Source: Candidatus Levybacteria bacterium RIFCSPHIGHO2_01_FULL_36_15b | GTDB lineage: Bacteria; Patescibacteriota; Microgenomatia; Levybacterales; UBA12049 | NCBI GenBank assembly: GCA_001782045.1 | Contig: MFNK01000003.1 | Location: 26,070-90,069, forward strand | Length of the DNA: 64,000 bases | Reading direction: 5' to 3' | Shown: piece after piece, positions 1 to 64,000 of the stretch | How the letters are laid out: each line of letters begins with the position of its first letter | Numbering within the stretch: position 1 is the first letter of the stretch | Notes under the pieces: model-generated | Database searches by the model: none | Seen by the model: the letters and a program-made list of their open reading frames with translations, nothing else | What the model was told of the DNA's origin: nothing | Position numbers and translations under genes: made by a program

Positions 1-270
1 TTAATTAGAATTTCTATTCCGCCGCTTTCCGAAGAAAGAAGAAATGAATTAGTTGCTTTGGTACACCAAAAACTTGAAGGCGGAAAAATTCAGATAAGGC
101 AAGTAAGACACGAAGCAATGGAAGAAGTAAAAAAAGCTTTTGCAAACAAAGAAATTTCCGAAGACGATAAAGACAGACTAGAAAAAGAAGTTCAAAGGCT
201 AACTGATGATACGATTTTGCAAATTGATAATTTAGGTAAGCAAAAAGAAGTAGAGCTAATGGCAATATAA
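1..270 (+). CDS. frr: ribosome recycling factor, 5'-truncated at window edge
   Basis: Frame from nt 1 reads LIRISIPPLSEERRNELVALVHQKLEGGKIQIRQVRHEAMEEVKKAF..., a typical RRF C-terminal half. Stop at 268-270 overlaps rseP ATG. Confidence 0.85.
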   Translation, partial: LIRISIPPLSEERRNELVALVHQKLEGGKIQIRQVRHEAMEEVKKAFANKEISEDDKDRLEKEVQRLTDDTILQIDNLGKQKEVELMAI

Positions 271-1391
271 TGATAGTAACAATTTTAGTTTTTTTGGTAA
301 TTCTTTCAATCCTTGTTTTAATCCACGAAGCAGGGCACTTTTTTGTTGCAAGATTTTTCAATATTAAAGTAGAAGAGTTTGGTTTTGGTATTCCGCCAAG
401 GGCATTCGGCAAGAAAATAGGGGAGACACTTTATTCTATTAACTGGCTTCCGATTGGAGGCTTTGTTAAGTTATACGGCGAGGACGAAGCAGGAGCAGGT
501 AAAGTTAGCCTTTCGAGCTCAAAACCAAAACCCGCACCCAAAGATGAAAGTAGGGCTTTTTACAGTAGGCCCGTGTGGCAGAGATTTGCGGTAGTTTTTG
601 CTGGCGTTTTTATGAACTTTGTGCTGGCTGTAGCAATTGTTTCTGTGCTTTTTTCAATTGTCGGAGTTTCAGTTCCGGCAAAACACGTTTTAGTGAGGGA
701 GGTATTGAATGATTCTCCCGCCGAAAAAGCTGGAATTATAGCTGGAGATATAATAGAAAATATAAATGGTGATGAAATTGAAAGTCCGCAAGAAGTTATT
801 TCTTTGACCAAAAAACATCTGGGGGAAGAGATCACTCTACGAATTCAAAACCAAGGTAAAGAACGAATCATAAAAATAACTCCAAGAAAAGTTTATCCCA
901 AAAATCAAGGGCCTTTAGGCGTAGGCATAGAACCTAATTTTGAAACTAAAAAATATCCTATTTGGGAGGCGCCGTTTGTTGGAACAAGAGAAGTTTTAAA
1001 TCAGACCGGTTTAATACTTCAGGGCTTATCAAACACACTTGTGCAGATATTTACACAAGGCAAAATACCAAGCGACGTAGCAGGTCCTGTAGGAATTGCC
1101 CAAATTACCGGAAAAATCGTTTCAATTGGGCCCTCTGCTGTACTTTCTTTTATGGCTTTGCTTTCCCTTAATTTGGCAATAATTAATGTTTTGCCAATTC
1201 CTGCTTTGGATGGGGGAAGACTATTATTTATAGTAATTGAGGGAGTAACGAGAAAGAAAGTTAGTCCAAGAGCAGAAAGTATGGCACATACCATTGGAAT
1301 GGCATTTTTGCTGGGTTTAATTGCCTTAATTACAATTCATGATATATTTCGAGCACTCTCCGGCCAACCTATTCTGCCGCAATTGAAGTAA
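270..1391 (+). CDS. rseP: RIP (site-2) zinc metalloprotease RseP-like with PDZ domain
   Basis: N-terminal HEAGHF (HExxH) in a TM helix, central PDZ-like segment, C-terminal LDGG motif; multi-TM. Confidence 0.85.
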   Translation: MIVTILVFLVILSILVLIHEAGHFFVARFFNIKVEEFGFGIPPRAFGKKIGETLYSINWLPIGGFVKLYGEDEAGAGKVSLSSSKPKPAPKDESRAFYSRPVWQRFAVVFAGVFMNFVLAVAIVSVLFSIVGVSVPAKHVLVREVLNDSPAEKAGIIAGDIIENINGDEIESPQEVISLTKKHLGEEITLRIQNQGKERIIKITPRKVYPKNQGPLGVGIEPNFETKKYPIWEAPFVGTREVLNQTGLILQGLSNTLVQIFTQGKIPSDVAGPVGIAQITGKIVSIGPSAVLSFMALLSLNLAIINVLPIPALDGGRLLFIVIEGVTRKKVSPRAESMAHTIGMAFLLGLIALITIHDIFRALSGQPILPQLK

Positions 1392-2897
1392 TTACTTTTT
1401 AAATCTTACTCTATTTTGAAGTATGCGTCCACACCTTTCTAAAAGTGTATCTACCAATGCAAAATAGTCATGAACACTTCCTTCGTTTATTGATTTTCTT
1501 GCTGCATAAATAGTGGCGGTTTCAGTATTGTATACACGTATTGCATCATCTCCTAATTTTTTAGCCGTTTGGTATAGAGGATGCTCCGCATTTATTTTTA
1601 AGATAAGTTTTCCTTTTTCCTCAACATATTCAGCTCTTTTATCTGTAACTCCCATTGAAACAATTTCGTAATCATCAGCTGATCCCCATCTTTTTGTTTT
1701 TCCTTCCGCAGTCAATTTTGGAGCGGTTTCCCCCTCAGTTGACTTATGAGTTTTTCCGGTTTTGGGGTGATCAGTAATTATTTCTCCCGTTGGTTTCTCT
1801 CTTCCGCTGGCAGAGCCTTTGCCTCTGAAATCAGGTTTTACTATTGCTTGCGTTTCTGCTAATACAGAATCAAGAATTTTTTTTGCTTCTTTGGCCAAAT
1901 CTTGTTCCCATCTTTCAATTTTTGTACTTTCGCTTCTCATAGTTGCGAGCCTTTCAACAATAGGTGTAAGCTTGTTATGTATTGCTCTTGAAGCCATTTC
2001 CCATTGAACGCTGCTTTTATCAAAATCCGATTTATTTGTAGTAACCGGAACAAAATCCAAATCCGCCTCTCCAAAAAGTCTTGAGCTGCTAGACATCTGA
2101 GCCGGGGTGCGGTGACCAAAAAACTCTTCTTCCTCAATTAATCTGCCATTGTAATAGCATCTTATACCCGGCTTTACTTTTTGCCCTTCAGCAAGGATTC
2201 CTGCTCTTAAAACAAGCCAATCGCCAAATCTTGTCTGCAATTTCTCACCAATTGGAGAAATTCCTTCTTCTTCGATGTATTTTATCTCTGCCGGTTCTAC
2301 TTCAATACCATTTACAGATATTTTAATATCACCACTCAATATTAATGGTCTATATGTTTCTGCAAGTTTTGCAATTAAGGCTCTTGCGCTTATATCCTTT
2401 TTTAAATTAGTAATTCTAACTTTAAAATATCCGTCCTCTGAAAAAGCTGTTTTCTCTTCTGGCGTATATTGTTTTAATTCTCCTTGTCTTGTTTCCCAAG
2501 TCGTGTCTGAAACTTTATATTCTGTATTAGAATTTGCTGCAGAGCAGGTAATTTCCATACCTCTTCCTAAAAATCCCATTGCCGCTTTTCCTCCTACTCC
2601 AAATTTTCCAATTTTTCCTTCAGTTTTATCAGAATGTCCCCAGACAAAATAATTATTTAACCCTTCAAAATCCAATCCATAACCGCCTTGATTGATAATT
2701 GAAAGCTCGTCTTTTTGTATTCTAACTCTAACCGATAAAGGTTTCCCTTCAATTCTGTTATCAACAGCGTTGTCAACAAGATCTAGTACCGCAACTTGAG
2801 CATCGCGATAAGTAGACATAAGAGCATCAATAGCCCTTGGGTCTATTCTTTCTTTTATAATTTTCTGTCCTTGGCTTGATCTTCTTTCGAGGCTCAT
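1392..2897 (-). CDS. GHKL/Bergerat-fold ATPase, MORC/HSP90-like (HATPase_c_3-type)
   Basis: Motif I VLDLVDNAVDN (ExxxNxxD-like), motif II IINQGGYGLD, motif III GKFGVGGKAAMGF (GxFGxGxKxA, MORC/HSP90 type). 501 aa; 1-nt gap to upstream gene, so same operon. Confidence 0.6.
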   Translation of the reverse strand: MSLERRSSQGQKIIKERIDPRAIDALMSTYRDAQVAVLDLVDNAVDNRIEGKPLSVRVRIQKDELSIINQGGYGLDFEGLNNYFVWGHSDKTEGKIGKFGVGGKAAMGFLGRGMEITCSAANSNTEYKVSDTTWETRQGELKQYTPEEKTAFSEDGYFKVRITNLKKDISARALIAKLAETYRPLILSGDIKISVNGIEVEPAEIKYIEEEGISPIGEKLQTRFGDWLVLRAGILAEGQKVKPGIRCYYNGRLIEEEEFFGHRTPAQMSSSSRLFGEADLDFVPVTTNKSDFDKSSVQWEMASRAIHNKLTPIVERLATMRSESTKIERWEQDLAKEAKKILDSVLAETQAIVKPDFRGKGSASGREKPTGEIITDHPKTGKTHKSTEGETAPKLTAEGKTKRWGSADDYEIVSMGVTDKRAEYVEEKGKLILKINAEHPLYQTAKKLGDDAIRVYNTETATIYAARKSINEGSVHDYFALVDTLLERCGRILQNRVRFKK

Positions 2898-2898
2898 A

Positions 2899-4752
2899 TT
2901 AATTAAGATTTATCCATGCTGGCACATGTCCTTCAGCGTCTCTTACTATTGCAACAAAAGCTTTCTCGGCGGCATCTAGCTTTCTGTTTACTACCTTTAC
3001 ATATTCAGCAAAATCCGAATCAGCAATTCTTGCTGCATGTCTTTCTACTTTTTCCCAAGTTTTTGTTTCATCTTCTGTCCATTTTTCTCTTAGACTTGGG
3101 ACAAGTGCTTCTTCCCGCATTTTTTTTATTCCTACTGCGAATAAGCTTTTTAAATCTTTCACCTGATAAGGTCTGTATTGTTTTTTTCCATGTCTAAGAG
3201 TTCTTACTCTTGATTCGGTCCTTAGAGGTCTTTGAAGCAAAGCAAAATCTATCTTTTCACTTTTTAAAAGCTGATCAATTACGCATCGAATGACTTTTGT
3301 CTCTTCTTCGCTTCTTATTTCGTCTTCGGATGGAACATATGGAGTTTCTCGCAAGGGTACTCTTGCGGCATCTGCTGTTCTTGTAGATCTTTTCAAAGTT
3401 TCTTCATTAGCGCTTTGCAATGTTTCTCCAACTTCAGTTCTTTCTAAAGTTCTAAATTCGTAGGAAGCAGGAATTGCATTTTTCATGTGAGACTCTTTAA
3501 GAGAAACAGTATTTATTAACTGAGCTCCTTGTTCAGACAGTTGTTTATTTATAGAAAATAGTATAGGAGCTATCCTGTTAATAGCTACTTTAATTTCAAT
3601 ACCTGGGTAGGTGAGTTCAGCTAGCTCTGGTTTTGTTTTGAATCCCTCGAGCATATAGCCAAGTACTTCTATGTTTTTTCCACCTGAAATTTTTATTTGT
3701 CTCCCTAGAATTGTAAAGTCTTTTGTTTCTTTAGGTTTAAGTTCTCTTTTTAGGTGTTTTTCGATAGTTTTGGTTTTAGATTTTTTTTCAGCTAATATTG
3801 CCTCGTCCAGTCTTTCAGGTGGAACTTGTTTTATTGTTATTCCGCTTTTTTTTTCTTGCGAGGCAATTGATTTCAAAACGTATGCTCCGTCTCCACGTTT
3901 GCCTTTGTTAAGGTTAATTATATGCAGTTTTTCAGGTTCTAAAATTTCATTAATTTCTGAAATTGCCGCTTGAACATTTTTTGCTCCAGAATATTCTCTT
4001 AGCTCTTTTCCAGAAGCTTCTCCTTGGCTGAGCTTTTCAAGAATTTTAAATCTTATTTTCGTAAATTTGATTTCTTTACCTGTAAAAAGAATATAAGTTT
4101 CGGTCGGTCTTTTATCTTGTTTTATTGATTCAACTGGTTTTTTTGGATTGATTTTATATACAGATTCTCCTTCTATTACAATTCGACTTATTTCATGTTG
4201 GTTTTCTTTGGCTAATTGTCTGGCTCTTGAAAGCACATGTTTTGTAAACCCATCTCGATTTTCTGGGGTATCTTCACCGAAAGCCCCTTTAGTTAAATAA
4301 GAAATAGTTCTTCTTCTTTTTATCAATTGCTCAATCACTTTAGCGTGTTTGCTTTTGTTAACAGTAGCTTCCATACCGTTTCGAAAATGGAGTGTTAGTT
4401 TTTCTCTATGTTTTTCCGGTTTTGCGGGTGTTTGTTCTTTGACTACTTCATGAAGCTCCGGAACAGATACTTCTATTTGCTGTTGGGTAGGAAGTGGTCC
4501 GGAAATCAACTCTTCGAAATTTATTAGCGAAAGCGTTTGGGTTGCGATTTCTTCAATTCTTCCATTATCCAGTGCAATTTTTGCGTCGTTTCCAATTATT
4601 TTGTTTGCTAAATTAAGTTTTTCAACGCTGGAAGTAGCTTGATGAGCTTTTTCAACCAAAACACTTCTAACTCTTGTTCTTACTTCGACAAAGCTACCAA
4701 GTCTTTTGATGTTTCTTTCCGATTCTTGTATCTGTTGTTTTCTTTCAATCAT
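2899..4752 (-). CDS. hypothetical 617-aa K/E/R-rich protein, partner of the GHKL ATPase
   Basis: Long uninterrupted ORF, first gene of a 2-gene minus-strand operon. No Walker, HExxH, PD-(D/E)xK or other motif recognised by eye. Confidence 0.5.
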   Translation of the reverse strand: MIERKQQIQESERNIKRLGSFVEVRTRVRSVLVEKAHQATSSVEKLNLANKIIGNDAKIALDNGRIEEIATQTLSLINFEELISGPLPTQQQIEVSVPELHEVVKEQTPAKPEKHREKLTLHFRNGMEATVNKSKHAKVIEQLIKRRRTISYLTKGAFGEDTPENRDGFTKHVLSRARQLAKENQHEISRIVIEGESVYKINPKKPVESIKQDKRPTETYILFTGKEIKFTKIRFKILEKLSQGEASGKELREYSGAKNVQAAISEINEILEPEKLHIINLNKGKRGDGAYVLKSIASQEKKSGITIKQVPPERLDEAILAEKKSKTKTIEKHLKRELKPKETKDFTILGRQIKISGGKNIEVLGYMLEGFKTKPELAELTYPGIEIKVAINRIAPILFSINKQLSEQGAQLINTVSLKESHMKNAIPASYEFRTLERTEVGETLQSANEETLKRSTRTADAARVPLRETPYVPSEDEIRSEEETKVIRCVIDQLLKSEKIDFALLQRPLRTESRVRTLRHGKKQYRPYQVKDLKSLFAVGIKKMREEALVPSLREKWTEDETKTWEKVERHAARIADSDFAEYVKVVNRKLDAAEKAFVAIVRDAEGHVPAWINLN

Positions 4753-4845
4753 GGTTTTATTTTAATTAAATTATTGAAATTTTCTTTACATTAAGTTTAT
4801 AAAAACTTAATAAATGGGGCAGCGAGTAGGAATTATATTATAGTC

Positions 4846-4863
4846 AGTTGGCAATTGTCAACT
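4846..4863. promoter_or_regulatory. 18-bp near-perfect palindrome AGTTGGCAATTGTCAACT overlapping a TTGACA -35 on the minus strand, upstream of the GHKL operon
   Basis: Two mismatches to a perfect inverted repeat, centred on CAATTG. Minus-strand reading gives TTGACA...TATAAT/TAATAT-like boxes about 90 nt upstream of the ATG at 4752. Confidence 0.3.
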
Positions 4864-4882
4864 ATAGGGCGTAGTAAAATAC

Positions 4883-6169
4883 TTATTTGAGGATTCGTTG
4901 CAGTGCTACAAGATATGATGCTTCGGGAAGATTTGTATTTTCCCTCTCTGCTGTTTTCCAAACGTTTTCAAAAGCGCTAAACATTAATTTTTCTAATCTT
5001 TTTAAAACATCGTCCTTTTTGTAAGTTTTATTTTTTAAGTTTTGTTCCCATTCAATATAGCTTCCGGCTACTCCGCCCGAATTAGCTAATATATCAGGAG
5101 TTATAAACACGCCCTTTTTAATAAGATAGTGCTTGGCTTTAGGCGTTACAGGACCATTTGCCATCTCAACAATTATTTTTGCTTTAATATTTTGCATATT
5201 GTTTTCTGTAATAACATTCTCAAGAGCTGCAGGAACCAAAATATCAACGGGAAGCTGCAAAAGTTCTTCGTTTGTTATTAGTTGTCCACCTCTTGTATCG
5301 CAAACACCTCCGGCACAGTAGCATCCGTTTAAGCTGCCTTTTTCCATTTTGCACTCATAAACAAGAGGAATATCAAGCGGAATAAAATTTCCCTTCGAAT
5401 CTCTTTTTATAATCCCGCCTTTTGAATCTGACACCGCAACTACTTTAAAGCCAGCCTTGGATGCAAAATCCGCAAAATAGTATCCGACATTTCCAAACCC
5501 CATAATGGCAACAGTCGTATTTTCAGGCTTTAGTTTTAGTTTTTCGGAGAGTTTTTTTAAAATCGCAACTCCGCCAAAGCCGGTTGCTTCGGTTCGGCCG
5601 GAAAGTCCTAATTTTTTCTTTCCCGTAAAAGTTGCATATAACTCATTTTTTGAGATTTGAGATTTATTTTTTAATTTTTGATTTATTTTTACGTATTCAT
5701 CTACCATCCAGTCTATAATTTTAGGATTTGTATTAACATCGGGGGCGGGGATATCTTTTTGGGGACCCAGTATTTCGTAAACCCGTCTTACATATTCGCG
5801 AGATAAGTTTTCCAGTTCTTTTTCGGAAAGTTGTTTTGGATCAACCGCAATTCCGCCTTTTGCTCCACCAAAAGGCACTCCGACTACTGCTGTTTTTAAG
5901 CTCATCCACAACGAAAGCGCCATAACTTCATCTTTATTTACGTTTGGATGAAAACGGAGGCCGCCTTTGTAAGGGCCAAGATTATTGTTGTGCTGGCTTC
6001 GAAATCCTTTAAATGTAATTGTTTCGTCATCAATTTTAATGGGGATTTTGATTTCTAAAATTTTATCGGGTTCTAAAAATTCTTCCAGTTTTTCTTCTGA
6101 GATATTATATTTTTCTCCGACTTCGAAAACTTCCTGCCTTGATTTTTGGTAAATGCTGTTTTCGTTCAT
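4883..6169 (-). CDS. gdhA: NAD(P)-dependent glutamate dehydrogenase
   Basis: GPYKGGLRFHPNVNKDEVMALSLWMSLKTAVVGVPFGGAKGGI signature of Glu/Leu/Phe/Val dehydrogenases; Rossmann GFGNVG. Confidence 0.9.
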   Translation of the reverse strand: MNENSIYQKSRQEVFEVGEKYNISEEKLEEFLEPDKILEIKIPIKIDDETITFKGFRSQHNNNLGPYKGGLRFHPNVNKDEVMALSLWMSLKTAVVGVPFGGAKGGIAVDPKQLSEKELENLSREYVRRVYEILGPQKDIPAPDVNTNPKIIDWMVDEYVKINQKLKNKSQISKNELYATFTGKKKLGLSGRTEATGFGGVAILKKLSEKLKLKPENTTVAIMGFGNVGYYFADFASKAGFKVVAVSDSKGGIIKRDSKGNFIPLDIPLVYECKMEKGSLNGCYCAGGVCDTRGGQLITNEELLQLPVDILVPAALENVITENNMQNIKAKIIVEMANGPVTPKAKHYLIKKGVFITPDILANSGGVAGSYIEWEQNLKNKTYKKDDVLKRLEKLMFSAFENVWKTAERENTNLPEASYLVALQRILK

Positions 6170-6196
6170 TAGTTATACAAAAATAATTTATACTCT

Positions 6197-6595
6197 TTGA
6201 AAATTATTCTGTCAATGGATATAATTACTTTTATGGAAAATGTAACGCTTGATGATTTTAAAAAGGTTGAAATTAAAATTGGTAAAGTAGTACATTGCGA
6301 AAAAGTAGCAGATGCGGATAAGCTTTTAAAGCTGCAAGTTGATTTTGGCGACTTTCAAAGACAAATCATTTCAGCTATCGCCGAGTGGTACAAACCGGAG
6401 GATTTAGAAGGAAAAAAACTTCCTTTTATAGTAAATTTGGAGCCAAGAAACTTTAGGGGAGAAGAATCTCAGGGAATGCTGGTTGCAATGGACACGGAAG
6501 ACCTGCCTCCTGCCAGCGCAGGCTGGGCGCAGCCAGGAAAACCAGTTCTTCTTATCCCCGCCGAAGACGTAAAAGAGGGAACTTTAGTTGTTTAA
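6197..6595 (+). CDS. tRNA-binding domain protein (CsaA/Trbp111/EMAP-like); probable true start at Met13 (6233)
   Basis: DDFKKVEIKIGKVVHCEKVADADKLLKLQVDFGD matches the OB-fold tRNA-binding domain found at the MetRS C-terminus and in CsaA. Confidence 0.7.
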   Translation: MKIILSMDIITFMENVTLDDFKKVEIKIGKVVHCEKVADADKLLKLQVDFGDFQRQIISAIAEWYKPEDLEGKKLPFIVNLEPRNFRGEESQGMLVAMDTEDLPPASAGWAQPGKPVLLIPAEDVKEGTLVV

Positions 6596-6966
6596 AGATT
6601 ATTGTTGACGAAGCAACTTTTATGAAAATGCTGCTCGGCCAAAATACCATTAGTTTTAAGCCAGACATGATATCCTTTTCTTTGTTTATCTACTTTATCT
6701 ATATCTAATGTTTTACTGCACGCGTCGCATGTAAAAGCTTTGAATTCTGTTTTGGATAAATTACTATTTGTTTGGGATCTGAATAGGTTTTCACACGTTT
6801 TACATAAATGAACCTGAAGCTTGTAACCAGCTGTATCGACTAAGTGATGCCATGCCTCATTTATATTTTTTTGACAATTTCCACACCTAAATCCTCGATA
6901 CTCAGGAAGCTCGTTAGGTTGCCATGTCTCAACAATTGCTAAAAGTTTTTGTTGTGTACTGTCCAT
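6592..6966 (-). CDS. hypothetical Cys-rich (zinc-ribbon-like) protein
   Basis: Several CxxC pairs (CGNC, CKTC, CDAC); no other homology recognised. Confidence 0.4.
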   Translation of the reverse strand: MDSTQQKLLAIVETWQPNELPEYRGFRCGNCQKNINEAWHHLVDTAGYKLQVHLCKTCENLFRSQTNSNLSKTEFKAFTCDACSKTLDIDKVDKQRKGYHVWLKTNGILAEQHFHKSCFVNNNL

Positions 6967-7010
6967 TATCCAATTCTAGCAAATTAGAAAAATATGTTAT
7001 ACTCAAAAAA

Positions 7011-8243
7011 ATGAGGTACAGTCAACTTTTTCCAAAAACGCAAAAAGAAGCACCCAGGGGGGCAGAGGCGGAAAATCACAAACTTTTAGTACGAGCGGGT
7101 TTTATAGACCAGCTTATGGCAGGAAGTTTTACTCTTTTACCACTTGGTTTTAGAGTTGTTGAAAAAATAAAACAAATAATCCGCGAAGAATTAAACACAA
7201 CGGGTGCGCAAGAAATGCTAATGCCTTTAATGCATCCTAGAGAAATTTGGAACGAAACAGGAAGATGGGAAAGCGCCAAAGAAGTAATGTATCAGTTTAA
7301 AAAGGATAATAAGGAATTTGCTCTGTCTTTTACACATGAGGAAATAATTGTTGACTTAATAAGAAAGCACAATATAAAACTTTCGGATTTTCCACTTAAG
7401 CTTTACCACTTTTCAACAAAATTTAGGCACGAATTACGAGCCAAAAGCGGAATTTTGCGCGGCAGAGAATTTTTAATGAAGGATTTATACAGCGCTCATC
7501 TAACAGAGGATGATATGTATAAATATTACAACGACGTAACTTCCGCTTATTTAAAAATATTTAAAAGAATTGGACTTGATGTTAAGGTTGTAGAAGCATC
7601 AGGTGGGGTATTTACAGATAAAAACAGCCACGAATTTCAAGTTTTATCAAGCGTTGGAGAAGATACCATTTTTTACTGTGACACTTGTGACTTTGCTCAA
7701 AACGATGAGATAGCAAAAGTTAAAGTAGGAGACAAATGCCCAAACTGCGATGGAAAAATCTTGACTTCAAAAGCAATTGAAGTTGGAAATATTTTTCCGC
7801 TTGGAACAAAATACAGCGAAAAAATGGGAGCTTTATATACAGACGAAAAAGGAAATCAAATGCCAGTCTGGCTTGCAAGCTATGGCATAGGGCCAACTAG
7901 GACCTTAGGAACTTTAGTTGAAGTATACAATGATGAAAAGGGAATAATTTGGCCAAAAAGCGTTTCTCCATTTGAAGTTCATCTGGTTCATATAGAAGAT
8001 CCCTCTACAGAAGAAACAGCAGAAAAAGTTTATAACACGCTTGTTGAGAATAAGGTTGATGTTTTATGGGATGATAGAAAAGACGCAAGCGCAGGAGAAA
8101 AATTTGCAACCGCGGACTTAATTGGAATTCCAATAAGGTTGGTTGTTTCTAAAAGAACAGAAGGTAAAATAGAATTTAAGACAAGAAATTCTGAAAAAGA
8201 AGAACTGCTTAGTTTAGAAGAAGTTTTAGAAAAATTAAAATAA
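7011..8243 (+). CDS. proS: prolyl-tRNA synthetase (compact class II form, with internal Cys4 zinc ribbon)
   Basis: Class II aaRS motifs (FRHELRAKSGILRGREF; GIGPTR); CDTCDF...CPNCDG insert. Start chosen at in-frame ATG 7011 (MRYSQLFPKTQKE); the track ORF starts further upstream at 6924. Confidence 0.85.
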   Translation: MRYSQLFPKTQKEAPRGAEAENHKLLVRAGFIDQLMAGSFTLLPLGFRVVEKIKQIIREELNTTGAQEMLMPLMHPREIWNETGRWESAKEVMYQFKKDNKEFALSFTHEEIIVDLIRKHNIKLSDFPLKLYHFSTKFRHELRAKSGILRGREFLMKDLYSAHLTEDDMYKYYNDVTSAYLKIFKRIGLDVKVVEASGGVFTDKNSHEFQVLSSVGEDTIFYCDTCDFAQNDEIAKVKVGDKCPNCDGKILTSKAIEVGNIFPLGTKYSEKMGALYTDEKGNQMPVWLASYGIGPTRTLGTLVEVYNDEKGIIWPKSVSPFEVHLVHIEDPSTEETAEKVYNTLVENKVDVLWDDRKDASAGEKFATADLIGIPIRLVVSKRTEGKIEFKTRNSEKEELLSLEEVLEKLK

Positions 8244-8651
8244 GCCAAATACTTTAGCCCAAATTATTGCATAAGCCGCAAAAAAGATAGTTCCCCCAAG
8301 CAAGAATACAATAGCCATAAAGCTGTGCCCTTTAGGCTTTTGCATACTTTGCATGTTGCCGTCTGTTTGCGTATAAATTGTAGGAGGAGGTTGTGGTGTT
8401 TGAACAAACGGATTTTGGGTAGGAAGGGGAGAAGGAGTCGGATTTGCGGGTTGGGGCGGTTGCACGGGAATACTTTGAATAGCGGGCTGCTGTTCCTCTG
8501 CCGGTTGAGTTTGCATAACGGGTTGATTTTGTGACTGCTGTGGTTGAGGTTGCGTTGCAGCTGTAGCTTGTGGGTTAAAATTAGTTCCCATAACCCTATC
8601 GTATGCTTCTTTGAGTTTTGGGTCTAAATCATTTACATTTTTTGGATTCAT
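8235..8651 (-). CDS. hypothetical Pro/Gln-rich protein with C-terminal TM anchor
   Basis: Low-complexity QPQPQQSQNQP... region followed by a hydrophobic C-terminus (AIVFLLGGTIFFAAYAIIWAKVFGLF). Confidence 0.4.
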   Translation of the reverse strand: MNPKNVNDLDPKLKEAYDRVMGTNFNPQATAATQPQPQQSQNQPVMQTQPAEEQQPAIQSIPVQPPQPANPTPSPLPTQNPFVQTPQPPPTIYTQTDGNMQSMQKPKGHSFMAIVFLLGGTIFFAAYAIIWAKVFGLF

Positions 8652-8720
8652 GCAATTGTCCTGAGCCCGTCGAAGGGGGCAGTAATTAATTATATCTGTT
8701 TTGGGGGAATATTTGTCAAG

Positions 8721-9203
8721 CTATCTATCTTCAAGCTGCGGATCTAATCCTTTAAAACCATTTTCATCGGTGGCTAGTTTAAAAACTAAAAAGTGAAGAT
8801 GAGGTTCGGTCATCCATCCCGAATTTCCAGTTACAGCTAGTTGCTGACCAGCTTTGACGAAATCTCCCTTTTTTACTTTTATAGATCCCTTGGCAAGATG
8901 AACCATTTGAGAAAATTCATCATTTTGATGGCCAATTGTTATGTAATTTGCGTCGTCTTTGAATTCTTCGGTAGGACCAAATCTGCTATGGCTATCGTCG
9001 GTATCCCTTACTATTCCGTCTAAAGGTGCAATAACCGGCGTACCTAATTTCATGGCATAATCAATTGCTCCTCGAAATGGCCCGACGTGAGCTGGTCCTT
9101 CTGTTTCCACCAAAGTTACGACAGTTTCCCTAGGAAAGGGTTTCTGATATTTGTTTTTGGTCTTTTCCAATGGTGGCAGTTCATTTTCCCTATGTTCTGA
9201 CAT
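8721..9203 (-). CDS. M23 family (LytM-type) metallopeptidase
   Basis: HxxxD ... GNSGWMTEPHLHF motif arrangement typical of peptidase M23. Confidence 0.8.
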   Translation of the reverse strand: MSEHRENELPPLEKTKNKYQKPFPRETVVTLVETEGPAHVGPFRGAIDYAMKLGTPVIAPLDGIVRDTDDSHSRFGPTEEFKDDANYITIGHQNDEFSQMVHLAKGSIKVKKGDFVKAGQQLAVTGNSGWMTEPHLHFLVFKLATDENGFKGLDPQLEDR

Positions 9204-9286
9204 ACGCTAATTATACCAAACCCTTTAATTATCAGCTCAAAAAAGGTATACTTAAAGACCGAACTTGTAGTGAGTTTATCGAATCT

Positions 9287-10192
9287 ATGAAAAGGATTGT
9301 TACACACACATCGCCTGATATGGACGCTATTACGTCCGTATGGTTTATAAAAAGATATTTGTCCGGTTGGGAAGACGCAGAAGTTCGCTTTGTGCCGGCG
9401 GGACAGCGAATAGGAAATTTGTCAGACCAAAAAGCGGTGGAGCTAAAAGACCCGATTGAAATAATCAGCGGGCACGAAGTAATTCACGTAGATACCGGAA
9501 TGGGGCCGCTTGATCACCATCAAATTAAAGATACAAATACATGTGCCGCTTCTTTAACCTTCGATTACGTTAAAAAACATCTTTTACAAAAGAATCTAGA
9601 CATTGATCCCGTAAAGCTGCAGGCTTTAGAGCGAATATCGGATTTTGTAGTAGAGGTAGACCATTTTAAAGAAGCATTTAGAAAAGATGCGCTGGAAAAT
9701 TACAACAATTTTTCTATTACGGAAATTTTAGATGGATTAAAATTTCAGCATCCAAATGATGACAAATATTATGTTGATTTTATTTGCATTTGCCTTGATG
9801 CAATACTCCACGATATAGAAAACAGAATTTGGGCAGAAACGGAAATAAAAGAAATTGGAATTGATTTTGAAACAAAATGGGGAAAAGGCCTTGGAATAGA
9901 AACCATAAATGATTCTGTTGTAAAGCTTGCGCAGCTTATGGGATATATAATAGTTGTTAGAAAAGACCCAAGAAAAGGCTACGTTCGAATTAAAGCAAGA
10001 CCTAATAGTAATGGGGAAAAAGGAATAGACTTAACACTTGTTTCCGAAAAACTTAAGAAAATGGATCCTGCCGCTACTTGGTTTTTGCATGTTTCCGGCA
10101 AAATGCTTTTAAACGGTACTCCAAAAAATCCAAAAATGAAACCAAGTAAGCTTTCTTTGCAAGAAATTATAGGAGTATTAAAGGAAATTTAA
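9287..10192 (+). CDS. DHH-family phosphoesterase (NrnA-like)
   Basis: IVTHTSPDMDAITS (DHH motif I-like) and GMGPLDHHQ (DHH motif). Start moved to ATG 9287 to avoid overlapping the divergent M23 gene. Confidence 0.6.
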   Translation: MKRIVTHTSPDMDAITSVWFIKRYLSGWEDAEVRFVPAGQRIGNLSDQKAVELKDPIEIISGHEVIHVDTGMGPLDHHQIKDTNTCAASLTFDYVKKHLLQKNLDIDPVKLQALERISDFVVEVDHFKEAFRKDALENYNNFSITEILDGLKFQHPNDDKYYVDFICICLDAILHDIENRIWAETEIKEIGIDFETKWGKGLGIETINDSVVKLAQLMGYIIVVRKDPRKGYVRIKARPNSNGEKGIDLTLVSEKLKKMDPAATWFLHVSGKMLLNGTPKNPKMKPSKLSLQEIIGVLKEI

Positions 10193-10194
10193 TT

Positions 10195-10599
10195 ATGGAA
10201 GACTGCATTTTTTGTAAAATTGTAAACAATCAAGTTAACTCAGTTAGGACGTATGAAGATGAAAATACGATTGCTTTTATGGAGGCAACTCCTTCCGCAC
10301 CCGGCCATGTTATGGTAATTTCTAAAAAACATGGCAAAAGCATATTTGATTATGAAGGAAAAGACTTGGGAGTTTTAATGGATACCGTTTCAAAAGTAGC
10401 CAAAAAAATAGAAAAAGCACTAAGTTCGGATTCAATTACTATTGGTATAAATCATTTAGAAAAAAAAGGGGTTCCGCATTTGCATATTCATCTTATTCCA
10501 AGATGGGACAATGATAAAGGCGGAATAATTCAAAGTATTGTTAAAAATGTTCCTAGACAGTCACGAGAAGAAATTGCCGAAAGGATAAAAAAAGCGTAA
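10195..10599 (+). CDS. HIT-family nucleotide hydrolase
   Basis: Histidine triad HLHIHLIP near the C-terminus. Confidence 0.85.
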   Translation: MEDCIFCKIVNNQVNSVRTYEDENTIAFMEATPSAPGHVMVISKKHGKSIFDYEGKDLGVLMDTVSKVAKKIEKALSSDSITIGINHLEKKGVPHLHIHLIPRWDNDKGGIIQSIVKNVPRQSREEIAERIKKA

Positions 10600-10628
10600 A
10601 ATGAAGCATATAAAAGGGGGTGTTTTTT

Positions 10629-10814
10629 ATGGTAGTAGTTAAAAAAATGCCGGGAGACTCAGACGAGGCATTAATTAGAAAATTTAGTAGAAAAGTTATA
10701 AATGAGGGAATTTTACAAGAAGCAAAAAGACGAGAATTTTATCTTAAGCCCTCGTTAGCTAAAAAACAAAAGCAAGAGGATGCAAGAAGAGCTAAGAAGA
10801 CGCCTGCTTTTTAA
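10629..10814 (+). CDS. rpsU: 30S ribosomal protein S21
   Basis: MVVVKKMPGDSDEALIRKFSRKV...REFYLKPS; SD AAGGGGGTG 8 nt upstream of ATG 10629. Confidence 0.85.
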   Translation: MVVVKKMPGDSDEALIRKFSRKVINEGILQEAKRREFYLKPSLAKKQKQEDARRAKKTPAF

Positions 10815-10816
10815 AA

Positions 10817-11203
10817 ATGGCTAATTTATCGATTCCCATATTTGTTGAAAGCCGTTATAAGATAAACCGAAAAAGAATAAAAAGCAAAATTACTGATGTT
10901 TTGGAAAAAAATTCAGTACTAGGTCCGGTTGAAATTTCTGTCGCAATTGTAGGAGACAGAAAAATGAGAAAACTTTCCAAAACTTATAAAGGCGAAGATA
11001 AAACAAGAAATATTCTTTCATTTTCGCAAAGAGAAGGGGAGGCTATTAAGCGTCCAAGCGAAAAGTTAATACTTGGTGACATTGTTATATCTTTTCCGGT
11101 TGTAATAAATGAGGCGTCAAGAGATGAAATGCTGGTTGATGATAAAATAGACGAATTAATAGAGCATGGTTTGATGCATCTTTTAGGCTTACATCACGAG
11201 TAA
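10817..11203 (+). CDS. ybeY: rRNA maturation endoribonuclease YbeY
   Basis: C-terminal HGLMHLLGLHHE zinc-binding motif; LGDIVISFP. Confidence 0.85.
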   Translation: MANLSIPIFVESRYKINRKRIKSKITDVLEKNSVLGPVEISVAIVGDRKMRKLSKTYKGEDKTRNILSFSQREGEAIKRPSEKLILGDIVISFPVVINEASRDEMLVDDKIDELIEHGLMHLLGLHHE

Positions 11204-11205
11204 AA

Positions 11206-12591
11206 TTGCTTATGGTATTTTACAGAACTTACAGACCTCAAAAAATTTCGGAACTAGATAGCGCCGATTTGAGAGAACGTTTATATTCTATTTTTACTAA
11301 AAATTTTGACACCGCACATGCATATCTTTTTTCCGGACCCAAGGGCCTTGGAAAAACATCGGCTGCAAGAATTGTTGCAAAGGTTATTAATTGTGAAAAA
11401 CACGAAAAACTTAAGAAAGCAAAGCTTACCGAAGCGGAAATCGAACCCGATAACAAATGTTGGCAATGCACATCCATTACATCGGGGACAAATTTTGATG
11501 TCTTAGAAATAGACGGTGCTTCAAATAGGGGAATTGATGAAATAAGAGATTTAAAAGAGAAAATAAATCTTCTTCCCGGTAAAGCTGCAAGAAAAGTTTA
11601 CATAATTGATGAAGTGCATATGTTGACATCTGAGGCCTTTAACGCTCTTTTGAAAACCTTAGAAGAGCCTCCCGCTCACGCTGTTTTTATTTTATGTACG
11701 ACAGAGCTGCATAAAGTTCCCCAAACAATTGTTTCAAGATGCTTTAGGGTAGATTTTAAAAAAGCAACGGATGAGGAAATTGAAAGATCGCTTTTAAGAA
11801 TAATAAAGGGAGAATCGATAAAGATTGAAAAGCAAGCAATATCAGCAATTGCTAAAATAAGCGACGGAAGCTTTAGAGATGCTGCAAAGATTCTTGAGGA
11901 ATTAAGCTTAACTTCGGGCAAAAAAACAATTACTCAAGATTATGTTTCCGAAAAATTTAACACTTTGGGAATTGAGTTGGCAATCGAGCAATTTATAAAT
12001 AGCTTAAACACAAAAGATACTAAAAAGGGTTTTGAAGTAGTTTCAAAGCTCGCCAAACAAGGAATTGATTTTAAATTCTTTATCGAGAATCTATTAGAAA
12101 AATTTCATTTAATGCTCTTGGGCAAATTAGGAGTAGGGCCTACATTAGAAGATAAATTTGAGATTTCGGAGATAAAAACAATACTTGAGCTTTTAGCAAA
12201 GGCTCATTCGGAAACTAAATATGCGGTTTTACCACAATTACCACTCGAACTCATGATTGTTGAATGGAGCGAAAGAGCTCAGAGTTTAGAGTTCAGAGTT
12301 CAGAATTCACAAGGTAATCAGGTCGCTGCGGGTCGATTACCTTCCGCTGGCAAATTAGATAGTTTTTATAACGATTTTATAAACGAGGTAAAAGTGCATA
12401 ATCATTTAATAGCTGGCGTACTTAGAAGTTGCGAGATAGAGCAGACAAACGGAAGTATGCAAATTATTGCAATTTCAAAGTTTCATAAAGAAAAACTAGA
12501 GGAATCAAAAACATTTAAAATTCTACAAGATGTAGCAGAGGCTTTAGTTGGAAAAAAAGTTAAATTAGATATAATACTTAGGCCCAGTTAA
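11206..12591 (+). CDS. dnaX: DNA polymerase III subunit gamma/tau
   Basis: Walker A GPKGLGKTSAARIVAK, Cys module NCE...CWQC, DEVHML Walker B, sensor motifs. Confidence 0.85.
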   Translation: MLMVFYRTYRPQKISELDSADLRERLYSIFTKNFDTAHAYLFSGPKGLGKTSAARIVAKVINCEKHEKLKKAKLTEAEIEPDNKCWQCTSITSGTNFDVLEIDGASNRGIDEIRDLKEKINLLPGKAARKVYIIDEVHMLTSEAFNALLKTLEEPPAHAVFILCTTELHKVPQTIVSRCFRVDFKKATDEEIERSLLRIIKGESIKIEKQAISAIAKISDGSFRDAAKILEELSLTSGKKTITQDYVSEKFNTLGIELAIEQFINSLNTKDTKKGFEVVSKLAKQGIDFKFFIENLLEKFHLMLLGKLGVGPTLEDKFEISEIKTILELLAKAHSETKYAVLPQLPLELMIVEWSERAQSLEFRVQNSQGNQVAAGRLPSAGKLDSFYNDFINEVKVHNHLIAGVLRSCEIEQTNGSMQIIAISKFHKEKLEESKTFKILQDVAEALVGKKVKLDIILRPS

Positions 12592-12670
12592 GTTTACCGT
12601 TCGCCTTTTCAGTTCTATTCGAACACGGCTCACGGAGCACTTTTAACGGGCCAGGGGAGGTGAATTATGT

Positions 12671-12952
12671 ATGGATAATCCATTTTCAAAATTAGGAGAA
12701 TTAAAGCGAATGAGAGATCAGGCGATGAAGATTCAGAAAGAACTTCAAGCAGAAATTGTAAACGTTGATAGCCACGGAGTTCAAATAGTTATAACAGGAG
12801 ATCAAAAAATTCAAAGCATTTCAACAAACGGAAAATCAGACAACGACATTATGGAGGCTATTAACGAAGCTGTTAAAAAATCACAGGAAGTAGCAGCAAG
12901 AAAACTTTCTACTATGCAGGGCGGTCTTTCGGGGCTTCTGGGAGGACAATAA
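12671..12952 (+). CDS. ybaB: YbaB/EbfC nucleoid-associated protein
   Basis: Position between dnaX and recR; size and sequence pattern (MQGGLSGLLGG C-terminus). Confidence 0.75.
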   Translation: MDNPFSKLGELKRMRDQAMKIQKELQAEIVNVDSHGVQIVITGDQKIQSISTNGKSDNDIMEAINEAVKKSQEVAARKLSTMQGGLSGLLGGQ

Positions 12953-12991
12953 TCGCCTTGCTACGCAGCTTACAAAAAAGTAAAATAAATT

Positions 12992-13894
12992 ATGAAGATT
13001 TTTTGTGGCAAAGCAGGTAAAAATTTAGGAACCAAAGTTGCTAAAAAATTAAACCTAACTCTTTCTCCAGTTGAGATTTTTGTATTTCCCGATTTAGAAA
13101 AAAGAATAAGAATTGTCGAAAATGTTGTTAACGAGGATTGTGTAATAATTCAGTCGGCAAGCATACCACCCGATGAAAATTATATGGAGCTTTTCATTAT
13201 GATTGATGCTCTAAAAAGATCTGGTGCTGCATCAATTAAAGCCGTAATTCCATATCTTGGCTACCAGCGGCAAGATCATATATTTAGGGATGGAGAAGCA
13301 GTTTCTTTAGAAGTGATTGCAAAAATACTCACAACCTTAGGAATGGGCAAGCTTATTACTTTTGACCTTCATTCTATAAAGATTCCAGAACTATTTTCCG
13401 TACCGGTTGAACATTTATCAGCTCTTCCTCTTTTTGCAGAAAATATAAAACAAAACTTTGAAAACAAGGATTTTGTTCTCGTCTCGCCGGATATGGGCGG
13501 AATAAGAAGAATAAAAGAAATAAGTGAGCTTTTAGAAAATGCCACTTTTGCAACGATAGAAAAAAATAGAGACCTTGGCAACGGTGAAATTGAAGATAAG
13601 GGGTTAAATGGGAATGTAAGGGGGAAGGTTGCAATAATTGTGGACGATATGATTTCAACTGGAAAAACACTAGTTGAGGGCGCAGAACTTTTAATAAATG
13701 AAGGGGCAAGTAAGGTTTATGCTTATGCTACACACCCGGTTTTTGCAAGACATTCGGATAAGCTTTTACAACATAGCAAAATTGAAAGAATTGTTGTAAC
13801 AGATACCATTGATATTCCCGCTTATTCTGAGTTTGCAAAACTTGAGGTCTTATCTGTTGCAGATATAACAGCAAAGGCTTTAAAATCATCTTAA
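12992..13894 (+). CDS. prs: ribose-phosphate pyrophosphokinase
   Basis: N-terminal MKIFCGKAG...FPDLEKRIRI... and PRPP-binding VDDMISTGKT motif. Confidence 0.85.
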   Translation: MKIFCGKAGKNLGTKVAKKLNLTLSPVEIFVFPDLEKRIRIVENVVNEDCVIIQSASIPPDENYMELFIMIDALKRSGAASIKAVIPYLGYQRQDHIFRDGEAVSLEVIAKILTTLGMGKLITFDLHSIKIPELFSVPVEHLSALPLFAENIKQNFENKDFVLVSPDMGGIRRIKEISELLENATFATIEKNRDLGNGEIEDKGLNGNVRGKVAIIVDDMISTGKTLVEGAELLINEGASKVYAYATHPVFARHSDKLLQHSKIERIVVTDTIDIPAYSEFAKLEVLSVADITAKALKSS

Positions 13895-13897
13895 TTT

Positions 13898-14512
13898 ATG
13901 ACAATACCAACAACAATTAAAAAACTAACAGAGTCTTTTGAAAAGCTTCCCGGTGTTGGTCCTAAAACCGCACAGCGGCTTACTTTTTATCTTTTACATG
14001 TTCCGCAAGGGCAGCTTGATACATTTGCCCAAAGTCTTTCAAATTTAAAGAAGGATACATTAATATGCACAAACTGTTTTATGACGGACGAAAAAAATCC
14101 CTGCAGCATATGTTCCGATAAATCAAGAGATGAATCTTTGATTTGTGTAGTAGAGGAGCCACTGGACGTTCTTGCTTTGGAAAAAAATGGAAAGTACAGA
14201 GGCTTATACCATGTTTTACACGGTAAAATTGATCCGCTTAATAATATTGGGCCGGACGAAATTTATATATCGCCGCTTCTAAAAAGACTTAAAACTCATG
14301 CAATTAGCGAAATTATTCTTGCAACTAATCCAACTATGGAAGGTGAAGCAACAGCAATGTATATTGCAAAGCAAATTAAAAATCAAATCTCAAATCTCAA
14401 ATCTCAAATTAAAATAACCAGAATTGGAAGAGGCTTGCCTGTTGGAGGGGACTTGGAATATGCAGATGATGTTACGCTGCAACGCGCAATGGAGGGGAGA
14501 AGTGATTTTTAA
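13898..14512 (+). CDS. recR: recombination protein RecR
   Basis: KLPGVGPKTAQRL helix-hairpin-helix, C4 zinc finger CTNC...CSIC, Toprim domain. Confidence 0.9.
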   Translation: MTIPTTIKKLTESFEKLPGVGPKTAQRLTFYLLHVPQGQLDTFAQSLSNLKKDTLICTNCFMTDEKNPCSICSDKSRDESLICVVEEPLDVLALEKNGKYRGLYHVLHGKIDPLNNIGPDEIYISPLLKRLKTHAISEIILATNPTMEGEATAMYIAKQIKNQISNLKSQIKITRIGRGLPVGGDLEYADDVTLQRAMEGRSDF

Positions 14513-14997
14513 TGGATAAAAACTCAACATTTGGTCAACTTTTTGAGCAAGGGAAGTCAGCAATAGACGATAGTGCTTCTAATGTAATAGATGCCACAAA
14601 ACAACAAATTACAGGAAGTCAGCCTGCACAAAGCCAGCCCAACCTTCAAAATAACGAACTTCAGGCGCAATTGTCAGATGATTCTCGGGAAATTATAAAT
14701 GATTTTTACGCACCATCACAAAACACAAATACGCCGCAAGATTTAGAAGATAAAGAAGAAAAACTTGCTAAAGTAAGAAAAGAACTTCAGGGTTTTAAAT
14801 CCTCTCTGCATCAAACAACCTATTACGAACCACTCTTTGCTTATGAGAAAAAAAAGAAAGAGGCATCACAGCAGCAAGAAGAATATCAAGAAGAGGAGAA
14901 GAAGATGGAAGAATTACAGCAAGCTGAAAAGAAAAAGCAAGATTTAGATACTTTTAGAAAACAAAGAGGCGTGGAAATAAGAGCAAGTGCAGGATGA
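14512..14997 (+). CDS. hypothetical Q/E/K-rich low-complexity protein
   Basis: Translationally coupled to recR (TAATG) and cysS (ATGA); no domain recognised. Confidence 0.4.
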   Translation: MDKNSTFGQLFEQGKSAIDDSASNVIDATKQQITGSQPAQSQPNLQNNELQAQLSDDSREIINDFYAPSQNTNTPQDLEDKEEKLAKVRKELQGFKSSLHQTTYYEPLFAYEKKKKEASQQQEEYQEEEKKMEELQQAEKKKQDLDTFRKQRGVEIRASAG

Positions 14998-16166
14998 AAA
15001 TATATAACACCTTATCAAGATCTATTGAAGAATTTAAGCCCCTTATAGATAATCAGGTAAAAATGTATACCTGCGGACCTACTGTGTATGACAGAATGCA
15101 CGTAGGAAATTTAAGAACGTTTGTGCTTTCAGATGTTTTGGAAAGAGCTTTAAAGCTAGAAGGATTTAAAGTTGAATCTGTTCAGAATATTACTGATGTT
15201 GACGACAAAATAATAAAAAGAGCGATTGAAAGTAAAAAAGACTTGAAAGAAATAGCTGATGAGTTTACTAAATATTTTATAGACGACGTAAATAAACTAA
15301 ATATTAATTGGAATTCTGAAAATCAACCTAAGGTAAGTGATTACATTGAAAAAATTGCTAATTACGTAAAAGTTTTGCAGGATAAAGGTTTTGCATATGA
15401 AAAAGACGGCTCGGTATATTTTGACATATCAAAATTTGAAGATTACGGTAAACTTTCCGGTATAAAAAACGTAAGTTTAAAAACGGGTACAAGAGTTCTT
15501 TCAGATGAATATACAAAAGACGATGTGCAAGACTTTGCTTTATGGAAACATGTTCCCGAGGGAGAACTAGGCAGTTTTGAAAGTAGCCTAGGTTGGGGAA
15601 GGCCCGGTTGGCATATTGAGTGTTCTGTTATGAGTCAGGATAAACTGGGAGATACAATTGATATTCATTTGGGAGGAGTAGATTTAATCTTTCCGCATCA
15701 TGAAAATGAAATAGCTCAATCAGAAGCAAAAACGGGAAAGCAATTTTCCAGGTTTTTTGTGCATGGAGCTCACATGCTTGTTGATGGCAAAAAAATGAGT
15801 AAATCTTTAAAAAATTTTTACACGCTGGATGACATAATTGCAAAAGGAATAGAGCCCCTCGCTCTTAGATATTTATATTTTCAGACTCACTGGCGGCAGG
15901 AAATGAATTTTACATGGGAGGCGCTATCTGCTTCTCAAAACGCTCTAAACAGACTCAAGAGAATAGTTTCAAAATACGACGATCCTAAAATAGGCTGCGC
16001 TGAGCTTGAGGAAAAATTCAAAACAGCAGTTAACAATGATCTGAATATGCCGCAGGCATTAGCAGTAGCATGGGAAACAGTCAACTCGGATTATCCAAGT
16101 TCTGCCAAAAAAAGAAGTTTATTGAATTTTGATGAAATGCTGGGACTTGGTCTTAACTCTGTCTAG
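14994..16166 (+). CDS. cysS: cysteinyl-tRNA synthetase (short form)
   Basis: CGPTVYDRMHVGN (HIGH-region), KMSKSL (KMSKS), zinc-ligand Cys. Confidence 0.85.
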   Translation: MKIYNTLSRSIEEFKPLIDNQVKMYTCGPTVYDRMHVGNLRTFVLSDVLERALKLEGFKVESVQNITDVDDKIIKRAIESKKDLKEIADEFTKYFIDDVNKLNINWNSENQPKVSDYIEKIANYVKVLQDKGFAYEKDGSVYFDISKFEDYGKLSGIKNVSLKTGTRVLSDEYTKDDVQDFALWKHVPEGELGSFESSLGWGRPGWHIECSVMSQDKLGDTIDIHLGGVDLIFPHHENEIAQSEAKTGKQFSRFFVHGAHMLVDGKKMSKSLKNFYTLDDIIAKGIEPLALRYLYFQTHWRQEMNFTWEALSASQNALNRLKRIVSKYDDPKIGCAELEEKFKTAVNNDLNMPQALAVAWETVNSDYPSSAKKRSLLNFDEMLGLGLNSV

Positions 16167-16408
16167 CTTTGGAGATTTCTGCGATTCTTCTTAAAATTTC
16201 TCTTCGTCTATTTGGATCCGACTGTACAGCTGTAACTACAGCAAGTGGTTCTTCCTTTTGAGCACCTTTTACTCTTAGCAAATCTGCGATAAGGTGTAGC
16301 ACATTTTTAAGCGTATCCTAGAATAATAGCCTTGTCAAGTATCAATTCTGCAAAATGTTAATTGACATAAGTTGTATCTATGCCATAATAAATTAGGGGT
16401 GAAATTTA

Positions 16409-16549
16409 ATGGCGAAAAGAAAAAAGTATAATAGAAAACCAAGTACTAAGAGCAAGTCCTTAATTGAATATAATTCCTTAACATTTCTCTTGCTTTTGGC
16501 GTTTGTTCTTTTGGTTTCACTTTTATTAGTTTCAAGAATGCTTTATTAA
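16409..16549 (+). CDS. small hypothetical membrane protein (46 aa)
   Basis: ATG preceded by AGGGGTGAAATTTA SD; basic N-terminus MAKRKKYNRKPSTKSK followed by a hydrophobic helix. Below the ORF-track length cutoff. Confidence 0.25.
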   Translation: MAKRKKYNRKPSTKSKSLIEYNSLTFLLLLAFVLLVSLLLVSRMLY

Positions 16550-16557
16550 TACTTTCC

Positions 16558-17487
16558 ATGCAGGAAATCGGATACAACAAACCTCTTTATATTCTGCCAT
16601 TTGACCACAGAGCTACTTTTGCAGTTTCTTTTGGCTATAGCTCTACTCAATATTTATCATTGCAGCAAAGAGACTTAATCAGAGATTTTAAAATGCTTGT
16701 TTATAATCATTTTAAGGAAATAGTTCATAGGAAAATCCCACTTGGCTATGCCGGAATATTATGCGATGAAGAATTTGGCAGCGAGGTTTTAAGAGAAGCA
16801 AAAGGTGATGGCTTTGTTACCATTCTAACTACAGAGAAAAGCGGACAAAATATAGTTGAGTTTGAATATGGACAGGATTTTGAGCGACATATAGAAAAAT
16901 TTAAGCCTGAATTTACAAAAACTTTAATAAAGTTTAATCCGGAAGATTTACCCGATTCAAGAGAAAAGCAAAAAAGACACATAAAAATTCTAAATGATTT
17001 TAGTCATACAAATAACTATAAATTTTTATTAGAAGTACTTGTTTTGCCGACAGAAAAACAGTTAGCAGAAGTAGGGGGAAGCAATGTAGACTATGATAAG
17101 GTTTTAAGAGCAGATTTGACAGTAAATATTATTTCAGAGCTGCAGGATTATGGAATTGAGCCTGACGTTTGGAAGCTTGAAGGCTTTTCCGAAAAAGAAA
17201 ACTACACTAAAATTATTTCTGCTATACAAAAAGAACATAGGCAAAATGTAGGATTGGTTATATTAGGTAGGGGCGCAGATGAACAGCATGTGGAAGAGTG
17301 GCTTAAAGCAGGATCGGGAATTAAGGGAATAATAGGTTTTGCCGTGGGAAGAACAGTTTTTTGGAATGCATGGGAAAAGTTTTATAAGAAAGAAGCAGAC
17401 AGCGAAGAAGCCTTAAATAGTATTCCGGACAATTTTATAAAGTTTTATAATGTGTTTACAGAAGAATCTTCTACCAATTCTGCCTAA
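16558..17487 (+). CDS. class-I aldolase-like / DUF2090-family protein (putative sugar-phosphate aldolase)
   Basis: N-terminal KPLYILPFDHRATF resembles the DUF2090/IolC-associated aldolase-like family (from memory); next to transketolase, glycerate kinase and FAD oxidase genes. Confidence 0.4.
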   Translation: MQEIGYNKPLYILPFDHRATFAVSFGYSSTQYLSLQQRDLIRDFKMLVYNHFKEIVHRKIPLGYAGILCDEEFGSEVLREAKGDGFVTILTTEKSGQNIVEFEYGQDFERHIEKFKPEFTKTLIKFNPEDLPDSREKQKRHIKILNDFSHTNNYKFLLEVLVLPTEKQLAEVGGSNVDYDKVLRADLTVNIISELQDYGIEPDVWKLEGFSEKENYTKIISAIQKEHRQNVGLVILGRGADEQHVEEWLKAGSGIKGIIGFAVGRTVFWNAWEKFYKKEADSEEALNSIPDNFIKFYNVFTEESSTNSA

Positions 17488-19144
17488 TGTGATTCATTCC
17501 AAACTCCAAAGAAGAATTAGTCTTTTTTAGCGGGTTGAAAATATTTAAGGGATCAAAGATTTGTTTTGTTTTTTCAAATAAAGCATAAACTTCTTCGCCG
17601 TACATCTGTTTTAAATAGAAACTTCTTGCCAATCCGTCGTTGTGTTCGCCCGTAGTTGAACCGTTATATGAAAATACAAGATCATAAACTTCTTTTTCGA
17701 GCTTTGGAATTATTTCCCTTTGAGATTGCTCATGTAAATTCATAAGTGGAATAATATGAAAATTACCGTCTCCTAAGTGTCCTGCAATGGTATAAATAAG
17801 ACTAGGATATTTCGATAAGATTTCATTTAGTTTTGGCAAAAATTCTTGTAAATACTTTGGTTCTACAACAAAATCGTCAATAAACGGGGCAGTGTGCTTA
17901 TCTTTTATTTTCTCTCTTAAAAGGTTAAAACTCTCTCTTCTTATCAGCCAGTATTTCTTAGATTGTTTTTCGTTTCCCGCAACACGCGTGTTCAAATTAA
18001 ACGGCTTAAGCTTTTCCTTTAAAGTCTTTATTTTATCTATTAAATCATCAAAATTATTTCCTGCAAACTCTATTTGTAAAATAAGTTTTGGAACCCCATT
18101 TTTTAATACCATCATAAATTCTGGAATAAAGTGAAATGCAGTAGAGATTATGTTTGCTGCACCCATCTTCTTTGCAAATTCCGGAAAAAACTTAACAGCA
18201 AGCTTAAGGGTATTATCATCGTAGGTTTCAAAACTTTCTGGTTCAAGCGGCAAGACTGTATTTATAATTTCCCCAAGATTATTCATGTCTTTTTCTTCCA
18301 AAAAAACAACAAGCATTTCGCTATGTTTCTTAACCGGAATAAGCTCAAGACTTGCCTGGGTCATTATCCCTAGAGTTCCTTGGGCTCCTACAAAAAGCTT
18401 AGTTAAATCAAAAATATTTTTTTCTTTGTCGTATACATTCCATAAAAAATATCCCGCACTGTTTTTAGAAACCTTGGGTTTGGCGCTTTGTAAAAGATCA
18501 AAGTTTTTAGTAATCAAGGCATGTATGCCTCTGTAAACCTCGCCTTCAAATGAGCTCAATTGAAGTTTCTCTGCAAGTTCTCTGTCGGATAGCGGTTTAA
18601 ACTCATACTCGTTTCCGTCCGCTAAAATCATATTTAGTTTTTTAACATACTTTTCCGTTTTTCCGTATTCTAGCGATTTTTCTCCGCCGGAATTATTATT
18701 TACAATTCCGCCAATTGCACAAATATCTTTAGATGCGGGGTAAGAGGGGAATATGAGATTATGTTGCAGAGTAAATTTTTCAAAATCACGGTAATATACG
18801 CCTGGCTGTGTTGTTGCAACATTTCCCTCAATTCCGATTATTTTATTAAAATGCTCCATAAAAGAGACGATTATTGATTCATTTAAGGGTCCTCCGCTCA
18901 TATCCGTGCCTGCGGCTCTTGCGGTTATTGAAAGCGAAGGATTTTGATTCTTATTTGTTTTAACAAATTTAACAATATTTTTTAAATCCTCTGTATCTTG
19001 CGGAAAAACTACAAAACTTGGTTTAACTTCAAAAATACTTGCATCGTGGTCAAACTTTTTTAGAGTTTCTTCATCTTCGTATGTTTCACCTTTAATTACT
19101 TCTTTTAATTTGCTAAACAAATTTTTATTCATTTTGATTACCAA
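17471..19144 (-). CDS. FAD-linked oxidase (GlcD / D-lactate dehydrogenase-like)
   Basis: PCMH-type FAD-binding N-terminus (ARAAGTDMSGGP...), C-terminal FAD-oxidase domain; 557 aa. Confidence 0.7.
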   Translation of the reverse strand: MVIKMNKNLFSKLKEVIKGETYEDEETLKKFDHDASIFEVKPSFVVFPQDTEDLKNIVKFVKTNKNQNPSLSITARAAGTDMSGGPLNESIIVSFMEHFNKIIGIEGNVATTQPGVYYRDFEKFTLQHNLIFPSYPASKDICAIGGIVNNNSGGEKSLEYGKTEKYVKKLNMILADGNEYEFKPLSDRELAEKLQLSSFEGEVYRGIHALITKNFDLLQSAKPKVSKNSAGYFLWNVYDKEKNIFDLTKLFVGAQGTLGIMTQASLELIPVKKHSEMLVVFLEEKDMNNLGEIINTVLPLEPESFETYDDNTLKLAVKFFPEFAKKMGAANIISTAFHFIPEFMMVLKNGVPKLILQIEFAGNNFDDLIDKIKTLKEKLKPFNLNTRVAGNEKQSKKYWLIRRESFNLLREKIKDKHTAPFIDDFVVEPKYLQEFLPKLNEILSKYPSLIYTIAGHLGDGNFHIIPLMNLHEQSQREIIPKLEKEVYDLVFSYNGSTTGEHNDGLARSFYLKQMYGEEVYALFEKTKQIFDPLNIFNPLKKTNSSLEFGMNHIRQNW

Positions 19145-20117
19145 TCAACCTGGTAACTGCTTGTTCTATAGCTACTTCGTCCATTCCATATTTTTTAATT
19201 AACTCAAAAGGCGCTCCCGATTCTGCGAATGTATCTTGTAAACCAATAAATTCCATTGGAGTAGGGTAATGCTTTGCTAAAACCTCTGCAATTGTACCGC
19301 CAAGTCCACCGGCAACCTGATGATCTTCTACTGTAACCACTTTTCCAGCCTCTTTGGCGAGCTTAATTATGGTTTTTGAATCAATAGGTTTTATTGTTGA
19401 GACATTAGCAACCTGAACCTTGATTCCTTTTTCTTCTAAATTTTTTGCGGCAAGAAGAGCATAATAGAGCATGTAACCGGTTGCAAAAATAACAGTTTTT
19501 GGAGCTTCATTTATCCAGTAAACTTCAACTTCCTTACTAAACGGAGTGTCTTTTGTTGTAATTATCGGTGTTTTATCGCGGGTAAATCTTAAATAAACTG
19601 GACCCCTAATTTCTGCTGATTTTAAGGTTGCTTTTTTTGCCTCAATAGCATCGCAGGGAACAAAAACAGAAATATTAGGCCAAGCTCTTGTTATTGCAAT
19701 ATCCTCGGTAGCCTGATGCGTCGCGCCGTCAGGTCCTGTCATAATACCTGAGTGATGTCCTGCTATTTTTACATTTGAGTTGCCATAAATAATGGTAGTT
19801 CTAATTGTTTCCCAGTTTTTTCCGGGCGAAAATGTCGCATAAGAAGAAATAAATGGAATTTTTCCGCTCAATCCAAGACCGGCCGCGATTGCTGCCATGT
19901 TTTGTTCGGCAACCCCAACTTCAAAAAAACGTTGCGGAAACTTTGCTTCAAATCCGTCCGTTCTTGTGCTTTCTGATAAATCGGCGGTTAAAACAACTAC
20001 ATTAGGATTTGATTCACCAAGTTCAACCAAAGCCTCACCAAAGCCGTCTCTTGTTGCTTTCTGCTCAACATCCTTGTCAAAAAGTTTTTGGTTTAAGTGT
20101 AAATCAGGATTTAACAT
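19125..20117 (-). CDS. transketolase, C-terminal (pyrimidine-binding) subunit
   Basis: Split-transketolase C-terminal subunit pattern (GEDGATHQ..., GFEAKFPQRFFEVG). Confidence 0.85.
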   Translation of the reverse strand: MLNPDLHLNQKLFDKDVEQKATRDGFGEALVELGESNPNVVVLTADLSESTRTDGFEAKFPQRFFEVGVAEQNMAAIAAGLGLSGKIPFISSYATFSPGKNWETIRTTIIYGNSNVKIAGHHSGIMTGPDGATHQATEDIAITRAWPNISVFVPCDAIEAKKATLKSAEIRGPVYLRFTRDKTPIITTKDTPFSKEVEVYWINEAPKTVIFATGYMLYYALLAAKNLEEKGIKVQVANVSTIKPIDSKTIIKLAKEAGKVVTVEDHQVAGGLGGTIAEVLAKHYPTPMEFIGLQDTFAESGAPFELIKKYGMDEVAIEQAVTRLIGNQNE

Positions 20118-20151
20118 AATGAAAGACTGCTCGCCTCGTAAGTTTTATTTT

Positions 20152-20262
20152 GCTCGGGGTCCTGCCCCAACTTTCCCTCCCGCCAGTGCTCACTCGAATA
20201 TTTCTTTCAGAAATAACTCGCTGTGCGCTGTCGGAAGCCCTTCCTGTTGTGTCACCCCTCGC
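20152..20262. repeat. copy A of a ~110-nt repeated, probably structured element (possible ncRNA or leader), about 35 nt upstream of the tktB start on the minus strand
   Basis: About 85% identical to 62435-62544. Shared core CCCGCCAGTGCTCACTCGAATATTT(T)CTTTCAGAAA(A)TA; internal hairpin 20199-20215. Confidence 0.4.
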
Positions 20263-20296
20263 AAATTTCTTAATTCTAGATTCTAAATTCATAATT

Positions 20297-21163
20297 CTAT
20301 TGATGTTCCGAGATTATTCTTCCTTGTAAAGTACGTAATTCTTTTAATGCTTTTTTTGCCTCTTCTTGATTTGGTGGTTTTCCATGCCAGTGAAAATCTT
20401 TTTCCATAAATGTAACTCCTTTTCCTGGAATTGTATGAGCAATAACAACGGATGGTTTTTCAAAAATCTTTTTTGCAAGTCCTAAAACGTTTATAAATTC
20501 GGATATGTTATTTCCATCCGCTTCAAAAACTTCCCAGTTAAAAGATGTGTATTTTTCCTTTAAGGGTTCAAGTGGCATTATGTTTTCGGTAAAGCCGTCT
20601 ATTTGGATATTGTTTCTATCCAAAATTAAAGTTAAGTTGTTTAACTTATGTTTTCCTGCAAACATTAAAGCTTCCCAAGTGTTTCCTTCCTGATGCTCAC
20701 CGTCTGAAGCAATTACGTAAGTATGATATTTTTTGTTGTCTAGTTTTGCAGCTAGTGAAATACCAATGGCTTGTGAAATTCCTTCACCTAAAGGACCCGA
20801 AGTTGTTTCAAGTCCGGGAAGTGAGTCTCTATGAGGGTGTCCCTGAAGACGCGAATCTATTTTTCGTAAAGTTTTAAGTTCTTCAATCGGGAAATACCCG
20901 CTTTGAGCCATAGTTACATAGCGAATAGGGCATATGTGGCCGTTTGATAAAACTAGTCTGTCTCGGTCGTCCCAATCCGGATTTTTAGGATTGTGATTTA
21001 ATACATGAAAGTATAATGCGGTAAAAATATCAGCCATTCCCAAAGGTCCTGCAGAATGCCCCGACCCGGCTTCAAGAAGCATTTTTATAAGAAGTTCCCG
21101 TGCTTGATTTGCTTTTAGCTCAAGCTCTTTTAATTTTTCATCTGTTAGGGCAGGTATATCCAT
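20297..21163 (-). CDS. transketolase, N-terminal (TPP-binding) subunit
   Basis: GHSAGPLGMADI, GDGE...EG thiamine-diphosphate-binding motifs. Confidence 0.85.
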   Translation of the reverse strand: MDIPALTDEKLKELELKANQARELLIKMLLEAGSGHSAGPLGMADIFTALYFHVLNHNPKNPDWDDRDRLVLSNGHICPIRYVTMAQSGYFPIEELKTLRKIDSRLQGHPHRDSLPGLETTSGPLGEGISQAIGISLAAKLDNKKYHTYVIASDGEHQEGNTWEALMFAGKHKLNNLTLILDRNNIQIDGFTENIMPLEPLKEKYTSFNWEVFEADGNNISEFINVLGLAKKIFEKPSVVIAHTIPGKGVTFMEKDFHWHGKPPNQEEAKKALKELRTLQGRIISEHQ

Positions 21164-22443
21164 TATTTTTTATAAACTATAAATAAGTCTGAGACGTTTG
21201 AAGAAAGTCTTCCTGTAATAATAGCATCGCCTAATTTCTGGAAAAACACAAGACTATTGTTAGTATTTAAATACTCCTCTGGATTTAAATTTTGTTTGTT
21301 AGCATTTTGCAGAGAATTCGAATCAACTATAGCTCCAGTTGCCTCACTATTGTCCCATCCGTCTGAGTCAAATGCTGCAATTACAGTACGTTCATCAATT
21401 TCAGAAATCGCAGAGAGTGCGACCTCCTGGTTTCTTCCACCTTCGCCCTTAAGGTTTTTAACCTTAACGGTTGTTTCGCCTCCTGCTAAAAGAACAGAAT
21501 TTTCTTCCGCTTCTTTTAAGAGTATTGCAGGTGCATTTCTTGCCTCCGACTGAAACTTATCTGAAAAAATTTTGCAATTTATTCCCAAACTTTTTGCTTT
21601 ATCAGACATTGCCAAAAGTGCGGTTTCGTTGCTTAACATAAGAATGTTTTTAACGTTTTCAAATATGTTTTTTTCCTTTGGAGTTTCTGTATAATCTTCG
21701 CTTTTTAAATCCAAATCTTTCATCTTGTATTTTTCTATAACAGCAAGCGCATCCTTAATGTTTGTTTCGTCTTTTACGGTTGTGCCAGATGCAATAGTAG
21801 ACAAATTGTTTCCGGCAACATCGGAAAATATTAAAGAAATTACTTTAGCAGGATACAACAGTTTTGCTAAGCCACCGCCTTTAACGCTAGACAAATGTTT
21901 TCTTATTGTATTTGTTTCAAAAATGTCCGCGCCGTTTTTTAAAAGAGAGTGATTTACATCAATTAATTTATCTAAGGTTATTTTAAATGGAAGCTCAAAC
22001 ATTGCTGATCCGCCTCCGCAGATTATTACCAAAACTAAGTCTTTTGAAGTTAGCGAATTAAGTTCATTTACTACTCGTTTTGTAAAATTAATATTTTGCT
22101 CAGAGGGAAGTGGGTGGGTTCCTTGCGTAAACTCTATCTTCTTGAATTCTTCCTTGTTTGTATCAATAACGAATCCCTTAGTAAGCTTTTTTTCTAAAAC
22201 GTTTTCAATAGTTTTTGAAATAGTCGCGGAACCCTTTCCAAATCCTACTAAAAAAATTCTTTCAAAATTTTGTAAATTAAACTCGTTGTCTAAGATTTTT
22301 AGTTTATTTTCAGCTAATACAAAATTTTTATCCATTACGTTTTGAGGTTGAATAGAAGAAAGTCCTGTTTCAATTAAATCAAGAACTATTTTTCTTTCTT
22401 GCGTGTAAGCTAATTCTTGGTAATTTTTAATAAAACCCATCAA
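21163..22443 (-). CDS. glycerate 2-kinase (MOFRL family)
   Basis: DUF4147/MOFRL architecture; ICGGGSAMFELP motif. Confidence 0.7.
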   Translation of the reverse strand: MMGFIKNYQELAYTQERKIVLDLIETGLSSIQPQNVMDKNFVLAENKLKILDNEFNLQNFERIFLVGFGKGSATISKTIENVLEKKLTKGFVIDTNKEEFKKIEFTQGTHPLPSEQNINFTKRVVNELNSLTSKDLVLVIICGGGSAMFELPFKITLDKLIDVNHSLLKNGADIFETNTIRKHLSSVKGGGLAKLLYPAKVISLIFSDVAGNNLSTIASGTTVKDETNIKDALAVIEKYKMKDLDLKSEDYTETPKEKNIFENVKNILMLSNETALLAMSDKAKSLGINCKIFSDKFQSEARNAPAILLKEAEENSVLLAGGETTVKVKNLKGEGGRNQEVALSAISEIDERTVIAAFDSDGWDNSEATGAIVDSNSLQNANKQNLNPEEYLNTNNSLVFFQKLGDAIITGRLSSNVSDLFIVYKK

Positions 22444-22459
22444 TTTAATTTTAATTTAC

Positions 22460-22487
22460 TTGACATCAATTTAAAATATCCTATAAT
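22460..22487 (+). promoter_or_regulatory. consensus sigma70-type promoter TTGACA-N16-TATAAT
   Basis: TTGACA at 22460-22465 and TATAAT at 22482-22487; first ATG of the downstream gene at 22495, with no SD in between. Confidence 0.5.
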
Positions 22488-22494
22488 ACGCCAT

Positions 22495-22845
22495 ATGCCA
22501 ATAGAAGCTTACGAGTTAACAGTTCATAATCCCGAAAAACAAAAGCACGTAATTGTTCAACCAGGAGAAAAACGTCATATACCCAGTATTGATTTGGGTG
22601 GATACGAGAAAATCTATGAAGTTCAGTGTAAGGAAGACGACTCTTTGGCCACAGTTCATACAATCTATCCTATGGTTATTACAGACAATCCAAGACAGTT
22701 TGCTATTTACGATGATAATTTAACGGAAAATCTTCCTATGATTATTAAAAAAGGAGAGCATTTGGATATAAATATAAGACAAAGAAGCGATAAAGAAGGA
22801 AGACTGATATATTTTGAGGGAATTATAAGACTTGAGTTAAGATAG
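22495..22845 (+). CDS. hypothetical protein (116 aa)
   Basis: Start reassigned to the ATG downstream of the consensus promoter; the track's longer version overlaps the divergent glycerate kinase gene. Confidence 0.45.
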   Translation: MPIEAYELTVHNPEKQKHVIVQPGEKRHIPSIDLGGYEKIYEVQCKEDDSLATVHTIYPMVITDNPRQFAIYDDNLTENLPMIIKKGEHLDINIRQRSDKEGRLIYFEGIIRLELR

Positions 22846-22873
22846 CTATCCTTTTTAGTTCTTTAAGTAAGGC

Positions 22874-23269
22874 TTAAGGAAGTTTAGTTCTTAATAATTG
22901 CTGTAATCGTTTTTGTTGATAGAGCTTATGCGCTTCTGCTCTAATTAGTTTTGTGATTGGTTCTCCTTGCCTTACAGGGTGATTTTTACGTAAATTCATA
23001 TCGTCCATATGATATTTTTTAACTACTAGGTCAAACATTTCGCGACCTTTTCCTAGCTCTATATCCCGAACTCCAAGAAAAAAGTCCAAGAAATAATCCC
23101 GTTTTGTATTAAAAAGATTCAGAAGGCTATCGTTTTGTGCAAAAGTTGTTCTTACGGCCTTTTTAATTTCCTCAAAGTCAACACCTTCCGGAGTAAGTCT
23201 TTCTTTCGGCAAGCGTTGTCCCGGTAATCTATGAATATGTGGAAATCTTTCCTTTTCTGACATAACCAT
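22874..23269 (-). CDS. hypothetical protein
   Basis: ORF only. Confidence 0.35.
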   Translation of the reverse strand: MVMSEKERFPHIHRLPGQRLPKERLTPEGVDFEEIKKAVRTTFAQNDSLLNLFNTKRDYFLDFFLGVRDIELGKGREMFDLVVKKYHMDDMNLRKNHPVRQGEPITKLIRAEAHKLYQQKRLQQLLRTKLP

Positions 23270-23374
23270 ATTCGGCAGTGAGGTATATTATCATATTATA
23301 AGATTAAATTCAAGCTTATAATGACTTTTTAACTAGCAATTTAACGGTAAAAATAGTATTATTCGCCTAATATT

Positions 23375-23959
23375 ATGCAACCAAAAGATTTTGAGGAAAT
23401 TATTATATTTGAAGACACAGCTTCGGGAGTAAAAAGCCCTCTTCCTTCCATAGAGGATTCCAAGCAGGAATTAAAAGAGAGCATAAAAGAAGAAATAGAA
23501 GACGAGGCAGCTAAAAGAGAGGAAAAAAGCAAGCAAAAAATGGACGAGTTAATTAAAAGTTCACAAAAACCTTTGTACAAACTTTCAACAATTTTTCCCC
23601 TAGATCTTTTTCCCGACAAGCTGATTATAGAATTTGACCATGTTAACATTTATTTTCATGAATTTTTTTCAACCGGCCAGGTAAGAAGCGTTCCAATACA
23701 AAATATTGGAGAAGTAATAATTGAAACTTCTCCTCTTTTTACAACGCTTAAGATAATTGAGGGAATGATTGGTGCAGGAGTTGAATTAGATTTAAAGCCT
23801 GTTAGGAGAAGCGAAGCAATAAAAGCAAAAAGAATTATAATGGGACTTATGATTGCAGATAAAGAAAAAGTAGACTTGTCCGATCTTGATTCTGCAGACG
23901 TAGCAAGAAAAGTAGAAGAATTAGGAAAAGCACAAGAACCTGAATTCATGTCAAATTAG
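23375..23959 (+). CDS. hypothetical protein with acidic N-terminal region
   Basis: ORF only. Confidence 0.35.
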   Translation: MQPKDFEEIIIFEDTASGVKSPLPSIEDSKQELKESIKEEIEDEAAKREEKSKQKMDELIKSSQKPLYKLSTIFPLDLFPDKLIIEFDHVNIYFHEFFSTGQVRSVPIQNIGEVIIETSPLFTTLKIIEGMIGAGVELDLKPVRRSEAIKAKRIIMGLMIADKEKVDLSDLDSADVARKVEELGKAQEPEFMSN

Positions 23960-23995
23960 CCACAATCGGTAAAATAGGGTAAAATAAAAACTCTA

Positions 23996-25030
23996 ATGGT
24001 ATCCAAGAAAATTTTAATACTCTTATTATTTATATCTCTTATTTCGTTAGTTTTTATAGCTGTAAAATTTTCTAATAAAGATTATAGCTTGATAACACCA
24101 AAAGGGTTTATAAATAATTCACAAGCGTTTGAATTTGAAGAACTAACAATACCATATCTTAGAGAAAAGGAATATAAAAGCACGCTGGGTAACTTAGAAG
24201 AATATTCAAAAAACTCAAACTACACTTCTTACTTAGCAAGTTATAATTCCGAAGGACTTAAAATTAATGGACTTTTAACAATACCGGAGGGAAAATCACC
24301 TAAAGGAGGGTGGCCTGCGATTGTTTTTATTCATGGATATATTCCTCCTACTTTGTATGAAACCACATCAAGATATGCTGATTACGTTGATTATTTAGCA
24401 AGAAATGGATTTGTAGTATTTAAAATAGATTTAAGAGGACATGGAAAGTCCGAAGGACAGCCGGGTGGAGCATATTATTCATCGGATTATATAATTGATA
24501 CTCTAAATGCTTACGCTGCTTTACAATCTTCTAATTTTGTAGACTCATCCCGCATTGGACTTTGGGGACATTCTATGGCGGGTAACGTAGTATTAAGAAG
24601 TCTTGCTGCAAAACCGGAAATTCCTGCTGTTGTTATTTGGGCAGGCGCGGTTTATTCTTACATGGATTTAGCAAAACATAGGTTAAACGACCAAAGCTAT
24701 AGACCATCTGCACTAATTACACAAAGGCAAGGACAAAGACAAAAGTTATTTAATACATACGGACAGTTTGATGAAAACAGCTCTTTTTGGAAACAGGTTG
24801 CAGCCACTAACTATTTATCCGACATTAAGGGTGCAATACAATTAAACCATGCAACAGACGATACTGTTGTGGATATTGGCTACAGCAGAGATTTAAATGA
24901 ATTGCTTGATAAAACATCAATTCCTCATGAGTTTTATGAATATGCAAGCGGAAGACACAATTTTACAGGTGCAAGTTTTACTCAAGCAATGCAAAACACA
25001 GTAGAGTTTTTTAATAAATATTTAAAGTAA
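23996..25030 (+). CDS. alpha/beta-hydrolase (S9/dienelactone-hydrolase-like) with N-terminal TM anchor
   Basis: GHSMAG nucleophile elbow (GxSxG); IHGY... oxyanion region; His near the C-terminus. Confidence 0.7.
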   Translation: MVSKKILILLLFISLISLVFIAVKFSNKDYSLITPKGFINNSQAFEFEELTIPYLREKEYKSTLGNLEEYSKNSNYTSYLASYNSEGLKINGLLTIPEGKSPKGGWPAIVFIHGYIPPTLYETTSRYADYVDYLARNGFVVFKIDLRGHGKSEGQPGGAYYSSDYIIDTLNAYAALQSSNFVDSSRIGLWGHSMAGNVVLRSLAAKPEIPAVVIWAGAVYSYMDLAKHRLNDQSYRPSALITQRQGQRQKLFNTYGQFDENSSFWKQVAATNYLSDIKGAIQLNHATDDTVVDIGYSRDLNELLDKTSIPHEFYEYASGRHNFTGASFTQAMQNTVEFFNKYLK

Positions 25031-25053
25031 ATTGACAAGGGGTAAAAATGGAG

Positions 25054-25383
25054 TTACTTTAATTTTTTTATTTGCTCTCTTTCTTTAGAATAATCAAAAG
25101 CGTTTTTAAGAAACGGTATAATTCTTTGGATATCGTCCTCTCCTGTTATTTCTATCTCCGCCCATGTTTTTCCAAAGTCAAATTTTATAAATCCTTCATC
25201 CAGTGAATTTTTAAACTCATCAGGGGAGAGTATTAACCATAAAAGCAGAATATTATTGTCTACAACTTTATATCCCGCAAAAAGATTTTTTCCCGTATAA
25301 ACACAAATCCAGCCAAAAGAATTGGAAAATCTAATTTGTCCCAAAGTCTCAATTTGCTCAACTAATAAATCTTTTAATTCCAC
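25054..25383 (-). CDS. TfoX N-terminal-domain-like protein
   Basis: IRFSNSFGWICVYTGKNLFAGYKV resembles the TfoX_N pattern R.MFGG.G.Y..G..FA (from memory). Confidence 0.4.
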   Translation of the reverse strand: MELKDLLVEQIETLGQIRFSNSFGWICVYTGKNLFAGYKVVDNNILLLWLILSPDEFKNSLDEGFIKFDFGKTWAEIEITGEDDIQRIIPFLKNAFDYSKEREQIKKLK

Positions 25384-25465
25384 ATTTTTATTTTAACACT
25401 TCATTTCCAGCCTTTATGCTGAGCCGATTCGGTCTGAGCTCACGGTCGAATGACTTGCCAAAGTA

Positions 25466-25482
25466 TTGACACCGCGGGAAAA
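25466..25482 (+). promoter_or_regulatory. 17-bp motif TTGACACCGCGGGAAAA (copy 1; -35-like hexamer plus CCGCGG palindrome)
   Basis: Identical 17-mer also at 25967-25983. Here it is followed by TAATAAT and sits 20 nt before the ATG at 25502. Confidence 0.4.
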
Positions 25483-25501
25483 CATGTAATAATAGCGATA
25501 T

Positions 25502-25945
25502 ATGTACGAAGTTTTATTAGATAAAGGTCAAGACGCATCAGATTTCGATGAATGGCATATTCCCAGGGAAGCAATAGATATATTAAAAACGGCAGTAGGT
25601 AAAGAAGTTAGGGTAGGAACGGAAACGGATGCCTATATGGATTTTGGAATAGCAGACACAGCAACATGGTATAGAACCAGAGAGGGGACTTTAGTTGATG
25701 TCAGGCCTAATGAAATTGTAATTGCCGAATTTCGAGGAAAAGGTAAAAAAAGAGTAGAAGTAGTCTTGCCTGCGGGAGCAACATCCTTTAACGAGGGCAA
25801 AGCCGATGAAAAAAGGATGGGTATTGAAAAAATGAGAAATGTATTTGGAATTATGGAAGATAACATAAAAACAATTTCTTTTTCCAAAGGAAAAGACAAA
25901 TTTGAATTACTCCATTTTAGTCAACCAAAAGAACCTCAACCTTAA
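25502..25945 (+). CDS. hypothetical protein (147 aa)
   Basis: ORF only; preceded by the repeated 17-bp motif. Confidence 0.4.
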   Translation: MYEVLLDKGQDASDFDEWHIPREAIDILKTAVGKEVRVGTETDAYMDFGIADTATWYRTREGTLVDVRPNEIVIAEFRGKGKKRVEVVLPAGATSFNEGKADEKRMGIEKMRNVFGIMEDNIKTISFSKGKDKFELLHFSQPKEPQP

Positions 25946-25966
25946 AATCTCCAAGCTTGACACCGC

Positions 25967-25983
25967 GGGAAAAGGGGAGGGCC
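25967..25983 (+). promoter_or_regulatory. 17-bp motif TTGACACCGCGGGAAAA (copy 2)
   Basis: Exact repeat of 25466-25482, 80 nt upstream of the ATG at 26064. A second TTGACA...TGATACAAA promoter-like element lies between it and the ATG. Confidence 0.4.
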
Positions 25984-26063
25984 CTAACTTTGCCTCATGT
26001 GTCTTTTGAAAGATTAACTTGACAAGTAAGTTAAGTTTGTGATACAAATATCTTGCTTGACTT

Positions 26064-26633
26064 ATGAATAACGAAAAAAGGGCACGAGTAAAGATATCAA
26101 TAAACGAAGGCCTAATAGAGCTTGAGGGGTCAGAGGAGTTTGTTGAAAAATATCTAATAGAGTTTAAAAATAAGTTAAGTTTTCCTTCGCATATGCCTAC
26201 TCTCAATAATCACCAACCCTCCGCACAGGTAGTACAACAAAAAAAAGATTCAGCTAATAAAGTCTCAGCTGTTAGACCAGCTAAATCAAAAGGCAAAAAT
26301 ATTGAGCCCGAAGAGTTTGAAATAAATAATAATAGCGATGATTCTTTAGCTAAATTTATGGAAAGTAAAAATCCAGGAGAAAATGCATGGAATAGAATAG
26401 TTGTTGTAGGTTATTACATAACACATAAATTGCAAAAAGCTAATTTCACTGAAGGAAATGTTGAATTTGCTTACAAGGCGCTAAGCTTAAATAAGCGGCC
26501 TCTCCATTTAAGGCAGGCATTTATTGATATGAAAAACAAGAAAAAATGGTTAGAGGAGTTGTCGGATGGAGGATGGACTCTTTCTAGGCTCGGAGAAATT
26601 TATGTTGAAGATCAAATGCTCCCTAAGTCTTAA
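26064..26633 (+). CDS. hypothetical protein (189 aa)
   Basis: ORF only; 2-nt gap to the next gene, so same operon. Confidence 0.4.
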   Translation: MNNEKRARVKISINEGLIELEGSEEFVEKYLIEFKNKLSFPSHMPTLNNHQPSAQVVQQKKDSANKVSAVRPAKSKGKNIEPEEFEINNNSDDSLAKFMESKNPGENAWNRIVVVGYYITHKLQKANFTEGNVEFAYKALSLNKRPLHLRQAFIDMKNKKKWLEELSDGGWTLSRLGEIYVEDQMLPKS

Positions 26634-26635
26634 TC

Positions 26636-27400
26636 ATGCAGCTAGATTTTAATTATCTTCTAGAAAAGAAACCAGATTTTTATGAACTTACGCAACGAGA
26701 GCAAATAAAATATCTTTGTTTTGTCTACTCCAAGAACAATAACCAACCTATTTTTGCACAAAAAGATATTAAGGATTTGTTTGAAGAGTTTAATCTTGTA
26801 GTACCATCTCATTTATCACAGGAATTCAGCAACTTAACCAAAGGAAAGGTTCCTGCTTTAGTCAAAAAAATAGGCGGATATGCAATTCATCCCAGCGTGG
26901 ATCGTTCCTTAACACTTGAATTATTCTCTAATACCAGTCCAGATGGAAACGAAAAAAAATCGCAAAACACGTCACTTTTTAGTAAATACGATTTTCATCC
27001 AGAAATAAAACGGGTGGCGTTTAGAGAGTTTCAAGATGGATATTATAAAACAGCGATACAAAACGCCTTAGTTGAGGTAATTGATCAGGTAAAAAATAGA
27101 ACCGATAACCCCACAGTAGAAAATAATGGTAGAAAGAAGGATTTAGATGGAGATGATTTGATGAATCGTGTATTTGGTTGTGATGGGGAGAATATTCCAA
27201 TGATTAGGTTTAATAGCTTAAGCAATGGTCTTGATAAAGCTGAACAGAGGGGTATAATGAATTTATTCAAAGGCATTGTTGGAGTAAGAGATAGAAAAGC
27301 ACATCTAAATTTTATTCAAAACGATCCCTTAAAAACAATTGAATATTTATCTCTTTCAAGTCTACTTATGAGACTTTTGGATGAAAATCCTCCTAGTTAA
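26636..27400 (+). CDS. Hypoth_Ymh/TIGR02391-like (HEPN-like, Rx4H) C-terminal domain protein with a novel N-terminal region
   Basis: FHPEIKRVAFREFQDGYYKTAIQNALVEV... then DKAEQRGIMNLFKGIVGVRDRKAHL: an Rx4H motif in the family-typical E-x-(E/Q)-x-G...LF-x-G...R-x-x-x-AH context (from memory). Confidence 0.45.
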   Translation: MQLDFNYLLEKKPDFYELTQREQIKYLCFVYSKNNNQPIFAQKDIKDLFEEFNLVVPSHLSQEFSNLTKGKVPALVKKIGGYAIHPSVDRSLTLELFSNTSPDGNEKKSQNTSLFSKYDFHPEIKRVAFREFQDGYYKTAIQNALVEVIDQVKNRTDNPTVENNGRKKDLDGDDLMNRVFGCDGENIPMIRFNSLSNGLDKAEQRGIMNLFKGIVGVRDRKAHLNFIQNDPLKTIEYLSLSSLLMRLLDENPPS

Positions 27401-27406
27401 ATTAAG

Positions 27407-27424
27407 TCTGCTATAATTAGCCTC
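27407..27424 (+). repeat. 18-bp direct repeat TCTGCTATAATTAGCCTC (left copy)
   Basis: Perfect copy at 28055-28072; contains an extended -10 (TGCTATAAT). Confidence 0.6.
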
Positions 27425-27482
27425 GTTTTTCCAATAGGCCTGTAGTTGCTAGTTTAATCTAATTTTGTTAAAATCTACCTCT

Positions 27483-28046
27483 ATGATTCCAGAAATTACT
27501 CCACATGGCAACCTCGATCTGCCGCACGAAGGTGGTGGTTTTGATCTGTTGGCGGAAGCCATGCGTTTAGACACCTCTGTTAGAGCTAGCATCGGATTAA
27601 ATAAGATGCAAGGGAATGAAAAGCTAAAAGAAAGACTCACGCGAGAGGTCTCAATAGGATTAGTTCTCGGGAGTAGGGAGCTTGGAATACCGATTCCATC
27701 TCTTAGTACTGAAAGGCAATTGGAAGATGGGAGACCTATTGCATACTCTGATTGGAGTGAGGAAAAAGGAGGAGAAATAATATTTATCAGGGGCTTTCTA
27801 ATGCGATTTGTAGTCAGAATGTATCGCGACCGGCCTTTTTATTTTGTAGTACCTCATGAGATGCTTCACATAAGACAATTAATGGATCACTATACAACGG
27901 TTAGAGCAGATCTTAAAGCCAAGGACTGGAAAAGAACGCTAACTGAAAGAGCTGCTGATGCTTTTGGCGATTCAGTTCTTCTTCGTTATGGTTCAGAAAT
28001 TCAATTAGCGCTCCAAGGCCTTCCGCCCGGCAATAGGGCTCGTTAA
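27483..28046 (+). CDS. HExxH-motif protein (putative ImmA/DUF955- or SprT-like zinc peptidase) in a GC-rich cassette
   Basis: VVPHEMLHIRQ motif. Local GC about 50-55% versus roughly 33-36% in flanking genes. Start set to ATG 27483; the track starts at a TTG. Confidence 0.45.
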   Translation: MIPEITPHGNLDLPHEGGGFDLLAEAMRLDTSVRASIGLNKMQGNEKLKERLTREVSIGLVLGSRELGIPIPSLSTERQLEDGRPIAYSDWSEEKGGEIIFIRGFLMRFVVRMYRDRPFYFVVPHEMLHIRQLMDHYTTVRADLKAKDWKRTLTERAADAFGDSVLLRYGSEIQLALQGLPPGNRAR

Positions 28047-28054
28047 ATATACTT

Positions 28055-28072
28055 CTGCTATAATTAGCCTCA
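28055..28072 (+). repeat. 18-bp direct repeat TCTGCTATAATTAGCCTC (right copy); doubles as the ychF promoter -10
   Basis: Ends 1 nt before the ychF ATG at 28074. Confidence 0.6.
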
Positions 28073-28073
28073 T

Positions 28074-29033
28074 ATGAATCTTTCGATTGGAATAGTCGGG
28101 CTTCCAAATGTTGGTAAAAGTACACTCTTTAATGCGCTTTTAAAGCGGCAGCAGGCTTTGGTTGCTAATTATCCTTTTGCAACAATTGAGCCAAATGTAG
28201 GCGTTGTTCCGGTTCCCGATGAAAGACTTGCGAAACTTGCCGAGATCGAGCAGTCAGAATATAAAATGACAAATCTTCCTCCGATAAAACCCGCGACCGT
28301 AAATTTCGTAGATATTGCAGGTTTGGTTAAAGGGGCAAATGAAGGAGCAGGTTTAGGAAATAAATTTTTATCTCATATTCGTGAGTCTTCAGTCATAGCT
28401 CACGTTGTAAGAGTTTTTGAAGATAGTAATGTTATAAAAGAGGGAAGTATAGATCCGCTCAATGATTACAAAGTCGTTAAAACAGAACTCGAGCTTGCAG
28501 ATTTAGAAAAAGGCGGAGAAATTGCTAAAAAGGCGGAAATTATTGTACTCAACGTTTCGGAAAGAGAGTACAATCCTGATTCTATTAAAAAAATAGTTGA
28601 TGATTATTCAAAGTTTTTAGAATTAGAACAGCATAAATTAATTGTTATTTCTGCAAAGATAGAATCAGAGCTTGCAGGGCTTAACGAAGAAGAACAAAAA
28701 GAGTATTTAAAAGATCTTGGATTGGAAAAATCAGGGCTAGAACGTCTTATCCAAAAAGCTTACGAAGAATTGGGTTTAATTTCATTTTTAACAGCGGGCG
28801 TTAAAGAGGTTAGGGCTTGGACAGTTCGACTCGGTTCCACCTCGCTCACTGCGGCAGGGGAGATTCATACAGACTTTATGAAAAAATTTATAAAAGCAGA
28901 AGTTGTTACGCTTGAGGATTTCATAGAGTTCAATGGATGGAAGGGAAGTCGCGAACACGGAAAAACAAGGCTGGAAGGAAGAGACTATATTGTAAAAGAC
29001 GGGGATATTATAGAGTTTAAAATTGGAGCTTAA
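28074..29033 (+). CDS. ychF: ribosome-binding ATPase YchF (Obg-family GTPase fold)
   Basis: GIVGLPNVGKSTLFNALL, NFVDIAGLVKGA, C-terminal TGS-like region. Confidence 0.85.
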   Translation: MNLSIGIVGLPNVGKSTLFNALLKRQQALVANYPFATIEPNVGVVPVPDERLAKLAEIEQSEYKMTNLPPIKPATVNFVDIAGLVKGANEGAGLGNKFLSHIRESSVIAHVVRVFEDSNVIKEGSIDPLNDYKVVKTELELADLEKGGEIAKKAEIIVLNVSEREYNPDSIKKIVDDYSKFLELEQHKLIVISAKIESELAGLNEEEQKEYLKDLGLEKSGLERLIQKAYEELGLISFLTAGVKEVRAWTVRLGSTSLTAAGEIHTDFMKKFIKAEVVTLEDFIEFNGWKGSREHGKTRLEGRDYIVKDGDIIEFKIGA

Positions 29034-29739
29034 AATGACTGAGAAAGAATATTGGAGGCAAAATTTATGGCATCCTGATTGGTACTTAAGATTAAAAGGT
29101 TATCTTGAAAAGGAAATTTTTCCCATCGTTAATGACAAAGAAATAAAAAAGAAAAGACATGTTTTTTATGAAACCGTTGAGGAAATGCTTGTCGCTCATG
29201 AAATACCTCTCGCCAATAAAGGTCCAAACTATGATGAAGAAAGAAAACAAGTAGACACAATTATTATTCATCACACTTCAGAAGAGCCAGATATTAGACT
29301 TTCCAAGCTTTCTGCAATCGGCTTTGTGAGGCAGTATGGTAAAGATTATTCAAAAAATGATGTGCTAGGTTACAACGTAAAAGGCAAGCCAATATGGTCG
29401 AACCATTTTAAAGATGGAAGGATGGTTTTTTTTGCTTACCATTGGTTGATAAGAGGAGATGGAAGAGCAGAGAGGTTACTTGAAGACCATCAAATAGGCT
29501 GGCAATCGGGAGCTTGGGATATTAATACTAGAAGCATAGCAATTAGTCTCTCAGGTGATTACAGCAATAGCTTTCCTTCTGAACAACAGATTTCTACAAT
29601 TAAAAAAGTAATCAGGGAAAGGTATTCGCATGTTGAAAAAGATAGAATAATTGGCCATAGAGAAATGAATAATAAAACAACTTGTCCCGGAAATAAATTT
29701 CTGGGAGATGAAGGTTGGCGCAATATGATTCTTGCTTAA
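29023..29739 (+). CDS. N-acetylmuramoyl-L-alanine amidase (Amidase_2/PGRP type)
   Basis: IIIHHTSE, HQIGWQSGAWDINTRSIAISLSGDY, IIGHREMNNKTTCPG: zinc-ligand pattern of Amidase_2. Confidence 0.75.
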   Translation: MELKMTEKEYWRQNLWHPDWYLRLKGYLEKEIFPIVNDKEIKKKRHVFYETVEEMLVAHEIPLANKGPNYDEERKQVDTIIIHHTSEEPDIRLSKLSAIGFVRQYGKDYSKNDVLGYNVKGKPIWSNHFKDGRMVFFAYHWLIRGDGRAERLLEDHQIGWQSGAWDINTRSIAISLSGDYSNSFPSEQQISTIKKVIRERYSHVEKDRIIGHREMNNKTTCPGNKFLGDEGWRNMILA

Positions 29740-29766
29740 AATAGGCTTGTATGCTAGTATAGCTGC

Positions 29767-30033
29767 ATGAGAAAATATCAATTGACGCTTGTTACAAAAT
29801 CAAGCGATTCAGCCAAGAAAAAAGCAATAGATAGCGTTAAGGGAATGCTAAAAGCCGCAAAAATTGAAAAAGAAGAAGAGTTAGGAGAAAAGGACTTGGC
29901 ATATTCAATAAAGCGCGAAACAAAGGGATTTTATACTAATTATTTATTTAGTGCAGACAGTCTTCCTGCAGGATTTGAGAAAAGACTTAATGCAGATGAG
30001 AACGTTTTAAGATTTTTAGTTATAAAACTTTAA
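29767..30033 (+). CDS. rpsF: 30S ribosomal protein S6
   Basis: MRKYQLTLV...; rpsF-ssb-rpsR gene order. Confidence 0.85.
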   Translation: MRKYQLTLVTKSSDSAKKKAIDSVKGMLKAAKIEKEEELGEKDLAYSIKRETKGFYTNYLFSADSLPAGFEKRLNADENVLRFLVIKL

Positions 30034-30036
30034 AAA

Positions 30037-30546
30037 ATGCCAAAATCACTAAACAGAGTACAATTAATCGGAAATTTAACAAGAGACCCTGAACTTAGAT
30101 ATACGCCAAGCGGCACTGCCGTTTGTTCTTTTAGCGTTGCAACAAACAGAAGTTGGACGCTTGACAGCGGCGAAAAGAAAGACGAAACTGAATTTCATAG
30201 AATTGTTGCATGGAGTAAGCTCGCCGAAATTTGCAGCCAGTTTTTAACAAAGGGAAGAAAAGTCTTTGTTGAAGGAAGACTCACAACTCGAAGCTGGACA
30301 GCGCAGGACGGAACTCAAAAAAACACTACAGAAATAGTAATTTCGGACATGATTTTACTGGACAACCGAAGAACGGAAGGGGATCAAACCTCCGAGCCTG
30401 TAGTGGAAGAAAAAGAAGCTCCTAAAAAAGCACGTTCGACAAGCTCAGTACAAGCGAAAAAAGAAGAATCCATTCAGCAAGCTCAGGACAAGCAAGAAGA
30501 AGCTCCTCCGGTTGAGGACATAGCTGCAGACGATATCCCGTTCTAG
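30037..30546 (+). CDS. ssb: single-stranded DNA-binding protein
   Basis: OB-fold N-terminus NRVQLIGNLTRDPELRYTPSG, acidic C-terminal tail ending DDIPF. Confidence 0.9.
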   Translation: MPKSLNRVQLIGNLTRDPELRYTPSGTAVCSFSVATNRSWTLDSGEKKDETEFHRIVAWSKLAEICSQFLTKGRKVFVEGRLTTRSWTAQDGTQKNTTEIVISDMILLDNRRTEGDQTSEPVVEEKEAPKKARSTSSVQAKKEESIQQAQDKQEEAPPVEDIAADDIPF

Positions 30547-30559
30547 CTCTCACTAACAA

Positions 30560-30808
30560 ATGGCAAAAAAAAGAAAAATCAGACGAATACAGAAAAATAA
30601 TGCTCCAAAAGAGTGTTACTTCCATGTTGAAAAAAAAGAACCGAACTTTATAGATGTGGCTTCATTAAATAAGTTTCTGACTGAAAGGTCTAAAATAATT
30701 CCAAAAAGCAGATCGGGTTTGTGTGGAAAACATCAAAAACGACTCGCAGAAGAAGTAAAGCGCGCAAGATATATGGCATTATTGCCCTTTGCAGTAAACG
30801 TTAAATAA
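30560..30808 (+). CDS. rpsR: 30S ribosomal protein S18
   Basis: YFHVEKKEPNFIDVASLNKFLTERSKIIPKSRSGLCGKHQKRLAEEVKRARYMALLPF. Confidence 0.85.
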   Translation: MAKKRKIRRIQKNNAPKECYFHVEKKEPNFIDVASLNKFLTERSKIIPKSRSGLCGKHQKRLAEEVKRARYMALLPFAVNVK

Positions 30809-31527
30809 TGAATGTACTGCCAATAAATCTCCCAAAAGAAGGAACCCCTAAGGTTAAAGCTGGAGATGAAGTGAAAAAAGGTCAAATAATAGCCCAGGTT
30901 GTTTTAGAAGACAACGAAGTAATACATCTTTCTTCATATAATATTGCCTCGAATAAATTTGCAGAATCATTAAAAAAACACCTAGGAGACTTAGTTGCTT
31001 CTGGTGATATAGTTGCAGTTAAAAAAAGGCTTTTAGGGGGCATAAAAGTTTACAGTCCATTTTCGGGAATATTGGTTAAAATTGATGAACAAAATCAGGA
31101 TTTATTTATAAAACCCAAGGATTTTAAAGAAAAAAAAGATATCCTTTCTCCAGTTGATGGGGTAGTTGAATTTTGCGATAATACGAAAATATCAATTAAA
31201 ACAGATTCTTTGGTTATTTCGGCTAAAGACATATTAGGCCCAAGCGTTAAAGGAGAAATCCTTGCAGGAGATTTTGAAATTGATAATGCAGTTGACGACA
31301 AGATAATAGTTAGGGAAACTTTTGATAAACTATCTGCTTTTAAGTCTTTTGGACTTGGGGCACTAGGCTTAATTACTAAGGACTTATCGGACTTTGATTT
31401 TATGGATTTGGAAAAAGATTTTGAAAAAACTATAGTAATGGTGTCTGAGGATGACTTTAAAAAATTAGCTAAATATAAAGGCAAGATGGTAGCCATTGAC
31501 AGCGCAGGGAAAATTATTTATTTATGA
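30808..31527 (+). CDS. hypothetical protein (sits where rplI usually follows rpsR, but is not L9)
   Basis: ORF only; translationally coupled to rpsR and to the downstream protease gene. Confidence 0.4.
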   Translation: MNVLPINLPKEGTPKVKAGDEVKKGQIIAQVVLEDNEVIHLSSYNIASNKFAESLKKHLGDLVASGDIVAVKKRLLGGIKVYSPFSGILVKIDEQNQDLFIKPKDFKEKKDILSPVDGVVEFCDNTKISIKTDSLVISAKDILGPSVKGEILAGDFEIDNAVDDKIIVRETFDKLSAFKSFGLGALGLITKDLSDFDFMDLEKDFEKTIVMVSEDDFKKLAKYKGKMVAIDSAGKIIYL

Positions 31528-32810
31528 AAAGAATAAAAGCTATACAAGTTTTATTAGTAATAGCTGTTGCATTTTTAGCGGGATATTTTTTTGGCGTTAA
31601 CAAAGTAAATGTTGAGTGGAAAAATTATCAGCCTCTTTTATCTGTTGTTAGCAAAGAACCTCCGCAAGGCCTTACCGATATAAACTTTACTCCCTTTTGG
31701 AGCGTATGGCAAAAGCTGTATGCAAGTTATTATGATAAAACCAAACTAGACCCTCAAAAAATGCTTAATGGCGCCATTTCGGGAATGGTTCAAAGCATAG
31801 GAGATCCTTTTACCGTGTATCTGCCTCCAGCCAATAATTCCGACTTTAAACAAGGTTTAGCAGGGCAATTTTCAGGCATCGGTGCAGAGCTTGGTGTAAA
31901 AGACAAAAATATTATTGTTATTTCCCCCTTAGATGGAAGTCCTGCAAAAAGATCAGGGATAAGAGCAGGGGATATAATTGCCGCGGTTGATGGTCAGACA
32001 ACAGCAGGCTGGACCATAGTACAAGCAGTCGAAAAAATAAGAGGACCAAAGGGTACGACTGTTACGCTATCTATTTTTCACAAAGGCTCAACAGAAAAGC
32101 AAGAAATAAAAATAACAAGAGATGTAATTACAGTAAAAAGTGTCGAAATGAAGTTCGACAAGGCAGAGTGTAGTGGTAATTCATGCAAAGTTATTACAGA
32201 TGCAAAGGGCTGCACATCAAATTGTGTTGATTTTGCCTATATTAGGCTTTCGCAATTCGGAGACAATACAGAGAAGGAATGGACTAACTTAATCGGTAGT
32301 TTTGCAGCAAAAGTCCATGCTAATAAAAATGTAAAGGGCATAGTACTTGATTTAAGAAACAATCCAGGTGGATATTTATCGGATGCAATATTTATTGCTT
32401 CGGAATTCTTGGATAAAGGTAAAACTGTTGTGATCGAGGATCCTTCTTCCAGCCTAGAATGTGATTCAGGCTGTAAAGTTAAGAGACAGGGAGAGCTTAC
32501 ATCAATACCAGTTGTCGTCTTAATTAATAAAGGAAGCGCTTCTGCAAGTGAAATAGTTGCGGGAGCCTTGCGAGATAATAATAGGGGAATTTTGGTAGGG
32601 GAAACGACATTTGGTAAGGGGACAATTCAAACAGCAGAAGATCTAGGAAGCGGAGCCGGAATTCACATAACAATTGCTAAATGGCTAACTCCAAATGGTC
32701 TTTGGATTAATGAAAAAGGGCTTACTCCAGATGTAACAATTTCACTTTCTGAAAAAGAACCGGATGTTGATAGTCAGCTTGAAAAAGCGGTATTTGAGCT
32801 TTTAAAATAG
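31524..32810 (+). CDS. C-terminal processing (S41) peptidase with PDZ domain and a Cys-rich insert
   Basis: PDZ GDIIAAVDG, S41 catalytic region GSASASEIVAGAL, TFGKGT; N-terminal TM. Confidence 0.75.
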   Translation: MKRIKAIQVLLVIAVAFLAGYFFGVNKVNVEWKNYQPLLSVVSKEPPQGLTDINFTPFWSVWQKLYASYYDKTKLDPQKMLNGAISGMVQSIGDPFTVYLPPANNSDFKQGLAGQFSGIGAELGVKDKNIIVISPLDGSPAKRSGIRAGDIIAAVDGQTTAGWTIVQAVEKIRGPKGTTVTLSIFHKGSTEKQEIKITRDVITVKSVEMKFDKAECSGNSCKVITDAKGCTSNCVDFAYIRLSQFGDNTEKEWTNLIGSFAAKVHANKNVKGIVLDLRNNPGGYLSDAIFIASEFLDKGKTVVIEDPSSSLECDSGCKVKRQGELTSIPVVVLINKGSASASEIVAGALRDNNRGILVGETTFGKGTIQTAEDLGSGAGIHITIAKWLTPNGLWINEKGLTPDVTISLSEKEPDVDSQLEKAVFELLK

Positions 32811-32816
32811 CCTTTT

Positions 32817-33746
32817 ATGATAAAAAAAGATATTCCACTTAAGCTTTACAGCAATTTTAAAATTGGGGGTCCTGCAAAGTTTTTCGCTATCGCTCAAAAT
32901 TTAGAGGAATTAAGCCAAATACTAAAAGATTCTAAAAATTTAACACCTAAAGTGTTTGTTTTTGGCGGCGGAACAAATATTCTATTTAGCGACAATGGTT
33001 TTGACGGTATAGCAATAAAAGTTGATATTAAAAGCATAGAAGCAAACGCCCAATCGATAAGAGTTGGTGCAGGGGTTTTGGTATCTGAACTTCTTGAATT
33101 TTGTATAGCTAACTCGCTTTCGGGTTTGGAATGGGCAGGAGGACTTCCTGGAACAGTAGGAGGTGCTGTAAGAGGCAATGCGGGTGCATATAACGGAGAG
33201 ATAAAGGATAAAATTTTAGAAGTAGAAAGTCTTGATATAAATGCGCTTAATACCTTAGAAAGGAATAAAGAAGAATGCAAGTTTGGTTACAGAATAAGTA
33301 TTTTTAAAAAGGATTTGGAAGGGAAAGAAGTAATTACTTATGTTACTTTCCAGCTGCAAAAAGGCAATAAAGAAGAAATCCAATCTTTAATTGAGGACAA
33401 AATTAATAAAAGAAAATTGAGACACCCCTTGGAATATCCCAACTTAGGAAGTACTTTTCAAAATGTCCCGGTTAATAAATTTAGCGAAAAACAAATGGAA
33501 CAACTTACGCAATATATAAAAAATGATCCTTTTCCTCTAATTCCTGCAGCAAAGCTTAATTTTTTAGCAGGTCTATCCGGGACAAGAGTAGGGGATGCAG
33601 AACTTTCCAAAAAACACACCAATTTTATAATTAATTTGGGAAATGCAAAAGCAGAAGAAGTTAAAAAGTTAATTACCTTAGTTAAAGCTAAAATTAAAAA
33701 TTTATACAATGTGGAATTAGAAGAGGAAATTTGTTATCTTAATTAA
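32817..33746 (+). CDS. murB: UDP-N-acetylenolpyruvoylglucosamine reductase
   Basis: FAD-binding N-terminus (FKIGGPAKFF, GGGTNIL), MurB C-terminal domain. Confidence 0.85.
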   Translation: MIKKDIPLKLYSNFKIGGPAKFFAIAQNLEELSQILKDSKNLTPKVFVFGGGTNILFSDNGFDGIAIKVDIKSIEANAQSIRVGAGVLVSELLEFCIANSLSGLEWAGGLPGTVGGAVRGNAGAYNGEIKDKILEVESLDINALNTLERNKEECKFGYRISIFKKDLEGKEVITYVTFQLQKGNKEEIQSLIEDKINKRKLRHPLEYPNLGSTFQNVPVNKFSEKQMEQLTQYIKNDPFPLIPAAKLNFLAGLSGTRVGDAELSKKHTNFIINLGNAKAEEVKKLITLVKAKIKNLYNVELEEEICYLN

Positions 33747-34420
33747 ATATTTTTGTAGCCGGAAAAATAATCCAATTTTATATTTTCTTCTTTTACTCCG
33801 AGTTTTTTGACAGTTTCTTCCATTTTAGCAACCATAGGATCCGGACCAGAAATAAAAATATCTATATTTTTCTTTATCACTCTTTTTAAAACATTTTTAT
33901 CAATTTTTGCAGAACCAATAAAGTACTTTATTTGAATATTCTTATTTTTTTTACTTATTTTATCTAATTCCTTTTTAAATAAAATATTATTATTTTTATT
34001 TGCATAAAGAAGCAGTACTTCATTTTTCATTTTTTTAAATACTAAGTCTCTTAAAATAGCAATAAAAGGAGTTATTCCTATTCCTCCTGCAATAAAAATA
34101 TTTATTTTTGATTTTTTATCAAGAATAAAATCTCCATCCGGGCCTTTAACAAAAATTTCTTCTCCAACTTTTAATTTATTTAATGCAGTTTTAAAAGAGC
34201 TTGGTTTTTTCTCAATTCTAGTAGTAATTGAGGGATAATTTTGATGCGGAGCTGATGAAATAGTAAAAAATCTTTGCTTTCCCCTTAAATCGTTTTTTTG
34301 ATGGGGAAGTGAATAAATTAGATATTGTCCGGAAGTCCATTTAATTTTTTTCTCAGGTTTAAAAATAAAAGTAGAAATGTTTCTTTGCTCCGATTTTTTA
34401 TCAATTAAAACGAGCCTCAT
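33743..34420 (-). CDS. ferredoxin-NADP-reductase-like FAD/NAD(P)-binding oxidoreductase
   Basis: RFFTISS (RxYS FAD motif), IAGGIGITP NAD-binding motif. Confidence 0.7.
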   Translation of the reverse strand: MRLVLIDKKSEQRNISTFIFKPEKKIKWTSGQYLIYSLPHQKNDLRGKQRFFTISSAPHQNYPSITTRIEKKPSSFKTALNKLKVGEEIFVKGPDGDFILDKKSKINIFIAGGIGITPFIAILRDLVFKKMKNEVLLLYANKNNNILFKKELDKISKKNKNIQIKYFIGSAKIDKNVLKRVIKKNIDIFISGPDPMVAKMEETVKKLGVKEENIKLDYFSGYKNI

Positions 34421-34474
34421 AGGGGGAACTATATCAGAATTGACGCTTTATTAAAAGATTGTTATAAATAACTA

Positions 34475-36157
34475 ATGGGAAATTTTTTCCTTGAAATAAC
34501 TTTAATTATTGGACTTGCTTCAATTCTTTCAATTGTTTTCCGAGTTCTTAAACAGCCAGAGATATTAGCTTATATATTAACAGGGGTTATACTTGGGCCT
34601 CTTGTGCTTGGCAAAATTGAGAACCCAGAATTAGTAAGATCTCTATCTGAAATAGGCATAACGTTACTTCTTTTCATGGTTGGTCTTGAATTAAGATATT
34701 CAGACTTAAAAGCAGTAGGTAAAATTTCCTTAATAACTGGAATTGGGCAAATTGTCTTTACATCTCTTATAGGCTTTCTGATTTCGATTTTTCTTGGCTT
34801 TTCTATAATTGCATCTTTGTACATTTCTATTGCTTTAACTTTTTCCAGCACAATTATTATAGTAAAGCTACTTTCGGACAAGAAAGATCTAAGAAGTTTG
34901 TACGGCAAAATATCGGTAGGATTTCTTCTTGTGCAGGATTTTGTAGCAATCATTGCCCTTATTTTTCTATCTGGTTTTTCTCAAAATGCAACATCGATCA
35001 ATCCCATAGGACTCCTACTTTTACTATTAAAAGGTGTAATTATATTTGGATTAGTAGGATACTTAAGCAGAAGTATTTTACCAAGAATAATGGAGAGAAT
35101 TCCTCATTCTCCCGAAACACTTTTCCTTTTTAGCGTAGCTTGGGCATTCGGTGTCTCATTTTTGATAAGTTCACCTCCTATCGGATTTTCTATTGAGATA
35201 GGAGGGTTTTTAGCTGGACTTGCCTTGGCTAATTCGTCCGAGAGCTTGCAGATTTCAGCGCGTGTCAAATCTCTAAGAGATTTTTTTATTGTTTTATTTT
35301 TTGTAAGCCTAGGAAGCGGATTAATATTTGAAAATTTTTATGTAATTTTGACTCCTGCTCTAATTTTTTCCGCATTCATACTAATTGGAAATCCGTTAAT
35401 AGTAATTATTTTACTCGGGCTTTTCGGATATAAAAAAAGAACAAGCTTTTTGGCAGGCCTTACGGTTGCTCAGATTTCTGAATTCAGTTTAATTTTAGTC
35501 TTCCTAGGTTATAAACTCGGTCATTTAACCGAGGAGGTTGTGGCTATTGTTACCTTAACAGGAATTATTACCTTTACTGTTTCTACTTATATGATAATAA
35601 ACGGAAAAACCCTATTTAAACACTTGAGCCCTTATCTTAATCTTTTTGAAAGAGGTAAGACAAAAACAGATGAGTTTCCAACAGCTGGGCTGGATAATAT
35701 AGAAGACCACGTTATTATCGTTGGGGCGGAACAAATGGGGCAAAGTATAATTGAAGCACTAAAAAAAATGGGAGAAAAATTTGTTGTAATAGATTTTGAC
35801 CCTTCATATATTCGAAAATTTAATGAGGACGATCTAAATTTTATTTTTGGAGACATTTCGGATTTAGATATACAAGAGAGGGCAAAAATAGACAACGCAA
35901 AACTTGTGATATCCACGATACCTGATTTAGAAGATAATAAATTTTTACTTAATGGGTTGAAGAATGAAAATAGAAAAGCCAAAATTGTCATGATGGCATA
36001 TGACATCAAAGATGCAAAAGCGCTATATAAAGATGGGGCGGACTATGTAATATTGCCACATTTGGCAGGTGGGAGACAGATTGCAAAACTTTTAACTGAA
36101 GAAGGGTTATCCAATTTGGAAAAACTAAGAGAACAGGACAAGAAGTATCTTACATAG
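34475..36157 (+). CDS. CPA2 (Kef-type) cation:proton antiporter with C-terminal RCK/TrkA-N domain
   Basis: About 12 TM helices plus Rossmann [11 protein letters not shown]. Confidence 0.8.
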
Positions 36158-37040
36158 CTTTAAGATTTAAGCTTAGTTCTTTTACTATTTCTTCTAAATT
36201 ACCATCCAAAATTCCTTCTAAATTTCTCCAGGATTTATTTATTCTGTGATCCGTCATTCTGTCTTGAGGAAAGTTATAGGTTCTAATTTTCTCCGCTCTT
36301 GTTCCACGACCGACCTGTGTTGATTTTAATCCTGCAATTTCGCCGTGGCGCGCTTCAACTTCAATCTCCCAAAGCTTAGCGCGAAGTAGCTCCATGGCTA
36401 TTTCTCTATTTTGCAACTGTGAGCGCTCCGTGCGGCTTGTTACTATTATACCTGAAGGTTTGTGTATTATTCTTACAGCGGATGAGACTTTATTTACATT
36501 TTGTCCGCCATGTCCACCAGCTCTAAATGCTTCAAAACCGACGTCAGAAGGATTTATATGCAAATCTATGTCTTCAAGTTCGGGGAGTACCGAAACTGTG
36601 GCGGTAGAAGTGTGAACTCTTCCGCGTTTTTCAGTTGCAGGTATTCTTTGAACTCTGTGAACTCCTGCTTCGAATTTAAAATTTTCAAAAGCGCCGTTTC
36701 CTTCTATTTTTATTACATCTTCATCTAAAGCTTCTGTCTTAAAACCTTTAATTTCTGCAAACCTGGTATACATTCTTAAAAGTTCCTTAGCCCATAAAGT
36801 TGCCTCATCTCCTCCTGCCGCACCACTTACCTCTATAATTACGTTTCGCTGATCCAAATCTTCTGAATTTTCTTCGTTTGAGGCTTGTTGATAGGTAGTA
36901 AGAACATCTTCTTTCTGTTTTTCAAGATCTGCGATTTCAGTCTTAGCCAAGTCTTCCATTTGAGGATCTAAAAGAAGTTTTTTAGTTTCTTCAATTTTTC
37001 TATCGAGTTCTGCCAATTGAATTTGTCTATAATCTTCCAT
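36150..37040 (-). CDS. prfA: peptide chain release factor 1 (compact)
   Basis: PAT tripeptide motif (RIPATEKRG) and GGQ motif ([11 protein letters not shown]). Confidence 0.8.
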
Positions 37041-37055
37041 GTAGGGGAGAGTTAG

Positions 37056-37346
37056 CTACTGAATCTCTGAAAGCATTTCTCTTAAAGTCTTTGGGGCTTG
37101 AGACTTTTTTTCTTCCTTTTCTTTTTTCTTTGTTACATGAAGTCTTGCTGCTTCCTGTTTTTTCTGGAATTTCTGAATTCTTGATGCTGAGTCTACAAAT
37201 CTTTGCTCGCCTGTATAAAATGGATGACAGTTTGAGCATAATTCCACACGAATTAACTCCTGTGTACTGCCGGTTGTAAATTGGTTTCCACAAGCACAAA
37301 TAACCTGCGCGTTTTCAAAATATTGTGGATGAATTTGCTGTTTCAT
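37056..37346 (-). CDS. rpmE: 50S ribosomal protein L31 with K/E-rich C-terminal extension
   Basis: MKQQIHPQY...CxC...CSNCHPFYTG zinc-ribbon pattern. Confidence 0.85.
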   Translation of the reverse strand: MKQQIHPQYFENAQVICACGNQFTTGSTQELIRVELCSNCHPFYTGEQRFVDSASRIQKFQKKQEAARLHVTKKKEKEEKKSQAPKTLREMLSEIQ

Positions 37347-37424
37347 ATGCTAATTATAGCTGAAATTGGAATTTAAAACAAGATTCGGGCTCAATATTTT
37401 GCTAGGCAGTGGTATAATTTTTTC

Positions 37425-37925
37425 ATGAAGATATTAATAATTGGTACTTCTGGGACAGGAAAGACATACTTAGCAAATGAGTTTGGCAAAAAAGGGGTTA
37501 ACGCTTTTGATGCAGATGAAATAGATGGGCTTCATGGTTGGTATAATTGGAAAAGGGAAAGAGTTAGATTTCCTGATAATGCAGGCCCAGAGTTTCTTGA
37601 GAATCACGAATTCTTATGGGATAAGAAATTCTTAGAAGATTTTTTAAAACAATATAAAGATGTATATTTTTTTGGAAATTCCGGAAATGTTTTAGAAGTT
37701 AAAGATTTATTCGATAAAGTTTACTTCTTAGATGTACCAGAAGAAGTTATTGTAGAAAGGCTCGATCATCATAGTCGTGAAAATCCGATGGGGCAAACAG
37801 ATTATCAGAAACAGAAAGTTATTGAGTGGCAAAGATATACCGAAAAAATAGCTAAAGAGATGAAGGCAGAGACTATTAATGGCGCTTTATCTGCAGAAGA
37901 AATATTTAATTTAATCGTAAAATGA
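37425..37925 (+). CDS. P-loop NTPase (nucleoside/nucleotide kinase-like)
   Basis: Walker A IIGTSGTGKT at the N-terminus. Confidence 0.5.
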   Translation: MKILIIGTSGTGKTYLANEFGKKGVNAFDADEIDGLHGWYNWKRERVRFPDNAGPEFLENHEFLWDKKFLEDFLKQYKDVYFFGNSGNVLEVKDLFDKVYFLDVPEEVIVERLDHHSRENPMGQTDYQKQKVIEWQRYTEKIAKEMKAETINGALSAEEIFNLIVK

Positions 37926-38470
37926 ATGTAGCGAAAACTTTTTATCCGAAAAATAGTAAAGAGTGGAGAAGGTGGCTTACTAAAAATTTTGAGAAAGAAA
38001 AAGAAATCTGGCTTGTTCACTATACAAAAGCTTCGGGTAAAGAATCCATTAGTTATCAAGAAGCGCTGGATGAGGCATTATGTTTTGGCTGGATTGACTC
38101 AATTGTCAAAAAAATAGACAGCAAAAAAAGAGCCCAACGCTACACTCCAAGAAGAGCAAATAGTCCTATTTCGGAGTTAAATAAAGAAAGACTTAGAAGG
38201 CTCGTAAAAAGCCAAAAAGTTAATAAAGTTGTTCTTTTTAGAATAAAACACGAGCTAAATAAAGAATTTGTTTTTCCAAAGGATATTTTGGAATTTATTA
38301 AAAAAAATAAAGAATCTTGGAAGAATTTTCAGGAGTTTCCAGATTATTACAAGGTAATTAGAATTGCATTTATAGAGGGAGCAAGAAAAAGACCGGAAGA
38401 GTTTGAAAGAAGACTAAATAATTTTATAAAAATGACTTCGAAGAATAAAAAATTCGGGATGATTACTTAG
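37922..38470 (+). CDS. YdeI/OmpD-associated family protein
   Basis: YQEALDEALCFGWIDSIVKKIDSKKRAQRYTPRR pattern recalled for this family. Confidence 0.5.
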   Translation: MNVAKTFYPKNSKEWRRWLTKNFEKEKEIWLVHYTKASGKESISYQEALDEALCFGWIDSIVKKIDSKKRAQRYTPRRANSPISELNKERLRRLVKSQKVNKVVLFRIKHELNKEFVFPKDILEFIKKNKESWKNFQEFPDYYKVIRIAFIEGARKRPEEFERRLNNFIKMTSKNKKFGMIT

Positions 38471-38726
38471 CCACTGCTAAATCGTCTATATAGCAATATT
38501 TCCAGTTTTCTCCGAATTCAAAAGATTTAATAACAGGATGTTTAGTCTTTTTGAAATGTTTTGTGGCGTGTTTATTTTTAGAGCTGTCGCAGCATCCAAC
38601 ATGTCCGCAAGTTAGGCAAAGTCTTAAATGAACCCACTCATCACCTAATTTTAGACACTCTTCACAACCCTGCGGCGTTTTAGCCTTAATCGACTTAGCG
38701 TTTTTTAAATGAGTGCAAATATTCAC
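38463..38726 (-). CDS. UBP-type zinc-finger protein
   Basis: CTHL...CEEC...C..CGHVGCCDSSKNKHATKH pattern. Confidence 0.6.
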   Translation of the reverse strand: MNICTHLKNAKSIKAKTPQGCEECLKLGDEWVHLRLCLTCGHVGCCDSSKNKHATKHFKKTKHPVIKSFEFGENWKYCYIDDLAVAK

Positions 38727-38785
38727 AAATTTATTATACCTTAATCATATTGCAAAAAAGAGTTTCTAGTGTATAATCACTCCTT

Positions 38786-39091
38786 GTGGAAAAAGAAGAG
38801 AGTATTCATAAACAACAAGAATATAGCGTGCACAGAATTGCTACTTTTGGAAGAAAGAAGCTTGGGGAAATTAACCTTCACTATACAGGCGAACTTTTTT
38901 TAGGACTTAAGGCCAAAGACTTGGATAAAGAGACCGCAGAATTGTACGAGTTAGGAAGAAGAGCATTCGGGCATGTACGTGCTGGCACTCGTGTTTATAT
39001 GATCCGAAAGATAGATGTGTATAAAACAGGACCTGGGGTTGATGATATTAATGTAAAGGTGTTTATGGAAAGTGATTTAACCAAGTCTTAG
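38786..39091 (+). CDS. hypothetical protein (101 aa)
   Basis: ORF only. Confidence 0.35.
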   Translation: MEKEESIHKQQEYSVHRIATFGRKKLGEINLHYTGELFLGLKAKDLDKETAELYELGRRAFGHVRAGTRVYMIRKIDVYKTGPGVDDINVKVFMESDLTKS

Positions 39092-40302
39092 GAAACTTTT
39101 TCTTTAATTTCTTCTAATTTAACTTCTTCTTGTTTTCCACTTTTCATATTTTTTAAGACTAGTTTATTTTCATTTATAATTAAAACAAAAGGTAGTCCTT
39201 TTTTATCTGCGTATTTAAGTTGCTTTTCTAGAGTTACATCATCAAGATAAAATTCAACATTTATGCCTTTTTCCCTTAATTCATTAGTAACCTTCATTGC
39301 TTTTTCTTGCAAGTCTGAAGCCGAATAAGCTACTAACAAATTATTTTCGCTTGAGCTTTTTGGAAATAAACTAAGCTCTTCCATAGCCTCAATTAGTCTA
39401 TCAAAGCCAAAAGCAAAACCTACAGATGGAAAATCTTTATTAGCAAACATTCCAATTAGGTTGTCATATCTTCCGCCTCCTGCTATAGAACCCACATCGT
39501 ATCCTTCAACTTCCACTTCAAAAATAAGTCCCGTGTAGTAGTCTAAGCCCCTGGCAAGAGTGGGTAAAAATTCAACAACTCCCTTGTCCACTCCCATTTT
39601 ATCCAATGCTTGAATTAACTCTTTGATTCTGTCAGTTGGCTTTTCATTTTCAAGAGTTTCAAGTAAATAATTTGCTTTATTTTCTGGAATTCCATTTCTT
39701 GTAAGTTCGGCAAGAACCTCTTGTCTACCTATCTTTTTAAGCTTATCGACAGCTTTTACTACAATCGGAATATCTTTGTCAGTTACCCCTAAATTTGGCA
39801 AGTTAGTAAAAAGCATTCTATCATTAACTAAAATTTTGAATTTTTTAAATCCTAATTTCTCCAATGATCTTGCGCAGACTGCGATTATTTCAACATCAGA
39901 CAATAGGGAATAAGAACCAACTATGTCTGCATCAACATGTAGAAGCTCTCTATATCTTCCTTTTTGTGTGTTTTCTGCTCTCCATACATTTTGAATTTGA
40001 TATCGCTTAAAGGGGATAGGCAAGTCGTTTTGATACTCTGCAACAACCCTAGCTAGTGGGACAGTTTGGTCGTAGCGAAGAGCAACTTTCCTTTTCCCGT
40101 TGTCTTCAAACTTGTACATTAACTTATCTCCTTCGTCTCCATATTTACCTGTTAAAATTTCTTCGTATTCTAAAGCTGGTGTTTCCAGTGGTTCAAAACC
40201 ATAGGACTCAAACACTTTTTTCAAAGTTTCTAAAACGTACTGTCTTTTTCGGGCTTCTTTTGGCAAAAAATCCCTAAAGCCCTTTAATGTCTGGATATTC
40301 AT
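39088..40302 (-). CDS. hisS: histidyl-tRNA synthetase
   Basis: Class II motifs (GFRDFLP; RYDQTVPLAR; GGGRYD). Confidence 0.85.
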   Translation of the reverse strand: MNIQTLKGFRDFLPKEARKRQYVLETLKKVFESYGFEPLETPALEYEEILTGKYGDEGDKLMYKFEDNGKRKVALRYDQTVPLARVVAEYQNDLPIPFKRYQIQNVWRAENTQKGRYRELLHVDADIVGSYSLLSDVEIIAVCARSLEKLGFKKFKILVNDRMLFTNLPNLGVTDKDIPIVVKAVDKLKKIGRQEVLAELTRNGIPENKANYLLETLENEKPTDRIKELIQALDKMGVDKGVVEFLPTLARGLDYYTGLIFEVEVEGYDVGSIAGGGRYDNLIGMFANKDFPSVGFAFGFDRLIEAMEELSLFPKSSSENNLLVAYSASDLQEKAMKVTNELREKGINVEFYLDDVTLEKQLKYADKKGLPFVLIINENKLVLKNMKSGKQEEVKLEEIKEKVS

Positions 40303-40379
40303 AACTCAATTATACAATAAGTAGGGTAATTGTAGAAGAAAACTTGACAATATTATCGTAAGTATGATATTTATTTGTC

Positions 40380-40895
40380 ATGAGTTTGCACGAAGGTGAA
40401 TCATTAATTGATCAAGCTGCAGCGCGCGCTCGAAGCGCAGAAGAAGTAAAAGAACTACAATCAAAACTCCATCATGCTTATTTTGAATTTGCTAACGAGT
40501 GCGTTCCCAGTAAAAAAGATCTTATGAAAAGGCACGGATGGTCAAAAGAGCTAATCGGAGATGTCTTAGATGCAGTCGTTAAATCAACCGATGGAAAAGA
40601 CGTTAAAGTTACTTTAACCTTTAATGAGACAGGTATGTTAATGCAGGTTGATAGAGTTAAGATAGATGTAGACAATATTCCGGAAATTTTTGTAACATCC
40701 TCATTTGGTACAGGCAAAGCTGAAAGCAGGGGAAGGTTAAGTCCTTCTAATCCTCGTATCGGAGGAGTTTATCAATCCACGCCGGGAAACGTGAGAGATT
40801 TAGAAATGAAGGACATAACGTTGCTCACAGGCTTGCTTGAGCAACTAAAAGATTCTTCTACTCAAATAATATTTAGGCAAACTACTCCTCATTAA
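40380..40895 (+). CDS. hypothetical protein (171 aa)
   Basis: ORF only; GC slightly above neighbours. Confidence 0.35.
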   Translation: MSLHEGESLIDQAAARARSAEEVKELQSKLHHAYFEFANECVPSKKDLMKRHGWSKELIGDVLDAVVKSTDGKDVKVTLTFNETGMLMQVDRVKIDVDNIPEIFVTSSFGTGKAESRGRLSPSNPRIGGVYQSTPGNVRDLEMKDITLLTGLLEQLKDSSTQIIFRQTTPH

Positions 40896-40902
40896 TCAGT
40901 AA

Positions 40903-41655
40903 CTACTTAACAATTGGCTGAAGTTTTACCCCGCTACCGGTTGAGGCTGGAACTGTAGGAATACTTTTATCCAAATTAATTTTAGAACTTGCTAATATTT
41001 CTGGAAAAAGAAAAACCCTTGAGGCAATAATTTTATTTTTATTTGCTATATCCAAAACTCCAACTGCAACAATAGTTTCTCCTTCTTTAATTTTAGAAAA
41101 GCCAGCTTTTAAAAGATCCTCGTTAGAGTAGCTGTATGTTTTTGTAACTGTTTCAATTTCTACTATATTTTTTGCCCCATTTTCTTTAGCAACCGTAATT
41201 GTAAAATTTTTCGCATCAATTGCATAAACCGCACCATATATAATTACAGGTGGTTTTTGTTCTTCATAAATTAAACGCGCTTGCGTTCTTCTTGAGTCTT
41301 TATTAAAAAGCCCTATTACACCAAGGCTCATATTTTTATTGATGTCCGAGATTCCAAATGAATTACTTGAGGATGAAGAAAACTTTGTAAGCTCGTCTAC
41401 GTCTACAAATCTAGGTTCATTACTGATTGTTAGAAGAGAGATCTGTGAGTCGGAAATGTCGGAAACCGTTCCGAAAATAGCTTTTTTTTCAACAAGGTTA
41501 AGCTGCGCAACTTTGGATGCAATTTTCTCTTTAAGCTCGTCTACTTGTTTTTGCAAATTCGGGCTTTGAGCATAAATATTTGGGCAAAATAGGGAAAATA
41601 AAACTATTAAAATAAATAAAATTTTCGAAAATCTTCTCATATTAAAAATCCTCAC
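40903..41655 (-). CDS. hypothetical secreted protein
   Basis: N-terminal signal peptide (ILFILIVLFSLFCPNIYA). Confidence 0.4.
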   Translation of the reverse strand: MRIFNMRRFSKILFILIVLFSLFCPNIYAQSPNLQKQVDELKEKIASKVAQLNLVEKKAIFGTVSDISDSQISLLTISNEPRFVDVDELTKFSSSSSNSFGISDINKNMSLGVIGLFNKDSRRTQARLIYEEQKPPVIIYGAVYAIDAKNFTITVAKENGAKNIVEIETVTKTYSYSNEDLLKAGFSKIKEGETIVAVGVLDIANKNKIIASRVFLFPEILASSKINLDKSIPTVPASTGSGVKLQPIVK

Positions 41656-42064
41656 TTGAATATCCTATTACTCTTTCTACTGTTTGGGTTTCGCCATTTT
41701 CATCAATTGCTTGCACTCTTAGATAGTTTAATCCTTCACTTAATTGAATGGTAGTTGAAAAATCTCCCTGCAAGGAGGGTTTTATAATTTCCTGATCAGA
41801 AGAAGTTAAAACAATTATTGTTGCTGTAACTGTAGTCTTACCAGAGACTTTTATGGTTTTTTTGTCGCTCAAGGATTCGTCTTTTGGCTCATTTAAAATT
41901 AAAAATAAAGAAGAAGTTTGCGTTGGGGTGGGGGATATACTTTGTGAGATAGTATTTTGCGTTGAGATTTTTTTAGAATTTTGGTAAAGAAAAAACGCAG
42001 CTCCCGCAACGGAGAGTCCTATCAAAATTGCCACAAAAGACAGAATTACTTTTTCTTGTTTCAT
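41642..42064 (-). CDS. hypothetical membrane-anchored protein
   Basis: N-terminal TM; 14-nt overlap with the downstream gene. Confidence 0.4.
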   Translation of the reverse strand: MKQEKVILSFVAILIGLSVAGAAFFLYQNSKKISTQNTISQSISPTPTQTSSLFLILNEPKDESLSDKKTIKVSGKTTVTATIIVLTSSDQEIIKPSLQGDFSTTIQLSEGLNYLRVQAIDENGETQTVERVIGYSSEDF

Positions 42065-42136
42065 TATCTAGGTAACCCATAATACGAAAAATAGCTTGTA
42101 TTGTCAAGAAAATTTTAATGTGTTAGGATTATTGTT

Positions 42137-42655
42137 ATGGATGTTTCGCAGCTTTCAGAAAACTCGCTAAAATTAAAAATAAAAAAAACAAACTTGATAG
42201 TTAATCCCACCGGAAAAACACCAAAGACAGAAGGGGATGCTGTAATTGCAACGATTCCCGATGCAGATATAGATAGAGTAAAAGATTATAGAGTTTTTAT
42301 TAACTCAACCGGAGAATATGAAGTTGGAGGATTAAAGATTTCATGTGTTAAAGAAGATGGAGGATTTATGTTTATCTTTAATTCCGATGGAAAAGAAATT
42401 GCTATGGTTGACGCAAGTACTCTGTCTAAAATTCCTGCAGACAAAGTAAGGGAATGCGCAATTGCTTTAATAAACGCAGATATAGAAATTCCTGAAAATG
42501 TGATAACCGCTATGGAACCCAGAGCGATTGTTTTATATGGAGAAAAAGCAAAGTCAGCAGCTCAGAGTCTTGGTAAAAGCGTTTCGTCTTCTACAAAGGT
42601 AAGTATTGCGGAAGATAAGCTTCCAGAGGAGACCGCTGTTTATCTTTTAAGTTAA
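42137..42655 (+). CDS. hypothetical protein upstream of dnaB
   Basis: ORF only. Confidence 0.35.
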   Translation: MDVSQLSENSLKLKIKKTNLIVNPTGKTPKTEGDAVIATIPDADIDRVKDYRVFINSTGEYEVGGLKISCVKEDGGFMFIFNSDGKEIAMVDASTLSKIPADKVRECAIALINADIEIPENVITAMEPRAIVLYGEKAKSAAQSLGKSVSSSTKVSIAEDKLPEETAVYLLS

Positions 42656-42704
42656 ATTTCCTACTTTACAAAACGGTAATTTTAAACTAAAGTTTTTATA
42701 CCTT

Positions 42705-44036
42705 ATGGCAAACATGAAAGTCCCGCCTAACAATAATGAGGCAGAAGAGAGCGTTTTAGGAGCAATACTGATTGACAAAGACTCAATCGGTTTAGTCTCG
42801 GAAATTGTTAAGCCATTTGATTTTTATAATGACGTAAACGGGATTATTTTTGAAGCAATGCTTTCTTTGTTTGAAGAAAGAAAGCCTATTGATGTTCTTA
42901 CCTTAACGCAAAGACTTAAAAAAAATAAAAAAGATAAAATAGTTGATGTATCTTATCTTACAGAACTGGTTAATAAAGTTCCAACAGCAGCAAATATAGA
43001 AGAATACGCACAAATTATTAAAGATGCCTCTACAAGAAGAAATCTAATATCAGCAGGTGGGCAAATTGCAGAAAACGCATTTGATGAAGAAGAAAAATTG
43101 GAGAAACTTTTGGATAAAGCAGAAAGTTCCATTTTTGCAATTTCTCAAGGTCACAATATAAAAGGATTTACAACGCTTAAAGAAAGTCTTGCACAAAGCT
43201 TTGAAAGAATAGACGAATTACATAAGAAAGGATCAGGCTTTAGGGGAATTCAAACAGGATTTACTGACTTGGATAATATTCTGTCCGGAATGCAAGAGAG
43301 TAACCTTTTAATTTTAGCTGCAAGGCCAGGGCAGGGAAAAACGGCAATGATTATTAACATTGCCCAAAATATTGCAGTAGCACAAAAACTTCCCGTTGGT
43401 ATTTTTTCACTCGAAATGAGCCAGGAAGAATTAGTTGACAGGCTTTTAATTGGACAGGCAGATATAGATGCATGGAGGTTAAAAACCGGAAAACTGGTTG
43501 AAGCAGATTTTACCAAGCTTTCTACGGCAATGGGGGAGTTGGCAGATGCGCCACTTTATATTGATGATATGCCCGGACTTTCCATTTCGGAAATTAGAAC
43601 CAAAGCAAGAAGACTCCAGCTTGAATATGGAGTAAAACTTTTAATTGTTGACTATCTTCAGCTTGCAGATCCGGGGAAAAAATATGATAGCAGGGTTCAG
43701 GAAGTATCAATTGTTTCCCAAGGACTTAAAAACTTAGCAAGGGAGTTAAAAATCCCGGTTTTAGCTGTTTCGCAGCTTTCCCGCGCAGTCGAGCACAGAG
43801 GAGAAAGAAGACCTCAGTTAGCTGATTTGAGGGAGTCGGGAGCCATAGAGCAGGATGCCGATGTGGTAATGTTTTTATATAGAATGGATGCAGAAGTAAC
43901 GGGTAATGTTATTCCCACCAAACTATCAATCGCAAAACACAGAAACGGACCAATGGGAGAAATCGATTTACTTTTTAGAGGAGATAGGATAAGATTTTAT
44001 AATATGGATAAAAAACGGGGAGGGGGTGAAAGTTAA
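42705..44036 (+). CDS. dnaB: replicative DNA helicase DnaB
   Basis: ESVLGAIL N-terminal domain, Walker A AARPGQGKT, LFRGDRIRFYN C-terminus. Confidence 0.9.
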   Translation: MANMKVPPNNNEAEESVLGAILIDKDSIGLVSEIVKPFDFYNDVNGIIFEAMLSLFEERKPIDVLTLTQRLKKNKKDKIVDVSYLTELVNKVPTAANIEEYAQIIKDASTRRNLISAGGQIAENAFDEEEKLEKLLDKAESSIFAISQGHNIKGFTTLKESLAQSFERIDELHKKGSGFRGIQTGFTDLDNILSGMQESNLLILAARPGQGKTAMIINIAQNIAVAQKLPVGIFSLEMSQEELVDRLLIGQADIDAWRLKTGKLVEADFTKLSTAMGELADAPLYIDDMPGLSISEIRTKARRLQLEYGVKLLIVDYLQLADPGKKYDSRVQEVSIVSQGLKNLARELKIPVLAVSQLSRAVEHRGERRPQLADLRESGAIEQDADVVMFLYRMDAEVTGNVIPTKLSIAKHRNGPMGEIDLLFRGDRIRFYNMDKKRGGGES

Positions 44037-44305
44037 TGGACGGACAAAATGATATGCCAGGAGCAGGAGCTCCAACACAAGATCCGATGCAAACTCCTCC
44101 GGCAGGTACGGATACACCACCTGCAACTCCGGTTGATGATCAAATGCCAGGAGCAGGAGAGCCAGCAGCACCGGTTGGTACACCGGAACCAATGCCAGAA
44201 CCAGGAACAGGGACTGGCGAACCTATGCCAGCACCTCAAGATGATCAAAATCAAGGAGGTCAAGGCGGAGCAGGAGGCGGAATGCCCCCTGGTCAAGGAA
44301 TGTAA
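44036..44305 (+). CDS. Pro/Gly/Thr-rich low-complexity protein translationally coupled to dnaB
   Basis: TAATG overlap with the dnaB stop; imperfect internal repeat MPGAGAP.../MPGAGEP...; GC-rich. Three overlapping ORFs are predicted here; the coupled plus-strand frame was chosen. Confidence 0.35.
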   Translation: MDGQNDMPGAGAPTQDPMQTPPAGTDTPPATPVDDQMPGAGEPAAPVGTPEPMPEPGTGTGEPMPAPQDDQNQGGQGGAGGGMPPGQGM

Positions 44306-44399
44306 TCTGATATTAGATTATTACAAATTAAACTAATCCTAAAAGAAATTGCAGGGTTAGTTTAATTTTTTTGATCGAAACTGATATAATTACAGTCGC

Positions 44400-44482
44400 G
44401 GGCGAGTGGCGGAACGGTATACGCGATAGTCTCAAAAACTATTGGCTGCAAGGCCTTGAGAGTTCGAATCTCTCCTTGCCCA
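44400..44482 (+). tRNA. tRNA-Leu (anticodon CAA), class II with long variable arm; CCA not encoded
   Basis: Acceptor GGGCGAG/CTTGCCC, D stem GCG/CGC, anticodon stem ATAGT/ACTAT with loop CTCAAAA, variable arm GGCTGCAAGGCC, T arm GAGAG-TTCGAAT-CTCTC, discriminator A. TATAAT at 44383-44388. Confidence 0.8.
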
Positions 44483-44569
44483 CAGTTTGAGTTATGAGCA
44501 CAATTAAGCTATACTTTCAACTATGATACATTCAACTTCGTTCAGTATTATGGTGAGGAGACTCGAACC

Positions 44570-45523
44570 ATGACACTTCAAGAAATTTACGAATTAGCTG
44601 TTTCTATGGGAATAAAGGCAGACCCTAGAGGAGAAAGAGAAGTAGAAAAAGCACGCGCGAGAATAAAAAAACGCTATGAAGATTCTCCCGAAAAGAAAAA
44701 GAAATTTTTTGACAAAGAATCTTTAAATAATCCATATTCAGATTCAAGAATTTTATTTGGAGATCCAAAAACCTCAGTTAAAAGATTACTTGCAGGAATC
44801 GATGCAGACGCTTCCGAAGTTTTGCTTGCAGATAGGTTGCGAGAAAAGGGCGAAAGAATCGACCTACTACTGTCTCATCATCCCTCGGGTCACGCTCTTG
44901 CTGGACTTTATGAAGTGATGGAAATGCAGGCTGAAATGTTTGCCAAATCTGGCGTTCCAATAAATGTAGCGCATGCATTAATGCTTGAAAAGATGGGACA
45001 GGTTCATAGAAGATTTTCACCAATGAATCATGGACAAGCAATAGATACTGCGAGGCTTTTAAACGTTCCTCTTTTGGCTCTCCACACAGTCTGGGATAAT
45101 CTTGGACATAAGTTTATGGAAGACTACCTAAGTAAAAAAGAATTTGATACAGCGGGAGAAGTATTAGATGCTGTTAATGAAATTCCTGAATTTATTGAAA
45201 GTACAAAGGGCAAATCGGGGCCTTTTCTTGCTGCAGGTTCTACAAACAGCAGAGCAGGAAAAATAGCGGTTGGATTCACTGGGGGAACAAGTGCTCCAAA
45301 GGAGCTATATTCTGAACTAGCTAAAGCGGGAGTGGGGACATTAGTTGAAATGCACGTTTCTGAAGAAACCTTAACAGAGCTCAAAAAAATTCATATCAAT
45401 GTAATTGATACGGGACATATGGCGGCTGATTCTATTGGAGCAAATATATTCTTGGATGAACTAACAAGAAAGGGAATAGAGATAATTCCATGCTCCGGAC
45501 TTATCCGCGTAAAAAGAAAATAA
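44570..45523 (+). CDS. Nif3-family dinuclear-metal-centre protein
   Basis: LLLSHHPSGH and later HT...H motifs typical of NIF3/DUF34. Confidence 0.6.
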   Translation: MTLQEIYELAVSMGIKADPRGEREVEKARARIKKRYEDSPEKKKKFFDKESLNNPYSDSRILFGDPKTSVKRLLAGIDADASEVLLADRLREKGERIDLLLSHHPSGHALAGLYEVMEMQAEMFAKSGVPINVAHALMLEKMGQVHRRFSPMNHGQAIDTARLLNVPLLALHTVWDNLGHKFMEDYLSKKEFDTAGEVLDAVNEIPEFIESTKGKSGPFLAAGSTNSRAGKIAVGFTGGTSAPKELYSELAKAGVGTLVEMHVSEETLTELKKIHINVIDTGHMAADSIGANIFLDELTRKGIEIIPCSGLIRVKRK

Positions 45524-45524
45524 A

Positions 45525-46085
45525 ATGATTGGCGTAACGGATCTTCGTTCCGGAACTATTTTTGAGGAAAACGGTAATTTACTGCAGGTTTTAACTTACG
45601 AACACATAAAAATGGGCAGAGGAAGCGCCAATATCAAGGTAAAGGTAAAAAATCTAAGAACAGGTACTGTTATTGACAAAAGCTTTATAAATGGAGCAAA
45701 AGTAAATGACGTCATGGTAATAAAGCGTGATTTACAATATTTATATCGAGATTCCGACTTTTCTTACTTTATGGATCCGAAAACCTTCGAACAAATAAAT
45801 ATACCCCTTAATATAATCGGATCCGACAGTTTTTACTTAAAAGAAGGAGAAAATGTAAATATAAGTTTCTTAGGAAATGAAGCACTTGCTTTAAATCTTC
45901 CTCCGAAAATGATATTTATTGTAGAGGAAACTCCTCCTGGTGTAAAAGGAAATTCGGCAACGAATGTATTTAAAGAGGCAAAACTTGAAAACGGAATGAC
46001 AGTAAAAGTACCGATGTTTGTAAAAATAGGAGATAAAATAAAAATTGATACAAGAACCGGTGCATATAGTGAAAAAGCAAATTAA
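45525..46085 (+). CDS. efp: elongation factor P
   Basis: DLRSGTIFEENGNLLQVLTYEHIKMGRGSANIKVKVKNLRTG. Confidence 0.9.
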   Translation: MIGVTDLRSGTIFEENGNLLQVLTYEHIKMGRGSANIKVKVKNLRTGTVIDKSFINGAKVNDVMVIKRDLQYLYRDSDFSYFMDPKTFEQINIPLNIIGSDSFYLKEGENVNISFLGNEALALNLPPKMIFIVEETPPGVKGNSATNVFKEAKLENGMTVKVPMFVKIGDKIKIDTRTGAYSEKAN

Positions 46086-47357
46086 ATGAAAAACAATCTT
46101 ATTCTACAAGCTTTTCGAATAAGGCCTTTCTTTCTTCTTATTGCTTCTGAATTTTTTTCTCAGTTTTCAATGAACCTGTTCAATTTTATTTTACTGATCG
46201 TAGTGTTTGCGATTGCGAAGTCGAATTTTGCAGTTTCAGGAGTTGTTATTGCGTTTACTCTTCCCGCTATTCTCTTTGGAATCTGGGCTGGAGTTTTAGT
46301 TGATAGGTGGAATAAGAAAAACGTTCTTTTTATGAGTAATATCTTAAGAGGTTTACTTCTTCTTCCCCTCGTATTTTTACAGGGCAACTTACTTGTAATT
46401 TATTCAATAACGTTTGGAGTTTCTTTGATTACGCAATTTTTTATACCGGCTGAAACTCCTATTATTCCAGTTTTAGTCGGAAGGAAATTGCTTCTTTCTG
46501 CTAATGCTATCTTTGGAATGACTATGTATGCCTCTATCTTTCTTGCATACGCACTGTCAGGGCCAATTCTTTATCTTTTTGGAAAAACAAACGTTTTTAT
46601 TTTTACCAGTCTGCTTTTTTTTATTGCCGCTTTTTTTGCATCAGCTATTCGATATAAAACAAAAATAATTTCTACTACAGATACTCCTGTTGTTTTAGGA
46701 TTTACAGATGAGATTAAAACTGTTGTTCGCCTGTTATCAAAAACAAAAACCCTTTATCATGCACTTTTTGCATTAACGCTCTCACAGGTTTTAATTTATG
46801 TTATGGCTACAATCGGACCGGGCTATGCGGAAAGGGTCCTTATGATAGAAGTAGAAAATTTTCCAATACTTTTTATAACACCCGCAGTAATTGGTATTGC
46901 ATTAGGAGCATTAATTATTGGAAGCTTTTTGCATAAATTTGATAAGTCTTCACTTACAAAGGCGGGTCTGACTCTTCTTGGAATTTCAATTCTTCTTATG
47001 CCTTTTGGAGATAAATTTGAGGCAAGGCAAATAGTACAGTTTATTAACATGTATCTTCCTCATGTACTAAAAATAAATGCAATTCATGTAATGGTTACAC
47101 TTGCTTTTGTAATTGGATTTGCCACAGCATTTATATTTGTTCCGGCAAATACGACCTTACAAGAGGAATCAACAGATGAGAGCAGAGGAAAAATTTATGG
47201 AGTCCTAAATACCATGATTGGGCTTTTGGCCTTTGCCCCGGTTCTTTTGGTAGGTGTTATAGCAGATTCAATCGGTGTTAGAAGCGTAATTGTTGGAATA
47301 GGTGGGATTGTACTTTTAATAGCATTTATTAGAATTTTTATAACAGATAAAAAATGA
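46086..47357 (+). CDS. MFS transporter
   Basis: 12 predicted TM helices; MFS-like loop motifs. Confidence 0.7.
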   Translation: MKNNLILQAFRIRPFFLLIASEFFSQFSMNLFNFILLIVVFAIAKSNFAVSGVVIAFTLPAILFGIWAGVLVDRWNKKNVLFMSNILRGLLLLPLVFLQGNLLVIYSITFGVSLITQFFIPAETPIIPVLVGRKLLLSANAIFGMTMYASIFLAYALSGPILYLFGKTNVFIFTSLLFFIAAFFASAIRYKTKIISTTDTPVVLGFTDEIKTVVRLLSKTKTLYHALFALTLSQVLIYVMATIGPGYAERVLMIEVENFPILFITPAVIGIALGALIIGSFLHKFDKSSLTKAGLTLLGISILLMPFGDKFEARQIVQFINMYLPHVLKINAIHVMVTLAFVIGFATAFIFVPANTTLQEESTDESRGKIYGVLNTMIGLLAFAPVLLVGVIADSIGVRSVIVGIGGIVLLIAFIRIFITDKK

Positions 47358-48049
47358 TATTAATAAATTTTGTAATATTAATAGTTTGTTTTTTTATTTT
47401 TCTTTATAATTTGTACTTTGTTTCAAAAGAAGACATTCTATTAATACGAAGAGATATTTTAATAAATAAAATTTTTAACCTCGCAATTCTTTCTGCAATT
47501 GCATCTCTTTTTTTTGCACGGCTTTTTTATATACTTTCATATCCCAATCAAATTTTTAATAGTCTGCTTGGGTTTGTTGCTTTTACCTATCATCCCGGCC
47601 TTTCATTGATGGGCGCTATAGCAGGTGGACTATTGTTTATCAGCTTATACTCAAAATACAAAAATTATCCCATTGGTAGGATTTTAGATCTTTTTACTGT
47701 ATCTTTACTAGGCGTACTGCCAATTGTTTATATCCTAATTTTTATAGCTTCACTAGGAAAAACCGATACTGTTTTTAATATCTTTCTAATTATTTCATTC
47801 ATTATAAGTCTAGTTTTTATTAAAGGTGTCTATAAACTGTCTGAAAAAGGAGAACTAAAAGATGGTAGTTTCAGTCTTATTTTTTTAACAGTTTTTTCTC
47901 TTCTATATTTTTTAATAATGCTTTTTTCAAACTTAGAAGACTTTTCTTTTTTAAAAGTAGAAAACTTACTTTCTTTTGTTGTTATATTTTTATCAATTGG
48001 ACTTCTTGTTAATCAGGAAGTTATGAATAAATTTTTAAGTAAGAAATGA
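47354..48049 (+). CDS. Lgt-like membrane protein (possible prolipoprotein diacylglyceryl transferase, short)
   Basis: YHPGLSLMGAIAGGLLF resembles the Lgt signature w.GG.S.hGG.iG (from memory); polytopic. Confidence 0.4.
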   Translation: MILINFVILIVCFFIFLYNLYFVSKEDILLIRRDILINKIFNLAILSAIASLFFARLFYILSYPNQIFNSLLGFVAFTYHPGLSLMGAIAGGLLFISLYSKYKNYPIGRILDLFTVSLLGVLPIVYILIFIASLGKTDTVFNIFLIISFIISLVFIKGVYKLSEKGELKDGSFSLIFLTVFSLLYFLIMLFSNLEDFSFLKVENLLSFVVIFLSIGLLVNQEVMNKFLSKK

Positions 48050-48765
48050 ATCTAAAAATAATTTATGAAGATGAATCCATTCTTATAATAGACAAGCCTT
48101 CGGGAATAACGGTTAACCGCTCCGATACAACAGTTGGGCAATATACTGTTCAGGATTTTGTTAACGATAAATATCCACTCTTTCTATCACAAGATCTAGA
48201 TACGGAGTCTGATTTTTATAAAAGATCAGGTATAGTTCATAGGATTGATAAAGAAACTTCAGGAATTTTAGTTGTTGCCAAAACAAAAGAAGCCTTTGAA
48301 AACATTCAAGCTCAATTTAAAGAAAGAATAGTAGAAAAAACTTATATTGCATTAGTACATGGATTATTAAAAGGGGAGAGTGGGCAAATTAGTGTTCCCG
48401 TAGGAAGACTTCCATGGAATAGAAAAAGATTTGGTGTGCTTGCCGGTGGAAGGGAGGCTACGACTTTTTACAAAGTTATAAATAGATTTGAAAAGAGAGG
48501 GGGACTTACGCTTCTTGAGCTTAATCCCAAAACTGGTAGAACTCATCAAATAAGAGTACATCTAAAATATTTTAATCATCCTATTTTTTCAGATTTTTTA
48601 TATGCAGGAAGAAAAACCTCAAGGGAAGACAGAAAAGAATTAGAAAGAGTTTTTTTGCATGCAGCAAAGATTTCATTTAAGCATCCAATAACCGGACAAA
48701 AGGTTAACTTTGAAAGCACACTACCTAAAGAATTATCTGATTTTCTTGATAAACTAAGGGTTTGA
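48046..48765 (+). CDS. RluA-family pseudouridine synthase
   Basis: HRIDKETSGILVVAKT catalytic-Asp motif. Confidence 0.85.
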   Translation: MNLKIIYEDESILIIDKPSGITVNRSDTTVGQYTVQDFVNDKYPLFLSQDLDTESDFYKRSGIVHRIDKETSGILVVAKTKEAFENIQAQFKERIVEKTYIALVHGLLKGESGQISVPVGRLPWNRKRFGVLAGGREATTFYKVINRFEKRGGLTLLELNPKTGRTHQIRVHLKYFNHPIFSDFLYAGRKTSREDRKELERVFLHAAKISFKHPITGQKVNFESTLPKELSDFLDKLRV

Positions 48766-48807
48766 CTTGTTCCTTGGAACAAGGTTTAATTATATTGGAG
48801 GTGAAAT

Positions 48808-48948
48808 ATGGGAAGTTTTGGCGGATTTTATAAGGGCGACAAAAAAAAGCCTAAAAAAGATAATAAAAATAAAAATCAAAGTTTCGGATTGACTTCTCCA
48901 GAATATGTCATGCCCGAGATTATCTCCAAAAAGAAGAAAGACTATTAA
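48808..48948 (+). CDS. small hypothetical basic protein (46 aa)
   Basis: Strong SD GGAGGTGAAAT before the ATG; K-rich; below the ORF-track cutoff. Confidence 0.3.
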   Translation: MGSFGGFYKGDKKKPKKDNKNKNQSFGLTSPEYVMPEIISKKKKDY

Positions 48949-48953
48949 CTTTT

Positions 48954-49706
48954 ATGAAGCATCGGAGAAAAAAAGAGCCTAAAAACAGTTTAAATTTGGC
49001 AGTATTATTTTTAGTTGTTTTTTTATTTTTCATATTTGTTTCAGTTTGCTTTAAGGTTTTTTATTTAATAAAAGATAGTAATTTTGACGGTTCTAATTCA
49101 TATAATTTAGAATTTGTAAGTTCGGATAGGTCTTATTTTGTTTCTTTTTCTCCTCAAGAAAAATCACTTTCTATTCTTAAGGCGGAAAAAGAGGCTAAAG
49201 TTTTAGCACCGGTGGATGGAACAATTGATACCGATCTAGATAATACTAAGATAGTATCTACCCTGTTTAAGCAGCTTTTTACTCCTGCGTCGCATAAAAA
49301 TATAACAATAATAGACTTAACAAGGCTTGCATTATTTTCTAAAACTGTTCCAAGATCTTCTATTATTGAACGTACTTTTTTAGGTATTAATGATAGTAGG
49401 GCAACTTTTAAAGATCCTAAAATTATAAACGAGGCAAAGAGTATAGAAATTATTAATGCAACCGATATTGCAGGACTTGGAAATAAGCTTGCTGTTTTTA
49501 TTTCAAATATGGGAGGAAATGTAATACTGGTCAAAACAGAAGAACCTAAGCAAAACTCAAAAATTATTTACTATGGTGAAAAAACCTATACTTTAACCCG
49601 GATAAACAAATTTTTAAAGTATGAAGTTACTCCCTCAACCAAGAGAGAAGTGGCAGATGTTATAATCGTGATAGGAAAAGACGGATTAAAGGAGTTGGAC
49701 TTTTAA
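48954..49706 (+). CDS. hypothetical membrane-anchored protein
   Basis: N-terminal TM then extracytoplasmic domain; no motif recognised. Confidence 0.4.
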   Translation: MKHRRKKEPKNSLNLAVLFLVVFLFFIFVSVCFKVFYLIKDSNFDGSNSYNLEFVSSDRSYFVSFSPQEKSLSILKAEKEAKVLAPVDGTIDTDLDNTKIVSTLFKQLFTPASHKNITIIDLTRLALFSKTVPRSSIIERTFLGINDSRATFKDPKIINEAKSIEIINATDIAGLGNKLAVFISNMGGNVILVKTEEPKQNSKIIYYGEKTYTLTRINKFLKYEVTPSTKREVADVIIVIGKDGLKELDF

Positions 49707-49844
49707 TATGTTTTATGCAATTTTATTTTTAATTTTTGTAATTTCATTATTACTGGCCTTGCATTCTGCAAAAAGGTTGGGGGAGAAGCCTTCGATAAAA
49801 GATGTAAAAAAGAGTTTAGATAAAGATAGGGTAATTTTTAAAAG

Positions 49845-50573
49845 TCATTCTTCTTCTTGACTTGCATCTTCTAAATCTTGTAAATCTTCAGTTTCATATT
49901 TTTCTTTTGATCTTAAGCTTCTTTGTTTTGCAGAAAAAAGTGCTGAATCCAAAGTAGAAATAAATGATGGTTGATCTTTAAATCTTGCCGATTTCTTAAC
50001 CTCTCTAATAAAAATTGCAACCTTATGCGGGCTTGCTGATTTAACAAAAGCTTCGTAAATCCCGTTTGCTTTAATAAACTTAATAAGTCTTTTTCCAATA
50101 TCATCAGGAAGTACTCCAATATACTGTTTATTGTCTAGAACAAATAGTTTAAACCTTTTTACAGAAAGTTCCAAAAGTAGGCCGGTTCTTAGCCTTTCTA
50201 TAATTTGGGGCTGGGCAATATTTATTAACTCAATAACCTTAGTCTTTCCCGGTTGTTCCAGGAAATGATTATTAATTTTGTATGATTTAGGAATAGCGGG
50301 AATAGTCTTTTTGTCTTTAAGCTTATTTAGACTTCTTTGTGCAATAGGATTTAGAGGATCAAGCTTTATTACCTTTTGATACATGCTTTTTGCGTCTTTT
50401 GTTTTACCGACAATCAAGTATGCTAAAGCTAAACGGTTTAGAGCATCTATATCATTTGGGTCTTCTTTTATTAGGTTTTTGTTTAAAACTATTGCGTTTT
50501 GCCAGTCTCCGGAAAGTGCAGTTTGGATGGCTTGGTTTTTTAATGACATTTTAATGAAAAATTGTACGTGCAT
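49845..50573 (-). CDS. TPR-repeat protein
   Basis: TPR-like helices (ALNRLALAYLIVGKTKDAKSMYQKVIKLDPLNP). Confidence 0.55.
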   Translation of the reverse strand: MHVQFFIKMSLKNQAIQTALSGDWQNAIVLNKNLIKEDPNDIDALNRLALAYLIVGKTKDAKSMYQKVIKLDPLNPIAQRSLNKLKDKKTIPAIPKSYKINNHFLEQPGKTKVIELINIAQPQIIERLRTGLLLELSVKRFKLFVLDNKQYIGVLPDDIGKRLIKFIKANGIYEAFVKSASPHKVAIFIREVKKSARFKDQPSFISTLDSALFSAKQRSLRSKEKYETEDLQDLEDASQEEE

Positions 50574-50593
50574 TTATTGCAAAAGTCAAGGAG

Positions 50594-51046
50594 CTATTCA
50601 AGGGGCTGAAGTAATCTTTCTCTCATATATTGAGGGATAGGGGTCTTAAATTGGGCTATCGGATCAAAAGTCACAACAACCAAATCTTGCTCGGCTACAA
50701 TTCTATTTCCCAATCTCATCTCCTGATGGAAAGACATACTCGAGTCACGAACTCCTCCCTCAGGTATTGTTGTAGAAATTACTGGTTTGTCATCTTTTTT
50801 TAATTCAGCACGATATGTTACTTTTATGCTTACTACCGGAAACTTTAAGCCAGTTACTTTTTCCATTTGCATGAACCCTATGCCGCGTCTGCTCATGTAA
50901 TCATCTTGCCCTCTTTCGAATAATTTAGGAAACCTTTTGTAATTTACATGACCATACCTATCGATAAAATTTTTAGGAACATTAATTTCCGTTAATTGTA
51001 CGGGATTTGTTGAATTAGGCAAATCAATTTCGCGTATTGAACTCAT
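50594..51046 (-). CDS. hotdog-fold acyl-CoA thioesterase (4HBT/YbgC-like)
   Basis: YGHVNYKRF motif region and size. Confidence 0.55.
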   Translation of the reverse strand: MSSIREIDLPNSTNPVQLTEINVPKNFIDRYGHVNYKRFPKLFERGQDDYMSRRGIGFMQMEKVTGLKFPVVSIKVTYRAELKKDDKPVISTTIPEGGVRDSSMSFHQEMRLGNRIVAEQDLVVVTFDPIAQFKTPIPQYMRERLLQPLE

Positions 51047-51105
51047 GCGCGAACTATAATCTTAAGAAGCTCAAAAGTCAAATTTTTGTTATAATTATCA
51101 GTTGT

Positions 51106-51828
51106 ATGAGTGGACATTCTAAGTGGTCGACAATTAAGCGTCAAAAAGGCCTAAAAGACCAAAAAAGAGGACAAACATTTACCAAGCTAGCAAATGCAAT
51201 TACCATTGCGGTTAAACAGGGTGGTTTAATTGGTGATCCGGAACAAAATTTTCATCTTAGACTTGCGATTGATGCAGCAAGAGCTGCAAACATGCCCAAA
51301 GAAAATATAGAACGCGCAATTAATAGGGCAATGGGCAAAGAAGGTGGAGATTTAGAAGAAGTAGTTTACGAAGGATTTGCACCCGGTGGGGTATCAATAA
51401 TTATTGAAGCTGCAACAGATAATGCTTCCAGAACAACAGCTGAGGTAAAAAGTATTTTTAATAAAAACTCTGCTTCTTTCGGTCAGCCCGGGTCTGTAGC
51501 CTACCAATTCAACAGGGTAGGAAGAATTGTCGTTTTGAAGGGAAGTAGCTCTTTTGACGAAATATTTAACGTAGCACTTGATGCTGGGGCAGAGGACATA
51601 GATGAAGCAGGGGATGAAGTGCTAATTTATACAAAATATTCGGATCTTTCTAGGGTAAGAGCAAAGATAGAAGAAGCAGGAATTTCAATTGTAGAAGCAG
51701 GCGCCGTAAGAGAGCCACAAATAAAAATGGAAGTAAGCGATCAAGCGCTGCTAGAAAAGATAGAAAACTTTGTGGAACTTTTAGAGGGACTTGATGATGT
51801 TTTAAAAGTATATACTAATTTAGCATGA
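51106..51828 (+). CDS. yebC: YebC/PmpR-family transcriptional regulator
   Basis: MSGHSKWSTIKRQKG N-terminus; TATAAT just upstream; start reassigned to ATG 51106. Confidence 0.85.
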   Translation: MSGHSKWSTIKRQKGLKDQKRGQTFTKLANAITIAVKQGGLIGDPEQNFHLRLAIDAARAANMPKENIERAINRAMGKEGGDLEEVVYEGFAPGGVSIIIEAATDNASRTTAEVKSIFNKNSASFGQPGSVAYQFNRVGRIVVLKGSSSFDEIFNVALDAGAEDIDEAGDEVLIYTKYSDLSRVRAKIEEAGISIVEAGAVREPQIKMEVSDQALLEKIENFVELLEGLDDVLKVYTNLA

Positions 51829-52634
51829 GTAACTTTGCAGCCAAGCTTAGAAAGTTTCTTCGTTTTTTTATAAATAAAAGACAAAAATTTATTGCTTTCA
51901 CTTTTATTTTATCCGTTGTGTTATTTATCTCAGAGTATGTATTAGGTAAATCGGCAGTTGTTATGATTTTTGGGGTAGCAACACTAAGTTCTTTGTTTTT
52001 ATATTTTTCTCTAAGAGAGGATTTGAAAGAAAATTTTTCTCCACAGGTACTGATTTTGCCGTTTTTTTATAGTTTGGCAATAGGATTATTTTATCTTCTT
52101 GTTCCCGCAAGATTTTTAACTAGGGTAGGGATGACCTTTTTGTATGCGCTTGGACTTTATTCTCTGTTTTTAAGCCAAAATATATTTATAGTTTCAGCTA
52201 TAAGAACGATCCAGTTATTATCTGGAGCAAGAACAGTTTCGTTGGTTTTAACGCTATTATCTTACTTTTTTTTATCTAATGTAGTGTTTTCTCTTCATCT
52301 TAATTTCTTTTTTACGATAATTCTCGTTTTTCTTTATTCATTTCCACTTGTGTTACAATCTGTGTGGACTTATACACTTGAAAAGAATATATTTTCGCAA
52401 GTTTTTTGGGTAAGTACTTTAACTGTTTGCTTGGTAGAGGTTGCCGCATTTCTCTGGTTTAACTTAAGCACGCCTACTGTGATTGCACTTTTTCTTACTT
52501 CAATATTTTATGTTACCCTAGGGCTCTCTCATGCTTGGATAGAGAGGAGACTTTTTAGAAGCGTAATTCTTGAATATTTCTGGGTAACTGCAGTATCTTT
52601 TATTTTTTTAATTTTTTTCTCAAGCTGGTTTTAA
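51825..52634 (+). CDS. hypothetical polytopic membrane protein
   Basis: Multiple TM helices; no motif. Confidence 0.4.
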   Translation: MSNFAAKLRKFLRFFINKRQKFIAFTFILSVVLFISEYVLGKSAVVMIFGVATLSSLFLYFSLREDLKENFSPQVLILPFFYSLAIGLFYLLVPARFLTRVGMTFLYALGLYSLFLSQNIFIVSAIRTIQLLSGARTVSLVLTLLSYFFLSNVVFSLHLNFFFTIILVFLYSFPLVLQSVWTYTLEKNIFSQVFWVSTLTVCLVEVAAFLWFNLSTPTVIALFLTSIFYVTLGLSHAWIERRLFRSVILEYFWVTAVSFIFLIFFSSWF

Positions 52635-52756
52635 AAAATTAATGGTGGTTAGTTAAGAGGAGGGAAGTGGAGTGATATCATCTTCGGGAATTTAAACTAT
52701 TTAGCCTCAAATGATATAGTTTGATACATAACACTTAAATTATTATAGGACTTTAA

Positions 52757-52765
52757 TGTGGATAA
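52757..52765. promoter_or_regulatory. DnaA-box-like 9-mer TGTGGATAA (reverse complement of TTATCCACA)
   Basis: Perfect match to the consensus DnaA box, inside the 823-bp ORF-free AT-rich region. A related ATGGATAAATTTTC lies at 53326-53340. Confidence 0.3.
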
Positions 52766-53440
52766 ATTTTCAATTATTGCTTAAGTTTTCACACCAAAAA
52801 CGATTGACTATGTACACTTTTCACGACAAAGCACCTCTCATTCTCTTGTAGCTGTAAGCCATATAACATTATTTGTTCTCATGTCGAAAAAAATACGAAT
52901 GTTAACGACTCTGCGCTCTATTAGCATCTATGCTCTAAATTATATAAATTCGAGCTCAAATTATATTGTTTAGATTGATTTTACAATCTAAATTTAACCT
53001 ATGTCAGTAATGAGTGTAGTAGTGGCAAAACACGAGAATAAAGAATATATAAAACTAATTATTCAAAAATAAAAGAGTCGTACAACTTAATAGCTAAGAG
53101 AGAATAGAGGTCTTTACAGTTCTCTAGAAGTGGCAGTATTAAAAAACGACATAGAATAACGGTAGGAAAGCGAAATGCCTTATGTCGCACAATAATACTT
53201 TTACGACGTACGCTAGACTCAAAGCCTGGGAGAAGTGCTTCTAAATTAAATTAAATTTGCTGAATAATATTTACATTTCTACATCTCCTGTTATTTTTCC
53301 CATTTATATACACTATTTTTATTTTTATGGATAAATTTTCCGCTCCCCTACTATGGGTTTGTTAATACAAATATTTTTTGAGGCTAAATGAGGCTAAAAT
53401 TTTAATTACTATTGTACTTGCCCGAGGCTGTAGTACAATT

Positions 53441-53449
53441 TGGTATAAT
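53441..53449 (+). promoter_or_regulatory. extended -10 (TGgTATAAT) for murI, preceded by 7-bp inverted repeat TTGTACT-N13-AGTACAA (53412-53438)
   Basis: TATAAT 9 nt before the murI ATG; palindrome overlaps the -35 position. Confidence 0.4.
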
Positions 53450-53457
53450 CTTTAGGC

Positions 53458-54234
53458 ATGAATAGCTATTCTATAGGAATACTTGATTCTGGGCTTGGTG
53501 GTCTTTCTATTGCCAAAGAAATAAAAAAACTAATGTCCAATCATTCCATAGTTTACTTTGGAGACTCGGCAAATGTTCCATATTCGACAAAATCGGAAGT
53601 AGAAGTCTATAGGTTATCCAAAAAAGCAATTGAGTTTCTTTTAGCAAAAAGAGCAAAGATTATTGTTATTGCATGTAATACAATTACCGTAGTCGCAATA
53701 GACAGGCTTAGAAAAAATTTTCCCAAAACGACAATAGTTGGAACAGTGCCAGTAATAAAAACCGCAGTAAGTATAACCAAGAGCGGCAAAATCGGTATAT
53801 TCTCAACTAAAAAGACTGCCGAAAGTATTTATCAAAAACAACTAATTAAAAAATTTGCCAAAGGATATAGCGTTTTAAACTTGGGTTCCAATGAAATAGT
53901 TCCGTTTATTGAAAGCTCGAACATAAAGCTCAAGAACGTTCTTAAAAAGCAGCTTAAGCCTTTTAAAGAACACGGGGTGGATGTACTCGCTTTGGGTTGT
54001 ACACATTTCCCTTTAATAAAAAATCACATAGAGAAAATTATGGGTTCGAAAGTTAGCGTAATTGATTCAGGAGCGGCTGTTGCAAGACAAGTCAGGAGAA
54101 TATTGGAAGGAAGTAATACCTTATCTAAAAGTTCAGCTGAAGATATTTTTTATACGAGTGGAGATATTAGTCAAATGGAAAAATTTGTTAAGCAGTTAAA
54201 GCTTTCAGGAGATGTCAAGAAAATTAGCGATTAG
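53458..54234 (+). CDS. murI: glutamate racemase
   Basis: IGILDSGLGGLS N-terminus, CNT...GCTHFP catalytic Cys motifs. Confidence 0.85.
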   Translation: MNSYSIGILDSGLGGLSIAKEIKKLMSNHSIVYFGDSANVPYSTKSEVEVYRLSKKAIEFLLAKRAKIIVIACNTITVVAIDRLRKNFPKTTIVGTVPVIKTAVSITKSGKIGIFSTKKTAESIYQKQLIKKFAKGYSVLNLGSNEIVPFIESSNIKLKNVLKKQLKPFKEHGVDVLALGCTHFPLIKNHIEKIMGSKVSVIDSGAAVARQVRRILEGSNTLSKSSAEDIFYTSGDISQMEKFVKQLKLSGDVKKISD

Positions 54235-54916
54235 AAACAACAGTCGTTTTGTTGAAGTTATTTAGCTCATTTGAGCCAGTAAAAAGATCTAAAGATGTGG
54301 TGTCGCCATAGTCTTGTATATTAATATATTCTGACGTTTGGTTACTCATGCTTATATAACCCAAGACATCGTTATTATTGTTATCGGAAAAAGTTAAGAC
54401 TAGCCAGTTTTGATTTGGAGCATATGCTGAGGTTTGATCAGCATTGTCGTCTGAAACTGTAATATAATTTTCTATTTGCAAAGACGTTCCTTCAGGATTA
54501 AATTGGAATGGCACACCGTTAACTCTAGGATAGCTCAAGGCATCTGTAAAAACATTGAAGTTTTGCTCATCGTTTCCGACAATACTGTCCGTTCGAATGT
54601 GTGGAAAAATTTCGTTTCTTGACTGCCTAAAAAATATAGATAAGTTTCCTCCTTTGTGAACCTTGGCATCTGGGTGTTGCTCTAGAAGTTTTGAATAAAT
54701 CTCTGGATTCAGCGTTTCTGTTGCAGCGGGTGTATTTGGAGCTTGGTCAGCAGAGCTTTGTTGAGCGCCAATAGCATATCCAGATAGGGCGGCTGCTGCA
54801 GCAAGCACGGAAGTCATTAATGCTCTTCTTACCGATATGGACCCCCTTTGTCGCTCCCTTTTGCTGCTCTCTTTAGAAGTTTGTATGACTTGCGGTTGTT
54901 CTTTATTGTCATCCAT
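54224..54916 (-). CDS. hypothetical secreted/membrane-anchored protein
   Basis: Signal/anchor ALMTSVLAAAAALSGYAIGA. Confidence 0.4.
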   Translation of the reverse strand: MDDNKEQPQVIQTSKESSKRERQRGSISVRRALMTSVLAAAAALSGYAIGAQQSSADQAPNTPAATETLNPEIYSKLLEQHPDAKVHKGGNLSIFFRQSRNEIFPHIRTDSIVGNDEQNFNVFTDALSYPRVNGVPFQFNPEGTSLQIENYITVSDDNADQTSAYAPNQNWLVLTFSDNNNNDVLGYISMSNQTSEYINIQDYGDTTSLDLFTGSNELNNFNKTTVVSNR

Positions 54917-54928
54917 AAAATTAGCTTA

Positions 54929-56356
54929 TCATTGCGTGATAAATTTATCAATTATAAGTTTTTCTAAATCCTGGTTATAACCGTCATATCCAAGTGCCCA
55001 AACTCCAACTCCTGCAAGTTCTTTTTTATTTATAAAATCGTATTTAACCCCAAGAGAGCGTACATTATCAAAATGCACAATTCTAGCCTGTCCGTTTTCG
55101 TTATAAGAGTAGTAGGGCGTTTGGGATTCTTCGTTCCAGCTTATTTTTATATTCTGGCTTGCATCGGCAATTTCGGCGTAAGGTAAAATTTTAACCTTGT
55201 TTTCGGGGTTTTCTGTATTTTGTTCCGGCCAGTCATATCCGTAATATGGAACTGCCAATATTAATTTTTGGGGATCTGTCTTTTCTAAATAATTCTGAAC
55301 GTAGGCAATTATGTTGGTTTCTCCTCCCATTGCAGCTACAGGACCTGCTCCGCCCAGCGGCGTGTGCATGTCATACCCCATTATTACAAAATAATCCAGA
55401 TTTGAAGCAAGTGCTCCAATATCAAACAAATCAAGCTTGCCTCCCGAAACAAGATATGTATCTATAGATAGTGTTGAATCCGGAATTTGCCTTTTTAATT
55501 CACCGTTTAAGCTAGCAATCAATTTACTAAATCCGTTTCTTACATTCTCGTTTGGTCCTCCAACGTATTCGAAATCGATATTAATTCCGTCCAGATTTTT
55601 GGAGTTAACTAAAAACAGCGCATTTGAAATAAAAGCTTGTTGGTAAGTTTCGTTTAGGGACAATTTTTCTATGTCCTCGTTATTAAATGATTTAAAAGTT
55701 AAATATACTTTTACCTTAGATTTTTTTGCCTTTTGAATAAATTCATCTAGTCTTTGGTCCTTCCACATTTCCCAGCCTGGATCCGCACCTTCTCCCGTAA
55801 CCTTAGCGATCTCCCCCCTACCAGTGACAGTAAGTCCGAATAGTGAAACAGATGATAAATAAGAAACATTTATTTTATCTTGTTTGTCTAGCATCCAATA
55901 AGGAAAAAATCCTAGTACCTCTTTCTTAGGCCTCCCTGAAACTACCAACTTTGACGTTTCCTTTGAGGGAATAGAAAATACCTTTTCCGAGTCAACTTCT
56001 CTTGTGCTGGCATATACAACGGGAAATGGGTTATGTTCAAAAGCTTGTTTTTTAGCCAAATTTGTATTACTTAGAGTAACATTTTTTGGTTCGGTGAAAA
56101 GCAGCGTTTGTATTAGTGAAATATAAAAAATGGAAAAAACAAGTACGCCAAGAGCAATAAGAATATTTTTTTTGGTTACTTTAGGTATCCTTTGTTTTCT
56201 GGGCTTTTCTCCTTCAAGCTCTCTTATTGCTTCTTCAAATTCCTCTTCCGTCGCGCCCATAAGCATTGCATCGCGTTTTATTTCGTCCAGGGCTGTTTTA
56301 TACTCGCTCTTTTTTAAGATTTTTTCTTTAATTACTTCTATATATTTGTCTCTCAT
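54929..56356 (-). CDS. glycoside hydrolase family 18 domain protein (membrane-anchored; probable cell-wall hydrolase)
   Basis: DGINIDFEY (DGxDxDxE) GH18 catalytic motif; N-terminal TM. Confidence 0.7.
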   Translation of the reverse strand: MRDKYIEVIKEKILKKSEYKTALDEIKRDAMLMGATEEEFEEAIRELEGEKPRKQRIPKVTKKNILIALGVLVFSIFYISLIQTLLFTEPKNVTLSNTNLAKKQAFEHNPFPVVYASTREVDSEKVFSIPSKETSKLVVSGRPKKEVLGFFPYWMLDKQDKINVSYLSSVSLFGLTVTGRGEIAKVTGEGADPGWEMWKDQRLDEFIQKAKKSKVKVYLTFKSFNNEDIEKLSLNETYQQAFISNALFLVNSKNLDGINIDFEYVGGPNENVRNGFSKLIASLNGELKRQIPDSTLSIDTYLVSGGKLDLFDIGALASNLDYFVIMGYDMHTPLGGAGPVAAMGGETNIIAYVQNYLEKTDPQKLILAVPYYGYDWPEQNTENPENKVKILPYAEIADASQNIKISWNEESQTPYYSYNENGQARIVHFDNVRSLGVKYDFINKKELAGVGVWALGYDGYNQDLEKLIIDKFITQ

Positions 56357-56484
56357 TAGATATATTTAGTATGCGGGATTTTGTGCTCGTGTGTCAATAT
56401 TTGACATGTACATTTTTTTCATTCATACTGAACTTAGCGTCGTAGATTATTTCAAGATTTGAACTTAGAAAGCGTCGCACATTA

Positions 56485-57402
56485 ATGAATGAACTGTCCG
56501 GGCTTATAGATCAATTTTTGGAATATCTCGAAATAGAGCGCAACTGTTCTAAACTAACAATCCGCGATTATAGACATTACCTGGAAACCTTTAATAAATG
56601 GTACGCTGAAAAAAATATCGAAGATTTGGATTTGGCAACTGTTAGAAAATACAGGGTTTTTCTTGCCAACCGCGAAGATAATAAAGGATTAACTTTAAAA
56701 AGAGTAACTCAAAACTATTATGTAATAGCGCTTAGAAGTTTTCTTAGGTTTCTTATAAAGAATGATTTTCAAACTTTAGAGCCATCAAAAATTGATTTGC
56801 CAAAAACAGAAAGCAGAAACTTAAAATTTTTATCAAGCGAACAGATAGATAGATTGGTAACATCTGTTGATACATCAAAGGAAGAAGGATTGAGAGATAG
56901 GGCAATTTTGGAACTCCTCTTCTCCACCGGGCTGCGCGTTTCGGAACTAACAAAGTTAAATCACGAACAAATTAATTTTGAAAGGCGCGAGTTTGGAGTT
57001 ATAGGTAAAGGTTCGCGCTTGCGACTTGTTTTTATTTCAGACAGAGCAGCTGATTGGATTAAGCGATATTTGGACGAACGGAAAGATGTTTTTAAGCCAT
57101 TATTTATTAGGTACAGCGGAAAAGTTGTGGAAGACGATAGCGGAGAAAAAATGAGGCTTACCGCAAGAAGTGTTGAGCGTATAGTTAAAAAATATGTGCG
57201 TTTAGCAAGAATTCCGGTTGATGCTACGGTTCATACCCTAAGGCACAGTTTTGCAACTGATCTTCTGCATAACGGAGCAGATTTAAGAAGTGTACAAGAA
57301 ATGCTTGGGCACAAAAATATTGCAACGACCCAAATTTATACACACATAACAAATCCTCAACTGCGTGATACACACCGTTCCTTCCATAGCGGAAATAAGT
57401 AG
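56485..57402 (+). CDS. tyrosine site-specific recombinase XerC/XerD
   Basis: R...HxxR...Y catalytic pattern: HTLRHSFATDLL...GHKNIATTQIYTH. Confidence 0.85.
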   Translation: MNELSGLIDQFLEYLEIERNCSKLTIRDYRHYLETFNKWYAEKNIEDLDLATVRKYRVFLANREDNKGLTLKRVTQNYYVIALRSFLRFLIKNDFQTLEPSKIDLPKTESRNLKFLSSEQIDRLVTSVDTSKEEGLRDRAILELLFSTGLRVSELTKLNHEQINFERREFGVIGKGSRLRLVFISDRAADWIKRYLDERKDVFKPLFIRYSGKVVEDDSGEKMRLTARSVERIVKKYVRLARIPVDATVHTLRHSFATDLLHNGADLRSVQEMLGHKNIATTQIYTHITNPQLRDTHRSFHSGNK

Positions 57403-58284
57403 CTAGGCTTCTTTGGCGTCGAAGAATAAGTAATAAAGTGATAGAATTGGAAAGAATTGAATTGGCCAGAAGATTATCACCATCACCGGAATTTCTAGAA
57501 AGGTAAGTTCCGAAAATGGAACATTCGAATAATGCCAAAAAAGAGCTTTTTGGTTGAAGATCTCCCAAACAAACCCAACAATCCACCCGCCAAGTAATAT
57601 AGAAATTAAGGATATTGGTCTTCCCTGAAAAAAGCTAAAGAAAAAAGAAATATTTTTTCTTTTGTAAACTAAATAATCGAATATAAAACTTAAAGAAATA
57701 CTAGCTAAAAATAAAGGAAGTATCAATGCGACGTCTATTGGTTTTGTAAAATTTATTGATAAGAATTCCTTCAACGTCAGAAAATTAATATTCATTAAAA
57801 GCCACAAGGTTGATAGCACTGCTGTTATTGAGCATAAGTAAAGCATAAACTTCATGAACTGCGAGATGTTAATTTTAGAACTTGGTTTAACAAATCTTGA
57901 CAATACTGCCCTTGTGCCAAGATAAATTTCCACAAAATAAAAAACATAACCAGCCCATCCCGGAATAAGTAAAAGAAAGTACCACCAATAATTCCAGTAA
58001 GGAAAATACCAAAATTTACCCATATAATGAAGATAAAATTCCAAAAAAAACGCAAAAATCACTCCTGCGATACTAAGTTTTGCAAAGGCACCAATAAAAT
58101 TTTTCCTATCAAAAAAGTACGCTATTAATGAATAATTGTTAAGCTTTAAGGATATAAAATCTAGAATAAGGATATTGCCAACAACAAAAATAGCGTGAGC
58201 TATAAGAAGTGTAAAGGCGTTAAGCTGCAAGTACCAATGGATGAATGAAATTAGAGTCAAAGATATTCCTAAAAACAATTTCAC
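57403..58284 (-). CDS. hypothetical polytopic membrane protein (Trp/Tyr-rich)
   Basis: Multiple TM helices. Confidence 0.4.
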   Translation of the reverse strand: MKLFLGISLTLISFIHWYLQLNAFTLLIAHAIFVVGNILILDFISLKLNNYSLIAYFFDRKNFIGAFAKLSIAGVIFAFFLEFYLHYMGKFWYFPYWNYWWYFLLLIPGWAGYVFYFVEIYLGTRAVLSRFVKPSSKINISQFMKFMLYLCSITAVLSTLWLLMNINFLTLKEFLSINFTKPIDVALILPLFLASISLSFIFDYLVYKRKNISFFFSFFQGRPISLISILLGGWIVGFVWEIFNQKALFWHYSNVPFSELTFLEIPVMVIIFWPIQFFPILSLYYLFFDAKEA

Positions 58285-58342
58285 AAGGAAATTATAACAG
58301 AAGATTTATTCCAGTACTCCCAGGTAGCATATTTACTAATAT

Positions 58343-59107
58343 TTAGTAGGTTTCGTAGTAAATGGTTACGCCGACATTAATTGTATTTTCGCCTGGAGTG
58401 ATATTAGTTGGTTCCTGATCTAAAACTTCTCCTTTGTCACTGGCGCTAAGTGGATAAAAAGGAGGATTGTTGGTGCTTGATACTACATTTATGATTTTTC
58501 CAAGTCGCACTCCTGCAGCACTGGCTAGAATTTGAGCTTTTTCCTTGGCATTTTCAACAGCTTCTTTAGTAGCTTTCTCTTCCAAGTTTTTTTGCAACTC
58601 ATCACTAAAAGTAAAATTTACCCCACCTACCAAATTTGCTCCATCTTTAGTTGCTAAATCAATTACTTTATTTACATTTTCGATAGGTTTTATTTTTACT
58701 TCTATATTTTGTGTAACGCTATATCCCGATTGCCCGCCTCGCGTTGGCATAAGAGGTTGAATTTCGTAATTTGGATTTACGTTGTAATTAGTTGTTTTTA
58801 TATCTTTATCTAGAATGCCAAGTTTTTTTAAATCTGAAATCAATTTATTTGCGACCGTATTTGCCTGTTTTTGAGCTTCATCAACCGAAGATGCATTTTT
58901 AGTAACACCTACAGAAATTGTAGCCTCGTCTGGAACTGCCGTAGCCTCTCCTTCTCCACTGGAAGAAAAAAGATCGGTCTTTGTAGTATTTACGCTATTT
59001 ATATAAAAAGGAATTGGCCCGGCAAGTTTTGTATAGATAAAAAGAAGAATAAAAAAGCTTGCAATTATAGCTAGAGGTCGTTTAAGTTCTTCCCAAATGC
59101 TTCCCAT
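58343..59107 (-). CDS. SIMPL/DUF541-domain periplasmic protein
   Basis: N-terminal TM; pattern recalled for the 26-kDa periplasmic immunogenic protein family. Confidence 0.5.
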   Translation of the reverse strand: MGSIWEELKRPLAIIASFFILLFIYTKLAGPIPFYINSVNTTKTDLFSSSGEGEATAVPDEATISVGVTKNASSVDEAQKQANTVANKLISDLKKLGILDKDIKTTNYNVNPNYEIQPLMPTRGGQSGYSVTQNIEVKIKPIENVNKVIDLATKDGANLVGGVNFTFSDELQKNLEEKATKEAVENAKEKAQILASAAGVRLGKIINVVSSTNNPPFYPLSASDKGEVLDQEPTNITPGENTINVGVTIYYETY

Positions 59108-59110
59108 AAC

Positions 59111-59944
59111 TTATATTATATCAAATTGATGCTCGGCTGCTTCAACTAAATTTTTCATTAGCATTGTTACATTTACTGGTCCTACTCCGCCGGGAGTTGG
59201 AGAATAAAAGGATGCAATATTTTCAATTTCTGCTTCATCATAGTCTCCTTTTAGTTTTCCATCAACCGTATGCATTCCTACCCCGATTAAAATAACACCA
59301 CTTTTTAAATTTTTTACAGTAATTATTTTTTTGCCAACGCTTGATACAATAATATCTGATTTTTTTAAAATCATATCTTTGTCTTTAGTTTTACTGTCGA
59401 CAACTTGGGTTTTAATTTTCAGTTTTTTGAATAAGTTTATAATTGGACCACCTGCGGTAACACCCCTTCCTACCAGTGTAATTTTCTTTGACTTTAAAAA
59501 CTCGTAAATATTTTCATCAGAAAGAGTAGATTCTATTAGTTTTATAACGGCGAGTGCAACCGGAGAAGAAAATTTCGAATAAGGATGGAAGCCATCTACA
59601 TCCTTGGGAACGTATACAGACATCGAAATAGTTTCAAGATCAAGCTGTTTTGGTATAGGCCTTTGTATTATTACTCCTTGAATCTTATTATCGTTATTTA
59701 GTTTTTCAATTAGTTTATAAACAGTTTGAGCTTTTGTTTTTTCATTAAATCTTTTTATTGTTATTTTTGCTCCTATTTGACCGGCTCGAAGCATTTTTTG
59801 TTTTAAATAACTTTCAGTTTGGGAATCATTTCCGAAAGTAATAATATAGAGATGTGGAGTAGTTCCTTTTAATTTGAGTCTGTCTACTCTTTCTTTGAGC
59901 TGTTCAATGAGATTGCCTGCTATTATTTTGCCATCTATTTTCAT
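59111..59944 (-). CDS. folD: methylenetetrahydrofolate dehydrogenase/cyclohydrolase
   Basis: MKIDGKIIAGNL..., GRGVTAGGP Rossmann motif. Confidence 0.85.
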   Translation of the reverse strand: MKIDGKIIAGNLIEQLKERVDRLKLKGTTPHLYIITFGNDSQTESYLKQKMLRAGQIGAKITIKRFNEKTKAQTVYKLIEKLNNDNKIQGVIIQRPIPKQLDLETISMSVYVPKDVDGFHPYSKFSSPVALAVIKLIESTLSDENIYEFLKSKKITLVGRGVTAGGPIINLFKKLKIKTQVVDSKTKDKDMILKKSDIIVSSVGKKIITVKNLKSGVILIGVGMHTVDGKLKGDYDEAEIENIASFYSPTPGGVGPVNVTMLMKNLVEAAEHQFDII

Positions 59945-59956
59945 GGGTTTATTATA

Positions 59957-62425
59957 CTAGAATTCCTCGATGCAGGTGGCAGAGGCAACGCTATCGCCTT
60001 GTTTACTGAAGCGCATTATTATTACACCCTGTGTTGATCTTGAAAGTTTTGGAATTGAGTTAATATCCATTTTTACAATTTGTCCTTTTCGGGACGTTAC
60101 TATCAGCTCTTTTGCCTCCATTGGAATAACCTGAGTTGCTGCTATTTTTCCAGTTTTTTGAGTTACTTCGGCAACTTTTACTCCTTTTCCTCCTCTTCCT
60201 TGTTTTGGAAACTGGTCAATCGCGGTTTTCTTGCCGTATCCATTTTGCATAATTGTTAGAATAAATGGCTTATTTCCTTTTGTAACTATATCCATTTGTA
60301 TAACTTCGTCTTCTTTTCCAATAGAAATTCCCCTTACTCCCATTGTGTTTCTTCCCATTGGCCTAACCTGTTTTTCGTTAAACCTAATGCTTTTTCCGTT
60401 TCTTGTAAATAAGAAAATATCGTCATTGTCTGCCGTTAAATTGCTCCATACAAGCTCGTCTCCTTTTTCAAGTTTTATGGCCAATATTCCGCTTCTTCTA
60501 ATATTTTCAAATTCAGAGATTTTACTTTTCTTTATTGTTCCATTTCTTGTTGCAAGAGTTATGTAAGTAAAGTTGTCCTTTTTTCCGTAAGTTATAAAGG
60601 ATTCGACTTTTTCCCCTGCTTCTATATTTAATAAATTAACAATTGCTGTTCCCTTACTGGTTCTGCTACTTTCAGATATTTCGTAAACTTTGGTTTGGTA
60701 AACTTTTCCTTTATTTGTAAAGAATAATAAATTATCGTGAGTTTCGGCATAAGTAATATTTAGAATTGTGTCTTCTTCTTTTGTAGTCATTCCTATTATT
60801 CCCTTTCCCCCTCTTTGCTGAGTTTTAAAGCTTAAGGTTGATTGTCTTTTTATATATCCGGTGTCGGTTAGGGTTATAACCGTGGGTTCATTTTGAATTA
60901 AATCCTCTTCGGAAAATTCACCGACCTTTCCTTTAAACACTTTCGTTCTTCGCGCGTCGTTATACCTTTCTTTTAGTTTTATTAACTCGTCTTTTATAAC
61001 AGTTAGCATTTTTGCAGGGTGAGCAAGTAAGTCTTCCAAGTAGGCTATCGTTTCTTTAACCATTTTATATTCGTCTTCAATCTTTTGTCGCTCAAGGGCC
61101 GCTAGTCTTCGAAGCTGCATATCTAAAATTGCGGTTGCTTGAATTTCGGATAATTTAAACTTTGTCATCAAATTTTTCTTTGCCTCATCCTGATCACTGG
61201 AGGCCCGAATTGTTTTTATTACTGCGTCAATATTATCAACTGCAATTTTTAAACCCTCTAATATATGAAGCCTAGCCTGTGCTTGCTTAAGTTCAAATTC
61301 GCTTCTTCGTTTAACAACCAAATAGCGATGCTTCAAAAACTCTTCCAAAATTGTTTTTAAATTTAAAGTTTGGGGGGTTCCGTCAACTAAAGCAACAATA
61401 TTTGCAGGAAAAGTAGTTTGCAGGCTTGTTTGTTTAAATAAATTATTAAGAATTTTTTTAGGAGTTGCGTCTCTTTTTAGCTCTACTACTATTCTTATTC
61501 CGTGTCTGTCCGATTCATCCCTTAAATCTGAAATGCCGTCTATCTTTTTCTCTTTAGCAAGTTCCGCAATGCGCGCAACCAGTAACGCTTTATTGACCTG
61601 ATATGGTAGTTCGGTAATTATAATGGCTGATTTTCCTTGTCCGATATCTTCGATTTCTGCTTTTCCTCTAATTATTATTCTTCCTCGCCCGGTCGTATAA
61701 ACATTTTTTATTTCTGTCCAGTCGTAAATTGCTCCTGCAGTTGGAAAATCAGGGCCTTTAATAAATTCTAAAAGTTCATCAACCGTAACGTCGCTTTTAA
61801 TTGAAAATGGTTCAAGTTCTATTTTAGCCTTGCTAATTATATGAGCTATTCCATCAATTACCTCGCTTAGGTTGTGAGGCGGAATTTTGGTAGCCATACC
61901 AACGGCAATGCCCTCAGAACCCATAAGAAGAAGATTTGGTAGTAAGCTTGGTAAAAAAACGGGTTCTTTTAATCTTGCGTCAAAATTTGGAATATAATCT
62001 ACCGTTTCCTTTTCAATATCTAAAAGCATCTCCGTTGTAATTGCTGCCATTCTTGCCTCTGTATATCTCATTGCAGCAGGAGGATCTCCATCCATAGAAC
62101 CAAAATTCCCCTGCCCATCAATTAAGGGGTAACGCATAGAAAAGTCCTGCGCCATGCGAACTAGTGAATCGTATATAGGAACATCGCCGTGAGGATGATA
62201 TTTTCCCATTACTTCTCCAACAACAGTTGCACTTTTTGAATACTTGGCTGCATGAGTAAGTCCAATTTCATGCATGGCAAAAAGAATTCTTCTGTGAACC
62301 GGTTTTAATCCGTCTCTTACATCAGGAAGCGCGCGGGAAACGATAACGCTCATTGCGTAATCCAAATACGCACGTTTCATTTCTGTTGATATCTCAGTCT
62401 GTTGAAGTTTACCTATTTCAGCCAT
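59957..62425 (-). CDS. gyrA: DNA gyrase subunit A
   Basis: AAMRYTE active-site Tyr region, QRGGKG GyrA-box, C-terminal beta-pinwheel repeats. Confidence 0.9.
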
Positions 62426-62434
62426 GTCGTTTAT

Positions 62435-62544
62435 GAGCGGGTCCTGCCGCTAGTTCCTTCCCGCCAGTGCTCACTCGAATATTTTCTTTCAGAAAATAGC
62501 TCATTCCGCGCTGTCAGGAGTCCTTCCCTTGCGTCACCCCCGCC
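62435..62544. repeat. copy B of the ~110-nt repeated structured element, 10-12 nt upstream of the gyrA start (minus strand)
   Basis: About 85% identical to 20152-20262; hairpin 62480-62498 (8-bp stem, UUC loop). Confidence 0.4.
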
Positions 62545-62550
62545 TTTTAT

Positions 62551-64000
62551 TTACATAAGAAAGGAGGCGATCAAAAGAGCAACGATATTTAAAACCTTAA
62601 TCATTGGATTGATCGCAGGTCCTGCAGTATCTTTGTATGGATCGCCTACCGTATCTCCGGTTACGGCAGCTTGGTGAGCAAAGCTTCCCTTGCCCCCCAA
62701 GTTTCCTTCTTCTATATATTTCTTTGTGTTATCCCATGCGGCTCCGCCTGTTGTCATAGAAATAGCAATAAATAGTCCTGTTACAATACTTCCTATTAAA
62801 AGTCCTCCTAAGGCTTGCGCTCCAAGTAAAAATCCTACTGCAATAGGCGCAATTAATGTAATTGCAGCTGGTAAAATCATTTCCTTAATTGCTGCTTTTG
62901 TTACTATGTCTACTGCTTTTCCGTACTCAGGTTTTACTTTTCCGCTCATTAGCCCCTTTATTTCTCTAAATTGTCTTCTTACCTCATCTACTATCGAAAC
63001 ACTTGCCTTTCCTACTGCTTCCATCGCCAAGGCTGCAAATAAATACGGAAGTGCTCCTCCTATAAAAAGTCCTACCAAAACAGCAGGATCAGAAAGAGAA
63101 AATGCTACAGTAATGCCCTTTGCGCCTTTTGCTAACTCTTGTGTATAGCTTGCAAATAAAACTAAAGCGGCAAGTCCGGCACTTCCTATTGCATAAGCTT
63201 TTGTTACTGCTTTTGTCGTATTGCCTACTGCATCTAAAGGATCCGTAACGTCTCTTACTTTTTTGTCCAGTCCTGCCATTTCTGCAATTCCTCCCGCATT
63301 ATCTGTAATTGGTCCGAATGCATCAATTGCAACTATTATTCCTGCCAAGGAAAGCATGCTCATGGCTGCTGCTGCAACCCCATAAAGCCCGGCTAGTGTG
63401 TATGAAGCAAGTATTGCGCCCGCAATAAGAAGAATAGGCGCAAAAGTTGCCTTCATAGAAACTGCAAGACCTGCAATTACATTTGTTCCGTGTCCGGTTG
63501 AAGATGCATTTGCAATTGTTTTAACAGGAGAAAACTTTTTAGATGTAAAGTATTCTGTAATTACTACCATACCAATTGTTACACCAAGTCCAATAAGTAA
63601 GCAGTAAAAAAGATTTAAAGATGGAATTCCTAGTCCAGTTTGAAATACATAATTTGTCAAAAGCCAAAACCCACCTACAGAAACAAGTAGCGCGACAATT
63701 AATCCCTGATATAAGCCTTTCATAATAGAGTTTCCGGATATTTTTACAAACCAAGTCCCGACAATACTTGCAACTATAGAAACTGCGCCTATTAACATTG
63801 GAAAATATAAAATGCTTGTATTGTTTGGAAACAAAAGATTTCCTAAAATCATTGCAGCAACTGCGGTAATAACATAAGTTTCAAATAAATCTGCTGCCAT
63901 TCCGGCATCATCCCCCACGTTATCCCCTACTAAATCGGCAATTACCCCGGGGTTTCTTGGATCATCTTCCGGAATTCCTTTTTCTATTTTTCCAACCATG
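62551..64000 (-). CDS. hppA: H+-translocating pyrophosphatase (membrane V-PPase), 5' part beyond window
   Basis: [32 protein letters not shown] and other V-PPase motifs; the ORF runs off the window end. Confidence 0.8.

Follow-up and report, generated by a model that had tools for sequence, protein, structure and literature searches.

Two adjacent genes in this Levybacteria genome form an accessory module that is conserved and co-inherited in Microgenomates (CPR) bacteria. The downstream gene encodes a prokaryotic MORC ATPase, in which the GHKL and S5 domains are followed by a disordered linker and a C-terminal domain that is specific to the family. As judged from profile comparisons, the product of the upstream gene has three winged-helix domains of the OmpR/PhoB type, along with a C-terminal domain that is specific to its own family. 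The MORC family was already known; the partner is previously uncharacterized.

The locus

We use "the window" for the whole 64 kb stretch of DNA that was analyzed. The two genes and their neighbors are:

270-1391, plus strand: M50/PDZ RseP-type protease (rseP), 373 aa
1392-2897, minus strand: MORC-type ATPase gene, 501 aa
2899-4752, minus strand: partner gene, 617 aa, basic; proposed DNA-targeting adaptor
4883-6169, minus strand: ELFV-type glutamate dehydrogenase (gdh), 428 aa

The partner gene is upstream of the ATPase gene, with a single nucleotide between them (TAA-T-ATG). The ORF coordinates and the junction sequence agree with the sequence-only reading, which had placed the pair on the minus strand between gdh and rseP with a 1-nt gap. 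The gdh gene lies 5' of the pair on the same strand, while rseP is convergent with the pair and its stop codon is directly against that of the ATPase. We took the Pfam identities of the flanking genes from their counterparts in L001, the closest syntenic relative, which are 81–86% identical to the window's genes. The GC content of the pair shows no anomaly relative to its surroundings, and its composition is that of the host.

The 501-aa protein is a MORC ATPase

The ATPase gene encodes these features:

2454-2798, minus strand: GHKL (Bergerat) ATP-binding domain (PF13589), residues 34-148
1938-2330, minus strand: S5-fold transducer domain, residues ~190-320, from profile alignment to MORC4 and MORC3
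2136-2168, minus strand: MORC motif G244-IRCYYNGRL-I254 in the S5 domain
2031-2033, minus strand: codon for K289, of the N288-K289 pair in the S5 domain
1689-1835, minus strand: disordered, variable linker, residues 355-403 (pLDDT <50; length and sequence vary in the alignment)
1407-1685, minus strand: conserved C-terminal beta-beta-beta-alpha-alpha-alpha domain, residues 405-497

All three of the Bergerat-fold motifs that had been noticed earlier are present: DLVDNAVDN (residues 39-47), GGYGLD (71-76), and GKFGVGGKAA (97-106). The protein scores 36.2 bits against Pfam's HATPase_c_3 (PF13589), above the cut-off of 25. Across 26 homologs, D42, N43, D46, G71, G72, G74, G97, G100, G102, G103, and K104 are invariant; the invariant residues of the S5 domain are G244, R246, G251, R252, N288, and K289. 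At the position of the general base, the window's protein has Asp39 (homologs have glutamate in 67 cases and aspartate in 24). Because this residue is aspartate and not glutamate, the window's ATPase may have slow or altered turnover.

In PDB, the family's profile matches MORC4 and MORC3 best, with E of about 1e-11, and these alignments span both the GHKL and S5 domains. The MORC family and its S5 motif, GhXhhpXXRhl, were defined by Iyer, Abhiman & Aravind 2008 (PMC2292703). The window's protein has this motif (G244-I-R-C-Y-Y-N-G-R252-L-I, which HMMER aligns to GIMMYHNNRLI of MORC4), and the motif is conserved in both clades of the family. The basic residue of the S5 domain is present as well, as N288-K289 aligns to the NKQDF of MORC3 and MORC4. 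About 276-293 residues of an AF2 model of the ATPase align with MORC2 and MORC3. Pfam's Morc6_S5 (PF17942) gave just 13 bits (E = 0.11), which is under its cut-off of 26.2, but the motif and the fold are still positive evidence. By both sequence motif and structure, the protein is nearer to MORC than to MutL, GyrB, Hsp90, or histidine kinases. MutL is not the best match, and the C-terminal dimerization/endonuclease domain of MutL is absent. The assignment as a MORC-type GHKL ATPase was therefore correct, and the protein is not a paralog of MutL, GyrB, or a histidine kinase.

We also considered a sacsin-like or Hsp90-like chaperone. The NCBIfam sacsin model gave 27.5 bits (cut-off 50) and covered the N-terminal ATP-binding motifs alone, so we rejected this.

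According to the structural model, the fold of the C-terminal domain probably resembles the small zincins (zincin/Wss1/SprT/minigluzincin). The domain has no HExxH zinc-binding motif and no conserved histidine. For lack of HExxH, we rejected an active zincin protease.

The partner contains winged helices

The partner gene encodes these regions:

4528-4752, minus strand: N-terminal helical region, residues 1-75, a possible coiled coil; poorly conserved in the family
4144-4401, minus strand: winged helix 1, divergent OmpR/PhoB type, residues ~118-203
3874-4101, minus strand: winged helix 2, OmpR/PhoB type, residues 218-293
3499-3729, minus strand: winged helix 3, residues 342-418
2905-3360, minus strand: family-specific C-terminal domain, residues 465-616, about 150 aa

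The partner had been described as rich in K, E, and R, which it is (K, E, and R make up 30% of it, and its pI is 9.5), and as lacking domains, which is wrong. Searching the window's protein against Pfam, NCBIfam, PADLOC, and PHROGs yielded nothing meaningful, and it has no match to Trans_reg_C (PF00486) at E up to 5. The domains become apparent from its family. Exhaustive phmmer searches found about 68 clusters. (A word-indexed search, with either a single sequence or a 9-sequence alignment, returned the query's own cluster alone, which was an artefact of low sensitivity.) Trans_reg_C matches 20 of the 68 clusters; the homolog in L006 scores 53.5 bits in three stretches, and the one in L002 scores 29.7 bits. 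Also, jackhmmer seeded with PhoB recovered 45 of the 68 members and none of 340 decoys.

Within the window's partner, winged helix 2 scores 28.9 bits against the family profile seeded with PhoB, as compared to at most 10.0 for 1000 shuffles of the protein. Winged helix 3 scores 11.7 bits, as compared to a maximum of 10.0 for 1000 shuffles, and it aligns with Trans_reg_C-positive repeats in homologs. Winged helix 1 of the window's partner alone scores 0.8 bits against the PhoB-seeded profile; together with 7 homologs, it aligns to the PhoB-seeded wHTH profile with 95% probability (hhalign; E = 3.4e-8; 80 columns). We found no receiver domain (Response_reg) in the window's partner or in the 68-member family, so we rejected the idea that the partner is a response regulator.

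The C-terminal domain is found in 64 of the 68 clusters, and every time it is at the extreme C-terminus. It has the motif PYxP[ST]xEExR[ST]xEE[TN] ... LQ ... KxREE ... W. It has no match in Pfam or PDB, and the family alignment has no conserved constellation of His, Cys, or Asp. In PDB profile searches with the C-terminal domains of the partner and the ATPase, the matches were all spurious (designed proteins, tau, and antibodies). We propose that the partner's C-terminal domain, which co-diverges with the ATPase, is a MORC-docking domain. A low-confidence AF2 model from a single sequence places helices at residues 2-37 and 42-63 of the N-terminal region; for the partner as a whole, this model had a pLDDT of 37.6 and was unusable.

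The pair is conserved but its location varies

A homologous partner lies directly upstream of the ATPase in all 11 of the loci from the CPR clade, with gaps of -17 to +6 nt. Pairwise divergences of the partner and the ATPase are correlated (r = 0.62; p of about 0.001 by the Mantel test), which is evidence for co-inheritance and not for contact. Together these results show that the pair, first read as a two-gene operon, is a conserved unit. In a scan of 185,579 species, only about six species representatives of the CPR clade have the ATPase. A distant clade of the same MORC family, from Chloroflexota and Dormibacterota, keeps the C-terminal domain and apparently has no partner, so the ATPase can work without the adaptor. 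These neighborhoods were read from the called genes of two loci, because when we clustered all ORFs near the distant-clade ATPases against each other, the high-GC DNA gave spurious, overlapping ORFs that confounded the result.

The pair is an accessory, variable insert between core genes, as had been suspected, and it is not fixed at this site in relatives. In L001, the junction between rseP and gdh contains the pair and a 467-aa ORF. The flanking genes of L097 are as close to the window's as those of L001 are, yet L097 has an unrelated 269-aa ORF at this junction instead of the pair. In more distant relatives, rseP and proS abut. In other genomes, the pair is found between rplA and rplJ (L002), beside rnc and trmD, near a PPIase and nrdR, or near bipA. 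The two proteins also diverge more quickly than those encoded on either side: between the window and L001, the MORC is 66% identical and the partner 33% identical, as compared to 81–86% for the flanking genes.

A possible role in silencing DNA

Eukaryotic MORC ATPases compact and silence DNA, and they are major silencers of genes and transposons in animals, plants, and apicomplexans. To our knowledge, the role of their bacterial relatives in assisting restriction enzymes has only been inferred, from genome context.

For the pair, we see about an even chance that the partner works as an adaptor, targeting DNA and recruiting to it a MORC clamp driven by ATP, so that the DNA is silenced or occluded. 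The array of winged helices would read the DNA, and the partner's C-terminal domain would dock or load the MORC dimer. Upon binding ATP, the GHKL heads would dimerize and the clamp would shut on the bound DNA. The closed clamp might then compact, bridge, or occlude the DNA and so silence it. As the locus lacks a nuclease, helicase, or methylase, we favor silencing or occlusion over cleavage. The weakest step is the biological role: a patchy distribution, a location at a hotspot, and a fast-diverging DNA-reading subunit fit the targeting of foreign or mobile DNA better than housekeeping. Overall, a role in defense or silencing is plausible.

Alternatively, the pair could be an anti-phage or anti-plasmid defense system whose effector is hidden. 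The MORC would be the sensor or switch, and either one of the two C-terminal domains (the MORC's or the partner's) or an unlinked gene would degrade nucleic acid or protein or kill the cell. Prokaryotic MORCs and paraMORCs are mostly found in systems that resemble restriction-modification (PMC2292703), and Shedu nucleases are also regulated by GHKL domains (PMC12137116). The variable hotspot, the sporadic distribution, the fast-evolving partner, and the probable zincin/Wss1/SprT-like fold of the MORC's C-terminal domain would fit as well. However, that domain lacks HExxH or any conserved histidine, and the partner's C-terminal domain lacks a conserved His, Cys, or Asp constellation. Nor did we find an effector nearby: none of the 11 loci has a nuclease, helicase, or methylase (SFII helicases, nucleases, and methylases were sought and not found in the window, L001, L002, L004, L088, L089, and L090). 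Neither protein has a match in PADLOC-DB v2.0.0 at E up to 1. Among 10 neighboring genes in related loci, there was a single weak match to a CARF-like model (E = 4e-4) and no known defense genes. We found no close homologs of the ATPase in IMG/VR, INPHARED phages, or PLSDB plasmids. We consider a hidden effector unlikely, and the sequence-only reading's proposal of a defense module was not supported by these searches.

The region upstream of the pair is relevant to another explanation. It contains:

4832-4861, minus strand: promoter of sigma-70 type for the pair (TTGACA, 18-nt spacer, TATAAT; 12/12 match)
4790-4811: ATTAAGTTT-N4-AAACTTAAT, a perfect inverted repeat on the downstream side of the -10 box
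4846-4863: AGTTGaCAATTGcCAACT, an imperfect palindrome that overlaps the -35 box; its 12-nt arms overlap each other and are 92% complementary

This is the sole perfect match to the promoter consensus in the 5.2 kb that we scanned (1200-6400); the total number of promoter-like sites there is not above expectation (14, versus 12.7 expected from shuffles). Both the -35 and -10 boxes are kept in L001, and the pair does lie behind its own promoter, as first proposed. The proposal of a palindromic operator fared less well. The perfect repeat is real: among perfect repeats whose arms have 9 nt or more and whose spacer is no longer than 6 nt, it is one of just three in all 64 kb. It is not kept as a palindrome in L001. 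The right half of the imperfect palindrome is not kept in L001 either. A search of positions 1-9000 against Rfam found no match, including for the perfect repeat. The perfect repeat could be an operator or a 5'-UTR hairpin, and the imperfect palindrome is a possible operator.

A strong promoter with palindromes would fit autoregulation, and the pair might be a lineage-specific regulator of host genes together with an Hsp90-like or MORC-like remodeler that assembles, recycles, or gates it. OmpR/PhoB-type winged helices are classic transcription-factor domains, and the GHKL+S5 module also resembles Hsp90/TRAP1. The unremarkable GC content and the lack of defense genes nearby are consistent with this too. 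On the other hand, L097, which is an equally close relative, lacks the pair at this site, and the pair's position varies by genome; divergence is much faster in the partner than in the genes that flank the pair; the best match by sequence motif and structure is MORC and not Hsp90; and the palindromes are not kept in L001. We view a regulator of host genes as quite unlikely.

Finally, we think it very unlikely that the pair is cargo of an unrecognized integrative or selfish element, for which it might provide maintenance, partition, or silencing. The pair does interrupt core genes that are otherwise tightly linked (rseP and proS abut in distant relatives, and rplA and rplJ flank the pair in L002), and several loci include additional large genes of unknown function. 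Also, L090 has a tyrosine recombinase about 3.5 kb upstream of the pair, and L089 has an IS200-type transposase about 5 kb downstream of it. However, next to the window's pair we found no integrase, transposase, tRNA target, or flanking repeat, no copies turned up in the viral and plasmid collections, and the composition is the host's.

Comparison to known systems

In the literature that we searched, no MORC of this architecture has been described. The most similar systems are the MORCs in operons that resemble restriction-modification systems (PMC2292703). These share the GHKL and S5 domains, all of the ATP-binding motifs, the basic residue of S5, the GhXhhpXXRhl motif, and a sporadic, accessory distribution. 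They differ in having an SFII helicase, a restriction-fold or HNH nuclease, or a methylase, which we found in 0 of 11 loci. Conversely, our pair has an obligate upstream partner with multiple winged helices, and the ATPase has a distinct C-terminal domain, possibly with a zincin-like fold, that lacks catalytic residues.

The eukaryotic proteins MORC2, MORC3, MORC4, and SMCHD1 (PDB 5of9, 5ix1, 7k7t, 6mw7) have CW, chromo, or coiled-coil readers, which the window's ATPase lacks; here, DNA reading is apparently done by a separate, co-translated protein. Also, the identity to eukaryotic MORCs is just about 20%, and the window's ATPase has aspartate as the potential general base.

As for the partner, its repeats are winged helices of the same type as in OmpR/PhoB response regulators (PF00486). 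Unlike those regulators, the partner family has no receiver domain, has one to four tandem winged helices instead of one, and has a novel C-terminal domain. Some homologs are above Pfam's threshold, whereas the window's partner is below detection.

Two other groups of GHKL proteins bear comparison. The HATPase_c_3-HEF_HK paraMORCs, which have been termed two-component-like (Bellieny-Rabelo et al. 2021, PMC8011034), also combine a HATPase_c_3 GHKL domain with partners of a signaling or regulatory type and have no nuclease fusion. However, they have HATPase_c_3+HEF_HK+HATPase_c architectures and Response_reg_2 partners, and apart from HATPase_c_3, these domains are absent here. Those paraMORCs are also proteobacterial and linked to restriction-modification, unlike our pair. 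The GHKL-Shedu protein VcSduA (PMC12137116) likewise has a GHKL ATPase in an accessory module, with a proposed regulatory role as a DNA clamp. In VcSduA, one protein includes both the GHKL ATPase and a fused PD-(D/E)xK nuclease (DUF4263), while our pair has no nuclease.

Significance

The pair may be a bacterial relative of MORC silencing that does without a nuclease. We can also suggest a more specific scheme, which is doubtful as a whole: the winged-helix array would pick the target DNA, perhaps foreign, and load a MORC clamp that compacts and silences it, with a catalytically dead zincin-like domain of the MORC docking the conserved PYxPTEEExRS motif of the partner. This would be a minimal counterpart, and possibly an antecedent, of the eukaryotic MORC silencing that is recruited by transcription factors.

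This work defines two protein domains that have no sequence match in Pfam or PDB, namely the C-terminal domains of the partner and of the MORC. CPR bacteria have small genomes and few recognized defenses, and if our explanation is correct, then the pair would be a further candidate for a conflict or silencing system in these bacteria. A bacterial MORC that comes with its own DNA-reading subunit, and without a nuclease, would also be a small and tractable model for how MORCs are recruited to DNA and how they act there.

The ATPase is a MORC protein

The 501-aa protein is a true MORC. The three Bergerat motifs recognized in the sequence-only reading lie at residues 39-47, 71-76, and 97-106, and the protein scores above the threshold for Pfam's HATPase_c_3. 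With a profile of 26 homologs, its best solved relatives are MORC4 and MORC3 (E about 1e-11), and this match spans the GHKL domain and the S5 domain alike. MORCs are defined by GHKL and S5 together with the S5 motif GhXhhpXXRhl (Iyer, Abhiman and Aravind, PMC2292703). G244-IRCYYNGRL-I254 of the ATPase aligns to GIMMYHNNRLI of MORC4, and N288-K289, which follow the S5 motif, are invariant and align to NKQDF of MORCs.

The AF2 model of the ATPase is good (pLDDT 79.8, pTM 0.74). Residues 355-403 are a disordered linker, followed by a well-folded C-terminal domain of ~95 residues (405-497) with three strands and then three helices. This domain is kept across the family. In motif I, Asp39 is at the general-base position. 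Among 92 homologs, this residue is Glu in 67 and Asp in 24, and Asp is found only in the CPR clade.

A distant clade within this MORC family (L012-L087; 30-35% identity) is widespread in Chloroflexota and Dormibacterota. These proteins have the same C-terminal domain and a P/A/G-rich linker, and they appear to stand alone, without the partner (for instance, L086:8001-9530, L087:8001-9488, and L014:7947-9458). Paired (L006) and stand-alone (L014) copies coexist in one Curtissbacteria genome. The MORC gene of L086 has a hipBA toxin-antitoxin pair just upstream, transcribed divergently from it.

The partner contains winged helices and a conserved C-terminal domain

The 617-aa partner had been described as domain-less, which is contradicted by the presence of winged helices and a conserved C-terminal domain. 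It is also not an orphan. The query was the only hit of word-indexed searches, but this is an artefact, as both the genes upstream of the ATPase homologs and an exhaustive phmmer search reveal relatives. ATPase homologs are directly preceded by genes that encode homologs of the partner: the protein from L001, the closest syntenic relative, matches it over 521 residues (E about 1e-64), and those from two other related loci (L004 and L002) are similar via their C-terminal 140-230 residues. Using phmmer against 1.84 billion representatives, we found a family of 68 clusters. A Candidatus Levybacteria MAG (RIFCSPLOWO2_01_FULL_36) has an annotated protein identical to the partner.

A domain of ~150 residues is common to 64 of the 68 clusters and is at the extreme C-terminus every time. 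Its motif is PYxP[ST]xEExR[ST]xEE[TN] ... LQ ... KxREE ... W, and it has no match in Pfam or the PDB. The N-terminal two-thirds is variable, with one to four OmpR/PhoB-type winged helices across the family. Trans_reg_C from Pfam matches 20 of the 68 members, including the L006 partner (53.5 bits, three stretches). A jackhmmer profile started from the C-terminal domains of PhoB and OmpR from E. coli recovered 45 of the 68, as compared to 0 of 340 shuffled decoys. The single-sequence AF2 model of the partner, a basic protein (pI 9.5), was too poor to use, and its three winged helices were located by profile:

Residues ~118-203: winged helix 1, hhalign probability 95%, E 3.4e-8
Residues 218-293: winged helix 2, 28.9 bits with the seeded profile (best of 1000 shuffles, 10.0)
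Residues 342-418: winged helix 3, 11.7 bits (maximum of 1000 shuffles, 10.0)

The two genes form a co-inherited module

The pair and its promoter region are arranged as follows:

1392-2897 (-): MORC ATPase ORF, 501 aa
2899-4752 (-): partner ORF, 617 aa
4790-4811: perfect inverted repeat with 9-bp arms, gdh-partner spacer
4846-4863: imperfect palindrome overlapping the -35 box, gdh-partner spacer
4861..4832 (-): perfect promoter, TTGACA-18-TATAAT, in the 130-bp gdh-partner spacer

The two ORFs meet at TAA-T-ATG (1-nt spacing). Wherever a CPR-clade locus includes sufficient upstream sequence, the distance from the end of the partner to the start of the ATPase is -17 to +6 nt. There are 11 distinct linked loci (the window, L001, L002, L004, L006, L007, L009, L010/L088, L011, L089, and L090). 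Across 10 loci, the ATPase and the partner's C-terminal domain have correlated pairwise identities (r 0.62, Mantel p about 0.001). The pair is a conserved, co-inherited, accessory two-gene module of a multi-winged-helix protein and a MORC ATPase.

In L090 (6586-9004), the partner is split into ORFs of 698 and 117 aa, with the break within the conserved C-terminal domain; possible explanations are a frameshift, a pseudogene, and an error in assembly. A second large winged-helix-repeat family, without the partner's C-terminal domain, is found beside the pair at L002:3916-6510 (864 aa), L089:5727-7859 (710 aa), L088:5567-7147 (526 aa), L006:3738-5813 (691 aa), and L011:8150-10393. Its presence at several loci suggests an optional third component; the window lacks it.

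The glutamate dehydrogenase gene (gdh, 428 aa) is upstream of the pair on the same strand. The promoter's -35 and -10 boxes are kept in L001. The perfect repeat is one of only three of its kind across the 64 kb window; neither palindrome is conserved in L001, so the earlier label of "operator" is a guess. Directly 3' of the -10 box, a GC-rich block, TCGCTGC(C/T)CCAT, is common to the window (4815-4826) and L001 (~6235-6246), within otherwise AT-rich leader DNA. The block has no match in Rfam, nor did Rfam identify any element at the locus; its role may be regulatory, or it may mark where transcription starts. On the other side, the gene for an RseP-type M50 protease (373 aa) is convergent with the pair, and its stop codon abuts that of the ATPase (1389-1394). 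No bases separate the two genes and no terminator is predicted between them, so their transcripts, from opposite strands, should overlap.

Two other ORFs lie nearby. One (6592-6966, minus strand; 124 aa) has several CxxC pairs and is zinc-ribbon-like; it overlaps the start of the annotated ProS ORF (6924) by about 40 nt and is only partly conserved among relatives (matched in L100). The other (8235-8651, minus strand; 138 aa) is extremely Q/P-rich with one C-terminal hydrophobic segment, and may be a membrane-anchored low-complexity protein.

The pair is accessory and sits at a variable junction

We retrieved related loci via the neighboring RseP gene. Two of them are equally close to the window: L001 (RseP 81%, Gdh 86%, and ProS 86% identical) and L097 (81%, 86%, and 85%). 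At the rseP-gdh junction, L001 has the pair plus a 467-aa ORF (9541-10944), while L097 has only an unrelated 269-aa ORF (10114-10923). Including the window, three genomes with flanks 81-86% identical carry three different cargos. Neither extra ORF matches PADLOC or has a homolog in the window. Among less closely related loci, rseP directly abuts proS, or other genes (0-5 kb) lie between them. The junction behaves like a hotspot of integration or variability.

At other loci, the pair sits between rplA and rplJ (L002), adjoins rnc and trmD (L004) or bipA (L090), or is near PPIase and nrdR (L088, L089). In a scan of 185,579 species (one genome each), only about six carried the CPR clade. CPR-clade copies also occur in several TPA MAGs with the title "uncultured Gammaproteobacteria bacterium" (L008-L012; CAZBKB010000003.1, CAZPZA010000063.1, CAYLXC010000001.1, and others); these titles look like taxonomic mislabels. 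Identity of the window to L001 is 66% for the ATPase and 33% for the partner, as compared to 81-86% for flanking genes.

Alternatively, the pair might be cargo of an unrecognized mobile element. Its GC content is not anomalous, and no close copies were found on IMG/VR contigs, phage genomes, or plasmids.

Possible function

Neither gene has a PADLOC match, and ten neighbors in related loci gave just one weak CARF-like match. No nuclease, helicase, or methylase was found in any locus examined. Since no cleavage enzyme is present, the most economical output would be silencing or occlusion. The partner's winged-helix array would bind DNA, and its C-terminal domain would dock the MORC; we speculate that the conserved linear PYxPTEEExRS segment of the partner contacts the inactive zincin-like domain of the MORC. 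Eukaryotic MORCs undergo ATP-driven head dimerization and clamp or compact DNA, and by analogy, dimerization of the MORC heads would clamp or compact the bound DNA.

The ATPase belongs to a known family. Neither Pfam, PADLOC, nor the literature found describes the partner family, either C-terminal domain, or the nuclease-free architecture of MORC plus winged helices. Alternatives for such a pair are an ordinary regulatory role and action through a hidden effector. We favor a role in conflict with foreign or mobile DNA because of the hotspot location, the patchy distribution, and the fast divergence of the DNA-reading subunit.

Follow-up and report, generated by a model that had tools for sequence, protein, structure and literature searches.

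The DNA analysed here is a stretch of 64,000 nt (the window) of Candidatus Levybacteria bacterium RIFCSPHIGHO2_01_FULL_36_15b (GCA_001782045.1, MFNK01000003.1:26070-90069). Two of its intergenic regions contain a copy of the same element, at positions 20152-20262 (copy A) and 62435-62544 (copy B), which confirms in the sequence what an initial annotation had proposed. Both copies lie on the minus strand and 5′ of a start codon, as was also proposed; the distance is 34 nt to the ATG of tktC (copy A) and 11 nt to the ATG of gyrA (copy B). The genes around copy A, tktN and tktC, represent a split transketolase, and the TktC of the window is 100% identical to a protein of Candidatus Levybacteria RIFCSPLOWO2_01_FULL_36_13. 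Copy B is preceded by the gene for an H+-translocating pyrophosphatase (H+-PPase), which is complete in locus L042, where it encodes 676 aa. In the region 62353-62425 the gene callers placed the start of gyrA at Met25 (798 aa); the ATG at 62425, which has no Shine-Dalgarno sequence, gives a protein of 822 aa and restores the conserved N-terminus. All these features are listed in Table 1.

Table 1. Positions in the window of the two copies of the element, of their parts and of the neighbouring features
Feature	Position (nt)	Strand	Description
tktC, transketolase C-terminal subunit	19125..20117	-	Pfam; downstream neighbour of copy A
Copy A	20145..20269	-	Between tktN and tktC; covariance model 125 bits, E 3e-30
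Copy A core, 3′ arm	20178..20196	-	CGAGUGAGCACUGGCGGGA on the minus strand; same in both window copies
Copy A apical hairpin	20199..20216	-	UUAUUUCUGAAAGAAAUA; variable tip, with the 'compensatory indel' of the initial annotation
Copy A core, 5′ arm	20222..20234	-	CCGACAGCGCACA; partner of the 3′ arm, with A.G and C.A mismatches conserved
14-nt tandem duplication	20267..20299		TTCTAAATTCATAA x2.4; abuts copy A on the tktN side; Tandem Repeats Finder, junction alignment
tktN, transketolase N-terminal subunit	20297..21163	-	Pfam Transketolase_N, E 3e-59; upstream neighbour of copy A
gyrA	59957..62425	-	Pfam; downstream neighbour of copy B; ATG 11 nt from the element
Copy B	62427..62551	-	Between the H+-PPase stop and the gyrA ATG; covariance model 95.8 bits, E 1e-22
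Copy B core, 3′ arm	62459..62477	-	Shared-word comparison and alignment
Copy B apical hairpin	62480-62498		Counterpart of the copy A apical hairpin (20199..20216)
Copy B core, 5′ arm	62505..62517	-	CUGACAGCGCGGA
H+-translocating pyrophosphatase gene	62551..63999	-	Cut by the window end; Pfam H_PPase, E 2e-195; upstream neighbour of copy B

The similarity of the two copies had been put at ~85% over ~110 nt. The copies are indeed alike, but a global alignment gave identical bases in 91 of 114 columns (80%), and the element is somewhat longer, ~117-125 nt with its basal pairs, as delimited by the covariance-model matches of Table 1. The two copies have in common an exact 25-mer, CCCGCCAGTGCTCACTCGAATATTT, of which 0 occurrences were expected by chance (100 shuffles of the window), and beyond the element itself they share nothing. 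In both cases the minus strand of the window is the G-rich strand of the element, GGGGUGAC...CAGGACCCC. Copy B is the more diverged one: it lost 1 base in the 3′ purine loop and has a frameshift and a stop in the frame that, in the copies located inside genes, is the 'coding' one (see below). In ~81 kb of the home genome there were only these 2 copies, a modest number.

A short hairpin had been reported in each copy, in which an extra U on one side is matched by an extra A on the other. Both the hairpin and this compensatory indel are found in the sequence, the minus-strand apices being UAUUUCU-GAAAG-AAAUA in copy A and UAUUUUCU-GAAAG-AAAAUA in copy B. In fact, this hairpin is only the tip of one imperfect, rod-like hairpin that spans the whole element (~115 nt). 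On the minus strand the MFE is -42 kcal/mol for copy A (z = -4.4) and -34.7 kcal/mol for copy B (z = -2.4). The family as a whole, including the copies from other genomes described below, consists of short palindromic repeats of ~117-135 nt that fold into hairpins, and across the copies the MFE was put at -37 to -55 kcal/mol.

From its base, the rod starts with a basal helix of 2-8 bp that is different in each copy (for example, UUGAUCGC/GCGAUCAA in L020 and AAAAUUAC/GUAAUUUU in L002), followed by GGGGU/ACCCC and then by a hypervariable helix of 6-7 bp (AGUCGU/AUGACU, GCUGGU/ACCGGC, AAUCAU/ACGAUU, AGCAGU/ACUGCU, CACGACU/AGUCGUG and others). After this helix there is a purine-rich internal loop, GGAAGGG opposite GGGAAA, and next a nearly invariant core helix, in which YCCYGACAGCGCGCA faces UGAGCACUGGCGGGAG and the A.G and C.A mismatches are fixed. 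The apex, in other genomes, has 25-75 nt of unrelated sequence and is free in length. The 'compensatory indel' sits in this most variable part of the element. The GGAAGG and CCUUCC strings, which had been likened to Shine-Dalgarno and anti-Shine-Dalgarno sequences, are present, but they correspond to the conserved purine-rich internal loop and not to ribosome-binding sites.

The pairing was evaluated on 12 copies. Standard pairs occupied 93% of the pair cells, compared with 81% in shuffles, and 11 pairs had double-sided changes; the covariation score was 0.354 vs 0.122, and 0 of 500 shuffles reached 0.354. When the partners were slid by 1-3 columns, the pairing fell to 36-45%. From the shuffle and sliding tests we therefore considered the pairing to be under constraint. 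The compensatory change had been interpreted as selection on pairing, and this holds across the whole hairpin, but a palindromic DNA element predicts pairing equally. On the GGGGUG strand there were 13 G.U pairs vs 6 A.C pairs, and this strand folded better than its complement in 10 of 13 copies; such an asymmetry is weak, too mild to decide between an RNA and a single-stranded DNA hairpin.

The 5′ arm of the core was invariant in 11 of the 12 copies, and this block was absent from all the search patterns. The 3′ arm was identical in the window copies and in the copies recovered elsewhere by means of that word; the invariance of this 18-19-mer is partly by construction, because the same word was used for searching. 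The copies found only by the covariance model keep GAGCACUGGCGGGAGG, and the core variants GAGCGAGC and GACUGAGC, corresponding to ASARS and ASAQS in translation, occur in copies found by the model or by the peptide only.

A search for further copies had been suggested as a check, and copies were indeed found in other genomes by word scans, by the covariance model and through the peptide in LeuRS (see below). With the exact-word scans and the covariance model we obtained 13 distinct copies, from at least 8 genomes or contigs and in unrelated contexts. The first scan, in which the invariant 19-mer was run against one genome per GTDB species, gave L001 and L004 (Candidatus Levybacteria RIFCSPHIGHO2_01_FULL_37_17), L002 (another MAG) and 1 chance match. 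An 18-mer scan of metagenomes added 5 distinct copies (L010, L016, L019, L020, L021) amid GC-rich chance matches, and the covariance model recovered copies without the exact word, namely 2 more in L020 and 1 and a half in L044. At the DNA level, the dispersed copies are divided into 4 intergenic and 9 in-ORF ones. There is no fixed gene association, as the neighbours differ for every copy, and the intergenic copies are found in either orientation: the one of L002 is antisense to both neighbours and the one of L004 lies between divergent genes.

BLAST searches of phage and plasmid collections gave no match. We also considered phage contigs of IMG/VR as carriers and rejected them, since two contigs share a 17-mer only: in L005 (5434-5450) and L006 (3983-3999) the sequence ccctcactggtt..ggtagCCAGTGAGTGAGCACTGGCGGG holds the core 17-mer and no other part of the element, and forms a different small hairpin. 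In the literature searched, which covered part of the journals, no prior description of such an element in CPR/Patescibacteria was found; to this extent, we consider the element as a previously undescribed palindromic repeat family of the Microgenomates (CPR).

Eight of the 12 copies obtained by the strand-blind DNA search lie within long ORFs, precisely in dnaX (L001), fpg (L010), trpS (L016), a gene with three S1 domains (L019), obg (L020), leuS (two copies, L020) and comEC (L021). Each of them has the GGGGUG strand antisense to its host gene and is inserted in frame, in the same codon phase and with 0 stops even in the variable apex. The predicted translation is (R/A)GPVSxFPPASA(H/R)S-variable-LRAVGxPSTxAT(P/R). 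If the three frames had equal odds, 8 copies would be found in one frame by chance with a probability of ~(1/3)^7. In the conserved arms, as evaluated on the L010 copy, all 3 frames of the host orientation are stop-free, hence the use of a single frame reflects selection and is not forced by stops; a peptide read in either of the remaining frames would be hydrophobic or rich in cysteine. Of the 4 intergenic copies, 3 (copy B, L002 and L004) are frameshifted or have stops in the peptide frame.

By a simple pattern search, the peptide was found in 16 of 120 Microgenomates LeuRS homologues, with 20 insertions at ~8 alignment sites; the length of LeuRS in this sample goes from 798 to 1122 aa. One carrier cluster is represented by a Candidatus Curtissbacteria protein. 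Several of the insertion sites are common to proteins only 50-60% identical, which suggests an old age and vertical inheritance for many copies. In larger protein sets, a peptide-profile search (5.8 billion proteins) returned 3 candidates with shared words, of which 0 scored, and phmmer with the copy A peptide (1.84 billion representatives) returned two unrelated repetitive proteins only; both searches are too insensitive for an insert of 36-42 aa.

When the L020 LeuRS (P0123) was modelled with AlphaFold (pTM 0.80), both element peptides fell in segments with pLDDT < 50 (578-627 and 877-914), and the blocks around the inserts had pLDDT values of ~88-96. In Fpg, TrpRS and ComEC the Pfam domains are stretched, yet still detected. 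The insert positions are therefore predicted to be compatible with the host protein fold. At the nucleotide level, the codons CGC GCT GTC GGG (RAVG) and GGT CCT GTC (GPV), which are outside every search word, show almost no synonymous change in hosts with 36-46% GC, and the helices beside them are saturated with change. The near lack of synonymous change points to a constraint on the nucleotides and not on the peptide alone.

Other repeats were observed in the coding sequences of these genomes. The LeuRS (5750-8749) and Obg (3055-4266) genes of L020 have extra low-complexity runs (KSTKSFKSTKGTTSFKK, DTRGTFDTRDTL, ARDTLNSRDTL and EISNFKFQISN), and one such run, at residues 759-780 of the LeuRS model, also has pLDDT < 50. 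In the window, heptamer tandem repeats are found in frame inside genes at 5645-5690, 12274-12309 and 14383-14409. These heptamers are (GAGATTT/AAATCTC)n in the linker between the domains of glutamate dehydrogenase (VKINQKLKNKSQISKN), (AGAGTTC)x5 in the DnaX linker (RAQSLEFRVQNS), with a similar array in the dnaX of L035, and (TCAAATC)x3.9 in RecR (NQISNLKSQI); the array of gdh and that of recR are mutual reverse complements. Such arrays constitute a second type of in-frame repeat expansion of these genomes, distinct from the element.

We compared the tktN-tktC junction with that of four syntenic relatives (L035-L038), which have the same gene order and a TktC 80-85% identical to that of the window. 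In these relatives the site is empty: the tktN stop either overlaps the tktC ATG (TAATG) or is 3 nt away from it, and a covariance-model scan of 85 kb of their sequence found no copy of the element. At the same position the window has 180 extra bases, represented by copy A and an AT-rich spacer. This insertion is longer than the element because it also includes the 14-nt duplication of Table 1, which supplies part of the extra AT-rich spacer, and ~38 nt on the other side. The dnaX of L001 contains a full copy, that of L035 (DnaX 70% identical) has at the same place only the end CCCTTCCGTCCGTGCCACCCC, that is the P1/P2/GGAAGGG end, and at the corresponding place of L037 nothing recognisable was found. 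Presence and absence of the element are thus polymorphic at orthologous sites (tkt and dnaX), and in the leuS of L044 there is a 3′ half-copy. From the empty tkt site and the remnants in dnaX and leuS, we therefore considered the element as gained and later eroded by deletion. For a remnant in the window's own dnaX, the similarity was too weak to call. As many copies are apparently old, recent activity is indicated by the empty tkt site only. In L010 (1543-1570) there is an isolated second 3′ end, GCGGCAGGACCCG, 10 bases past the complete element, which is read in the Fpg frame as TGPAA beside RGPVS and, judging from its sequence, would be either what is left of an older copy or a partly duplicated one.

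From the comparison of these junctions, copy A appears to have abolished the TAATG overlap of stop and start codon by which tktN is coupled to tktC in the relatives. After copy A, tktC has no obvious Shine-Dalgarno sequence at normal spacing. The window copies would be passengers inside operons, each adding a stable hairpin to the transcript, and these added hairpins may affect mRNA coupling, stability or processing. Speculatively, a tight hairpin might hold the upstream stop and the downstream start near enough for re-initiation.

No transposase or other mobilising gene adjoining any copy was found in the window or at the other loci, and the rve integrase of L044, 9 kb from the copy, is unrelated. 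The only recombinase-type gene of the window encodes a XerC/D-like tyrosine recombinase (56485-57402, Phage_int_SAM_1 and Phage_integrase), for which no link to the element was found. In ~330 kb of loci the covariance model detected no genes flanked by element half-sites. Most copies have CGAG (or GC) at both ends, which may belong to the element, with no clear target-site duplication; in the same way, ATTATG, present close to the two ends of the tkt insertion of 180 nt, is not separable from the element.

Among the readings of the initial annotation there were a small ncRNA and a cis-regulatory leader or riboswitch. A structured non-coding RNA of this kind, either a multi-copy sRNA gene or a leader acting on tktC and gyrA, would agree with the strong fold, with the clear covariation, with the excess of G.U over A.C pairs and better fold of the GGGGUG strand, and with the sense position of both window copies just 5′ of start codons. 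However, the strand asymmetry is weak, and no gene association is conserved, since the neighbours differ everywhere; the constant sense position 5′ of a conserved gene set that is typical of a riboswitch was not found, given that 8 of the 12 copies discovered by DNA search are in ORFs with the GGGGUG strand antisense, and that the L002 and L004 copies are oriented as described above. Moreover, the same tkt operon exists in close relatives without the element, and promoter and terminator scans around both window copies gave nothing relevant. That the element resembles no recognised RNA family had been stated on inspection, and Rfam 15 agrees: the only gathering-score match in the window is one tRNA, and nothing relevant was found on the element even at E <= 10. 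This tRNA-Leu(CAA), at 44400-44483, is the sole Rfam/ARAGORN match in the window. SRP RNA, 6S, RNase P, tmRNA, Y RNA, k-turn and known ribozyme cores were considered by eye and rejected, with no Rfam match; in the case of SRP RNA, this is because its conserved apical part is the variable part here. We consequently abandoned the ncRNA, leader and riboswitch readings as very improbable.

The reading as a mobile protein module, with the peptide GPVSxFPPASA(H/R)S...LRAVGxPSTxAT(P/R) functional in the hosts and the palindrome incidental, would account for the single frame of all the in-ORF copies, for the conservation of the peptide and for its long persistence at shared LeuRS sites, but we judged it improbable: intergenic copies exist, 3 of 4 being out of frame or with stops, the equally conserved synonymous positions point to a nucleotide-level constraint, the peptide is predicted to be unstructured, the hosts are functionally unrelated, and the helix covariation gives correlated but arbitrary amino-acid changes. 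An intervening sequence, removed from the transcript or from the protein in an intron-like or intein-like way, would be favoured by a hairpin that brings its two flanks together, and CPR bacteria are known for unusual insertions in rRNA genes. Nevertheless, removal at the RNA level needs no single orientation, frame or freedom from stops, yet all of these were observed, the insert has only ~40 aa and no intein motifs, and the element is also found in intergenic DNA, hence this explanation is highly unlikely. A recent local segmental duplication in this genome, with random indels, would be in line with just two copies in the 64-kb window, but it has practically no chance of being correct, because the element is present in many genomes besides this one and in many contexts; furthermore, the two copies of the window are 20% different and have nothing in common past the element. 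The initial annotation had indicated that a lack of further copies, a lack of expression and a similarity explained by a recent segmental duplication, with no covariation, would speak against it; as to copies, covariation and duplication, we found further copies, covariation and no segmental duplication.

The third proposed reading, a miniature mobile repeat, is the one in agreement with the empty site of the four syntenic relatives and with the many independent insertion sites. Precisely, the window pair are, with high probability, copies of a family of non-autonomous selfish palindromic repeats of the Microgenomates (CPR/Patescibacteria). The element enters new sites and persists between genes in either orientation; within genes, it persists in a single orientation and frame, those giving a stop-free, flexible and hydrophilic peptide rich in Pro, Ser, Ala and Thr, and old copies decay through deletion. 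Recognition by a trans-acting enzyme that mobilises the element would take place at the invariant asymmetric core; such an enzyme probably acts on the folded single strand and is not encoded near any copy here. The base pairing would be kept since the folded form is what gets mobilised or tolerated.

Alternatively, the core may be almost invariant in long-resident copies because it serves the host, and not because it is a signal for transposition. In a joint reading, which we consider rather unlikely, the element would be part of an active, structure-dependent mobile system particular to CPR, the enzyme of which recognises the core hairpin as folded ssDNA or RNA, with the copies kept by selection and not merely tolerated. 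Possible host-level roles under this active-system reading are to hold a stop and the next start together after the splitting of a coupled gene pair, to give antisense RNAs within essential genes, or to provide flexible linkers reshaping many essential CPR proteins.

Among the known systems, the closest analogue of the selfish palindromic repeat proposed here is represented by the Rickettsia palindromic elements (RPEs). In the account given in PMC10969869 (citing Ogata et al. 2000, 2002), RPEs are palindromes of ~150 bp, intergenic and, unusually often, in frame in unrelated housekeeping genes, and each RPE family encodes a conserved peptide (PMC10969869, citing Ogata et al. 2000 Science 290:347, Ogata et al. 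2002). The Microgenomates element is similar in being a hairpin-forming palindrome of ~100-150 bp with no coding capacity of its own and no known transposase, dispersed in intergenic DNA and in ORFs, in frame in unrelated housekeeping genes to which it adds a conserved peptide, with insertions that seem compatible with the host fold. It agrees with RPEs in all the functional features compared, namely size, hairpin, dispersal, in-frame insertion and predicted-tolerated positions. In contrast with RPEs, which belong to Alphaproteobacteria, it is found in CPR, and the likeness is functional, with no homology claimed; it has a strict mismatch-bearing core with flanking hypervariable covarying helices and an apex of free length, it is found in ORFs in one orientation and one frame only (in this sample), and it reaches two copies per gene (LeuRS).

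PMC10969869 also reviews bacterial MITEs and the repeats related to them (ERIC, Correia/NEMIS, RUP, BOX, Nezha). The element resembles them as a small, non-autonomous, dispersed inverted repeat, co-transcribed with its neighbours and forming RNA hairpins, and some MITEs are occasionally intragenic; as for terminal inverted repeats, its ends (GGGGUG.../...GGACCCC) and its variable basal pairs are complementary. It differs from MITEs because it has no parent insertion sequence in ~330 kb of loci and no demonstrable target-site duplication, because it is one hairpin throughout and not a unique core between terminal inverted repeats, and because ~2/3 of the copies from the DNA search are inside ORFs. 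With the REP/BIME-RAYT (TnpA-REP) systems and with the palindrome-associated elements derived from IS200/IS605 it shares an imperfect hairpin with conserved mismatches and a mild strand asymmetry, and such a hairpin would suit the recognition of folded ssDNA by a trans-acting HUH enzyme. However, REPs are 20-40 nt long, extragenic and with a GTAG head, and the element is larger and often intragenic; no RAYT/TnpA gene was seen in the window or at any locus, no Y1 transposase domain is present among the annotated genes of the window, and the Rfam IS605/HEARO-type models did not match the element. It has in common with the cis-regulatory RNAs and sRNAs of Rfam a conserved secondary structure with covariation, but it matches no family, has no fixed context or orientation and occurs inside coding sequences.

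The genomes of CPR/Patescibacteria measure ~1 Mb, are streamlined and are considered to contain little mobile DNA. On the basis of the analogy with RPEs, we consider the element as a new family of RPE-type palindromic repeats in a lineage where these were not expected. It means that a selfish palindrome is found repeatedly in essential CPR genes (aminoacyl-tRNA synthetases, Obg, DnaX, Fpg and a protein similar to ribosomal protein S1), where it is predicted to be read through, and it accounts in part for the unusual differences in length among CPR proteins and for their inserts that do not align. Annotation and phylogenomic pipelines should hence mask the inserts of the element, and the covariance model, like the peptide signature, offers a way to seek the missing mobilising enzyme. 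In-frame 'protein-coding palindromes' have been described as a peculiarity of Rickettsia, and the Microgenomates represent an independent case; its occurrence in a second lineage with reduced genomes suggests that the phenomenon is tied to the reduced-genome lifestyle.

What the first reader, a model, noticed from the sequence alone, without database searches (positions are those of the whole stretch)
26064..27400. Hypoth_Ymh/TIGR02391-like (HEPN-like, Rx4H) protein with a novel N-terminal domain, coupled to a 189-aa unknown
The C-terminal half of the 254-aa protein reads ...FHPEIKRVAFREFQDGYYKTAIQNALVEV...DKAEQRGIMNLFKGIVGVRDRKAHL. As I recall it, this matches the hallmark of the Hypoth_Ymh/TIGR02391 family (E-x-E/Q-x-G...LF-x-G...R-x-P/R-x-AH). 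That family is linked to Abi-like and HEPN-type (Rx4-6H) RNase toxin contexts. The N-terminal roughly 110 aa and the upstream 2-nt-coupled 189-aa gene match nothing I know. Inference: a possible abortive-infection or toxin-antidote pair with a new partner domain.
Basis: partly seen in the sequence, partly recalled or inferred. Interest (0 to 1): 0.6.

Follow-up and report, generated by a model that had tools for sequence, protein, structure and literature searches.

The report
Two-gene HEPN RNase module, new partner
A Candidatus Levybacteria genome carries a tightly coupled gene pair, a predicted RNA-cutting toxin of the known Ymh/HEPN family plus an undescribed small partner, that belongs to a wider uncharacterised family of mobile two-gene cassettes whose toxin domain is swapped between lineages, as in anti-phage defence or toxin-antitoxin systems.

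Summary
ORFs 26064-26633 (189 aa, "A") and 26636-27400 (254 aa, "B") lie 2 nt apart. B residues 119-248 match Pfam PF09509 Hypoth_Ymh (E 2e-19) and TIGR02391, both above the curated cut-offs, with an invariant Rx4H motif (R218-H223). B is identical to a deposited Levybacteria protein already named "TIGR02391 family", so the HEPN call is not new.

What is new is the setting. B's N-terminal 100 aa is a confidently modelled winged-helix-like domain with no family model. It is rare (62 clusters among 1.84 billion proteins) and always N-terminal. It is fused to three different HEPN-type domains and, rarely, to PNP, TIR or PLD-like domains. A consists of a conserved beta-hairpin plus helix, a disordered basic linker and a second winged-helix-like domain that is distantly related to B's. 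A has at least 170 relatives in bacteria and archaea. In 14 of 15 complete short-A loci outside Bathyarchaeia, a gene with B's N-terminal domain follows directly, while the flanking genes differ everywhere.

My best reading is a mobile, toxin-antitoxin-like or abortive-infection module in which paired winged-helix domains couple a regulator to a swappable effector. Activity, toxicity and trigger are untested. I rate it a new variant of a known kind, of moderate interest.

The parts
25946..26063 (+). Intergenic region upstream of A. It holds two -35-like TTGACA hexamers (25957, 26019) and a further TTGAC at 26056. It may be the promoter or operator region of the A-B operon, but this is not established.
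   Evidence: Sequence read. The consensus scan found no full sigma-70 match here. The 25957 copy belongs to an exact 17-nt direct repeat.
26064..26633 (+). Gene A (189 aa), the uncharacterised partner protein.
   Evidence: ORF. There is no Pfam, NCBIfam, PADLOC or PHROGs family. It has 12 close relatives and at least 170 by profile search. The AlphaFold model has mean pLDDT 81.5.
26064..26183 (+). A residues 1-40: a conserved beta-hairpin (6-13, 16-23) plus helix (24-38), consensus KAKINLxEGxIELEGSExFVxKYLDEFK.
   Evidence: Model. A 36-position HMM finds it in 29 partner proteins of bacteria and archaea at E 1e-13 to 5e-22, with one weaker case at 3e-7. In locus L142 it occurs on separate small proteins.
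26184..26333 (+). A residues 41-90: a predicted disordered, basic (pI 9.35), poorly conserved linker.
   Evidence: pLDDT is 46-51 over residues 41-70. The alignment is variable here.
26334..26630 (+). A residues 91-189: the C-terminal winged-helix-like domain (H108-122, H130-139, H149-160, wing strands 163-165 and 171-173, H175-184). Conserved residues: R145 and P146 in the loop just before the third helix, H148 beside it, and Q151, N155, K157 and N158 on that helix.
   Evidence: pLDDT is 90-97. The Foldseek top hits are almost all winged-helix DNA-binding or dimerisation domains, but none is significant (best E 0.25). HMM hits at E 1e-24 to 1e-48 occur across loci, including the Bacteroidota 'long A' forms.
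26631..26638 (+). Gene junction: TAA stop of A, a 2-nt spacer, then the ATG of B. This is tight coupling; relatives overlap by 4 to 35 nt.
26636..27400 (+). Gene B (254 aa): an N-terminal winged-helix-like domain plus a Ymh-family HEPN domain.
   Evidence: ORF. It is 100% identical to 'TIGR02391 family protein [Candidatus Levybacteria bacterium RIFCSPLOWO2_01_FULL_36_13]'. The AlphaFold model has mean pLDDT 90.4.
26636..26935 (+). B residues 1-100: the N-terminal winged-helix-like adaptor domain (H20-35, short strand, H42-51, H60-67, wing 75-78 and 81-84, H86-97).
   Evidence: Model. It has no family model and no PDB sequence relative. Exhaustive HMMER finds 62 cluster representatives among 1.84e9 proteins, always N-terminal and fused to various effectors. 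It is distantly related to A's C-terminal domain (weak by hhalign).
26990..27397 (+). B residues 119-254: the Hypoth_Ymh / TIGR02391 HEPN-family domain, the predicted RNase effector.
   Evidence: PF09509 E 2.2e-19. TIGR02391 scores above its cut-off. PADLOC Aga_HEPN E 5.6e-7 and PD-Lambda-3_B E 2e-5. The domain is about 65-75% identical to those of hundreds of 'short-form' Ymh proteins.
27287..27304 (+). Codons for R218-D-R-K-A-H223, the Rx4H catalytic-type motif of HEPN domains.
   Evidence: Sequence. R218, K221, A222 and H223 are invariant in 32 relatives. The motif sits at the junction of helices 198-219 and 221-227.

Best explanation
A and B form an autonomous, horizontally mobile two-gene conflict module of the toxin-antitoxin / abortive-infection kind. 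B is the effector. Its C-terminal Ymh-family HEPN domain, with an intact Rx4H motif, is predicted to cleave RNA and stop growth once it is allowed to form an active dimer or oligomer. B's N-terminal winged-helix-like domain is not the catalytic part. I read it as a coupling domain that matches B to its partner. A is the regulator. Its C-terminal winged-helix-like domain is a distant paralogue of B's N-terminal domain and most likely contacts it, like-with-like, in the way proposed for effector-associated adaptor domains. Its conserved hairpin-helix motif probably drives self-association. Its basic disordered linker and the conserved basic or polar residues on the third helix of its winged helix suggest nucleic-acid binding, either to its own operator or to an invader's nucleic acid. 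I commit to this reading: in the resting cell A, made first and translationally coupled, holds B in an inactive state. Loss, displacement or re-organisation of A on infection or another stress frees B. Shown here: the domain composition, the motif conservation, the conserved adjacency and coupling, the swapping of effectors behind the same two modules, and the variable genomic context. Inferred: RNase activity, toxicity, the A-B contact, the sign of regulation (inhibitor versus activating scaffold) and the trigger.
For: Effector identity: PF09509 and TIGR02391 score above their curated cut-offs, and Rx4H is invariant. Ymh is a HEPN family tied to R-M and Abi contexts (PMC3710099). The domain also matches HEPN components of PADLOC defence models.

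The pair is a unit. An A homologue lies directly upstream of full-length B relatives in L001/L002 and L003/L004. L005/L006 carries a gene of the same size and position that the A profiles do not detect. The flanks are unrelated in each case (ftsZ cluster, methylase+GmrSD, tRNA synthetase). Of 15 complete short-A loci from reference genomes outside Bathyarchaeia/Thermoproteota, 14 have a gene with B's N-terminal domain starting between -35 and +7 nt of A's stop.

Effectors are swapped. Behind the same N-terminal domain sit Ymh, DUF4145 (RELGNLSAH), an RNxxAHP class that weakly matches PD-T7-3, and single cases of PNP (matching PADLOC PDC-M60C and a CBASS-type effector), TIR and a PLD-like domain. 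The PNP-fused member is preceded by a long A form.

The two domains are related. An N-terminal-domain HMM that contains no A sequences hits A C-terminal domains at E 2e-8 to 1e-4. Both models have winged-helix topology.

TA-like features: regulator-first gene order, 2-nt gap or 4-nt overlaps, small proteins, a disordered segment in A, and relatives embedded among HipA, ParE/Phd, MazE/PIN and Fic genes.
Against: No experiment bears on this pair or on any close relative. In the window the pair sits among housekeeping genes (alpha/beta hydrolase upstream; YchF, amidase and S6-SSB-S18 downstream), not in a recognisable defence island, and its G+C content matches the flanks. Neither protein family was found on viral contigs or in phage records, and plasmids hold only distant Ymh domains, so mobility is inferred from context variation alone. 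The HEPN fold was not confirmed by structure search. The homology between A's C-terminal domain and B's N-terminal domain is weak (hhalign E 0.008, probability 5%). Seven of 11 'long A' genes and all the Bathyarchaeia A-like genes lack a detectable effector carrying the N-terminal domain next to them. A-like proteins can therefore work without such an effector, which fits a scaffold or DNA-binding role at least as well as an antitoxin role. One full-length B relative (L005/L006) has an upstream gene not detectably related to A.
Confidence: 0.4

Rival explanations
1. The components are the same but the regulation has the opposite sign. A is a sensor or scaffold that activates B. On binding an invader's nucleic acid or protein, A oligomerises through its hairpin motif and recruits B through the paired winged-helix domains. 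This brings the HEPN domains together to form the composite active site. It follows the logic of effector-associated domains and of RAZR-type assembly-driven activation.
For: The same kind of domain appears in adjacent genes, with one copy fused to swappable effectors. That is exactly the pattern for which homotypic coupling was proposed (PMC7159879). The long A forms add two zinc ribbons and another winged-helix-like domain, which looks sensor-like. A-like genes exist without an effector carrying B's N-terminal domain next to them. The HEPN RNase RAZR is activated by assembly on phage proteins (PMC13017515). TIR and PNP effectors are typical of sensor-effector defence systems.
Against: There is no NTPase or other recognised sensor core, unlike described EAD systems. 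The regulator-first order with translational coupling and the location in TA islands fit an antitoxin equally well. Nothing here distinguishes the sign of regulation.
Confidence: 0.3
2. It is a plain chromosomal type II-like toxin-antitoxin addiction module with no role in defence. A is a DNA-binding, protease-labile antitoxin that represses its own operon, and B is a HEPN toxin.
For: Gene order, coupling, sizes, the disordered region and the winged-helix domain in A all fit. Relatives lie beside HipA, ParE/Phd and MazE/PIN pairs. The window's own context is housekeeping genes.
Against: TIR, PNP and PLD-like effectors behind the same N-terminal domain, and matches of those effectors to defence-system models, point towards immunity. 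One relative lies next to a methylase plus GmrSD and another near Abi_2. The conserved N-terminal domain on the toxin polypeptide is unusual for classical type II pairs. TA and Abi roles are not mutually exclusive.
Confidence: 0.2
3. It is a housekeeping or regulatory pair, not a conflict system: two winged-helix transcription or RNA-binding factors, one of which carries a HEPN-like domain used for nucleotide or RNA binding or for RNA processing.
For: Both accessory domains are winged-helix-like. The window neighbourhood is housekeeping. Some HEPN families are non-catalytic binders (PMC3710099).
Against: The distribution is patchy across phyla and domains, with unrelated flanking genes everywhere. 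The catalytic-type Rx4H motif is strictly conserved. The HEPN domain is replaced by other HEPN families and by TIR, PNP or PLD-like domains. A conserved housekeeping function would not tolerate that.
Confidence: 0.07

Closest known systems
Hypoth_Ymh / TIGR02391 (PF09509) family of HEPN domains (Anantharaman et al. 2013, PMC3710099)
   Same: B's C-terminal 130 residues match the family profile end to end, above the curated cut-offs, and keep the Rx4-6H motif. Public databases already name the protein a TIGR02391 family protein.
   Different: The described architectures are solo domains or fusions to paraMORC, AbiJ-NTD1/2 or AbiTii, typically in R-M operons. Here the fusion partner is an undescribed winged-helix-like domain, the operon partner is an undescribed 189-aa protein, and there is no R-M gene next to the window's pair.
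Single-gene DUF4145/HEPN defence proteins: RAZR (PD-T7-4), BxaP, Ishtar
   Same: Each has a small accessory domain plus a HEPN RNase that acts by abortive infection or plasmid loss. RAZR's R and H are required for defence (PMC13017515; PMC10799925; bioRxiv 10.64898/2026.07.06.735840). The sister branch of this module uses a DUF4145 domain, and its long A forms carry zinc ribbons as RAZR does.
   Different: Those systems are monogenic and have other accessory domains (zinc finger, HEAT-like, beta-rich C-terminal domain). The window's effector is Ymh, not DUF4145. Here the accessory functions are split over two genes. PADLOC models of those systems do not match A or the DUF4145-class relatives.
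PD-lambda-3 (Vassallo et al. 2022; PADLOC PD-Lambda-3_B) and the Argonaute-associated HEPN (PADLOC Aga_HEPN)
   Same: B's HEPN domain matches the C-terminal part of PD-Lambda-3_B (E 2e-5) and Aga_HEPN (E 5.6e-7). PD-lambda-3 acts by abortive infection (PMC13190303).
   Different: Only the HEPN portion matches (profile positions 182-262 of 270 and 246-371 of 382). A matches no PADLOC model. No Argonaute gene and no PD-(D/E)XK nuclease partner were found next to the pair.
Effector-associated domains (EADs) of NTP-dependent conflict systems (Kaur et al. 2020, PMC7159879)
   Same: A small non-enzymatic domain is present twice, in adjacent genes, with one copy fused to interchangeable effector domains. 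This predicts like-with-like coupling.
   Different: There is no vWA-MoxR, GTPase or STAND core. The domain is winged-helix-like and is not one of the described EADs. The system has two genes only. Homology between the two copies is weak.
HEPN toxin-antitoxin pairs (HepT/MntA)
   Same: A two-gene module with a HEPN RNase toxin regulated by the product of the adjacent gene (PMC13000451 abstract).
   Different: The partner is not a minimal nucleotidyltransferase. A has no MNT or other enzymatic domain, so neutralisation by AMPylation is not expected.

Membership tests
Hypoth_Ymh / TIGR02391 (PF09509) | Profile score above the curated threshold over the whole domain | tested here: met
   PF09509: 69.9 bits against a gathering score of 25, profile positions 2-119 of 119. 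TIGR02391: 42.0 bits against 39.45.
Hypoth_Ymh / TIGR02391 (PF09509) | Conserved Rx4-6H motif near the C-terminus | tested here: met
   R218-DRKA-H223. R218 and H223 are invariant in 32 relatives.
Hypoth_Ymh / TIGR02391 (PF09509) | Typical context: R-M operon, or fusion to paraMORC, AbiJ-NTD or AbiTii (PMC3710099) | tested here: not met
   No such domain is present in B or its neighbours. Only one relative (L003) lies beside a methylase plus GmrSD. This is a typical context, not a requirement for membership.
HEPN superfamily | All-alpha four-helix-bundle core with the Rx4-6H motif at the start of the last core helix | tested here: inconclusive
HEPN superfamily | Metal-independent RNase activity that depends on the R and H residues and on dimerisation | not testable with these tools
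   Needs biochemistry.
Type II-like toxin-antitoxin module | Two small, co-directional, tightly coupled genes conserved as a pair | tested here: met
   2-nt gap here, and overlaps of 4 to 35 nt in relatives. The pair is conserved in varied contexts.
Type II-like toxin-antitoxin module | The toxin arrests growth, and the antitoxin neutralises it by direct binding and autoregulates the operon | not testable with these tools
   The only indirect hints are the winged-helix fold and disordered linker in A.
PD-lambda-3 (PADLOC) | Both system proteins match their models over most of their length | tested here: not met
   B matches only profile positions 182-262 of 270 of PD-Lambda-3_B at E 2e-5. A matches nothing.
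Short pAgo-associated HEPN (PADLOC Aga_HEPN) | Association with an Argonaute gene | tested here: not met
   No neighbour carries an Argonaute domain. The match is confined to the HEPN part.
AbiJ-like (AbiJ-NTD + HEPN) | An N-terminal AbiJ-NTD1-5 domain and an AbiJ-type HEPN domain | tested here: not met
   B has no AbiJ_NTD or AbiJ Pfam hit. One distant protein carrying B's N-terminal domain (P0267) has an AbiJ_NTD5 insert.
EAD-coupled conflict systems (PMC7159879) | The same adaptor domain duplicated in adjacent genes, one copy fused to variable effectors | tested here: met
   A's C-terminal domain and B's N-terminal domain both have winged-helix topology. The N-terminal-domain HMM hits A C-terminal domains at E 2e-8 to 1e-4. 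The effector variety is shown. The homology is weak.
EAD-coupled conflict systems (PMC7159879) | A core NTPase (vWA-MoxR, GTPase or STAND) component | tested here: not met
   No such gene is conserved with the pair. The YchF GTPase downstream in the window is housekeeping and is absent from the other loci.

The most novel reading that the evidence does not exclude
A's C-terminal domain and B's N-terminal domain are a new class of like-with-like coupling adaptor, analogous to effector-associated or Death-like domains but built on a winged helix. They would define an undescribed, NTPase-independent two-gene immune system found from Gammaproteobacteria and Bacteroidota to CPR bacteria and DPANN archaea. 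In this reading a small nucleic-acid-sensing scaffold (A) recruits and switches interchangeable effectors: three HEPN families, PNP, TIR and PLD-like.
Probability: 0.3. Interest if true: 0.7.

Novelty: new variant of a known kind. Interest (0 to 1): 0.55.

Why it matters
HEPN RNases are among the commonest effectors of prokaryotic immunity and toxin-antitoxin systems. How each one is kept silent and then switched on is known for only a few. This pair offers a compact, two-gene example with a regulator and a coupling domain that no curated protein-family or defence-system library I searched contains. The same chassis carries at least three HEPN families and, rarely, PNP, TIR and PLD-like effectors, so working out the A-B switch once would probably explain the whole family. 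It also occurs in Candidate Phyla Radiation bacteria and DPANN archaea. These are tiny-genome symbionts for which few defence systems have been described (my own knowledge, not tested here). The Ymh family itself has no solved structure and no biochemical study that I could find.

Tried and rejected

2. Profile searches of A, B and B's N-terminal domain against PDB sequences found no relatives.

3. A direct BLASTP of A against B gave no significant similarity. hhalign of B's N-terminal domain against A's C-terminal domain gave only E 0.008 and probability 5%. The relationship rests on the broader HMM.

4. I tried to show that the pair is an insertion by finding an empty site. Contigs with an identical YchF all come from the same strain and have the same arrangement. 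The 80 metagenomic YchF relatives are at most 63% identical and share no neighbouring genes. This was uninformative.

5. Carriage by viruses or plasmids: A and B's subfamily are absent from IMG/VR, INPHARED and PLSDB, apart from distant Ymh domains.

6. I tested whether the partners of the 'short-form' Ymh proteins (L007-L009) are A homologues. The A HMMs do not detect them. jackhmmer links L008A residues 60-149 to A's C-terminal domain only through a 14-bit seed, which I treat as suggestive.

7. I considered whether A evolves faster than B, as antitoxins often do. The identities are mixed (B 81% with A 67% or 50%, but B about 55% with A 67%), judging from contig-length coincidences. I make no claim.

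8. The consensus scan gave no convincing sigma-70 promoter directly upstream of A and no terminator directly after B.

9. I rejected membership of PD-lambda-3, pAgo-HEPN, AbiJ and HepT/MntA (see the membership table).
Full report
**Observation**

A's TAA stop, two bases, and B's ATG follow each other directly. B residues 119-248 match Pfam PF09509 Hypoth_Ymh over the entire profile (E 2.2e-19, 69.9 bits, gathering score 25). They also match NCBIfam TIGR02391 above its cut-off (42.0 against 39.45 bits). The motif RDRKAH (R218-H223, nt 27287-27304) is an Rx4H motif, and R218 and H223 are invariant in an alignment of 32 relatives. Anantharaman et al. 2013 list Ymh (PF09509) as a HEPN family with the Rx4-6H motif conserved. 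They describe it as solo or fused to paraMORC, AbiJ-NTD1/2 or AbiTii, and often found in R-M operons (PMC3710099). B is, however, 100% identical to a deposited protein already named [quoted passage not shown]. That also identifies the window as a Candidate Phyla Radiation genome.

**Anatomy of B**

AlphaFold2 with a 32-sequence alignment gives a confident model (mean pLDDT 90.4).
- **Residues ~5-97:** helix, short strand, helix, helix, two-stranded wing, helix. This is winged-helix topology.
- **Residues 98-118:** a less confident linker.
- **Residues 119-250:** an all-alpha domain with a beta-hairpin insert (160-169). The Rx4H motif sits at the junction of helices 198-219 and 221-227.

**Anatomy of A**

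A has no hit in Pfam, NCBIfam, PADLOC or PHROGs. The model (65-sequence alignment, mean pLDDT 81.5) shows three parts.
- **Residues 1-38:** a beta-hairpin (6-23) plus a helix (24-38).
- **Residues ~40-90:** a disordered, basic linker (pI 9.35).
- **Residues 95-184:** a well-modelled C-terminal domain (pLDDT 90-97), again with winged-helix topology.

Foldseek hits for A are individually non-significant (best E 0.25). They are nevertheless almost uniformly winged-helix domains: IdeR/MntR, Fur/Zur, PadR, MarR, IclR, Csa3 and the N-terminal domains of O-methyltransferases. The third helix of this domain and the loop before it carry the most conserved polar and basic residues (R145, P146, H148, Q151, N155, K157, N158).

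**The pair is a conserved unit in changing surroundings**

About 15 proteins match B over its full length. For the relatives on long contigs:
- **L001/L002:** an A homologue lies directly upstream, next to ftsA-ftsZ.
- **L003/L004:** an A homologue lies directly upstream, next to an EcoRI-type methylase and GmrSD. The A C-terminal-domain HMM gives E 9e-6.
- **L005/L006:** a gene of the same size occupies that position, next to a tRNA synthetase fragment, but it is not detectably A-like.

Matching contig lengths suggest four more A/B pairs. A profile search showed that the A family is much larger than the first search suggested. It has at least 170 clusters of ~190-aa proteins, including cultured Aliidiomarina, Cellvibrio, Pseudomaricurvus, Parvibium and Pontiella.

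A scan of one genome per species returned 44 loci from Gammaproteobacteria, Bacteroidota, Zixibacteria, Patescibacteria-like MAGs, Woese- and Pacearchaeota, and Bathyarchaeia/Thermoproteota. Of the 15 loci outside Bathyarchaeia/Thermoproteota with a complete short A (hairpin motif plus C-terminal domain), 14 have a ~243-260-aa gene that starts between -35 and +7 nt of A's stop and opens with B's N-terminal domain. Flanking genes differ in every case. Two Gammaproteobacterial examples lie among HipA, ParE/Phd, MazE/PIN and Fic genes.

**The effector is swapped**

In those downstream proteins the C-terminal domain takes three forms.
- **Ymh:** the window, L013 and the Pacearchaeota locus L034.
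- **DUF4145:** motif RELGNLSAH, 24-30 bits against a gathering score of 23.1.
- **A third Rx4H class:** motif RNT[CA]AH. It has no Pfam family but weakly matches the HEPN system PD-T7-3.

An HMM of B's N-terminal domain built only from Ymh-type proteins finds the RNTxAH class at E 1e-14 to 1e-20. It finds the DUF4145 class at E 3e-5 to 3e-3, always at the N-terminus.

An exhaustive HMMER search of 1.84 billion cluster representatives found this domain in only 62, always N-terminal. Among those proteins:
- the RNxxAHP class is the largest group (about 20);
- DUF4145 follows (7 Pfam matches);
- Ymh has 3;
- single proteins carry PNP_UDP_1 (57 bits, also matching PADLOC PDC-M60C and a CBASS-type effector model), TIR_2 (38 bits), a sub-threshold PLD-like domain, and AbiJ_NTD5.

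The PNP-fused protein is preceded, 2 nt upstream, by a 380-aa "long A". This form has a double zinc ribbon, a middle winged-helix-like region, a basic linker and A's C-terminal domain (E 5.5e-35). Two further upstream genes carry A's hairpin motif on their own, and an Abi_2 gene lies nearby.

Profile-profile comparison of the three HEPN-type domains is weak (E 0.002-0.15), but it puts the R...H motifs in register.

**The two winged-helix domains look like paralogues**

BLASTP and hhalign (E 0.008, probability 5%) do not establish this. A broader N-terminal-domain HMM that contains no A sequence does hit A C-terminal domains at E 2e-8 to 1e-4 in a search of the census loci. The pattern is one domain type in two adjacent genes, with one copy fused to interchangeable effectors. 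Kaur et al. described the same pattern for effector-associated domains and interpreted it as like-with-like coupling (PMC7159879).

**Interpretation**

Five features are the standard signature of a conflict system (toxin-antitoxin, abortive infection or defence) rather than of a housekeeping function:
- a conserved, coupled pair;
- unrelated flanking genes;
- patchy spread across bacteria and archaea;
- strict conservation of the catalytic-type motif;
- replacement of the effector by other HEPN families and by TIR, PNP and PLD-like domains.

I therefore read B as a HEPN RNase effector. Its N-terminal winged helix docks it to A, and A acts as the regulator. I favour A as an antitoxin-like inhibitor. 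It comes first in the operon and is translationally coupled. It has a disordered segment and a probable DNA-binding domain, and relatives sit in TA islands. The opposite sign, with A as a sensing scaffold that assembles and activates B as phage proteins do for RAZR (PMC13017515), is not excluded. Two observations favour it: the zinc-ribbon-bearing long A forms, and the A-like genes that lack an adjacent effector carrying B's N-terminal domain (7 of 11 long A genes and all Bathyarchaeia loci). RNase activity, toxicity, the A-B contact and the trigger are all inferred. The confidence of 0.4 applies to the committed inhibitor version. The broader statement, a conflict module with a HEPN effector regulated by A in either direction, I would put near 0.7-0.9 once the first two rivals are counted.

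**Points against a strong claim**

- In the window the pair lies between an alpha/beta hydrolase and the YchF-amidase-S6-SSB-S18 cluster, not in a defence island.
- Its G+C content is the same as the flanks.
- Neither family was found in IMG/VR or INPHARED, or on plasmids, apart from distant Ymh domains.
- An empty-site comparison could not be made.

**Comparison with known systems**

By the curated thresholds B is a member of Hypoth_Ymh/TIGR02391. The pair is not PD-lambda-3, a pAgo-associated HEPN, AbiJ or HepT/MntA. In each of those cases only the HEPN part matches, or a defining partner is missing. The validated DUF4145 defence proteins RAZR, BxaP and Ishtar are single-gene systems with other accessory domains. 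The full-text searches I ran for the family identifiers and for DUF4145/HEPN defence terms turned up no paper describing A, B's N-terminal domain or their pairing. This is absence within the library searched, not proof.

**Verdict**

The HEPN/Ymh identification is already in public annotation. The partner, the coupling domain and the effector-swapping family around them appear undescribed. I rate it a new variant of a known kind (a HEPN-based two-gene conflict module), with interest 0.55.

Noticed in passing
window 25466-25482 and 25957-25973: An exact 17-nt direct repeat, TTGACACCGCGGGAAAA, which contains a -35-like TTGACA. It brackets the unannotated 147-aa ORF at 25502..25945. There are only these two exact copies in 64 kb (0.08 expected with up to 3 mismatches). 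The first copy forms an 11/12 sigma-70-like promoter with AATAAT.
   Followed up: partly
window 27407-27424 and 28054-28071: An exact 18-nt direct repeat, TCTGCTATAATTAGCCTC, which contains an extended -10 (TGnTATAAT). It brackets the 193-aa ORF at 27465..28046. The first copy starts 7 nt after B's stop codon, and the second ends 3 nt before the ychF ATG (28074), which would make ychF nearly leaderless. Together with the 17-nt repeat, this suggests serial insertion of small cassettes into one promoter region. No empty site could be found for comparison.
   Followed up: partly
window 27465-28046 (+), motif at 27855-27869: The 193-aa ORF directly downstream of B has no family hit, but it contains an HExxH motif (HEMLH), so it may be a small metallopeptidase. 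It is not conserved next to A-B pairs in other loci.
   Followed up: no
loci L007, L008, L009 (relatives of B): Hundreds of 'short-form' Ymh proteins (~225-235 aa) have a HEPN domain about 65-75% identical to B's across distant phyla. They carry a different N-terminal winged-helix-like domain (LLKxLWEEGFF...). Each has its own overlapping, unannotated upstream gene of 245-279 aa. L008's partner residues 60-149 resemble A's C-terminal domain only weakly (a 14-bit jackhmmer seed).
   Followed up: partly
loci L040-L051 (Bathyarchaeia/Thermoproteota) and L026 (Woesearchaeota): Archaeal A-like genes keep the hairpin motif (E 1e-14 to 1e-21) and a divergent C-terminal domain. The gene that follows them is 255-268 aa, has no Rx4-6H motif and no Pfam hit, and its C-terminus looks like yet another winged helix. 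This is a different, unexplained variant.
   Followed up: partly
loci L055 (Halomonas halocynthiae) and L056 (Gilvimarinus sp.), 3251-4516: The gene order is reversed. A 243-aa protein with B's N-terminal domain (E 1e-20) lies upstream of a 170-174-aa protein that has A's hairpin motif but no detectable A C-terminal domain.
   Followed up: no
locus L142, 734-4164; Bacteroidota loci L022, L025, L028-L033, L035, L036: The 'long A' forms (367-404 aa) have a double zinc ribbon, a middle winged-helix-like region, a basic linker and A's C-terminal domain, and they lack the hairpin motif. In L142 the hairpin motif sits on two separate upstream proteins, and the effector is a PNP domain that matches PADLOC PDC-M60C. 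Seven of the 11 long A genes have no adjacent gene with B's N-terminal domain.
   Followed up: partly
window 25054-25383 (-), 25502-25945 (+), 22874-23269 (-), 23375-23959 (+): Several small ORFs around the pair have no hit in any of the four libraries (the last two were scanned against Pfam only). The ~3-kb stretch between the hydrolase gene and ychF consists entirely of such genes plus A-B.
   Followed up: no
window 26019-26038 and 26163-26182: The sequence TTGACAAGTAAGTTAAGTTT upstream of A recurs at 85% identity inside A's coding region (…ATAAGTTAAGTTT). This could be an operator-like repeat or simply chance.
   Followed up: no

Follow-up and report, generated by a model that had tools for sequence, protein, structure and literature searches.

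Two copies of a probable standard promoter of Levybacteria flank an orphan HExxH gene in a variable slot upstream of ychF

The window analysed in this study, a stretch of 64,000 nucleotides from a genome of Candidatus Levybacteria, very small bacteria known from groundwater, contains upstream of ychF a small gene, here called gene D, which is enclosed between two perfect copies of the 18-nt sequence TCTGCTATAATTAGCCTC. A search of the window finds exactly two copies of this 18-mer on the plus strand, while chance, with as many as 3 mismatches allowed, would give 0.04 matches per window. The identity between the copies ends sharply: the preceding bases are g and t, and the following ones g and a, in the left and the right copy, respectively. 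A single open reading frame (ORF) lies between them, and it carries an HEMLH motif, both as described in an earlier note on this DNA, which also gave the perfect pair and the left copy correctly; it had the right copy off by one, at 28055-28072, its actual position being 28054-28071. The features of the locus are collected in Table 1.

Table 1. Features of the locus upstream of ychF and two further sites, in window coordinates
Feature	Position	Strand	Remarks
alpha/beta-hydrolase gene	23996..25030	+	conserved left border of the variable interval
51-nt REP-like element	25413..25463		TTCG...GCTCAG units; likeness to the L001 locus given in the text
Left 17-mer copy	25466..25482	+	-35 and spacer of TTGACA-16-AATAAT (with TG), 8 nt before gene A ATG
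Gene A	25502..25945	+	147-aa ORF, no family; between the 17-mer copies
Right 17-mer copy, TTGACACCGCGGGAAAA	25957..25973	+	extends ...GGGGAG as in L115; no -10 after it
Gene B	26064..26633	+	189-aa ORF, no family; ends 2 nt before the Ymh gene
Ymh gene (Hypoth_Ymh/TIGR02391)	26636..27400	+	HEPN-like accessory gene; RDRKAH motif
Left (distal) 18-mer copy, TCTGCTATAATTAGCCTC	27407..27424	+	no start codon after it; 58 nt to gene D ATG
Promoter-like site of gene D	27446..27474	+	TTGCTA-17-TAAAAT with TG before the second hexamer; ends 8 nt ahead of the ATG; consensus match only
Gene D	27483..28046	+	187-aa orphan protein; HEMLH at residues 125-129
Right (proximal) 18-mer copy	28054..28071	+	TG-extended -10 and discriminator; ychF ATG 2 nt downstream
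ychF	28074..29033	+	319 aa; heads the conserved block ychF-(amidase)-rpsF-ssb-rpsR-ctpA; borders the variable interval on the right
GGTATAATTAGC	9206..9217	-	shares the core of the 18-mer; 2 nt ahead of the ATG of the gene starting at 9203
12-nt core GCTATAATTAGC	37349..37360	-	in front of rpmE, 2 nt to ATG

The right copy of the 18-mer includes TGCTATAAT and leads directly into the start of ychF. The left copy is followed by no start codon, and the 58 nt that separate it from gene D hold no Shine-Dalgarno-like sequence. Since it lies that far from the ATG and opens no reading frame, the left copy is not simply the promoter of gene D, contrary to the earlier proposal that it supplies the inserted gene with a promoter; gene D has a promoter-like site of its own.

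To the left of this pair lies the Ymh gene, whose matches to PF09509 (E = 2.2e-19) and TIGR02391 (E = 8.9e-11), together with an Rx4-6H motif, confirm that it is HEPN-like, as had been suggested. Gene B is probably its operon partner. Further upstream, gene A stands between the two copies of a second perfect repeat, the 17-mer TTGACACCGCGGGAAAA. With equally sharp boundaries the 17-mer is also found in three metagenome contigs (L105, L106 and L115), in two of which (L105 and L115) it stands immediately upstream of the 18-mer. We thus take both perfect repeats of the window to be lineage-wide promoter blocks. The REP-like element that precedes the left 17-mer has a counterpart, inverted and 96% identical, immediately behind the only homologue of gene D, at a locus labelled L001. 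Its interpretation as a structured RNA was rejected, the folding z-scores being -0.75 and -0.24, and an Rfam search of 24900-28300 and of four loci with a 266-nt element (see below) gave no match.

Gene D has exactly one homologue among 5.8 billion clustered proteins, namely P0002 from GCA_964481995.1, with 59% identity. An exhaustive HMMER profile search of 1.84 billion representatives yielded no further credible homologue, the only additional match being a 1012-aa protein (E = 3e-4) aligned outside the HExxH region; the search for a donor lineage yielded this one homologue alone. The identities between the two genes at the three codon positions (0.67/0.78/0.46) indicate that gene D is a genuine coding gene. 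In the motif itself, HEMLH in gene D and HEAYH in the homologue, residues H125, E126 and H129 are invariant, the motif alone not being diagnostic. As for families, gene D matches none in Pfam at E <= 0.1 and none in NCBIfam, and nothing significant was found in PADLOC (best PD-Lambda-2_B, E = 0.058), in PHROGs (where a transposase family at E = 0.25 was the sole match) or among PDB sequences, where no peptidase was found. The AlphaFold2 model, with a mean pLDDT of 40 and a pTM of 0.32, is unusable. With the one homologue as its only relative, the assignment to ImmA/DUF955- or SprT-like peptidases made in the earlier note finds no support in these searches. In particular, gene D shares with ImmA/IrrE (Peptidase_M78/DUF955) and SprT-like proteins an HExxH motif in a small protein from a variable region, but differs from them in having neither detectable sequence similarity nor a conserved partner gene. 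Our guess, made from the motif alone, is that it could encode a small HExxH metal-dependent hydrolase.

The surroundings of the homologue bear on another part of the earlier description, the idea of a module with a protease next to a toxin. In L001 the homologue is flanked by a DUF7718 gene, an 80-aa ORF and a phosphoribosyltransferase gene, with MazE/Fic in the neighbourhood, and no Ymh/HEPN or HTH gene adjoins it. As this context differs from that in the window, there is no conserved link between gene D and Ymh/HEPN genes, and the module idea is not borne out. The homologue is also flanked by repeats, namely by a different intergenic module in imperfect copies (80-88%); this module is present in five intergenic regions of that contig and begins with a promoter-like site of the form TTGAYY-N17-TATATT. 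An attC-like structure in these repeats was considered and rejected, since they fold no better than shuffled sequences (z = -0.44).

The composition of gene D is less extreme than had been estimated. Its GC fraction, put at about 50-55% in the earlier note, is 0.431 when measured (z = +2.0 among 75 window ORFs), comparable to that of ssb (0.433) and of the ORF at 8235-8651 (0.432), and the highest value in any 300-nt window is 0.45. As ssb has the same 43% GC, high GC was discarded as a sign of foreignness. Codon usage fares otherwise: the synonymous codons of gene D fit worst among 60 window ORFs (z = -3.1), and some compositional foreignness is therefore real.

What the 18-mer is becomes clearer from its occurrences elsewhere. 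Scanned for exact matches, the JGI/ENA metagenome contigs gave 38 stretches (L088-L125), a handful of which are possibly chance matches by a rough estimate that sets an 18-mer against the size of the database; after deduplication they give 44 contexts, all of them exact matches, so that the true variability of the module lies outside the reach of the scan. In 26 of the 44 contexts the 18-mer is followed at 0-3 nt by an ATG or GTG whose ORF spans at least 50 aa or continues past the contig end, and in 7 further contexts a start codon stands at the same distance with an ORF that is short or truncated. A start codon thus occurs 0-3 nt past the 18-mer in 33/44 contexts, compared with about 19% expected by chance. 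The first base past the 18-mer is a purine in 39/44 contexts and the second a T in 33/44, while upstream, apart from a preference for T at -1 relative to the module, the bases at -10 to -2 show no conservation. The genes downstream are mutually unrelated: they include ychF (many times), lepA, genes for AadA-like and ANT(2'')-like nucleotidyltransferases, an MFS transporter, a HAD hydrolase, GIY-YIG, HEPN and HTH_17 proteins, and orphans. Near-copies of the 18-mer retain GCTATAATTAGCC, the differences being confined to the edges. Several contigs hold more than one copy, with three copies ahead of three successive genes in L110 and L115 and two copies each in L095, L105, L113, L114 and L119.

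The anatomy of the 18-mer, TC-TG-C-TATAAT-TAGCCTC, has TG at -15/-14 and a 7-nt discriminator that ends in a pyrimidine, and we read it on the basis of the Ex/-10/Dis/start promoter architecture (PMC12641261). Given the start codons 0-3 nt past it, the unrelated genes that it precedes and the unconserved flanks, we interpret the 18-mer as the stretch from -18 to -1 of a leaderless promoter. More precisely, its position and its match to the consensus, TGn with a TATAAT-like hexamer about 7 nt before the purine of the start codon, suggest a -35-independent, TG-extended -10 promoter of leaderless type. Judging by sequence, leaderless architecture is general in the source genome: at least 10 window genes have TATAAT 5-9 nt ahead of the ATG, and CPR relatives have TGnTAnAAT 5-8 nt ahead of the ATG of ychF. 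As the discriminators of the window's TATAAT promoters are varied and unrelated, the exactness of the 18-mer points to copying and not to a general sequence requirement. A viral origin of the repeats was considered and dropped; the 18-mer is absent from IMG/VR, and the sole match of the 17-mer there falls within a coding sequence and seems to be accidental.

For ychF itself, the exact 18-mer stands directly ahead of the gene in seven other contigs (L089, L090, L103, L104, L105, L106 and L107), the YchF proteins of which are 58-97% identical to that of the window. The proximal copy is therefore most likely the native promoter of ychF, and the corresponding suggestion of the earlier note is supported.

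The interval between the hydrolase gene and ychF is a hypervariable accessory-gene hotspot. Its borders recur. Namely, the order rpsF-ssb-rpsR-ctpA downstream of ychF is kept across CPR, and homologues of the hydrolase gene precede ychF in L124 and lie close to the 18-mer in L105, L115 and L125, with differing genes between. Nothing upstream of ychF, from 21163 to 28046, is conserved in any GTDB relative. Two contigs illustrate the turnover particularly well: L101 and L116 have ychF DNA that is 98.2% identical, while the genes upstream of it differ, being a nucleotidyltransferase gene in L101 and an HTH_17 gene plus a reverse-strand gene in L116, and the similarity between the two begins at approximately codon 7-8 of ychF.

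The layout of the window, that is, 18-mer, gene, 18-mer or near-copy, and ychF start, recurs in this slot with unrelated inserts. In L094 the insert is a 257-aa orphan and in L105 a 266-nt conserved element, the second copy being followed in both by an intact ychF. In L113/L119 the insert is a 67-aa DUF2283-like gene (so named by sequence), and in L098 a short ORF plus a homologue of this L113 gene; here an 18-nt remnant of the 5' end of ychF follows the second copy. L101, L122 and L123 have a gene in front of ychF and a single, distal 18-mer ahead of that gene, but lack a second copy. Several contigs show 18-40 nt of the 5' end of ychF behind the 18-mer and then foreign DNA; in L091, L093 and L121 such a remnant is followed by an intact ychF with another promoter, and other contigs with ychF remnants are L099, L109, L113 and L114.

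An empty site, in which a single 18-mer would join the Ymh gene to ychF, was not found: each of the nine contigs examined from the population to which the window belongs is colinear with it, and exact-protein look-ups with gene D, YchF and Ymh returned only contigs that are colinear with it at 99.6-100%. As the YchF relatives in GTDB are at most 59% identical and have no upstream synteny, an empty site cannot be defined there at the nucleotide level. Gene D is probably a horizontally acquired accessory gene, as the earlier note had proposed, because nothing upstream of ychF is conserved, other genes occupy the slot in close relatives, the codon usage of gene D is atypical, and its homologue is found in another context.

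How did gene D come to stand between two identical 18-mers? The pair is best read as two copies of a standard Levybacteria promoter, and not as the footprint of a transposon or an integron. Namely, a sequence that occurs with the same boundaries in front of many unrelated genes is a pre-existing, functional-looking module and not a duplicate made de novo at this site. The explanation that we favour, and that we regard as fairly probable, is modular promoter reuse at a hotspot, with the 18-mers as instances of a lineage-wide module and gene D as an accessory gene in the slot. The module would correspond to positions -18 to -1, transcription would begin on the first base (A or G) of the start codon and give leaderless mRNAs, and the proximal copy would be the ancestral ychF promoter. 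Each unit in the interval between the hydrolase gene and ychF would tend to bear one of a few standard promoter blocks, and genes would be gained or swapped by recombination at short shared promoter blocks and at the highly conserved 5' end of ychF, which encodes the P-loop. If a unit bounded by the module recombined at the copy belonging to ychF, the order 18-mer, gene, 18-mer, ychF would arise automatically. Selection would then retain the promoter lying directly at the leaderless ychF, because such a gene needs its promoter right at the ATG; this would explain why the duplicated promoter has been kept. Against recombination through the module speaks its length, 18 bp being short for RecA-dependent recombination.

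Could the 18-mer have a more active role? It might double as an att site embedded in a promoter and serve an integron-like cassette system with a recombinase encoded elsewhere, gene D then being a 647-bp cassette inserted at the ychF copy, a proposal that we consider unlikely. A dedicated recombination system would fit, because the architecture of two 18-mers around one unrelated gene ahead of the ychF start recurs (in the window, L094, L098, L113/L119 and L105) and because arrays exist in which each gene is bounded by the exact 18-mer (L110 and L115). The cargo, too, is of cassette type, with aminoglycoside nucleotidyltransferases, HEPN and GIY-YIG proteins and a probable toxin-antitoxin pair (sequence-named), and the GCTA-TAAT-TAGC core of the 18-mer forms a weak palindrome. 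However, the interval encodes no recombinase, and the 18-mer has no attC features, with no significant inverted repeat or hairpin; the palindrome amounts to 4+4 nt, and there is no attC-like inverted repeat in 27400-28075. Moreover, the module also fronts the core genes lepA and ychF, a second copy before ychF is missing from L101, L122 and L123, the breakpoints in the 5' end of ychF are scattered from +18 to +40 and do not fall at one site, and no excised or empty state is seen in the nine population contigs.

An explanation that involves neither copying nor insertion, and that we judge quite unlikely, is that the two 18-mers are independent operator and promoter sites that selection for a shared regulator keeps identical. 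The palindromic core, GCTA-N4-TAGC, the exact conservation across species with as little as 58% YchF identity, and the retention of GCTATAATTAGCC in variants that differ at the edges alone would all agree with such sites. On the other hand, the left copy is 58 nt away from a gene with a promoter-like site of its own, the slot varies among close relatives, and the other TATAAT promoters of the window have unrelated discriminators.

In a classical target-site duplication (TSD), a transposase, a casposase-like enzyme or an integrase would have cut the ychF promoter with a stagger of 18 bp and inserted gene D. This reading, close to the insertion with duplication of an 18-bp target that the earlier note had thought most economical, is highly improbable: perfect direct repeats do abut a single gene of atypical composition, but their boundaries are those of a module known from dozens of other contexts (44 non-redundant copies elsewhere share them, which does not suit an arbitrary local target), the inner ends of the element, GTTTTTCCAATAGG... 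and ...GGCTCGTTAAATATACT, are not complementary and form no terminal inverted repeat, no transposase or integrase is encoded by gene D, gene A, gene B, the Ymh gene or orf109, and the other perfect pair of the window, 2 kb from this one and unrelated to it, is a promoter block as well. To our knowledge, 18 bp is also longer than the TSDs of the described bacterial IS families.

Modular promoter reuse at the ychF hotspot, if correct, matters in several respects. The regulatory grammar of the CPR/Patescibacteria is almost unexplored, since these organisms are uncultured, and our literature search found no paper that describes leaderless promoter modules in CPR. Here, an exact 18-nt leaderless block and a 17-nt block of one clade would serve as interchangeable parts for core and accessory genes alike, and the genes ahead of ychF change even among strains whose ychF is 98% identical. 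In practical terms, the 18-mer is a concrete and testable candidate promoter for synthetic or heterologous expression of CPR genes, as well as a marker for accessory-gene hotspots in these genomes. The ychF slot offers a natural system in which to ask whether short promoter repeats drive gene gain. What is more, the case calls for caution in general, in that perfect direct repeats around a gene are, by themselves, no evidence of transposition.

One may go a step further and suppose that the 18-nt core promoter is both the leaderless signal and the recombination site of a gene-cassette system in this Levybacteria clade, and perhaps in the wider CPR, although we would give this broader idea little chance. 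If it were true, we would be dealing with an integron-like platform in which the promoter is the att site and in which single genes bounded by the module are excised and then inserted at any other copy, preferably that of ychF, the movement being due to a recombinase or to RecA-independent recombination over short homologies.

Among known systems, integron cassettes offer one comparison. Like them, the Levybacteria units are small, carry single genes of diverse function, including nucleotidyltransferases, and form arrays bounded by a short repeat. The differences lie in the machinery and in the layout: here the Pfam matches obtained for 21-33 kb of the window include no IntI, neither an attC hairpin nor a Pc/attI platform is present, and whereas integron cassettes are mostly promoterless and have attC at the 3' end, the Levybacteria units carry a promoter of their own at the 5' end.

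The promoters of leaderless genes in Deinococcus-Thermus and Actinobacteria, in which a -10-like motif stands a few nucleotides before the start codon, are a second point of comparison. The 18-mer resembles them in its TG at -15/-14, its TATAAT, the 7-nt gap and the C at -1 followed by A or G at +1, with the start codon at +1. Such promoters ordinarily share only the -10 box, whereas the 18-mer is conserved exactly at all 18 positions, the discriminator included, across genes and species.

In concept, the 18-mer is a case of promoter reuse, as known from putative mobile promoters (PMP; Matus-Garcia, Nijveen and van Passel 2012, PMC3575422). Their definition asks for 80% identity or more across 50 nt or more between -150 and -50, which leaves out the -10 box. 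What they have in common with the 18-mer is that highly similar promoters precede genes that are not homologous, both in one genome and in different species, and that no IS accompanies them; indeed, the 18-mer precedes unrelated genes within and between taxa. Unlike them, it offers no shared stretch of 50 nt or more between -150 and -50: only 18 nt are identical (17 nt in the case of the second module), and the flanks are unrelated. In other words, our modules of 17-18 nt make up the core promoter from -18 to -1, abut the start codon, mark cassette-like units and occur in arrays at a hotspot.

Finally, the literature describes homology-facilitated illegitimate recombination and, where conserved genes flank a hotspot, the replacement of its contents (PMC3240628), with T6SS effector arrays as an example (PMC5361080). 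The ychF slot resembles such hotspots in having a conserved anchor, ychF, beside variable cargo, duplicated remnants of the end of the anchor, and different cargo in close relatives. It differs from them in that the process here is one we infer from sequences, and in that the left joints coincide with promoter blocks and not with random microhomologies.

The REP-like element of the window, a 51-nt sequence built of TTCG...GCTCAG units for which no structure is predicted, is 96-98% identical to its counterpart in the genome that carries the gene D homologue, whereas gene D itself, the orphan HExxH gene, is only 59% identical between the two. In contigs L001-L003 the element lies directly downstream of the gene D homologue. 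Shorter relatives of the form CCTTCGnnnAGCTCAGGAT are found elsewhere, namely inserted between the 18-mer promoter module and the ychF ATG (L096), after the 18-mer (L124) and in the 5' end of ychF (L022). The two tandem 26-nt units in the region coding for the C-terminal linker of ssb (TTCGACAAGCTCAGTACAAGCGAAAA and TTCAGCAAGCTCAGGACAAGCAAGAA) resemble the same repeat family, and they may explain the raised GC content of this gene (43%). The strongest compositional outlier of the window is another segment (51% GC, GC3 0.74, z = +4.1), which contains 29-nt repeats (ATGCCAGGAGCAGGAGC...) and translates poorly in the listed frame.

Coordinates of the repeats, genes and other features discussed here (window positions unless a contig is named)
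Feature	Position	Remarks
REP-like element	25413-25463; L001 6614-6660	51 nt
17-nt perfect direct repeat, TTGACACCGCGGGAAAA	25466-25482 and 25957-25973	one orphan, gene A (25502-25945), lies between the copies
Gene B and Ymh/HEPN gene	26064-27400	
Shared contig ends	27930-28007	3' part of gene D
14-nt perfect inverted repeat, GTTCTTCTTCGTTA / TAACGAAGAAGAAC	27975-27988 and 28682-28695	
ychF	28074-29033	
Tandem 26-nt units	30435-30498	ssb
Compositional outlier	44049-44336	
266-nt element	L105 (oriented) 9038-9303; also in L115, L116, L106 and L101	18-mer copies at its bounds

Among the metagenome contigs, L105, L106 and L115 also contain the 17-nt block that is repeated around gene A, and in L105 and L115 this block adjoins the 18-mer. 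The 266-nt element is not present in the window and is 94-100% conserved among the contigs that carry it; it includes a TTGACA-17-CATAAT site of its own as well as an ORF of 70 aa that is rich in proline, and no Rfam match to it was found.

In eight contigs (L091, L093, L098, L099, L109, L113, L114 and L121), the 18-mer and the first 18-40 nt of ychF are followed by unrelated DNA, the breakpoints clustering at +18 to +23 of the gene; in L091, L093 and L121 an intact ychF stands further downstream under a different promoter. The YchF of the window has 319 aa, and since tblastn alignments to CPR relatives span 335-385 columns, the protein of this lineage is without an internal segment found in those relatives.

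Five short contigs from independent assemblies (L128, L129, L132/L133, L134 and L135), each 99.6-100% identical to the window, begin or end within the same 80-nt stretch of gene D, which possibly reflects strain heterogeneity or a coverage effect. The arms of the inverted repeat, 693 nt apart, lie in the 3' end of gene D and inside ychF.

Finally, only 2 nt separate gene B (189 aa, no family) from the Ymh/HEPN gene, and the two may form a two-gene defence or toxin module; in PADLOC the Ymh protein weakly matches Aga_HEPN at E = 5.6e-7 and PD-Lambda-3_B at E = 2e-5.
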